Part shown: piece by piece, positions 1 through 64,000 of the stretch
How the letters are laid out: the number at the start of each line of letters is the position of its first letter
Position numbering within the stretch: the first letter of the stretch is position 1
Assembly (NCBI RefSeq): GCF_016433145.1
Contig: NC_058133.1
Span: 277,744,641-277,808,640 of the forward strand
Length of the DNA: 64,000 nucleotides
From: Gracilinanus agilis
Lineage: Eukaryota
Reading direction: 5' to 3'
Notes under the pieces: generated by a model
Told to the model about the DNA's origin: nothing
What the model saw: only the letters and a program-made list of their open reading frames with translations
Database searches by the model: none
Made by a program: the position numbers and the translations under genes

Positions 1-1083
1 CCCCCCCCCCCAGTCTGACAACCTTATTAGGGGAAGCCCTCTGGGGAACAAGCCCAGAATTCTCAACACCTACTTGCACACTAATCTCCTTATCCTGCCT
101 TCTTTCTTAAGCATTGAGACCTTAGAAGGGGGTCCCAGGCTCTAAATCTAGTCATCTGGCCTTGAATCCTATCCTTATTTCTTGGGTTTAATCCCCTTTC
201 TCTAATCCCATGCATATTACCCATACCCTTTGGAACAGTGGAAATTCTATGTCCTGTGTAATGCTTGAGGGTTAATCTCAAAGGGTAGGTTTTGGAGGGA
301 CTTGGAGCTCTTGGTGAGGCATTACTGAGCCTAGTCAGGGCCTAGGCACATGGTGGGGCTCCGGCCAGGAGCAAGTAGGATCTCTCAATCCTCAAATTTC
401 TTTCTAGCACCTGATCTAGAACTCTCCTTTGTACTGATCACAGTTTTACTACCTTTTCCATTATTCTTGTAGCTATTTGGGTATATTTTGCTGTTTGCTC
501 CCACTCACCTGGTGTCTCTCGAGGGCTGGGCAGTATTGCTTTTATCTATTATGACCCTAAGAATCTAGCATGGTGCTATGCATCTAGCACGCACTTAATG
601 GAAGTTTGCTGAATCTGGAAGTTGGAAGGGGTGAGTCAGGATGCCCAATCCCTACCCCTAACCAAGCATACTTAATTTTATACCCCAGTCTATCCTTCTT
701 CTCCAGGGCCCCAGGCTGAAGAAGGAATGTTCAGCCTGAAAATTCCCATCTCAAAGAAAGAGGATGGGGTGAGAGCTCTTCCTCCGCCCCAGATATCTTC
801 CCCTTCCCCCACAGCCAACCAGTTCTCCTTCCTGTCCATTCATTCCCACCAGACCATCCCACATACAAAGCTTCTAAGCCCATACAGCACCTGGACTTGA
901 CAGAAAAGGGTTTGGGGGTGGGAGGGAGAGTGCAGAAGACTGATCTCATCCCTGACTTCCCCTTTCTCAACCTAGGAAGAGCTGGCGGTAATAAGGCTAG
1001 ACCTTGCCCTCACTCTATCTGATTGTGTCCCCCTGCTCCCTTACACACACACTTCAGCCTTGATCTTTGCCCTGCAGAGGCCT

Positions 1084-1309
1084 GATCCCCTCTCAATCTT
1101 CCTAGGCCCAGCTCCCCCCCCCATCCTCGAGTCCCCCCCCCCAGTACAGGGGGCTCCTGCTTCTATAATCTTTCTTTCCTGTCCCCTCATTCCAATCCTG
1201 GGAAGCTTTACTTTCTGGGACTGGGGTGTCTAGAGTTGGGGGAAGGGAATAATTAATTCTGGCTATGAACGGAGACTCCTCCCTCTTACCCCCTCCCCAG
1301 CCCAGAAAG
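1084..1309 (+). repeat. Direct repeat copy 1 (about 225 bp) in NFKBIE intron 1
   Basis: gatcccctctcaatcttcctagg...cccagaaag is repeated at 1561-1780 with only a few substitutions and poly-C length differences. Confidence 0.95.
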
Positions 1310-1560
1310 AACCAGGTAAACTGGTTTATTCTTATTCTTAAATGGTAGGGCACTATCATCAGCAAAGTTATTCACGAGGCGCTGTCAGAGAAATTGCTCA
1401 TCAGTCTGGAAGCAGACGTTGGTGGGCCAGCTCAGCCTGATTTGCCCCACTCAATCCAGGGACACCCGTAGAATGACCGAGGCAGGTTCTAAGACCTGGG
1501 TTGGAAGTAGAGAGCTCAGTAGGGCCCCGAGCTTAAGGCTAGAGGCAATGGCTATACCCC

Positions 1561-1780
1561 GATCCCCTCTCAATCTTCCTAGGCCCAGCCCCCCCCATCC
1601 TCGAGTCCCCCCCCAGAACAGGGGGCTCCTGCTTCTATAATCTTTCTTTCCTATCCCCTCATTCCAATCCTGGGAAGCTTTACTTCCTGGGACTGGGGTG
1701 TCTAGAGTTGGGGGAAGGGAATAATTAATTCTGGCTATTAACGGAGACTCCTCCCTCTTACCCCCTCCCAGCCCAGAAAG
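1561..1780 (+). repeat. Direct repeat copy 2 (about 220 bp) in NFKBIE intron 1
   Basis: Near-identical to 1084-1309. Confidence 0.95.
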
Positions 1781-1849
1781 CCTTGGGGATAGTCAACCCC
1801 CCCCCCCCTTTCGGAGAGGCTCTTTGGAGCACCAGGTTATCCCGTTAGG

Positions 1850-2900
1850 AGACGACTTCACTCAGGAGCCTCCTGGTGTTCCGGCAAAGGGGGCAGGGAG
1901 CCCGGGCCATCAGGCTCGTAGACTCACGTGTCTCCATCCTCGGAGATGTAGGTAAGCGCCTCCAGCTGCTGCTGCCCAAGCGCTCCCACCCGGGCTTCGG
2001 GCACGCGGGGTTCCCCACCCTCGACGGCCTCGGGGCCCCCCAGCGGGGGCAGAGGCTCGGTGAGCGAAGACGAGCCGTAGGCGGAGTCCATCCGCTCCCC
2101 ATCTTCCTCCTTCGGGTCCTCCTTGGTCCCGGGGGGAGCCCGAGTCCCAGTCCTAGGCAGGGGGCCGCCGTCTGAAGGCCCCGAGGGCAGGGCCGGCTCG
2201 GGCAGGGAGCGCAGCGAGCGCCAGGACTCTATACCCGAGTCGTACTGGCCCTCGTCCGGCTCATCCGGCCCCTTCCCAGGCTCCGACATAGCCCGCGCCC
2301 CTGCGCCCTACTGTGCTCCCTCTCCAAACGCAGCGAGGCGTTCCCCGGGCTCGCTCGGACGCCGCTGGGCTTGGGCTCTCTGGGGCGCAGGGCCCGGATG
2401 CTTCCAGAGGCCTCCTTCTCAGCTTGCGGGCTCTGCAAAGGAAGTCTACAATGCCGCAGGATTGAGCCTGTTTCCGCGGTCGCGGAGGCTTCCCGAAGGT
2501 CGAGGGATGCTGGCCTCCAGGCTGGATGCACGGAGCACGAACTAGGAGAGCCGGATGGCGACGGCGAAGGCTCCGAGGCTGGGGATACCTTCGTTTTCCC
2601 TTTCCTGCTTCTCAGACAGCCGGCTCCGGCCCCAGCTCCGCCCCCAATAGACTCATTGCCAATACCCGGGACCTGAGAATGCGGCCCGGGACGCCCCGCC
2701 CCAACAACGCCCCGCCCCAGGTACGCCCCACCCCGTAGCCCGCCCCGTTCCACCCCGACTCCGCCCTTGGGACCCTCGGCGCCCAGAAACACCCTGCAGA
2801 AGAATGGCACGACTCCTGGGAACACCCTGGGTACACCTAGGCTCCTAGGAACACCCTGTCCCAAGCAACGCAGCATAAGATCATAAATATTTATCGAGCA
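1850..2900. promoter_or_regulatory. CpG island and GC-box promoter of NFKBIE
   Basis: CpG-dense. Multiple CCGCCC/CCGCCCC GC boxes at about 2690-2770 and CCAAT at 2644-2648 and 2659-2663, upstream of exon 1 on the minus strand. Boundaries approximate. Confidence 0.75.
1928..2289 (-). CDS. NFKBIE: NF-kappa-B inhibitor epsilon (IkB-epsilon), coding exon 1; the remaining exons lie left of the window
   Basis: Translation MSEPGKGPDEPDEGQYDSGIESWRSLRSL...QQLEALTYISEDGDT matches the recalled IkBe N-terminus, with the DSGxxS phosphodegron and a second DSAYGS. ATG at 2289-2287; phase-2 donor AC|GTGAGT with GT at 1927-1926. Confidence 0.95.
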
Positions 2901-4269
2901 ACTCCCCTCTGGGCTGCGAGAGCTAGAGTGTAGAGGAGATGGGGTCCCTTCTCCTGGAGCTCGCGCAAGCTCACTGGGGGGAAGAGATCTTGTCATTCTT
3001 TGTACTTGTGTCCCCAGCGCTTAGCCCAGTGCCCGGCCCAGAACACATAGCTTATTAAATATTCGTTGAGAGGTGATGGAGAGGTGGATAAAGACATCAA
3101 CACAAATAGTAAGGGCTGAGGTAATTCAATAAATCTATCCCCGTTCCCTAACGAGAGGAGAACAAGCTCCCATCAGCACAGTCCATCAAACCAGGTGGAA
3201 ATGATCTAGACTCCCCTGAAGCCGGGAAGGTCACGCCCTTCCCGGGAATGACTCCTCTCTCCCATCTCCCCAAACAGGCCCTTCACCCGAGGGGAAAGGC
3301 ACCCTAATCTTCCCTATCTCCGCTCCTGCTTCCCTCCTCTGAAGGCTTTATCATACCCTCCCGAGGCACCCTGGACAGAGCCAATTTAAGGGCATTTGCT
3401 CTGGGTCTGCAGCTTGGAGGGGCAATAATCTTCATTTCATGTTGAAGGTTGTATTGCAAGTAATCAATCGTCTCTGGAGAACATCACCGGTGATTGTGTA
3501 GTACTTAACTTGTTTTGATCCACTCCAGAACCTGGGTCTCAGTCTTTTTATTCATTCACTGGACAAATTTCATTAAATATCTGTGTGCAGAGCTCTGTGC
3601 TCAGAGATGCAGGAGACACAAAGATTAGATAAGACGAGTCCCTGACCTCTCAGACTACATTGATTTACTTCCGGTAAAAGTCCTACCTGCAAGAAGCAAA
3701 CAAAGCTCTTTCCCCTCCTCAATCCAGAGTGAGAGCTTAAGAAAGGTTCTCCTTAGTTTTTCCTTTGTCACCCCCTTTTCCTATCTCTGTTGTCCCTTCT
3801 CTAGTCTGTTACTTTTGAGGCTTGGGGACTCGAGTCTAGCGGGAGGTGGGGGGAAACTTGTGCTTTAGACAACAGTTCTCAAAATAGTGTCCCTAAGGGG
3901 ATGCCCCCATCGTACTCCCTTGGGACTTCTTCCCCCAGTATCACGAGGGCATATCTGCCTGCATTTTCCTAACGTGCATTTTTTCCTGGTCGACATGTCT
4001 TTACATAAATAAGCATAAAAACGAACCGTTTAGAAACTGTGATACACTTGAATGAAGATATGTGAGAAGAAAACCCCAACATACTCCTCTATGGAGGTGG
4101 GAAATCTACAGATGTTACTTTTTTGCATTGCACATATTTTTGGACCTTCTCGATGTATCTATCTATCTGTTATGTCGACTTTTTTCTTCTCAAAAATGAA
4201 CAAACATACAAAAAAACCCAACACAATTTGTCATATGGGATACTATGGCAATGTAAGAAATATAAAAAA

Positions 4270-4460
4270 ATATTTTTATTTTTATTTTATTTTTTTTTTA
4301 AGATTTGAATTTTTTTTTAAGAAAAATTTCCATGGTTACATGATTCTTGTTTTTACTTTCCCCTTCACCTCACCTTATCCAACGCATATTTCCACTGGTT
4401 TTAACATGTGTGATCAATATTTACATATTGATAGTTGTATTGGTGTGGTCGTTTCAAAAA
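4270..4460 (-). mobile_element. L1 3' UTR fragment (marsupial L1)
   Basis: Poly-T tract followed by tttccatggttacatgattc...tttccactggttttaacatgtg, typical of an antisense opossum L1 3' end (recalled). Boundaries approximate. Confidence 0.6.
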
Positions 4461-4919
4461 TTATTTTTAAAAAACTATAATACTTATATCCCCAGAGGAA
4501 GAGACCTCCTTAAGATGCTTTTAAATAAATTCTCAGAGAGATGCTCCTAAAGAAACTTAGGCTCTGAGATAGGGTTCTATTAGGTTAAGAAATCAGGGTA
4601 ATGTCTAAGAAGGGGGTACTGCTTCCTCCTCATTGTGAATCCAGGAGATCCCCTTCTGGCTCCTATGAGAAGGCTGTGAGAAGGCTGAACCAGAAGAAAA
4701 CAACTGAGGAAGGCTAGTGGGCCATATTTTCTCCCTCCAAGGCAGACACATCCTGTAGTAGGATTTTCCCTCCCAGGGCCTACTTGTCTCTGAAAAGCCC
4801 CTTTCCTCAGCTACCTCCCCCATATTGTTATCCTAGTCCATCTCAGCCTGAGCTCTGTCCTCTGCCCTCTGAAGCCCACTATTATATTTCCAACTTTTCA
4901 TTTCATCCTAGATATTTTC

Positions 4920-5570
4920 TTTCTTTTTAAAAAATATTTCTCCCATCTTCTGACGTTCACTAAAACCAAGCTTCCTCATGTAGCAAATTTATCTTTTGGT
5001 ATCTTTTATTTTTTCCCAGATTACATGTCAATATAATTTTTAATATTCATTTTCTGACATTTTGCAATCTATGTTCTTTCCCTACCTCCCACTCCTTCCC
5101 CCTCCCTAAGAAGGCAGGTGATATGATATAGGCTGTACATATATTATTATAGAATACATATTTTCATGGTCATCATACTGTGAAACAAGACACATAATGC
5201 TTACACTGATACCCTTTATTTTGATACCATCTTCATTTCTGAACAAATATCTCCTCCCCTCCTTCCCTAGGTGGTCATTCCTTGTAATAAAGATTTTTAA
5301 AACCCTAAAAGTTCATCAAACAAACACATTGGTCTTATCTGATAGAGTTTGCAATATTTTACCCAATATCCCCTCACTTCGAATAGAAAGGAGGAAGGTC
5401 CTGTCTTTTTTCCTAGAGATAGCTCAATTCTTGGTGTCCTCTCCTTTGCTGACTGCTTCTAGTCTCACATACTTTGACATGTGGGAACAATGGGGAAGTT
5501 TGGCATACTCCTTTCTTTCTGTTGCCATTTTCAGACTGTGCCTCTCTCTATCAGCAACCACCTTTAAAGT
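4920..5570 (-). mobile_element. Older L1 3' end fragment
   Basis: ttttcccagattacatgt...aatataatttttaatattcatttt motif typical of an antisense marsupial L1 3' end. Boundaries approximate. Confidence 0.5.
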
Positions 5571-5589
5571 TCATTTCACTTAAGCCACT

Positions 5590-5752
5590 GCGATATAGAG
5601 AGCCAGGCCTAGAGATGGGAGGTCCAACGTTCAAATCTGACCTTAGCTTGGGCAAATCACTTAACCCCTGTTGCCTAGCCCTTATTGCTCTTCTACCCTA
5701 GTATCAATACACAGTATTGATTCTAAGATAGAAGGTGAAGGTTTTAAAAAAA
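5590..5752 (+). mobile_element. SINE1_Mdo-like SINE
   Basis: gagagccaggcctagagatgggagg...gttcaaatc (B box)...gattctaagatagaagg followed by an A tail. Confidence 0.75.
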
Positions 5753-6134
5753 ATCATTTCATCCAGCTAGATTCTTGTTGGAGTCATCTACAGACTATCA
5801 TGTCACTTTCTTCCTCCTCAAGAAGTTCAGTACCAGGTTTATAGACTTTCCCCCCACCTTCACCCCATCCTCTTCAAATACTCTGACCTCACATCCTTAA
5901 CCTCCTTCACTTCTGCAGCCTTTTTCTCCGGATTACTTCAACTATTCTCAGGAGCAGGTTTCCTCAGACCCTTCTCCAAAATGAATTTGTCCCAGAAGCC
6001 AGAATTTTTCCACTGTCCCTTTACAGAACTCTCCAGAGTAAAGGACAAGATGAGCCAATGTCTCCCTGAATTTAACACCTTTTTCCAATGCTTAGCCCCT
6101 TTCTCCAGGACTGAGCTTCCATTCTCCATTCTCA

Positions 6135-6370
6135 GTTGTTGTTATTCAGTCATGTCCAGCTCTTCCTGACCCCTTTTGGCGTCTTCTTGGCAAAAATACT
6201 GGAGTCGTTTGCCATTTGCTTCTCCAGCTCATTTTACAGAGGAGGAAACTGAGGCAAATAGGGTTAAGTGACTTGCCCAGGGTCATACAGCTTAGTGTCT
6301 ATGGTGGATTTAAACTCAGGTCTTGACTCTAGGCTAAGCACTCTGTCCATGGAGTCACCCAGCTGCCCCT
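6135..6370 (-). mobile_element. MAR1-like (MIR/CORE-RTE) SINE
   Basis: ttcagtcatgtcc...ttggcaaaaatactggagt...gccatt...ctccagctcattttacagaggaggaaactgaggc CORE domain. Confidence 0.7.
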
Positions 6371-7349
6371 CCATTCCCAATACTTCTCTTCCATCCTTAT
6401 CACTTAGCTCCAATCCCTTAGATTTAGTATCATCCCCCAAACTCTAGCTTTTAACCTCATCTCAGCACTTCGTCCCTATTGCCCCAGCATTTATGTCATG
6501 CCTTTAGACTTTGGTTCTGTTCCAGCATTTAGCACCCCACTCCTCAGCACTCAACCTCCTTTCCTCATCCCTTAAGCAAAGGAAAGTTTAGATTGTTTCT
6601 ACTAGAGCTATGATGTTTCTCTAGTACTAGAAATCAGCTTCTTCCCTTTCCTCTTCCTCATCCCTGGGAATCATCCCCTATCATGCCAACTCCTGACCCA
6701 GCTCCTTTTGCATCCACAATGAAAGGAAAACAACCAAATGTTTACTAAGCACCTATGCTAGCTGATGGAGATGCTAAGTTAGCAGTCATTGCCCTCAACA
6801 CTCACATTCTCCTGGGGAAGATGGCATATATAAATCATATCATATATCTACAAAATTAAAAGCATTTTTTAATTTTTCATTTTATCTTTATTTTATTCCA
6901 ATAACAAATTTACACATAAGTTTCCCAAAGTTACATGATTCATGCTTTATCTTCCCTCTTCTGTCCCCACTTCCATAGGTTGACAAGCAATTCCACTGAG
7001 TTTAAAAGCATTTTTGTGGGGAGAACCCTAGTTGTTTTCACCTTACTCTTGCAGTGTGATTCCTCCCCCAATTGGGGATAAGAGGAAGGGATGAATTATG
7101 CAAGATATAGAGGGGATTCCCATGGGTGAATAATATTGGTGAACCAAGGCTGCAGTTTGAAGTGTTGAGATGAGACCCCATCATGAGCTGTTTCTTCATT
7201 AAACCAAAGGAAGCTGTTGATGAATGGAGGTCTGGCTCCCTTCAACCCTTTCCTGATGCCATATTCCATGAAGGTTGGGAGAATGGACCCAATCCCCTGG
7301 GACTAGGAGGGGGAGACAATGAAAGATGACTTTGTATAAATGTGCATCT

Positions 7350-8210
7350 TTTATTTATTTATTTCTAATTGTTTCCCCTCATTATGTGTTGATATAATTT
7401 TCAATATTTATTTTTTGACATTTGGCAATTCAGGTTCTCTCCCTCTCTCATGATTTTCTCCTCCCCAAGATGGCAGGTAATATGATATAGCTTGTACATA
7501 CATTATCACATAGTACATATTTCAATGTTTGTCATGTTGTGAAAGAAAAAACATGTTGCCTACACTAGAGAAAAATTCATGGAGAAAATAAAGTAAAAAG
7601 TGATGTTTTAATCTGCATTTGGACTTTGTTCCTTTTGTGGTGGTGGATTTCCTTTTTTCTTCATGAGTCCCTTGGAATTGTCCTGGATCATTGCCTTGTT
7701 GATCATAGTTGTCATTCACAATTAATCATCATACATTATTGTTATTACTGTGTACAATGTTCTTCTGGTCCTACTTACTTCACTTTGCATCATTTCATAT
7801 AAAATTTTCCAGATTTTTTTGTGATTACCTTGTTATTTCTTCATTTCTTAGGACATAATAGTATTCTATTACAAGTGTATACCAGAGTTTGTTCAGCTCT
7901 TCCCCAATTGATGGATATCCCTTCAGTTTCCAATTCTTTGCCGCCACAAAAAGAGCTGCTATAAATATTTTTGTACACGTAGGTTTTTTCCCCTATCTTT
8001 AATCTTTTTGAGATACAGATCTAATAGTAGTATTGCTGAACCAAAGGGTAGAAACAGTTTTATGATCCTTTGGGCAAAGTTCCAGACTCATCTCCAGAAT
8101 GTTTTGATATATTCACAGCTCCACCAACAGTGTATTAGTTGCAATTGTTCTTTATCCCTCCAACATTTATTTTCCTTTTTTTCATTGTTAGTAAATATAC
8201 ATCTTTTTAA
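7350..8210 (-). mobile_element. Degraded L1 (ORF2 C-terminus plus 3' UTR), antisense
   Basis: Antisense L1 ORF2-end motifs such as ccccaattgatgga...tttccaattctttgcc...aaaaagagctgctataaatatttt. Boundaries approximate. Confidence 0.65.
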
Positions 8211-8603
8211 TTCCAGAAAATTCTGCTCTCCCTGTTGAAGAAGTATTTGTTTTGTAATAAATCAAGTTACATGTCAGAGTAAAGGCCCAAATCCTATGGT
8301 GGATAGCAACACATAGGGAATACAATTTTTAAATCTTGCTTACAAGTGTACAAATGTATTGTCCCAGTTTCATCTTTGTTGTTATTAATAGTTTTCATTT
8401 CTATACCATTTTATTATTTGCTAAGCGCTTTTATTATTTCATGATGGGATGTTTTTGCTACATGACCTATAAGTTTTAAATCAATGATCTCATTTGATGC
8501 TCCTAACAATTTTATGAAGTAAATAGTGCAAATATTTACTGGTGGGGAAGGTTCTAGACCAGTGATTTCACCATTGTGGGGAACTCGAGATTTGGGAGCT
8601 CTA

Positions 8604-9281
8604 AGCTAAAAGACTGCCTGCCCTTTGATCCAGCCACACCACTGCTGGGTTCCCAAAGAGAACATAAGGAAAAAGACTTGTACAAAAATATTTATAGCTG
8701 CACTCTTTATAGTGGAAAAAAAACTAGAAAATGAGGGGATGTCCTTCAATTGGGAAATGGCTGAACAAATTGTGGTATCTGTTGGTGATGGAATACTATT
8801 GTTCTCAAAGGAATAATGAACTGGAGGAATTCCTTGTGAACTGGAACGACCTCCAGGAATTGATACAGAGTGAAAGGAGCAGAAGCAGGAGAACCATATA
8901 CACAGAGATGGATACACTGGTAAAATGGAACGTAATGGACTTCTCTACTAGCAGCAATGCAATGATCCAGGACAATTCTGAGGGACTTATGAGAAAGAAC
9001 ACTATCCACATCCAGAGGAAGAACTGTGGGAGCAGAAACACAGAAGAAAAACAACTGCTTGAGCACATGGTTCAATGAGGGTATGATTGGGGATGTAGAC
9101 TCTAAACGAGCACCCTAGCACAAATATCAATAATATGGAAATAGGTCTTGATCAATGACACATATAAAACCCAGGGGAATTGTGTATTGGCTATGGGAGG
9201 GGAGGGATAGAACATGAATCCTATAACCATGGAAAAATGTTCTAAATTAATTTAAAAATTTTTAATTAAAAAAAATTAAAA
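8604..9281 (+). mobile_element. 5'-truncated L1_Mdo-like LINE-1 with A-rich tail and TSD
   Basis: Frameshifted ORF2 C-terminal peptides TCTKIFIAALFIV and CPSIGKWLNKLWY...MEYYC. A-rich tail near 9265-9281. TSD atttgggagctcta (8590-8603) / atttgggaactcta (9282-9295). Confidence 0.9.
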
Positions 9282-10189
9282 ATTTGGGAACTCTAGCCTC
9301 TAAAGCAGATAGATATCATCTTCTGATGAGTTCATCTTAGAAAATGTCTAATTCATATTAGTATGCTGAGGAGCAGCTAGATAACACAGTGTCTGAAGTT
9401 GGGAGGACCTGGGTTCAAATCTGGACTCAGATACTTCCTAGCTGTACCCCTGGGCAAGTAAGTCTCTTAACCCCTACTGCCCAGCCCTTATGGCTCTTCT
9501 GCTTTGTAACTAATAGTATCCATTCTAAGACAGAAGGTAAGAGTTTAAGAAATTTCCCTATGTTGAGAGATTAGATGACTTGCACAAGGTCAAATGGCTA
9601 CTATATTTCAGAGGCAGGATTTGAATCCACATCTTCTTTACTCCATAATCTAGCTTTCATTTACTATATCAAGAAACTTGCAAATATCACATAAACAGTG
9701 AATATGGTAAAATTGAAACCCTCCGTAGGCCTCCAATGTCCTTGGCCTCTCAGCGTCTGAGACATAGCAACCCAAGGCTGAAGTATTCCCTTTCTTTCTT
9801 CCTTTCTTCCTTCCTTCCCCTGGAATAGAGGACAAAATCCAGATGTCGAAGCCTCTGGTAGCTTCATCTCTGACCACATGAGGTCAGCATAGAGCCACCC
9901 ACTGTCTTCTCAGCTCTGGTGCCTTGAATCCCTCTAGTCTTTATTAAAGTTGAGGGGGTGTCACCTGAGAATGGAGGAAAGAGGGGACCTTCTTTTCAAG
10001 TCACAGTATTAGGGAGACAAAGTCTGAGGGAGAGCTCTGGTGCCTTCCACCCGAGCCTCATGCCCCAGATATCCAAATTTCCCCAGCCCTTTGTACCCTT
10101 TCCCTCATTTGTTTTCCAGCCCCTTAATCCCCCCCCCCATATACACACCTCCGCCTACCCCATTTAGCTTCTCTAAGAGAAGCACGCTT

Positions 10190-10203
10190 GTTGTCATGAC
10201 AAC
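10190..10203. promoter_or_regulatory. Palindromic RFX X-box-like motif GTTGTCATGACAAC
   Basis: Perfect 14-bp palindrome fitting the X-box pattern, about 1.9 kb upstream of the TMEM151B ATG. Confidence 0.5.
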
Positions 10204-12115
10204 CAGTTGGTCAGCAGGCTCTAGAGGCAGCTCCAAGCAGAACCCCCTACCCCATCCTCCTCTTTCTTGAGGCTGTAGGGCTGGGGGTTGGGAAAGGCAA
10301 AGGAGAGGATACTCTTGTCTTTTAGGCAGGCAGAAGTTAGAGATCAGGTGCCCAGGATGCTTGTCCCCAAGTTCTACCCCAATCCTGGACCCCACTGAAG
10401 TGGAGAAGAGAAGACAATAGGGAAGAAGGCAGGTGGAGCTGTTACTCCTGACAAATATGGAGCTCAAGCCTAGTCTACGGTGAGGCTCAGAAATGCAATC
10501 TTCCTCTCCAGTTAGGCTTGAACAGGCTAGAGTGGACTGAAAGTGGAACAGCAGAAAGTGAGACTGGATGTGAGGAAGGATTTCTTCAGAGGGACTGAGC
10601 TAAGGGATATCTGAACAAGGGACAAGTGTTAATTTCGTCCCTTTCCCTGGTCCACAGTCTTCCCTCTGCTTAGACTGGGCTGGGGCTAGGCTAAGGATGA
10701 GGTGAATTGAACTTGGCAGGGCCAGAACACTAAGGTGGCCTCAGATTCTAAAAGGCAGCTTCAATGAAAACCTTCTCTCTCTCCCAGGAACGGGAAAGGG
10801 CCATCAAATGTTACAGCTGGGAGGGTTCTATAAGACCAACTAGTTCAACCCTCTCATTTTACAGATAAAGAAACTGGGTCCCATAGAAGGGAAGTGACTT
10901 GTCCAAGATCACTCTGATCCTGAATCTGAATTTGCACATCATCCAAGTTTTCTTATTCCAGATGTTGTGCTTTCCACATCACAATACAGCTAGCTCCAAG
11001 GGACTGAGAGAGGAAGATTGGGGAGAAAAGGAAAGTGAAGGAAGACCAGCTTGAATTGTTTGGATACCACCTCCCCTCCCTTGGTACTCTCTACTATGCC
11101 CACAAGGCCAGAAGTATTCCTTCGGATCCAGAATACCTGACAATGTTTAGGATCTCAAGTGACTTTGAGTTGTGTCCCCCTCATTTCACCTGCCTGCACT
11201 CACATTTTGCCTTATGAACCTGCAGAAATGAAGAATAAACAAGAGGTGTGTGTATATATGTTTGGTTGGTCACTCCTACATTAGGATCCAGGGCCAAGGC
11301 CATGTACTCCAGGGTTTCTACTGACGGTGTGACTTTGGCGTCTGTCCCTTGCCTGTGGGGTGCTTGATTTCCTATCCTCCCAGTCTCCTTTCAATTTGCT
11401 TTCCACCCTCCCCTCACTCCTTTTGGCTCTTGGTCTCAATCCATTCGAGTCTTCAAGAACCTTCAGGAATACTGGGGAGGGGGGCGACCTCGTGGAGACC
11501 CAGGCTAGTGGGGAGAAGGGTTGCTGTAAAGGAGAAGGCTCCCTCAGGCTGGGAGAAAGGGACCGGAGAAAGAAGGAATTGTAGGCAAGGTTGCCAGGTA
11601 CAGTGGGGGATGCGAGTATGGGATCCCCCTCTGTCGCATCTCCTCTTTACTAGGGGTAATTGTTAGGTGGGACTTTGGGGGAGGCGGAGTTGGGGGGGCT
11701 GGAGGCGGGGCTCAGTTGCGCTGGGAGGAGGAGGGGGGGCGCACTGGCTCGGGCTCCGGGCTCAGACAAAAGGCGGCGGCGGGAGCGGGAGGGAGGCGGA
11801 GCGGCGCCGGGAGGGCCTCAAGGTGACACTTGCCCCCGGTCCTGGCCCCTCTGCCTCGGTCCGGCCCCCCCCACCCCAGCCCTCACTTTCCGTCCCACCC
11901 TACATTCCCCCGGTGCCTTTCCCTCCCCAACCCGGCCTCTCCAACCCCAGAGCTCTCCACCGGCTCCCTCTCCACCCCCCGCGGGGGGGTGGGGAGCAGC
12001 CAGGGCCCCGCCCCCTCCCGCCCCTTTCCCCCCCACCTCCAGGCCAGCACAGGATGCCCCCGGCCCCCGGTGGCCCCCAGGGAGGCTCTGAGCTCCGCGC
12101 CCCCCACCCTGCGCC

Positions 12116-18351
<6,236 letters not shown>

Positions 18352-20713
18352 CCCCTCCCTCCCCCATCTGTCGAGAGGGGGTGGGCGGCAGAGGGGGAGG
18401 TGTCGCAAGGATTGAGGGGGCTGGGAGGCCTTCCCGCCCCACCCCCGCTCCACGCCAAACTTTATCCCTTACCCCCAATCGGGGGAGCCACGGATGTCCG
18501 AGTGACCACAAGGGGAAAGGGCACGCTTTGAGGGAGATTGGACAGATCAGCATGGACTGAGACCTCGGCTACCCTCTTATACAGAAAGAGTAGGAGTGGT
18601 GAGTGAGTGCGTGCGTGCGTGTGCGCGTGTGTGTTTGCTTGGAGGAGGGGGAGACTGGCTCTGGAGTTTCAGAGATTTGGGGGATTCAGAATTGTCAAGG
18701 CCAAAGCGACCCATACTCTGCCCCTTGCCAAATCCTGTGTTTCTAAGGGTATAAAGTGACACAGGTAGCCTCACCTAACCTGGCTTGGGACCTAGCCTTT
18801 TACAAGATCTGACTGTTATATGGGGTCCTGTTATCTCCCTCTTTTCTGTCCACCCCTCCTCTTCCTCCTTGTCAGCCTTCTCCATGGAAGAGAGAGGCCT
18901 TCTTTAGAGAGCTAGGGAGAGAAAGATCTTGGGTAGAGGAAAAATACTGGGGGTACCTGAAGAAAAGGACATCCCCTCCTCACTCACTTTACTGCATTTG
19001 GATACTGTGTTGGGGTATGGTGGAAGGGAAGGATTAGAGGGTTAACCTTTACTCCCCTAATTAGGTAGGTGGGTCCTGTGGATGAACTCAGCACTCTGGG
19101 AATCCCAACTTCAATTCCATGGAAAATACTGAGATCCTTTCCTCTCTGCCCCCACCCCCAGGCCAGTTTTCCTTCTGCCTCTCCCTCCTTTAAGCCTCCT
19201 GTTTATCCCTCTGGTCCCAGGAGTCTAGGCTTCCAGACTCCTCTTTTTCACAAAGATATCACCTGTCTTTGAATCTCTTTCTCTTATTGCTGGAGGATGA
19301 GATTGCATTGTAGGAAGATAGGACAACTGGATTCCTTTCCTAAATTCATTTGGGTCTTGGTTTCTCCACTTAGGACAGAGGTCATGTGCCTTTTCTAGAG
19401 GGGAGGATGAGTGGGTGAGATTGACACACGGGATTCTGGCCAGGGAGAATGACAGAATAAAGTGATGTAGGGTGAGAGGAATGAATGGAGAGAGTGACCA
19501 AGGAGAGAATAGGGCAGAACTAGACCAAAACTGAGATGGGGAGAGTGGGCTTCCCTCTGCGCCCCCTTCTCCATATTCCCTGAGCTGACAATTTTGTTCC
19601 AAGCCTAAGCTGGAGAAATGCTGGGTTCTGGTGTTTTGGGGCTCTTAGTGATGTATTTATACCCCAACCCTCAGCAGCACTAGCCCCATGAGGTGGTCAT
19701 TGCTGTGTATCCTAAGCTCCCTTAAGGAAGGCAGGAACAAGCCCTGCCCCCAATTCTCTTCTGCTATCTGTGGTTTAGCAGCCTTTCCTTCTTGCTGCCC
19801 CTAAGCTCTATTCAGTAACCTGGTCCTTTGGTGCAAAAGGGCCCCAATACTTCCTTCCTGTCCCTGGTTGTTTCAGCCTGCATGTCTTTGTGCTTCCCTC
19901 TCCTCCCAGATGTCTGTCCTCAGCTCAAGCTCACCTCTGCTGATTTAGTGCAGAAAGGTAAAAGCAGTCTAGAGATGAGTTATGGTAGGCCTTTGTCTAG
20001 AATTTCCTTTCCCTTGCTCTCTCCCATCTCCCTCAGAAGACACCTAAAGGTAACCAACCCTTCTCCCCACTTTAGGCCCAACAATGTCAGTGCCCCCCTC
20101 ATTGTGGCCTCCACCTATGCAACATCAACTCGGTCCCCACATCCCTCCTCATTAGGGGTTTGGGGAAAGAAATTCAGGAGGCACTGCTTCTGGGCTCTTT
20201 CAAGGTGATTAGACTGGTGTGGGCCTGTGTGTTTGTGGCTAAGAGGCTGATGCTGGGGTTGGGGAGGCTATGGGAAGGTGGTACCAGAATGTCCACTAGA
20301 TTCCTCTGGGAACTTTTCTCCCCATCTCTACCCCCTGCTGTATAATCCTACACTCAGTTGGCTGCCTCCCTGAGTCTGTCCTCTCTCCCCCATTCGGTCT
20401 CTAGCCTGGTCTGAGCCATCTCTTCACTCCCACCTAACGGGCATCTGTGAGATATAGATGGTGAGGCAGAGGGACACCTTCCCACTTCATGGTCAGCCCC
20501 ATCCCATTCTATGTTGCTCCTCCTACTGTCAACTTGTAAAAACATCTTGTTCTTCAGAAAGAAGGAAAACCTTTTCAGCCCATTCCCATTCCTATTCCCT
20601 TCAGAAAGGGCCTGAGAGGTTATGGTGGGGATGCAGGATGCCAAGAGAAGGGGATCAGGACTTGGACTTCTCGTTCCTTGTCTGGACTCACCACCCCTGG
20701 CCTTGGGTGTCAT

Positions 20714-20715
<2 letters not shown>

Positions 20716-20762
<47 letters not shown>
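20716..20762 (+). repeat. (AC)23 microsatellite in the TMEM151B 3' UTR
   Basis: Seen directly. Confidence 0.95.
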
Positions 20763-20763
<1 letters not shown>

Positions 20764-21524
20764 TCACACTGGCAGACTTAGAGGCGTCAGTCGTTCAGTT
20801 CTTGCTTGGTGATTCTTCTGATTGGCAGGAGAAATTCAAACCAGTGAAATTAATCTCCAAAATTAAAACCGTACACTGAATGTTCTCATTCCTTTGATGA
20901 GGAAGTCTGCACACACACACGCACACCCACACATTCACACTTGCACAGAGATGGAATCAAACTCACAGTGGCACAGGCACACAGATGGGCAGGGCACTGA
21001 CAAGCTGCGGGACTCACACATGCACACTCCCCATTGGTGCTCTGCTAGGTGTCGGCTGGCTGGCAAGGCAGCTCCAGCTATCTCTTTTCCCCAAATGCCC
21101 TGCCCTGGGGATTTGCCTGATACTTCTTGGCTTTTTGTCCAGGAAGGGGGCTCACCCTTTCTCTGGGCTTCCAGGATTGGGGGATAGGGTAACGGGATGG
21201 GGAAAACGGTCATTTCTCTGTTAGATTCTTTGACAAATACCAGCAGGGGTAGGAAGGGGAGAGCTTGCCTGTTTCCTAGTCTTCCCCACACCCTGGGGTA
21301 GGCAGACAGGGTGAAGACAACCCTGGGAAGATGGAGATAGTGGGATGCAGGCATTTACTAGCCACATGCCTTGGGCAACATCTGGAAAGTTTGGTGTGCT
21401 GGGGATGAGGGCTAGGGGCTGCAAAAGGGGGGTAGGACAGTGTTCTGTCCATTGGGTGCATCACACTGTGGCCTTTCTGTTAAGGATCTCCAAGTGGAAA
21501 GATTGTACAAACCAAACATGGAAA

Positions 21525-21530
21525 AATAAA
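21525..21530 (+). terminator. Probable TMEM151B polyadenylation signal AATAAA (3' UTR about 3.2 kb)
   Basis: AATAAA with an upstream TGTA element near 21504. A proximal AATAAA also exists at 19456-19461. Confidence 0.55.
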
Positions 21531-22403
21531 GTTTTCAGATGACTCACTGATTTCCCTCAACAGCTTGGTGTCTCCTTCCTTCCTTCTCCAATCTCTTCCC
21601 TGTGCTATACACTCCATTTATAGTCCTTTAGGATTCGCAGCTGGTAGCAAAGTGAGACTTGGGTCTAGATTTAGGGAAGGCCACTTAACCCTTTCCACTC
21701 AGAGATTTTCTCCCTTTTAAACCCTGCTCTATTCTGTGGTGACCCCTTTGAGAAGGTGGAGTGCATGCATGCACTTATACCATCCCTTCTTCCATAAATT
21801 TATCACCCAAGGATAGTTCCCCCTATCCTCAACTAGCCCTGTTCTCCCACTCCCTGAGAGAGGCAGCTTAGGCAGGGGAATGACTCAGGAAGAGGACAGA
21901 GATGGAGAGAGGAAGGTGGCCTTGGCTGGGGTAGGGATGGCAGATGGTAGCCAGGCATCACGCCCCAAAAGAGCCAGCTCTGTGTTTGTATATATATATA
22001 GGTTGGAAGACATGCTTATCACTGTCTCCTATGGTATTCTGGGTAAGGAATTGGGGCTCAGCACAGAGGTAAAGAAGACAGAGGGACAAGGAAGGACAGG
22101 AATGGGGGCCCAGATGAAGGAGATATTTATAACCTCTTTATAGATGTCTCTTGAATTTCCCCACTCCCTCCAGAGATTTGTACCCATCCTAGGCTTGGAG
22201 AAACTTTGCTTCTTCCCAGTGTTCCCAGCTTTTCTGTCCCTTGATATATAACCAGGTACCTGCTTGCTCCAAGCCAAGTCCTTAACCCCAACACCCCTCC
22301 CCAGTTCCTTTTTAATTTTCCCCTTTAATTTTCCACTACCAAGACTCTTCCTCTTCTACCCTTGTGACCTGCAGCCGATGATGGGATGCAAGAGGATGAG
22401 GGC

Positions 22404-22409
22404 TTTATT
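22404..22409 (-). terminator. Probable TCTE1 polyadenylation signal AATAAA
   Basis: tttatt on the + strand, about 90 nt past the TCTE1 stop codon. Confidence 0.6.
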
Positions 22410-22499
22410 AGAAAACTATCTTAGGGACAAAGCTGGTTTATGGGCAAGGGGATGGGGCTCAGTGAGAGGGGGAGGCGGGCTTAATAGCAGGTAGACGCC

Positions 22500-22877
22500 T
22501 CAGGAGCTTGTCACGCTTGCTGCCATCGTCACTGTTGGCATTGTCGCTGTTGTAGCTGTTGTCATCGTCATCGTTGAATTGGCCACTGTCATTGTCGAAT
22601 TGGCCATTGTAGTCGTTGAACTGGTCATTGCCGTCGCTGTTGTCGTTGTTGCTGTCTCTGTTGTCGCTGTTGCTATTGTAGTCGCGATGTTGAGTTTGCT
22701 GACTGTTATATGACAGCAGGTAGACTGCAAGGTTCGAAGACGAGCAGCCTCTCGGTTGGCATTGAGAGCCACATTGATGAGGTATTCACTCTCCTGGCCA
22801 ATCTCAGACATCCGCAGGTCAAACTCCATCAGGGTCTTATTGTCAGACATGCCCTCCAAAAGCTGCTTCCCACCATC
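22500..22877 (-). CDS. TCTE1: TCTE1 last coding exon with a Thr/Ala/Met-rich tail
   Basis: Acceptor cacag|GAT; DGGKQLLEG...; TGA at 22502-22500. Confidence 0.9.
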   Translation of the reverse strand, partial: DGGKQLLEGMSDNKTLMEFDLRMSEIGQESEYLINVALNANREAARLRTLQSTCCHITVSKLNIATTIATATTETATTTTATAMTSSTTTMANSTMTVANSTMTMTTATTATMPTVTMAASVTSS

Positions 22878-25508
22878 CTGTGCCATGGAGTGTGAGGAAG
22901 AGAAAATGGTAAGGGTGGGGAGCTTTTCGGGAAGGATAAATTAGAGAGGCATTTTTCCTGGGGGGTGGCCTTATTCTAAGAGGGGACAACATGAGACCTT
23001 GATGAGGCTATTTCACTTTTGGACCTGTTTTCTTCTCTGTACAATGAAGAAGTTAGATTCTGTAATATCTGAAGTCCCTGTCAATCTAAGTTTCATGACT
23101 ATGGTTCAATGGGTCATGATACCATGAGTCTACAAATAGTGTCCTCCAGCCCTCCTCTCTTGTCTCTCAGCTCCATTAGTTTCCTCTACAACCCTTGCTG
23201 TGGCATGTCTACTTAGACTGGTATCAAATTCAAACAGCTGGTGTGTGACCTTGGGCAAGTCACTTGACCCCCATTGCCCACCCTTACTCTTCCACCTAGG
23301 AGCCAATACATAGAAGTTAAGGGTTTAAAAAAAATTTTCAAACAGCTGGGTGACGGTGCATTGAGAGCCAGCCCTAGAGAGAGGAGGACCTGGGTTCAAA
23401 TGTGGCCTCAGACAGTTCCTGGCTGTGTGCCTCAATTGCCTACTCTTTACTCTTCTTCGGTCTTAATTGATCTTAAGACAGAAGGTAAGGGTTTAAAGAA
23501 AATTCAAGTCTATCTACAGCACTGAATAATGCCATACCTCCTACCACTGACCCTTTGCCCATCTGCCCCATTGCCATCCCTTCCTAGGGCCCTCCTAGCT
23601 GACTCACCAAACCAATGTGATTGCAGGAGAGATTGATACAAGTCAGGGTGGTGTTGACTGACAGCACCTGGGAGAACAGAGTGGCTGTGGGCTCAGATAA
23701 CTCGTTGCCCGCCAGGTTTATGTAGGTGAGGGTTGAGTTGGTCTGCAGGGCATGGGCCACAGCCTGCCCACCCTCGTCCTCGATGCAGTTGAGGCGAAGG
23801 TTGAGGGAGATGAGAGTGGTGTTGTAGGACAGAGCATGGGCTAGTGCCTGGGCCCCCATAGCTCTGATTCTGTTGTTGGCAAGGTTGAGGATTTTCACTT
23901 GGCTGTGGTTGATCAGTTTGGCTGCAGCCCTCACACCTCGGTCCCCAATTTTGTTGTGTGACAGGTTTAGCTCCAGCAGGGCTGGGTGGTCCAGGAGGCT
24001 TCGAATCAGGATACGAGCCTTCTCATCATCCACCTTGCTCCGAGTCAGTTTAAACACCTGAAGGGGCAGAAGAGTTTCCTGGGGGTAACTGAGTAAGAAC
24101 TTATCCTATCTGTTCTTTCTCAGGGAACATGGGCATAGGGAGGGAAGCAGTGATCTGAATCTCTAGCACTTGTCCCATAGCCTGACTCCTTGGATTGGGC
24201 TCTGAAGGTGGAGGGCATCTTTACCCTGCATGGGAGGATGATATAGGATGGGATATGGGTGATGGCATAACTAGTAAAGATCTCTCTAGCTTGCTAAAAG
24301 AAGTATTCTCCGTGGACAGTGTTGACCTTGGAGTTGGGGAGACCTGGGTTCAAATCCCACCTCTGATACTTGCTAGCTCTGTGACCTTAAGCAAGTCTCA
24401 ACCTTCTTAGTATTTGTTCCCTCATCTATGAAATGAAGAAAATAGAATATTGTACCTACTTGCAAGATTGTTGGACGATTCCGAGATATTTGTAAAGTAC
24501 TTTGTGGATTTAAACACACCATATGAAATTATTATTATAAGTAAGTCCCATCATTCTCCATTGATATTTCACTGTGGTATGGAGGAGACCCTAAGATCTA
24601 GCAGGCTATTTAAGGGGAGCCAGGGTGGTACTTTATAAAGAACTTTGGTTTTGAAAGCAGAGGATGTGAGTTCAAATGCTAACTCCCCGAACAAATTTAC
24701 CCAAGTTACTTTACCTTGTTGGCCCTGGTTTCCTTCTCTGCAAAATGAGGAAGTTAGATGCCTGAACTGGCATCTGAGTTCCCTTCCAGCTCTTGTTGGA
24801 ATTCAATCGTGTCTGACTCTTCAGGACTTCATTTGGGGGTTTCTTAGCAAAGATACTGGAGTTGTTTGCCATATCCTTTTCCAGCTCATTTTATAAAAGA
24901 GAAAACTGAGGTAAACAGGGTTAAGTGTCATACAGCTGGATTTGAACTCAGTTCTTCCTTACTCCAGGACCAGTACTCTATCTACTCTGCCACCTAGCTG
25001 CCTCTTCCAACTCTAGTTTGTGAAACTGTCAAAATGTTGGGAGATCTTACCATTGGGAAAAAGGCTTTGAGTGATGAGTCTAACACTGGGTTTTATGTCT
25101 TTGGTCTGAAGAGTGGCCTATATATTAGAAGAAAGTCATGAATTTTTTTTTAACACACTTTAAAAACTCTCTCTTAAAAGGGATGAGATCTGAGCTGGTG
25201 GAAGGAATAGCAACCCAATGACAAGACTGAAATTCCTGAAGTGCTCATATACTAAAGCTAACCTTAGAAGGGAAATTTCTTTTTTTTTAAATTTTTTAAT
25301 TTTTTTTTTAAACCTTTACCTTCCATCTTGGAGTCAGCTGTGTATTGGCTCCAAGGCAGAAGAGTGGTGAGGGCTAGGCAATGGGGGTCAAGTGACTTGC
25401 CCAGGGTCACACAGCTGGGAAGTGTCTGAGGCTGGATTTGAACCTAGGACTCCCATCTCTAGGCCTGGCTCTCAATCCACTGAGCTACCCAGCTGCCCCC
25501 TAGAAGGG

Positions 25509-25593
<85 letters not shown>

Positions 25594-28500
25594 CTCTGTA
25601 TGTGTAGTACCTTCTATCTTAGAACTAATGCTGTGTGTATTGGCTCCAAGGTAGAAGAGCAGTAAGGGCTACACAATGACGGTTAAGTAACTTGCCCAGG
25701 GTCACACCGCTAGGAAGTGTCTGAGGTCAGATTTGAACCCAGGACCTTCGGCGTCTAGACTTGGCTCTCAATCCACTGAGCTACCCACTTCCCATTTTCT
25801 AGATGAGGAAACACATGAAATGATTTGTCTATAGGCACAGCTAGTTAATGACAATCTGGATTCAAACTCAGATCTTCTGATTCTAAATCAGAGAATGTTT
25901 TTCACTCCTTTGTGCTGTGGACGACTGGGCCCTGACATTCTGGGGTTCTGTGGGGAAAAAAAAGGGGGTGGGTGGGACAAGGGGATGAGGCTTCACTACC
26001 TTGAGAGTTTGACAAGCCTTAATGGTGGCAGCCAGGGAGTAGCAGTCTCGGGTGGTGAAGTTAAAGAGATTCCACTCGAAGTTCATGCCGCAGTCTTTCA
26101 CTCCGTACACCAGATCCAGCTCTTCCAGACGATGGAGTTTGCCCACCAGTTCATCCAGCTGGAAGTGATCCATGTTGAGTTCCTCGGGCTCACCCTCACT
26201 GGCTGAGTCTGATTGCTCCAGATCCTGGCCCGGCTGCTCTAGCTTCACGGGGGGCAGGAACTGGTCCACCTGGAGCCTGACCACGTAGTCCTTGCAGAGA
26301 GGCACCAAGTCTAGGATCTCGTTGGGGTCCGTGGTTCCCGGAATGAAGAGTTTCAAACGTTCCTGGAGGTGCCTCTCAAAGAACATTCGTTTCCAGCTGT
26401 TTCCGTACTTCTCCACGTGGCCCACCGTCCAGCACTTGTTGCAGCGGCGGTGCCAGTACTCCTCGTCCGAAATCAGGTTGGCCACCACATTCAGGGGCAC
26501 ATCCAGGGAGATGCGATCTAGCACCCTCCGCTGCTGGTCTGGGCGGAGCTCTCTGAGTATGGGCTTGGCTGTGAGGAGGAAAGGCAAAGTGGAATCAAAG
26601 GTTATCTTATCTGGAATCAGTTACCGAACTCCAGGGGTGAAGGAATGGATTCAGTGTTGGACTCAGAGGAAGAGCTGAGTTCAAATAGTAACCTTGGGGA
26701 AGTCTCCTCACCTGTTAAACGGGGATAATAGCGCCTGCCTACCATGGTAGCTGGGGCAACTGGGGTGGGGTGGGGGGCAGTGGATGGAGTGCGGGGTCTG
26801 GAGTCAAAAGGATTTGAGTTCAAGTGTGGCCTCCGATGCTTACTAGTTACCCTTAACTCGTTTGCCTTAATTTCCTCATCTGTAAAATGAGCTGGAGAAG
26901 CAAACCACACCAGTATCTTTGCAAGAAGACCCCAAATAACAACACTGTGGTGGCTGTGAAAATTACATGAGGTAATATACCCCAAAGCGATTTGTCAACC
27001 ATATATAAATATAAATATTACCTATTGTTAGAGGCAACAGGGAACAATAAAAGGGAGAGTTTCTGCCTTCAAAGAACTTAAACATTCTTAGAAGTTCCCA
27101 GAAAAGTAAGCAGAGGATTATATGAAAAACAAAAACAAACTGGTTGGCATAGGACACTAGCAACTGGGGGGATTTTGTTAAAATTTTTTTTAAAATCTGT
27201 TTCTATTTTATCTGCCAAGGATAATAATTATTTTTAAATCAGTTTTTTTTTAATGAACAAAAATTCCAATTTCTCTCACTCCCACTTCCTTCCCCATTTC
27301 ATTGAAAAACAAAACCCTGGTAACATAGAGGCATAGTCAAACAAAATAAGCTGCCAAATTGGTCATGTTCCCCCCAAAATATACCTCTCTCTGTACTCTG
27401 ATGTCACTGGGAGAATCCAGAAGGAGTTCAAACAGGAAAACATTCTAAGCTTGGAGGGAAAACCTGTGCAAAATGGGATGTATGGTACGGGGAATAACCA
27501 GTGGGCTATTTAAACTAGATCATGGGCTGGGAAAGAGAAGAGAAGGAATCAGGATTTATAAAGCACCTACTATGAGCCAGGCACCTTGTTAAATATTTAT
27601 GAATATTATCTCTTTTGATCCTCACAACAACCCTGTGTGTTAGGTGCTATTACCCACATTTTATAGTTGAAGAAACTGAGGCAAACTGAGGTCAATTGAC
27701 TTGTTCAGGGTCACAATTAGTAAAAGCCCAAGGCTGGATCTGAACTCAGTTCTTCCTGACTCTGGGACCAGAATTCTTACATCTAGATGTCTCAAGGAAG
27801 ATTAGTGAAGACAATCTAGGGTGTAGTTAGTCAGGGAAGGCTTCTGGGAAGAAGGGAGCTTGCTTTGAACTCTTTAATTTGATCCAGAGTCTTCCTAAGT
27901 GGACCCAGCTAGAAGTGGGACAGTATGCAGGAATCTAAAGTTGGTATTGAGCTGCATAGAGGGTTTATTCTGCTCTTTTTCTGACCTGGGAAGATCAAGA
28001 GAGTCCCTGCCCTGAAGGAACATAGTAATCCTAGGATCATATTTCTAGATCGACAAGGGATATCAGAAATCATCTCATTCAATTCCCCTCATTTTACATT
28101 GGAGGAGACTGAGTGATGGGCATAAGATTTGAACCCAGGTTCTTCAACTTCCAATCCAGGACTCTTTCCATCCATTATCTGACAAATGGTGGATCATATG
28201 ATCATGGAATCCTGGATATTAAGCTGGAAGGAGTAAAAGGGGCCTTAGAAGTTATTTAGGCTAGTCCTCTTCATTTTACAAATAAGGAAATTGAAGTCAG
28301 GGGAGGTTGAGTGACTGACCTGAGGTCATGGAGATAGTAGATGTTAGAGTCAGGGTGCCTCAGTTTACCCTCAGTTACTTATAAGGGCATCTCATTAGAT
28401 CGCTCCTAACTCATCCTTACTCTTTCTGTCAAACATTTTCCTTACTCCCAACATGGACATTCACCTTGTCTAATAATAATTCTTGTGCCAGCCTGTCCTT

Positions 28501-30175
28501 TGAAACTCAGATTTTGTATGTACTGCAGGAAGGCACTAGTATAACTTGTATCAAACTATTTACTGCCTCAGAAGTAGAAGAAGGGCAGGAGGGAGAGAGT
28601 CTGAATCAGAAAATATCAGAAGACAATTGTCAAAAATTGTTTCTACATATAACTGAAAAAAATAATATTTAATTAAAAAACCTCTCCAGGGTAGCTGGGT
28701 AGCTCAGTGGATTAAGAGCCAGGCCTAGAGATGGGAGTTCCTGGGTTCAAATCTGGCCTTAGACACTTCCCAGCTGTGTGACCTGGGCAAGTCACTTAAC
28801 CCCCATTGCCTAGCCCTTAGTACTCTTCTGCCTTTGAACCAATACACAGTATTGATTCTAAGACAGAAGGGAAGAGTTTTTTAAAAAGTGGAATTTGAAC
28901 CCAGTTCCTCTGGCTCAGGGAAGACTCACTGAATTTGGAGTCAACATCTAGGCTCAATTTTCTTGCCCCGTCTATGATCTCAGGCAAATCTTCATTTCTT
29001 TGTACTTCATTTTCCTCATTTACAAAATGAGAGTGTTGAGGGAGCAACTGGGTGGCTCAATGAATTGAGAACCAGGCCTAGAGATGGGAGGTCCTAGGTT
29101 CAAATCTGACCTCAGAGACACTTCCCAGCTGTGTGACCCTGGGCAAGTCACTTGACCCCCATTGCCTAGCTCTTACCACTCTTCTGCCTTGGAACCAATA
29201 CACAGTATTGATTTTAAGGGGAAAGGGAAGGAGTTATAAAACAAACAAACAAACTCCCCCTCAGATTTCAGGAGAGATTGGTTGGGCTAGGGTTGGTCAA
29301 GAGAGAGAGCAAAGAAGGGCATTTTGGGCAAGCTAGAAAGGTTGTGAGGGCAACAGTTACACCATGTTCCAGGAGGACATGGGCTGAACCCCAGTAGAGG
29401 ATGTTTATGTATTTATGAACATCAATTAATATTTATTGGTGTTTCCATTCATGCATTGGCTTGTAAGGACTCTTGTGTTTTTCCTGTCTTTCCTTGTGAC
29501 ACTAGGAGCCCCAGTAAGTAATTGTGCCTCTTCCAGGAGCCTGAGAGCTCCTTAAAGGCAGGGACAGTACCTGTCCCATCAGATTGGCAGTGCCTACCTC
29601 TCTTAACTAAGTGGAAACACTCTAAAGGAAGGGACTATGTCTCCCCCATTAGATGGGGTATTCTTTGAAGCTGGTTTAGCTTTTACCTGGGACTGGAAAA
29701 CTTTCCACTGTGGCTAAAGATTTCTTCTAAGCCATCAACAAAAAGAAGTTTAGCGGTGGTCAGGACTGGGACTGGGGGCTGCTGTGAACCCAGGATGGCT
29801 GAGAGCAAAGCTACTAGATGTGGAGGAAGCTGAGAGTTGGGGGAGAGGCCCAATCCTGGAAGCTGAAAACCTTCCCTTTGGTTAGCTGATAGGGCACCTC
29901 TCTAGGAAGCCATGGCACAATATCCAGGGACTCTGTTGCCCCTGATCCTCTTGGGCTTCTCCTCCCAGTAGCTTCCAGAGCAGCCTCCCTGAGGTTAGTA
30001 GGGATAAATGGGACTTACTCTCAAAGTTGCTGATAATATGCTGCAAGCAGAGGTCAGAGAGCATGGGTACGATGGCCAGGCTCCATTCGGGGTCCTCGGA
30101 AATGATGCGACGCATCCTCCGGGAGTTGTTGGCCGGGTTGGCCCCTGCGGTCTTTGATGGTGGGGGGACCGTCAT
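22500..30175 (-). CDS. TCTE1: T-complex-associated testis-expressed protein 1 / dynein regulatory complex subunit 5 (LRR protein), complement join(30019..30175,26000..26568,23608..24057,22500..22877), 517 aa
   Basis: RRMRRIISEDPEWSLAIVP, WKRMFFERHL, LEELDLVYGVKDCGMNFEWNLF, LRR repeats and DGGKQLLEGMSDNKTL match recalled DRC5. Junction phases are 1, 0, 0. The start codon is inferred: accATG, with an in-frame TGA upstream at 30217-30215. Confidence 0.92.
23608..24057 (-). CDS. TCTE1: TCTE1 third coding exon (LRRs)
   Basis: Acceptor cttcag|GTG; VFKLTRSKVDD...NHIGL; donor TTG|GTGAGT. Confidence 0.95.
24780..25002 (-). mobile_element. MAR1-like SINE
   Basis: gtctgactct...catttggggg...tttcttagcaaagatactgg...gccat...tccagctcattt CORE domain. 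Confidence 0.65.
25300..25500 (-). mobile_element. SINE1_Mdo-like SINE
   Basis: Antisense of gggcagctgggtagctcagtggattgagagccaggcctagag..., with a T-tail on the left. Confidence 0.85.
25512..25597 (+). repeat. (TC)n microsatellite, about 39 perfect units
   Basis: Seen directly. Confidence 0.95.
25608..25790 (-). mobile_element. SINE1_Mdo-like SINE
   Basis: Same family pattern, antisense. Confidence 0.8.
26000..26568 (-). CDS. TCTE1: TCTE1 second coding exon
   Basis: Acceptor ctcacag|CC; 569 nt; weak donor AAG|GTAGTG. Confidence 0.92.
28688..28885 (+). mobile_element. SINE1_Mdo-like SINE
   Basis: A box gtagctcagtgg, B box ggttcaaatc, family body. Confidence 0.85.
29041..29240 (+). mobile_element. 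SINE1_Mdo-like SINE
   Basis: Same family pattern. Confidence 0.85.
30019..30175 (-). CDS. TCTE1: TCTE1 first coding exon
   Basis: MTVPPP...IISNFE; phase-1 donor GAGA|GTAAGT; likely acceptor ctcccag|GTAACC at 30181. Confidence 0.85.
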
Positions 30176-31359
30176 GGTTACCTGGGAGCAGGCTAAGCCT
30201 GTGACACAAAGGGTTCACTGGTTTGGGAGCAGGAGACTCCTTAAGCAGAAAGAGCCGGAAGAAGTCGCTGCCAAGGTCCTAGGGCAAGAGACATGGTTAG
30301 TGTCCTTCAGTAGCTGGCATGGCGCAGGCATCCACAAAATGCTTGATGATAAAGATGGAGATAGAGGTCAAGCTGGGCTGTGGCCAGTGCCATCCCGGAA
30401 TCTCTTTTAGGTTAGCCTGGGATATAGGAAGAGCTGGAAAGAGAAGAGTGGGCAGCCAGGGCGAGGGAAAGGCGACGAGGGAAACAGTGGGGACCCCAGA
30501 GGAATATTAGAGGAATGGATGTGGGGCCAGGGCACACTGAGGCAAAGAGGGGACCGTGGGAGTTTGTTGGTCATAATATTTTGGGATGGCAGGAAGCCAG
30601 GTTAAGGAACTTCCTCTACCAATGCAGATTGCTGCCTTCTTGCAATTTATAGTTTTGGAATTGCCTAGGGGTACTAAGAGCTGAGAAATAGCTTGCCCAG
30701 GGTCATAGTACGTGTCAGATGAGACTTGACCTAGGTCTTCTTGCCTTTGAAGCCAGCTCTCTCTTCACTAAGCAACACTGTTTTTCACCTTACCATTAAA
30801 GGAGAGAATTTCTTTATTCTTGGGCAAATGGGGGTTTAATCACCAAAGGATAATACTTTAAAATGATTAAACTTCAACGTTTAATAGAGAGTTCTTTAAT
30901 TAGAATTTGGTTTACAGATCAAGTAAGCAATGGGTTTACTTGACAGAGGTTGGCTTGCTCGCTTTGAGGGAGTTGGGGTACCGCTTTGAGGGGATGTGGT
31001 TGGTGGAAATGGGGAGAGGGGATGAGGATTTGTTCCTGCCAGTAACAGCAAAAGTCTCAAGCAATTGGACTGAGAGCTGCTGCAGAATAGCCTTTGGGAG
31101 GGAACCCGATTGGCTTTGCAAAAATGGATGCACATGGGAGCATGCCTGTGACTGTGGAGAGAAGTGTATCCACAGCTTTTCTATACACACAAAGGATACA
31201 CAAATCTCCAGCTCCCCTCATCTCCCACGAATCAGAGCGCCTTAGGACGGAAGAGAGGGCTATTCTCCCACCCACATCCTCCTTCCCCTAAACTGGGCCT
31301 GACTTCTCCCTCTTAACAGGCTTGGTGGGTTGCAATAGAATCAGGCCCATGCTCTAATT

Positions 31360-31551
31360 CAGTGGTTCCCAAACTTTTTTGGCCTACCATCCCCTTTCCA
31401 GAAAAAATATTACTTAGCCCCCTGGAAATTAATTTTTAAAACTTTTAATAGCAATTAATAGGAAAGATAAATGCACCTGTGGCCATCACTGCCTCCCTGG
31501 ATCGATGCAGCACCCACCAGGGGGCAGTGGCACCTACTTTGGGAATCACTG
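31360..31551 (+). mobile_element. 192-bp non-autonomous hAT MITE, copy A, carrying a CTCF motif
   Basis: 16-bp TIRs cagtggttcccaaact / actttgggaatcactg; 8-bp TSD ctctaatt / ctctagtt. Confidence 0.9.
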
Positions 31552-31796
31552 CTCTAGTTGGATGGTCTGTTCCACAGTCCAGAGGCTAGTCTCAGGTCAA
31601 GGAAACTGCCTTGGTCAGGCCCTTCCCTCTTCCTGATGGCCTATGGTCCCAGGCTTTTCCTTTCTCCATCCTCATCCTTCTAGAGTACTGGTCTGACCCA
31701 AGACCTCTAATCAATCAAGTATTTATTTTAACACTTACTATGTGCCAGACACTGAACTAGATGTTAGTGACAGGGTGCAAAGAATGAAATGAGTGG

Positions 31797-31995
31797 CAGT
31801 TAGGTGGCTCAGGGGATTGAGAGCCTGACTCAGAGTTGGAAGGTCCTGGGTTCAAATTTGGCCTCAGACCCTTCCTAGCTGTGTGACCCTGGACAAGTCA
31901 CTTAACCCCCACTGCCTAGCCCTTACTGCTCTTCTGCCTTGGAACCAATACACAGAACTGATTCTAAGACCGAAGGTAAGGGTTAAAAAAAATGA
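31797..31995 (+). mobile_element. SINE1_Mdo-like SINE
   Basis: Family pattern with an A tail. Confidence 0.8.
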
Positions 31996-32924
31996 ATGAA
32001 ATTATTCCTTTTTGCTATGAATTGACATTCTAAGCTCAGCTTTCTGGTTTGGGATTGGGGAGAGGGTCATCTTTTATCTCCCTGACCCTTTGGGGACCAC
32101 AGGGGGATGATATTGGATGATGGACTAGACTTCTTCCTAGGAGTGAGTCAACCGAAAGAAGGGATGGGAAGGAAGTGGAGAAGGGGGGATAGCAAGGAAG
32201 GAGGCCCCTTGTTTCCTTTTCTCTCCCTCCAGACTCTTGACATTCCAGACAACAGCAGGCATGCGTTGGCAGTGAAAATGGAGGTAAATTTGGGTCTGAA
32301 TTTTGGGGGATGTGATTGTGCCATAAGAGCATCTTTTTAGCCTCACTTATGGGGCCCAGGATGGAGGCTGTAGGACCTAGATGGGCCCCCTCTGACCTCG
32401 TCCTCAAGCCTCTGCCTGCTTCCCCACCTTGCCTGGATTCCTTTTGAATCGTTTCTTGGCTTCCTGCACAGTGGGGAGGGCTCCTTTGAACCAAGCCACT
32501 GTGTTCCCTGGCAGAGGGAGCACAGCAGATGGTGCTGCCCCCCTGTCTGGCCCGACTCGGTGGCTCAGTGCTGGCTGCAGCACAGGTCCCTTCTAGGCAG
32601 CCCCTCCACCACTGAGGAGTCTGCAAGGAGGGAGGGTTCGGAAGATCCCTAAGTGGGATTGGTTATCTGTGAGGCAGAGGTCTGCCCTGGAAGAAGAGGA
32701 GGAAAGGGAAGGAGCCAGGGTTGGGATCTTTGCATTTTGATTCAGATTCATGCCAATTAGAATCCAACACATTTGATAATCAGCCTGGACAATGAGAGGC
32801 CTGTGGGGATGTGGTGGGGTAGAGGTGGGGTGGGAAGGAAAGATTGAGACTGTAAGGAGAAAGGGGCCCGAGAATGAATGGCATCTGAATGGGACAATTG
32901 GGTCTTTTGAAAGAGGATGCTGAG

Positions 32925-33120
32925 GAGTAGCTGGGTGGCTCAGTGGATTAAAAGCCAGGCCTAGAGATGGGTGGTCCTGGGTTCAAATGTGACCTTAGAT
33001 GCTTCCTAGCTGTGTGACCCTGGGCAAATCACTGAACCCCCTTTACCTAACCCTTACCACTCCTGCTTTGGAACCAATATATTGATTCTAAGATGGAAGA
33101 TAGGGGATTAAAAAAAATAA
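32925..33120 (+). mobile_element. SINE1_Mdo-like SINE
   Basis: Family pattern with an A tail. Confidence 0.8.
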
Positions 33121-34514
33121 ATGAGAGAAAGAGGATGTTGTCTCTGAGAGGGGACAGAGTTTGAGGGAGGGATGAATTCTGGGAAGGGTGATATGAAGAG
33201 AGGAAGCAGGTGGGTCTGCTGAGAGAAGATGGTGTCTCTGAAGGAGAACAGGTCCTCTAAGAAGTGGAGAGGTCTTCATGAGGGTTGGGAATCCCTAGAC
33301 GAGGTGTTCCCTAGCTTCTAGGCTCCTGGGGTATTTATTCTGGTTTGGGTCAAGGGCCACGAAAGAGGGGGTGGTTGCTCCCAGAGGAAATGGGAAAGAC
33401 AAGAGAGGAGAGTAGGGAGCTCATCCAGGCCCTGCCTGGTTCTGAGTCACCTTCCCATTGACTCAGCAGAAGGCAGAAGGCATGATGTCAGTTCTGTTCC
33501 AGCTTGGGATCTTCCTGAGAGGTCCAAACCCCTTCCCAGCACAGGAATGCCTTCTCAGGGATGGCTAATTGGAAGTTATCCAAACCTAGTGGTGCCTGGA
33601 ATCTCCTCTCGGGAGTCTACCTTTCTGCTATAAGAGGGAAGTTCCTGATCAGGAGAACCTCTGAACAACTAACTGGGTGGTTTCCCAAATCAACCTGATG
33701 AGAGAGTGTGAGCTTTTATCTAAGGGCATCTCCCAAGAGGAGGTAGTTCTCCCCAGTGAAGGGACACAAGGACCTCCTCTGATGGGCCTGCCAACAAGAT
33801 GACTAGCAAATGAGAGTCAGTCAGGAGGGATACAGGGGGCGAAAAAGGAACTTTTTTCTCACAATCTATAAAATCAAGTTGTGAAGGTGCTCTGCCCTTT
33901 CCAATGCATTCTCTTCAAAATAATAGAGGGGAGGGAACCAAGGCAGGGGGTGGGAGTTCATCCCTTTTCAGCAAGAGAAGCCTGAGAAAGGAACCCCCAG
34001 ACTTCCTGGACCTGGCTGCCGTTTGCCTTTCTGTTTTCTTTTCTGAGCAAAGGTCAGAGATTAGAGTTCCTGAGAATGGACTTTGAATGAAAGTTTAAAA
34101 ACCATCAGGCAACTGGTCAGTTCCTGGGTCTGATCAGTCATTTGGGTGTTGGCTTCCTAGAGGTAAGTTTTTCCAATTTATGTTTGTAGGAGAAGGCAAA
34201 GAACCACAAAACCTTCCACAACTGAGGGAGAGGAACCATGTCTTGGGGGAACTGGAGATTGGTTTTGTAGTGGATAAGGCATGGGCCCTGGAGTCAAGAG
34301 GTCCTGGGTTCAAATCCTCAGAGCTCCCCATACTTACTTAGCCCTGTGATCCTGGCCAATTATTCTCTCCAAAACTCAATTTCAGCATGTTTTAAAATAA
34401 AGATTGGGCTCAATGGAAGACCTCTTCTAGCTCTAAATCTATGATCTTATGACCCCCTCTACAATATTGCCATGAGTTGCTTGGACAGTTGAGGTGGGAG
34501 ATGATTGTTTAAAC

Positions 34515-34706
34515 CAGTGATTCCCAAAGTGGGCGCCACCGCCCCCTGGTGGGTGCTGCAGCGATCCAGGGAGGCAGTGATGGCCACAGGTGCATTTATC
34601 TTTCCTATTAATTGCTATTAAAATTAAAAAAATTTAATTTCCATGGGGCTAAGTCATATTTTTTCTGGAAAGGTGGCAGTAGGCCAAAACAGTTTGGGAA
34701 CCACTG
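34515..34706 (-). mobile_element. 192-bp non-autonomous hAT MITE, copy B (inverted relative to copy A), carrying a CTCF motif
   Basis: TIRs cagtgattcccaaagt / agtttgggaaccactg; perfect 8-bp TSD gtttaaac at 34507-34514 and 34707-34714. Confidence 0.92.
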
Positions 34707-34857
34707 GTTTAAACAGTGTCCACCATGTCTTTTAACTTTCAGGGGGAGTCTAATGAGCTATCTAGTATCTACCTCACAAGGCTATTGTGAGGACCAAATG
34801 AGATAGGATATGTAAAACACTTGGCATATAAATATACACATAAAGCACCTTCTAAAT

Positions 34858-35075
34858 GGGCACTTAGGTGGTACAATGGATAGAATACCCAGACTGGAGA
34901 CTCATCTTCCTGAGTTCAAATTTGAACTTAGTGTGACCCTGGACAAGTCACCTAGTCATGTTTGCCTTAGTTTCCTCATCTACAAAATGAGCTAGAGAAG
35001 GGAATAGCAAACTACTCTGGTACCTTTGCCAAGAAAACTCCAAGTGGGATGATAAAGAGTTGGCCACAACTGAAT
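34858..35075 (+). mobile_element. MAR1-like SINE
   Basis: tRNA-like head, CORE (tttcctcatctacaaaatgagc) and a tttgccaagaaaactcca tail. Confidence 0.65.
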
Positions 35076-37669
35076 GCCACCACCATATAAATATTAGTTC
35101 CTATTATATCTCCTCATTTGTTCGCAGGCTGTGAAATGTTATCATCTTATACATTTTCTGTAGTGGGTGAAATAAAGGCTACCCCATACCTGATATGAAT
35201 ATTGTACACTGAGTGTCTTTGTAGAGGTTGGGAACTCTGTGATGCCAACATTTGGGAAAACCTAGATACCAGCTATTCTGAGGTTTCATTTTGGAGATTT
35301 TTCACCCCCCTGGGGAACTCCAGGTGGTGGCAATGAACTAAAGAGAGAAGCTCCCCCTTTAAGGTCAATTATCCAGAATTGAACCCAGTCCTGTGTTTCT
35401 TGGGCCCTGGGGAGTACAACAAAGTGGGGATATGTCCAGTGATTTCTGGTCTCCTCCATGCCAGGACTCATCACGCTTACAGGTGTATCTGATTTTGAAC
35501 CTCAGTGATCTCTAGTGTGATTGGTAAGGATATGACAGGCAGGGCCCGCCCAATCATGAGAATAGTCCCTGAAAAATTCTCTTTACTTCTTTTTTCCCCT
35601 TTACTTATTTTCTTCTAACACCTGGTAGATTAGTGTTAAGGCCCAATGCAATTGGGTGCCAAGGTTAAAAAAACACATTTGAGGAGCCTCTCTGCCAGTC
35701 CAGCAACTCCGAGGTTCCATGTTAGCATTCATTGTCTACAATAGGTAGTTATTCACTGATAAGGGTGACCAGATGTCCTAGTTCAGCTGATGGTTTGGAT
35801 TTTCAGTGGTCTAAATTGGATAGACAAATGACCAGGGAAATGTCCACTTAGTATAACTGCTGATAACTTGACATTGTAAGAGGCAGAGGTAAGAAGGGAG
35901 AGCCTTTTAGGTATAGGGCACAGCCAGGGCAAAGGTATAGAGATAGATGTTCTGTCCTGTATGAGGAATAGCAAATAGGCCAATTGTAGAGGCGATGAGA
36001 AGACTGGAAAGATGGGATGAGGCCATTCCCATCTCTACCAACATGGCCCTTACCACCACTAGCTTCCAATGTTGTAATGTTGCCCTACAAGCAGAGATTT
36101 TCCCCTGACTAGTTTCCACATAAGGAAGGACTTCCTAACAAATGGACCCTTACTTGTCTTCTTATATATCCTTCTTGGGGAGGAGTGCTATCTCTATGTT
36201 TCTTGGCTATTCCCATAAAACTCTATAAGCAAGTAGAGCCGATTTATGGTGAAATGATCACCTTAACTCGTGAAGAGCTCTGTGTGGGAAATCTGGCCAA
36301 GGCATCTCAAACATGGGACACGACCTGAGGGTTATCAAGTTAGTTGCTGGTTCCATGGAGCATCAGGACAAGGGGCAGAAGGGGATCTCTGGTGGTAGGA
36401 ATGAGGAACCTATGGAGTCATGGAATTGTGGAAGGTATCTTCATCTAGGGCTCAACTGCTGCCATTTGACAGATGAGGAAACTGAGGCACAAAGGGAAGT
36501 GAGTTTTCCAAGGTTACACAGCTGATCCAGTAAGAATTTCAATGCACATCTCCCAAATCCGGTTTATGTCATGTTACCTTTTGTGAGTCATCATTCCTTG
36601 CACCTTCTCCTACTGCCCTCTCCACCCCCAAACCAGAATACTTGGACTGTCTGGCTCAGTCCTGCAGAATTACTTATAAAACGGAAAGTAACACATTTAT
36701 ATGAGCTGTTAGTCTTTACAAAGTGCTTTCCTCCCATCAGTGTCTGGATGGTATACAATAGAAGTCTAATTCCCATTATTAAAATGAGATGACAGTGTGA
36801 GAAGCCGATTGATTTGTCAAGGTCACAGACTAGTCAGTAATGGATGCTGCTGAGATTCCCACTCCCATTTTCTGCTTCATCCCAGGCTCTCTCTCACATC
36901 ATTTCCCTGTCCTCTAAGCTCTGGCTTCAGCAGGCCCCAATCCAGGACTGACCCAAAATGAGTTGTTTTGTTTTTTTTTTTTAACCTTCCTCACTCTACC
37001 TTGAACACTGATAACTCCTACTGGGCTATTCTCAGCATTCTGCTTTCTAAAGGTCATTGCAGTGTCTGTCCACCTTCCCTGGGAGGAGGAAAGGCTGTAG
37101 CAGCTTACTCTGGAGCCAAGGGGAAGAGAGACTGCAAGGAGGGAGGCAAGGGAAAGAAAGTCTGGGCCTCCCAAAGGGGCCTCTCTCCCCAGGGATGCCA
37201 AAGCAGAGTAGGAACAGGGCAGAGGCAGGAGTTTTAATGACGTCCCCTGGCCCTTTTCTTTGGATTTCTCTCCATCTTCTCCTCCACTCTTCTTTGGCTA
37301 GCTCAGCCCTCCCCCACTTACTGTTAATAAGCAAGGGAACCCCAGGTACCTTCCTTCAGCTGTGGGGTGATCCCAAGTGGCTGCTGCTGAGGCTTCCCCC
37401 CCCTCCTACCTGTCCCTTGGGCAGATGGACCATCACAGAGAGAATGTCACAAGGGGCTAACCTGGGAAAGATACCGGAAAGCTGAAGGGGGCATGTTGGC
37501 AAAGGAGGATTCTTTTATGGAGGGGGAGACAGGAGGGGATGAGGGGACAAGGACCAAATGGGGAGCGCAGACACAGGGGATGGGGCAGGGTGACCGCCAA
37601 AGACATGGGCATGGAAGGGATTCGGGATACAAGGGCATCAATCTGCCCCCCTCCCCAAGGTCTCCTCAC

Positions 37670-37800
37670 CAGCTGCCTGGGTTGCCTTCAGTCTAGTCAG
37701 GACCCTCTGCCTGGCTCTGTCTCCATGGAGACGCCTCGCCTCCCCTCCCCCTAACCGGAAGGCTCTCTGCATTGGTTGCTATGCACGCGGGTTGTTGTCA
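37670..37800 (-). promoter_or_regulatory. TCTE1: Putative TCTE1 promoter and non-coding exon 1
   Basis: X-box-like palindrome GTCTCCATGGAGAC (37719-37732), MYB-type TAACCG (37752-37757), ETS CCGGAAG (37755-37761), ATTGG (37771-37775), local CpGs, and a minus-strand donor CTG|GTGAGG at 37670/37669. Confidence 0.5.
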
Positions 37801-39030
37801 AGGGAAGGAGCCTGCGCAGTTTGCATGGGCTTGGGATACTGGGTGCTGCATACACACTGATGTTCAGCGCGGAGCACTCTTACATGATTGCTACAGGGCT
37901 GTCATATATTCTTTTGTGTGTGAAGTGCTGACCGTAGGGAACTCTACTCACTCCTCCATCCCCTTTAGGACAAGAATTAAGGTTGAGGAAGATGGGTGTT
38001 GCCAGGGGATCTCAGGATCCCTTTCCTAGCGGAGGAGACTGAAGACCGAGCCCTCCTAACCCTGACCCCAACCTCAGGGAAAGTTGTGGAATAATTCCCA
38101 TGACAAGGGCTCTGCAACAAGGTGTGTGTGTGTGTTTCTCCTAACCCTGGCACCTTTGGGAAAGGGCATCCTCCTTTCCCTTTTTTCTAGGCCCCTGAGA
38201 GGGAAGCAGGTGGCATATCCCAAGCCCCAGGGCCCTTCCTGGCCCAGCCCCACCCGGTCCCTCTAGGTTCCTCTTCCTCCTTGGAGGTGGGAATGATGAG
38301 AGTTGTGGTTTCCATCCTCAGGCCCATCCCATCTTCTAGGGGCTCCAGCTGGGGCTCAAGAGGTGTATTATCTGGCTGGACAGTGGAGGGAGGGTTAAAT
38401 CCAGCATCTTTCCCCTTTTCCCCATGCCTCCCCCTCCCCCAGTGAGCTCATGGCCTTAATGAGGTTGGGAGGGAGGAGGAGTCTGGCCCTGATGGAAGTC
38501 TTAGAAACCCCAGAGGCATAGGCAGGGCAGGAGTAAACAACACTGGGGCCAGACTCTTGGAACTTTGGAGACTACTGTGCTCACAACAGTGATTAATCAA
38601 TAAATCAGTAACATCTTAATTAAAATGAAAAATCAGCTGTCAAGTAGAATCACACCATGGAGGGTCCAAGCTCCACTGCAGTAAGAGACCTTTAAATGAC
38701 ACCACTAGATGCTGGTAAACTGGAGGCCTTTTATAATTTTGATGCTCGGCCAGAAATCCAGATCCAGCTGCAGGAACCTGGGCCAGCCTTGAAGGGAGAG
38801 CTGTCCTAGTCATCTCTCCTCACCCTCATTGAGGCTCATGCCCAGCTTCCCCAGCATTTGATAGCAGAATCTGGAAAAAACTGCCAGGAGACAGAAGTGT
38901 GAGATGCCTAGACTGAGGAAGAGAGGCTGGCATTTCACCAGGTGTCCTGTTGGGCCCTCCAGTGTCCTCCCGAGGACCACTCCAGGAGGGAGGAGGTAGT
39001 CAGGGTTGCTTGCCCTGGGCACAAGTGTTG

Positions 39031-39036
39031 TTTAAT
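39031..39036 (-). terminator. Candidate AARS2 polyadenylation signal ATTAAA
   Basis: tttaat on the + strand, about 520 nt after the stop. I saw no canonical AATAAA on the minus strand before the TCTE1 promoter. Confidence 0.35.
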
Positions 39037-39558
39037 CTTCCATCTGGTCTGAGGGCTCTCAGAGTGCCAGGCCAGGGCCTTTAGCTCTGGGGACAAAAAA
39101 CATTGAGCTCATTCCTGTCACTTGTTCAGATTTGATGTCATCTGTGGAGATGCTGAATCAGTAGTGACAAAGGTCTCAGACTATCGGCTCAGGCCCGAGG
39201 GAACAAGACATGGACAGAAGTGCTGCTGAGTACTCTGTTCAGAGATGGGAAGGGAAAGGAAAGACCTCTTTACTTCCTAGGAACCTGTGAGAGCCGCTGA
39301 TCCTTTTCCATAGGCAACCATAGCTTTGGCACAGTGTTCATAGCTAAGGAGCACACTGGATACACATCCTCACTTGGTGGAGAGGTCTCCTGGGCTCCCC
39401 ACTGAGAGAGACTGGCACAGATGAAGGACCCACAGTTAAGCTGAGGCTCTCCTGGGCTCCTGACTGACTCGTCCTTGGTTTCTTAGTCACTGGGCACCAA
39501 GGCCTCTGGTTCCCACCCCACTGGGCCTCCCTGCTCCTCTTCACCCAACAGTCCTGGG

Positions 39559-56505
<16,947 letters not shown>

Positions 56506-57473
56506 CTTTCCTTCTGGCGGTGGCTTCTCGGGGTCAGGGGTCATGGATGTAGTGAAAGGAGGATTATGGCAAGTGAGAAGGGACAATTTTGTGCAGCGGC
56601 TCCTGCTGGAGAGGTTTTCTAGCATTTTGGCGTTTGGAACTTTTTAGAAAGAACTGGGAGAGGATCCAGGAATACCTCAGTCTTTTATTCAATATGAGAT
56701 CCGTGTAGGGCTGGAAAGTACTTTAGAGTTCATCTGGTCCAACTCCTTCATTTTACACACGAGACTCCGAGAAGGTTCATTGAATTGTCCGAGGTCATAC
56801 AGGACAAAGCCAAAATTTTGATCAATAGCTATAACGAAAGCTCAGTAATTGTAAAATTTTATTTTATTTGGTGGGATAGAGAACTAAGCCTGGAGTCAGG
56901 AACACCTGGGTTCAAATCAAAGGTAAGACTTGAATTCAGGACTCCTTAACACCAAATCCACCCTATTCCTTCATTACAAACTGCACTGCAGGAGAAACAG
57001 CCTTGTTGAATGATGGTTGCAGGCATATCCCTTCATATCACTGAGTTTCAGTTTCCCCACTCTGTAAAATGACCTTAATAATATTTGCTTGTCAGTATTT
57101 TTTCGGCAAGCACTTTGCAATCATAAAGCACCATGAAAACATGAATATAGTTGTCATTAGGAGATTTAGAGCCAGAAGAAATCTTTGAGGCATTTATTTC
57201 AACTTATTTTTACAGGGGAGTAAACTGAGGTGCAAGGGGAGGAAATGATTTGCTTATCTTCACATGTAGTAATTAGCAGAAGCAGGAGGCAAAACCAGAT
57301 CCTTTGAGTGCAAATCTTTGTCAAGACATTCATTCAAAAAACATTTAAGTGTCTAGTATCTTGCAAACCCTGTGCTAAGCTCTGGGAGATGTGGGACCTT
57401 GAACAACAGAGATAAAACATATCTACTCATTCCAGAGGAAAATGCTCTTTAAATTGTGAGGGGTTATATAGTT

Positions 57474-57669
57474 CAGGGGTTGGCAGACTATAGCCTTCCA
57501 GCCAGGTCTGGCCTGCTGCCTGTTTTGTACAGCCTATGAGCTAAGAATGGTTTTTACATTTTTAAATAAGGTTTGTATTAAAAATGTAAACATTGCTCTT
57601 AGCTTGAGGGATGTTCAAAAATGGGTGGCAGGCTGGATTTGGCTAGAGACCACAGTTTGCCTATCCTTA
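57474..57669 (+). mobile_element. Ancient MER58/Cheshire-like hAT MITE
   Basis: Starts caggggttggcagact, has the internal gagctaagaatggtttttacattttt motif, ends in a degenerate TIR agtttgcctatcctta; TSD atatagtt / aaatagtt. Confidence 0.7.
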
Positions 57670-58339
57670 AAATAGTTGTGTTATTTAATGATAACTTTTA
57701 ATGTTGGGACTTGGGAGACCAGGGATGGGGTAAAGGAAGAGAGAGAAGGGACTCTAGCATAATACCTTCATTCCCTTCCTTGTGCCTCCCTGCTTTGTGG
57801 AGAAAATCCCAATCCTAAAGAGTCTATTTCTGGCCCCTCTTAAGTGGCAACTGGGCTGGCAGGAGGAACAGAGGCAGTCCAGACTTTTTTGCTTAGCATC
57901 ATTTCCTGCCTTTATTAATTGCCTAATCACATTTGGCCTCTATTCTCTCAGGGCCTTTTAATTTACCCAGCAATTAGAGAGGATCCAGGTCAGCATAGCC
58001 CAGCGGTCCACTAATAGGTAAAGAGATGTCTCTCTCCACAGGCCTCCCATTAATCTGGTAGATTTTTTTTTTTTAAACTTGAACTAAGAAAGCAGTGGAA
58101 GTTTATATTAGCTGTACTCTCCTCTACTTTCCAGATGGACAGGTTGCTGAATCTCATTGTCCCCCCAGTTTCCTCATCTGAAAATTGGGGGCAATAATAG
58201 CATTGATTTAATAGGACTTTGATCTGGAAGGAACCTTAAGATTGCTTAATCCAACTCCCTTTATGTTACAGCTGAAGAAACCAAGTTTCCTCAAGGTTTG
58301 TTCAAAGTCACAAAGGTAGTTGAACCCAGAATTGGTTCC

Positions 58340-58510
58340 CTTTTTTTTTTTCCTTTTTAAGCCTTTACCTTCTGTCTTGGGTTCAAAACCAGAAGAATGG
58401 TAAGGGCTTGACAACTGAGGTTAAGTGACTTGCCTGGGGTCACCTAGCTGGGAAGTGCCCTGAATTTGGAGGACCTTCCATTTCTAGCTTGGCTCTCTAC
58501 AATTTAGCTG
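58340..58510 (-). mobile_element. SINE1_Mdo-like SINE (degraded)
   Basis: Antisense family pattern with a T-tail. Confidence 0.65.
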
Positions 58511-58529
58511 TTCCTCCTCTGACCATTTT

Positions 58530-58883
58530 TTTCTTTTTTCTTTTTTTTCTTTTGAAAATAACATTTTATTTTCATCTCACACTCTATACCAACATAAGAC
58601 CAAAATGGATACGTGATTCAGATATAAAGAGTGATACCATAATTAAATTAGGGGAAAACAGAATAGTTTATCTGGCAGATCTTTGGAGAAGGGAAAAATT
58701 TATGACCAAACAAGAGATAGAGAATATTTTAAGATCCAAAACTAATAATTTTGATTTTATTAAATTAAAAAGCTTAGTGTTAAAAAAAAACACTAATCTA
58801 AGATTAGAAGGGAAACAAAACAAACTGGGGGAAATTGTTTATAACAAATGTCTCTGATAAAGAGATAAAAAATGTCTAATTTT
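58530..58883 (-). mobile_element. Short L1 insertion with an inverted ORF2 segment and TSD
   Basis: Poly-T on the left; ORF2 peptide HLTLYTNIRPKWIRD...FDFIKLKS reads on +; TSD ctctgaccatttt (58517-58529) / ctctgaccgtttt (58884-58896). Confidence 0.75.
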
Positions 58884-59474
58884 CTCTGACCGTTTTCAAA
58901 TTGCTGCTCCCATAATCCTTGGCTTTTCTGAAATGGGTGAAAATCTTTGAAATTGGGATTTATCTTTTGATTTTCTTGTGCTAGAACTACAGTAGGTTAG
59001 GACTTACTTCAATATGGGGCAGGTAGAGAGTATGCTGTGTGGCTCCAGTGCTACCTGTTGTCACTGTGGACACTGGGGAACCTTTTAGAGACTGAGAGTC
59101 CCAACTGCACCTTCACACTGAATGTGAGCCCCCCCACCAGGTACTCCAGACAGGGTAGGGAAGAAGTGCTCCTATTGGGCTGCTGGGCAAAGAGGCCAAG
59201 CATGTGAGAAATGTCCTCAGGCTTGTATGGAAAAGGGAAGGGGAGCAGCCCCCTCTAGCACGAATATCCACAGGTTCAGCAACACAGGCCTTGGGGAACT
59301 TACATGAGATTTTTGCTCATGCTTTTTTGGTTCAAGCTTCTGTGGTTTTCTGGAAAGTTTATCTGACTTTCTTCCACAAAATCAGTGGAACCTCTTCACC
59401 AGTCCTAAACTTTATTAAATTACATACTCGGCAGAACCAAGACCTTTACCTGAATTTCCCCCCAAATATGATTT

Positions 59475-59708
59475 TGTTTGTTCCAGCATTTCAGTTGTAT
59501 CCAACTCTTTGTGATCCGATTTGGGGTTTACTTGGCAAAGATATGGAAGTGGTTTGCCATTGTCTCCTCCAGCTCATTTTACAGATGAAGAAACTGAGGT
59601 AAATAGGATGAAGTGACTTGCCCATGGTTGTGCAGCTAATAAATATTTGAGGCTGGATTTGAACTCGTATCCTCCTGACTCCAGGCATCCACTGTACCAT
59701 CTAGTGCC
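59475..59708 (-). mobile_element. MAR1-like SINE
   Basis: ttcagttgtatccaactctttgtga...ttggcaaagata...gccatt...ccagctcattttacagatgaagaaactgagg. Confidence 0.75.
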
Positions 59709-60779
59709 TTCTGTGTGTCAGAAACTATGCTAAATACTGGGAGATACAAATAAAAGAAAGACTAGTTCCTGTCCTCAAGGAGATTACAATCTAACTGGGG
59801 AAGATGGTACACACACAAAAAAAAAAAAGCTGAAAAAGAAATGAGGGCACTAGAAGGTACCCAGCACAGGAGTATGGAGGTAACCAAACGAGTATGAATT
59901 GAAACCAAACAGATTGGTTGGTGACCAATGAAGAGATGACTGGAATTTTGAGCCCTTTATAAAAGAAAAGTTTTTTTGCTCTGTCCTCCAGAGGTGTAAA
60001 ACCAAGCAGAGAAGCTGTTTTATTTGAAATAATTCCCTGTTGAATGGAATGTGGTACAGAAGAAAGTTCTATGATTCAAATCTTAGCTCTACTACTTCCT
60101 ACCTGTGTGACCTTGAACAAATTACTTAATCTCTGTCTCATATTTTCCTTCTTTGTAAAATGAGGGATTTGTACCAGATGACCTTTGAGGTTCTTTCCTG
60201 TTCTAAATCTATGACCCTGTTTCCTTTTCCAGTCTCTCACAAGATGGATTTGAAGATTAGCAGGGAAGCAGTTGTTGCTGTTGTCACTTAAAAAAATTCA
60301 CATTTCTACAGTACCAAAGTAGGTAGTATGATGGGCACGAAGCCTAGGCCTGGAGTCAGGAAGACTTCAGATCCTGCCTCTTTAATATTACCTATGGGTA
60401 ATATTAATCATTGAGTTTACTGGATTTAGAGAAAGGGGAAAAGGAGGATTGCTTGGGCAAGGGATAACTGACTAAGAACAAATACCAATGGGGAATCACC
60501 TTTACACCCACAAACACAGGACTTGGGAAAATGAGTAACATCTATATAGAAGAATGCCAGTTAAATCAATTAAGCAGTGAGCCAGACTCTAGTCAGTTGG
60601 GGAATTACATTAGACCCTTATATAACTTAACTAAGGTACTTCTAGGGTTAAGGAGAACAGGCAAGAAGCAGGAAACAATAATTTATGAAAGTAAAGAAGT
60701 TAGGGAGATGGGTAAACAGGCATTCCTTAACTGGGGTTGACTATGGACCAGAGACAAGGGAAATGGATTACTACACTAA

Positions 60780-60940
60780 AACCCTAACACTAGATCTAAG
60801 TGGGATGGGGTCTCACTCCATGGGTCCTTGTCCCTCCAGTAGTGGTCTCAGATGTCCCAAGGTCCCAGAAGAAAATCATCCAGTAATTCCAGTAGGTAAC
60901 AAACAGTGAGATGGTACAGAAATGGAAGTTCACCCCCCAA
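60780..60940 (-). mobile_element. Possible ancient L2/CR1 endonuclease-domain remnant
   Basis: Minus-strand peptide scraps GVNFH (GDFN-like), LELLDDF and HLDLVL occur in the order and spacing of an APE endonuclease, but in different frames. Confidence 0.3.
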
Positions 60941-61419
60941 ATCTGTAACCCTAACTCCAGCTTGCACTTGCCCACAGAGTAGATGACATCCTGGTGATGC
61001 TTTTGGGAGTTCAACACATAGACTTCCTTCCCAGTTGCAGCCAACTGTCCCAGAGCCCTGTGTCACACATACTCTTGTATTCTAAGGCTTCATGGAATGT
61101 TCAGCTCATGCCACCCTGCTTGGCAATCTTCCTGTCTACACTTAAATCTATTTATCTTATAAGTTTGCCTACAACATTCAGACACTTAACTAGCTGTGTG
61201 ACCCTGGGCTAGTCACTTAATTGCTATCTGCCTCAGTTTCCTCCTCTGTAAAGTGGGGATAATAATAGCATTTGTCAGGATTATTGAAGATTGAATGAGA
61301 TAACGTATACTGTTTTGCAAATTTTTTTAAATCTCTTACAGAGATTAAATCTTGTAGAGATACCTTCAGAGAATCACAGAATTTTTTTTATTTTTATTTA
61401 CTTATTTATTTTATTTTTT

Positions 61420-61618
61420 TTTTTAAACCCTTACCTTCTGTCTTGGAGTCAGTACTGTGTATTGGCTCCAGGGCAGAAGAGTGGTAAGGGTAGGCAATGG
61501 GGGTCAAGTGACTTGCCCAGGGTCACACAGCTGGGAAGTGGCGGAGGCCAGATTTGAACCTAGGACCTCTCGTCTCTAGGCTTGGCTCTCAATCCACTGA
61601 GCTACCCAGATGCCCCCC
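61420..61618 (-). mobile_element. SINE1_Mdo-like SINE
   Basis: Antisense family pattern, followed by a second partial copy to about 61705. Confidence 0.85.
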
Positions 61619-62929
61619 CATTTCTTTTCTTTCTTTTTTTTTTTTTTTAGGCAATGGGAGTTAAGTGACTTGCCCAGAGTCACACAGCTGGGAAGTGGCT
61701 AAAGCGAACCACAGAATTTTAAATTGGACTTTAACCTTGGATTCTAGTTAGACCTAGAATTTAACTTGGAACATAGAATGATAAAGAATATAATGTTGCA
61801 GCTTGAAGGGGGAATTTATAAATCAAATGAAGTTAGGAGACATTATAAAACATAGAAAAGTCAGAGCTGATAGGGGCTTTAGTGCTTTGCAAATCTTAAA
61901 GGGCTATATAAATGCTATTAGACTGTGATCCTTACATTATAGAAGAAGAAATAGGATCAGCAAAATGCCAAATTTTGCCCATGATCCAGCAGTCTATCCA
62001 CCATGCCTCCTAGCCACCCTTCTGTAGGATTATCTGTATGGCTTCTGCTTTTTTTCATTTGGCCCATAAGATCCCTCTGCTCCACCTCAGCCAATGAGGC
62101 TGCTCCACAATGAGGCAGCAGCAGCAGCAGCAACAGCCCCTCCCTTCAACTCCCTTGTACTGTCCTCTGTACAGTCTCCCCTAAAACCCTATTCCTTTGC
62201 CCAATGCCCCATCTAGGGAAGGGTAGCAACAAGGGATTTAGCCACTGATCCCGGCAGCATCGTTGCCCCATACTTGGCCAGGTTTCCCCTTTCACCAAAG
62301 CTTCGGAACAGTCCCAGTGATCATCAAGGTGCCACCTCCTCTGGCCTCCATCTCCCCCATCCTCCAACTTGTTGCTGCTCCCTCCCTCCCTCCTCAAATT
62401 ACCATGTATTTACTTACTGTGTGCACGGTGGATCCACTCCCTATTTCTACCAAATCCCCCAGAGGCAGGCTCTTTTTGGTTTTTATTTTCCTAATTCCAG
62501 TGCCAGGGCTTAATAAATGTTTGTCATTATTGATCTGAGGTCTTTTCAGAGCAGAGGGTCTGGCCGTTATTGCCTGGAGCAATCCCCTCATTTTCTCAGG
62601 GCTGGAAACTCTCCTCACTCTATCATAGCCACCAAGAAGCCTATGGCAGAGATTCCTTCTGAGGGGGAGAATTCTATCTCAATGGAAGCCCCTTTCATTT
62701 GGGTTTTCTTGCTAAGCTTTCTTTCCTTGTGGGATTCCACTCACTGGTCCAGGGTTTCCACAGTTACTTCCTCCTTTCCCTTACCCCACAACTTGTTCCC
62801 TGCTTCCAGTAGAAAGAGCATTAGCCCTGCAGTCAGAGAATCTGGCTCAAATTCTATCTGTGTGATCTTGGGCAAATCACTTAACCTCAAGCCTCAATTT
62901 TCTCTTCTAAAATGAGAAGTTGGAGGGGG

Positions 62930-63335
62930 GGGGGGCAGCTAAGTGGCTCAGTGGAAAGAGCCCTAGGCCTGGAGATGGAAGGTTATGGGTTCAAATGTGG
63001 CCTTGGACACTTACTAGCTGTGTGACCCTGGGCAAATCACTTAACCCCCATTGCCTGGCCCTCACTATTTTTCTGTCTTTGAACCCATACTTAGTATTGA
63101 TTCTAGGACAAAAGGTAAAGGTTTAAAAAAAAAGTTACTGGGGCAGCTAGGTGGTTCAGTGGATAGAGAGCCAGGCCTGGAGATAAGTGAGTCCAGGGTT
63201 CAAATCTAGCCTCAGACACTTAGCTGTTTGATCCTGGGCAAGTCAATTTAGCCTCAATTGCCTAGCCCTTACTGCTCTTTTGCCTTGGAACTAAAACAGT
63301 ACCAATTCTAAGACAGAAGGTAAGGGCTTAAAATA
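62930..63335 (+). mobile_element. Two tandem SINE1_Mdo-like SINEs (about 62930-63132 and 63140-63335)
   Basis: Two successive gggcagct.ggtgg.tcagtgg heads, each with family body and A tail. Confidence 0.85.
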
Positions 63336-64000
63336 AAGTGAGGGTTTGGACTAGATGACCTCTGCAGGCCCTTCTAGATCTATGAGCCTATACTGTGTGA
63401 GATTATAAAGGTCACCCTTGATTTGAAGCATCATGTTCCTTATCTTTTCCCTCCTCCATCCCAGCCTCTTTTCCACATTTGGTGGCAGCCTGTGGGCCTT
63501 GTTTTCTAGGTCATAACTCAAGGTTCATGTGCTCAGCCTAGCAGGGAAGCTGTACTGAACTGGCTACACTAGAGTCCTCTTTTTCTCGAAGAGAGAAGTA
63601 GACAGCAGGGGGATCTCATGTCTGCTGACTGATCAGTTGTTTAATTTTCTCTTTCAGAGAGTCCCACTCCATGGTAGGTTAAATGTGTTTTGGTTTGAAG
63701 GATGGAGCAATAGGAACTTTCACGAGAGTCTTCTGAGGTACTTTATTTCGTCTCTTTGATGGAGAGAGGTTCTAGACACTTTTGTCTTCTTGGGACATGG
63801 TTTCTAAATAGATGGGATTAGATCATTTGTATTATAGTACTGCCCCATAATCCTCTGCTTCTCCTTTTCAAGTGAGGCAGAATGGAGAAAAGATAATTTA
63901 ACCTTTGGACTTCGCCCTTCTAAGCCAAGACTCTGGGATCGTGCTAACCCGGTCCATTCCTGGCCCCAGGAGAGTTATTTTTTTCTTTCTTGGCTCATTG

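What the first reader, a model, noticed from the sequence alone, without database searches (positions are those of the whole stretch)
31360..34706. A hAT MITE that delivers complete CTCF sites: two copies form a convergent CTCF pair in the putative TCTE1 intron 1
Seen: two copies (about 90-93% identical by eye) of a 192-bp element, each with its own TIRs and 8-bp TSD, so they are independent cut-and-paste insertions. Each contains a perfect CTCF core preceded by the upstream TGCAG motif. Copy A reads TGCAGcacCCACCAGGGGGCAG (core 31514-31527, + strand); copy B has CCACCAGGGGGCGG on the - strand (34539-34552). Forward-then-reverse is the convergent orientation. Copy B keeps the CpGs next to the motif (gggcgccaccgcc) while copy A has them as TG (aggtgccactgcc). 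Known: CTCF core CCASYAGRKGGCRS, convergent sites anchor cohesin loops, and retroposons such as rodent B2 SINEs spread CTCF sites in a lineage-specific way. Inference: a DNA transposon MITE is seeding marsupial-specific insulators or loop anchors, here between housekeeping AARS2 and the TCTE1 promoter on one side and neuronal TMEM151B on the other. CpG retention in copy B may reflect germline CTCF protection from methylation. The family may already be catalogued among opossum repeats; I cannot verify that.
Basis: partly seen in the sequence, partly recalled or inferred. Interest (0 to 1): 0.75.

Follow-up and report, generated by a model that had tools for sequence, protein, structure and literature searches.

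The report
Two transposon relics carrying CTCF motifs
Two 192-base relics of a cut-and-paste (hAT) transposon sit upstream of a marsupial TCTE1 coding exon, and each carries a strong inherited motif for the genome-folding protein CTCF. That is a known way for such motifs to spread, and nothing here shows that the pair is bound or acts as an insulator.

Summary
The sequence observation holds. Copy A (31360-31551, +) and copy B (34515-34706, inverted) are 192 bp each and about 91-94% identical. They have 15-nt TIRs and their own 8-bp TSDs, so they are independent insertions of one hAT MITE family. Their TSDs fit the Buster/Charlie type (nnnTAnnn).

Each copy holds an exact CCASYAGRKGGCRS core. 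These are the only two hits in 64 kb, even at one mismatch.

- **"Complete" site:** TGCAG lies 8 nt from the core, against 17 nt in validated CTCF sites. These are core-only (M1) sites.
- **Orientation:** convergent is one of four equally likely layouts.
- **CpG contrast:** B keeps 3 and A keeps 1, which simple neutral decay gives in about 11-15% of cases.
- **Motif origin:** the core lies in the subterminal zone of the transposon end. MITEs with the same TIRs in JGI metagenome contigs read a related G-rich palindrome there, not a CTCF core.

hAT-Charlie elements are already known CTCF anchor sources in human, and hAT repeats in lamprey. This scan has reported the same family and motif many times elsewhere in this genome. 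I judge it ordinary: a new member of a known kind.

The parts
31352..31359 (.). Left target-site duplication of copy A (CTCTAATT)
   Evidence: Matches 31552-31559 at 7 of 8 positions. Central TA fits the Buster-type hAT target nnnTAnnn.
31360..31551 (+). MITE copy A, 192 bp, with 15-nt TIRs at 31360-31374 and 31537-31551
31506..31510 (+). TGCAG, 8 nt 5' of the core. Not in register with the known upstream CTCF motif.
   Evidence: compared with the validated sites (17 nt) and the spacing.
31514..31527 (+). CTCF M1 core CCACCAGGGGGCAG
31552..31559 (.). Right target-site duplication of copy A (CTCTAGTT)
34507..34514 (.). Target-site duplication of copy B (GTTTAAAC)
   Evidence: Identical to 34707-34714.
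34515..34706 (-). MITE copy B, 192 bp, inverted relative to A, with TIRs at 34515-34529 and 34692-34706
34539..34552 (-). CTCF M1 core CCACCAGGGGGCGG. It keeps a CpG at core positions 12-13.
34707..34714 (.). Target-site duplication of copy B (GTTTAAAC)
29882..30175 (-). Context: open frame holding the first TCTE1/DRC5 coding exon found. It starts at ATG 30175 and aligns to residues 43-96 of human DRC5. A likely splice donor lies near 30019.

Best explanation
These are two independent, now immobile insertions of one non-autonomous hAT transposon family of the Buster/Charlie type. A transposase supplied in trans cut each copy out and pasted it in. Repair of the staggered 8-bp target cut left the TSDs. 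The family sequence carries a strong core-only (M1) CTCF motif 25-38 nt from one tip, inside the subterminal zone that hAT transposases typically need. Both copies simply inherited that motif. On the divergence of these two copies alone, the insertions date to roughly 8-15 million years ago. The forward-then-reverse layout, the survival of both cores and the CpG difference are all what neutral evolution and chance would give. The copies are latent CTCF sites that may or may not be occupied. No insulator or loop role is shown, and I judge a dedicated one unlikely. Shown: the anatomy, the independence of the insertions, the motif, the failed register of TGCAG, and the gene context. Inferred: the mobilisation mechanism, the age, and neutrality.
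For: - Anatomy: TIRs, separate 8-bp TSDs with central TA, 192 bp and no coding capacity. The outer TSDs of the pair do not match, so this is not a composite element.
- Family type: the Buster TSD consensus nnnTAnnn is documented.
- Relatives: 43 metagenome loci (17 distinct insertion sites) hold 182-207-bp MITEs with the same TIRs. Of these sites, 8 have perfect TSDs, 11 differ by at most one base, and 15 of 17 have TA at positions 4-5. None has the CTCF core, even at 2 mismatches.
- Motif origin: at the homologous end, several relatives reach 57-65% identity over 35-37 nt beyond the TIR, where 99 in 100 shuffled controls stay at or below 54%. They read ACCCCCAGGGGGTAA where the opossum element reads ACCCACCAGGGGGCGG.
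- Neutrality: non-CpG divergence is 4.9% pairwise, about 2.5% per lineage. A simple model gives P about 0.54 that both cores survive, and about 0.11-0.15 for the CpG pattern.
- Methylation context: the surrounding 27-37 kb is CpG-depleted (o/e 0.14 or less, apart from about 0.2-0.45 at 30.0-31.0 kb), as expected of methylated bulk DNA.
- Literature: the published opossum liver CTCF ChIP-seq study names only the MAR_Mdo SINE as a repeat carrier.
Against: - The motif words CCACCAGGGGGCGG and CCACCAGGGGGCAG are strong M1 matches, so occupancy of one or both copies is quite possible.
- They are the only matches to the core within one mismatch in 64 kb.
- The 2012 opossum study could have missed this family. 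It looked for species-specific motif words and dropped 36-nt reads with more than 3 mapping places.
- Only two copies were available, so selection on the motif cannot be excluded.
- The family name, copy number and autonomous partner were not determined.
Confidence: 0.72

Rival explanations
1. One reading: both copies are occupied by CTCF and act together as a convergent loop anchor or insulator between the AARS2/TCTE1-promoter side and TMEM151B. On this view CpG retention in copy B reflects germline protection by bound CTCF.
For: Exact M1 cores in both copies, and the only ones in the window. TE-borne CTCF sites can be insulators. hAT-Charlie elements anchor loops in human.
Against: There is no occupancy data. 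The sites are M1-only, because TGCAG is 9 nt out of register. The orientation is a 1-in-4 chance. A 3-kb spacing is far below usual CTCF loop sizes (my own knowledge). The CpG pattern fits neutral decay. The CpG inside the core sits at core position 12-13, where A is an allowed base, so copy A lost nothing. The region is CpG-poor bulk DNA.
Confidence: 0.08
2. Opportunistic occupancy: one or both copies bind CTCF in some tissues, as many strong motif instances do, but with no selected regulatory role.
For: Motif strength. In known families only part of the motif-bearing repeat copies are bound.
Against: Untested. Young repeats in CpG-poor, probably methylated DNA are often unoccupied.
Confidence: 0.35
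3. The CTCF-like stretch is kept by the transposon for its own use, as a subterminal transposase-binding or hairpin element. It resembles a CTCF site only by coincidence.
For: It lies 25-38 nt from the tip. hAT elements need subterminal repeats beyond the TIR. TIR-sharing relatives keep a related G-rich palindrome at the same place. CCACC and GGTGG form a short palindrome around it.
Against: No transposase is known for this family and no binding data exist. The similarity to relatives is modest: the best is 65%, against a highest shuffled value of 61%.
Confidence: 0.3
4. This is not a transposon pair but a local inverted duplication or an assembly artefact.
For: A 202-nt inverted repeat at 90% identity, with arms 2,953 nt apart.
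Against: Each copy has its own, different TSD and unrelated flanks. The similarity ends at the TIRs. The same architecture with TSDs is seen at 17 unrelated sites in other DNA.
Confidence: 0.02

Closest known systems
hAT-Charlie DNA transposons MER20 and MER91B as CTCF loop-anchor and TAD-boundary sources in human (PMC9902604), and hAT-Charlie/hAT-Tip100 repeats under lamprey CTCF peaks (PMC5504073)
   Same: A cut-and-paste hAT element whose own sequence carries a CTCF motif and scatters it around the genome.
   Different: Those families have ChIP and Hi-C support, and this one has none here. This family is marsupial, much younger than MER20, and a 192-bp MITE.
SINE-borne CTCF expansions: rodent B2, dog SINEC_Cf, opossum MAR_Mdo (Schmidt et al. 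2012, PMC3368268)
   Same: Lineage-specific repeats spread CTCF motif words. Like SINEC_Cf and MAR_Mdo, this element has only the M1 core and no in-register M2.
   Different: Those are copy-and-paste retroposons with shown occupancy. This is a DNA transposon with a finite cut-and-paste burst, and it is not reported in that study.
OC1 (OposCharlie1) non-autonomous elements, such as the 192-bp OC1_Das_NA (PMC3621081)
   Same: A marsupial hAT MITE of the same length, with a TIR of the same general type and an 8-bp TSD.
   Different: The TIR differs (CAGGGGTCCTCAAAC against CAGTGGTTCCCAAAC, 12 of 15). The internal sequence is visibly unrelated and has no CTCF core. This is not the same family.
Buster-family hAT MITEs, such as Mar in Drosophila (PMC3517528)
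   Same: A short non-autonomous element with TIRs starting CAG and 8-bp TSDs of consensus nnnTAnnn.
   Different: No autonomous partner or transposase was identified here.

Membership tests
hAT superfamily, non-autonomous element (MITE) | 8-bp target-site duplication | tested here: met
   Copy A 7 of 8, copy B 8 of 8.
hAT superfamily, non-autonomous element (MITE) | Short terminal inverted repeats beginning CAG (general form YARNG) | tested here: met
   CAGTGGTTCCCAAAC and CAGTGATTCCCAAAG, 13 of 15, in both copies.
hAT superfamily, non-autonomous element (MITE) | Small size and no coding capacity | tested here: met
   192 bp, too short to encode a transposase. The only listed ORF touching either copy (34612-34806, 64 aa) runs out into the flank. 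No Rfam family matches.
hAT superfamily, non-autonomous element (MITE) | An autonomous partner with a hAT transposase and matching ends | not testable with these tools
   No marsupial genome or repeat library (Dfam/Repbase) is available. Only MITE-sized relatives were found.
Buster family of hAT (hAT-Charlie in RepeatMasker terms) | Target-site consensus nnnTAnnn | tested here: met
   CTC-TA-ATT and GTT-TA-AAC. 15 of 17 insertion sites of TIR-sharing relatives also have TA at positions 4-5.
OC1 / OposCharlie1 | OC1 terminal and internal sequence | tested here: not met
   The TIR matches at 12 of 15. By eye, the internal sequence is unrelated to the published OC1_Das-NA consensus. No alignment was run, because that would have meant typing in the published sequence.
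Functional CTCF binding site | Match to the M1 core | tested here: met
   Exact CCASYAGRKGGCRS in both copies.
Functional CTCF binding site | Upstream (M2) motif at the fixed spacing, giving a 'complete' 33/34-bp site | tested here: not met
   TGCAG starts 8 nt 5' of the core, against 17 nt in three validated sites. The centre spacing required is 20-22 bp. By eye, the stretch at the canonical position, CCTGGATCG / CTGGATCGC, does not resemble TGCAGTTCC.
Functional CTCF binding site | In vivo occupancy by CTCF and cohesin | not testable with these tools
Functional CTCF binding site | Loop anchoring or insulation in Hi-C, or in an enhancer-blocking assay | not testable with these tools
   No chromatin-contact data are available.
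Repeat-driven CTCF expansion (B2, SINEC_Cf, MAR_Mdo, MER20 type) | The motif belongs to the family sequence rather than arising after insertion | tested here: met
   Both independent copies share it at the same position. Earlier notes of this scan report the same in other windows, which I did not check.
Repeat-driven CTCF expansion (B2, SINEC_Cf, MAR_Mdo, MER20 type) | Family-wide enrichment under ChIP peaks | not testable with these tools
   The only opossum study found names MAR_Mdo alone. Its design could have missed this family.

The most novel reading that the evidence does not exclude
This hAT MITE family is an unreported DNA-transposon wave of CTCF-site expansion in the opossum lineage. 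On this reading, a substantial share of its copies is occupied by CTCF and cohesin, and some serve as domain boundaries. The 2012 six-mammal study would have missed it because the family uses motif words that are common in all mammals, and because short reads with more than three mapping places were dropped.
Probability: 0.15. Interest if true: 0.55.

Novelty: new member of a known kind. Interest (0 to 1): 0.22.

Why it matters
If the family were shown to be bound, it would add a young cut-and-paste transposon to the list of repeats that remodel CTCF landscapes in a marsupial. So far that list is mostly retroposons. It would also give a natural series of insertions for testing how new CTCF sites affect neighbouring genes. 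As it stands, this locus adds only one more pair of motif-bearing copies to a pattern the scan has already met many times. The specific claims made for the pair (complete sites, a meaningful convergent layout, CpG protection) do not hold up.

Tried and rejected
- **Sequencing runs.** There is therefore no occupancy, copy-number or expression evidence.
- **More opossum copies.** An internal 24-mer found nothing in metagenome contigs. The motif-plus-TIR pattern found nothing in genome contigs or viral contigs. The TIR pattern found nothing in genome contigs.
- **Host of the metagenome relatives.** Not identified. Pfam on 10 ORFs gave only a reverse-transcriptase fragment, and the protein atlas gave nothing.
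- **OC1 identity.** Rejected on TIR and internal sequence.
- **Literature search for the TIR string.** No hits.
- **Rfam and tandem repeats.** Rfam found no real family in 30500-35500. There are no tandem arrays between the copies.
- **Composite-transposon reading.** Rejected, because the outer TSDs differ.
- **Spliced gene models.** TCTE1 and AARS2 exons were searched one by one.
- **Big protein searches.** Not used, because nothing in the claim rests on them.

Full report
**Observation.**
- Copy A spans 31360-31551. It is flanked by CTCTAATT (31352-31359) and CTCTAGTT (31552-31559).
- Copy B spans 34515-34706 in the opposite orientation. It is flanked by GTTTAAAC on both sides (34507-34514 and 34707-34714).
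- Both copies are 192 bp. They end in CAGTGGTTCCCAAAC at one tip and CAGTGATTCCCAAAG (read inward) at the other.
- blastn gives 91.6% identity over 190 nt. A global alignment gives 11 substitutions and two small indels, which is 94.2% without gap columns.
- No third copy lies in the 64-kb window.
- The two TSDs differ from each other, and the outer flanks of the pair do not match. These are therefore two separate insertions, not a duplication and not a composite element.

**CTCF core.** The pattern CCASYAGRKGGCRS occurs exactly twice in the window, at 31514-31527 (+) and 34539-34552 (-). Shuffles give 0.05 expected hits. Allowing one mismatch adds no further site. The two hits are not independent events, because both copies inherited the stretch from one family sequence. 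The real chance question is therefore whether some repeat family happens to contain such a motif, which is not rare.

**What the element is.**
- An 8-bp TSD, TIRs starting CAG, small size and no coding capacity fit a non-autonomous hAT element.
- Both TSDs have TA at positions 4-5 (CTC-TA-ATT, GTT-TA-AAC). That is the target preference of the Buster branch of hAT, against nTnnnnAn for the Ac branch.
- It is not OC1/OposCharlie1. OC1's 192-bp MITE has a different TIR (CAGGGGTCCTCAAAC), a visibly unrelated interior and no CTCF core.
- No repeat library was available, so I could not name the family. It may well be catalogued.

**Relatives outside the genome.** A scan of JGI metagenome contigs for the two TIRs at MITE spacing returned 43 loci from five samples.
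- They collapse to 26 distinct sequences at 17 insertion sites. The elements are 182-207 bp long.
- At 8 sites the TSD is perfect, and at 11 it has at most one mismatch. 15 of 17 have TA at positions 4-5.
- The contigs look eukaryotic, with GC near 40% and few ORFs. I could not identify the host.
- Their interiors are unrelated to the marsupial element. None has the CTCF core, even at two mismatches.
- Similarity does run past the 15 nt that the pattern fixed. At the end that bears the CTCF core, several relatives reach 57-65% identity with copy B over the next 35-37 nt. 99 in 100 shuffled controls stay at or below 54%, and the highest reaches 61%.
- There the relatives read ACCCCCAGGGGGTAA, where the marsupial element reads ACCCACCAGGGGGCGG.

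The CTCF core thus sits 25-38 nt from the tip, in the subterminal zone that hAT transposases commonly require. It looks like a variant of a G-rich palindrome that belongs to this kind of transposon end. That is an inference, not a demonstration. In the relatives I recovered, the full core is absent.

**"Complete" site.** In three CTCF sites used for single-molecule binding work, the T of TGCAGT(T/A)CC lies 17 nt before the first C of the core. Schmidt et al. give a fixed centre-to-centre spacing of 20-22 bp. Here the T lies 8 nt before the core (31506 against 31514), which is 9 nt out of register. The stretch at the canonical position does not resemble the motif. These are core-only (M1) sites, like those of the dog SINEC_Cf and the opossum MAR_Mdo carriers.

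**Convergent layout.** Two randomly oriented copies are forward-then-reverse one time in four. The sites are 3 kb apart, far less than usual CTCF loop spans (my own knowledge). The layout alone carries no information.

**CpG argument.**
- Copy B has three CpGs and copy A has one. The two losses in A are CG to CA, the expected deamination products.
- Non-CpG divergence is 4.9% between the copies, or about 2.5% per lineage.
- With CpG sites decaying 6-15 times faster, a CpG survives with probability 0.47-0.74. The pattern "one copy keeps all three, the other loses at least two" then has probability about 0.11-0.15.
- The CpG inside the core falls at a position where A is an allowed base, so copy A lost no motif quality.
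- The probability that both cores still match after this much divergence is about 0.54, so their survival does not indicate selection.
- The surrounding 27-37 kb is CpG-poor (o/e 0.14 or less). The exception is 30.0-31.0 kb, which peaks at 0.45 over the first TCTE1 coding exon.

**Age.** At 3.21e-9 substitutions per site per year, the rate quoted, 2.5% per lineage gives about 8 million years. Counting all differences roughly doubles that. The estimate rests on two copies only.

**Gene context.**
- TMEM151 exons lie on the + strand at 15.2-18.4 kb.
- TCTE1/DRC5 exons lie on the - strand at 25.9-26.6 kb (residues 94-285) and 29.88-30.18 kb (residues 43-96).
- AARS2 exons lie on the - strand at 49.7-50.1 and 56.2-56.6 kb.
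- The TCTE1 exon at 30 kb begins with ATG 30175 in a good start context. A plausible splice acceptor lies about 20 nt upstream.

The MITEs therefore lie either in a 5'-UTR intron or in the AARS2-TCTE1 intergenic space, and I cannot tell which.

**Occupancy.** The decisive test was out of reach. The one opossum CTCF ChIP-seq study found reports hundreds of sites carried by the MAR_Mdo SINE and no DNA transposon. Its screen looked for motif words that are over-represented in one species, and it discarded 36-nt reads with more than three mapping places. A family that uses universally common words could therefore have been missed. This is weak evidence either way.

**Comparison and novelty.** DNA transposons that carry CTCF sites are established. 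hAT-Charlie elements such as MER20 and MER91B supply loop-anchor and boundary sites in human. hAT-Charlie and hAT-Tip100 repeats are strongly enriched under lamprey CTCF peaks. This scan has already reported the same family and motif in many other windows of this genome. Its follow-ups reached the same verdict: a real MITE, an inherited motif, binding untested.

- The upstream motif fails on register.
- The CpG and orientation arguments have been put on a quantitative footing.
- TIR-sharing relatives carry a related palindrome but not the CTCF core.

**Verdict.** This is an ordinary pair of transposon relics with latent CTCF motifs, a new member of a known kind.

Noticed in passing
L001-L043 (JGI metagenome contigs JGI24158J21664, JGI24159J19872, JGI24021J15306, JGI24022J15233, Ga0210059): A MITE family of 182-207 bp has exactly the same 15/14-nt TIRs as the marsupial element and Buster-type 8-bp TSDs. 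It occurs at 17 insertion sites in eukaryote-like contigs (GC about 40%) of an unidentified host. The interiors are unrelated, but the subterminal ends are similar. This may point to a shared or horizontally moved hAT lineage.
   Followed up: partly
window 29882-30175 (-): The first TCTE1/DRC5 coding exon found starts at an ATG that aligns with residue 43 of human DRC5. Either the marsupial protein is about 40 residues shorter at the N-terminus, or those residues lie in an unmapped upstream exon.
   Followed up: partly
window 1-64000: Apart from the two MITE copies, no match to the 14-nt CTCF core consensus within one mismatch exists in the whole 64 kb. That includes the several MAR1-like SINE copies. 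The MAR_Mdo family is the repeat reported to carry CTCF sites in opossum.
   Followed up: partly
window 31790-31992, 32921-33116, 34287-34315, 34893-34954: Several copies of a marsupial SINE (GGTCCTGGGTTCAAAT...GTGTGACCCTGGGCAAGTCACTTA) lie between and beside the two MITEs. Two of them are about 80% alike over 142 nt.
   Followed up: no
window 33127-33391: Three dispersed copies of a 31-nt G-rich unit (GAAAGAGGATGTTGTCTCTGAGAGGGGACAG) lie in a stretch with strong positive GC skew (0.19 at 32-34 kb). TRF calls no tandem array.
   Followed up: partly
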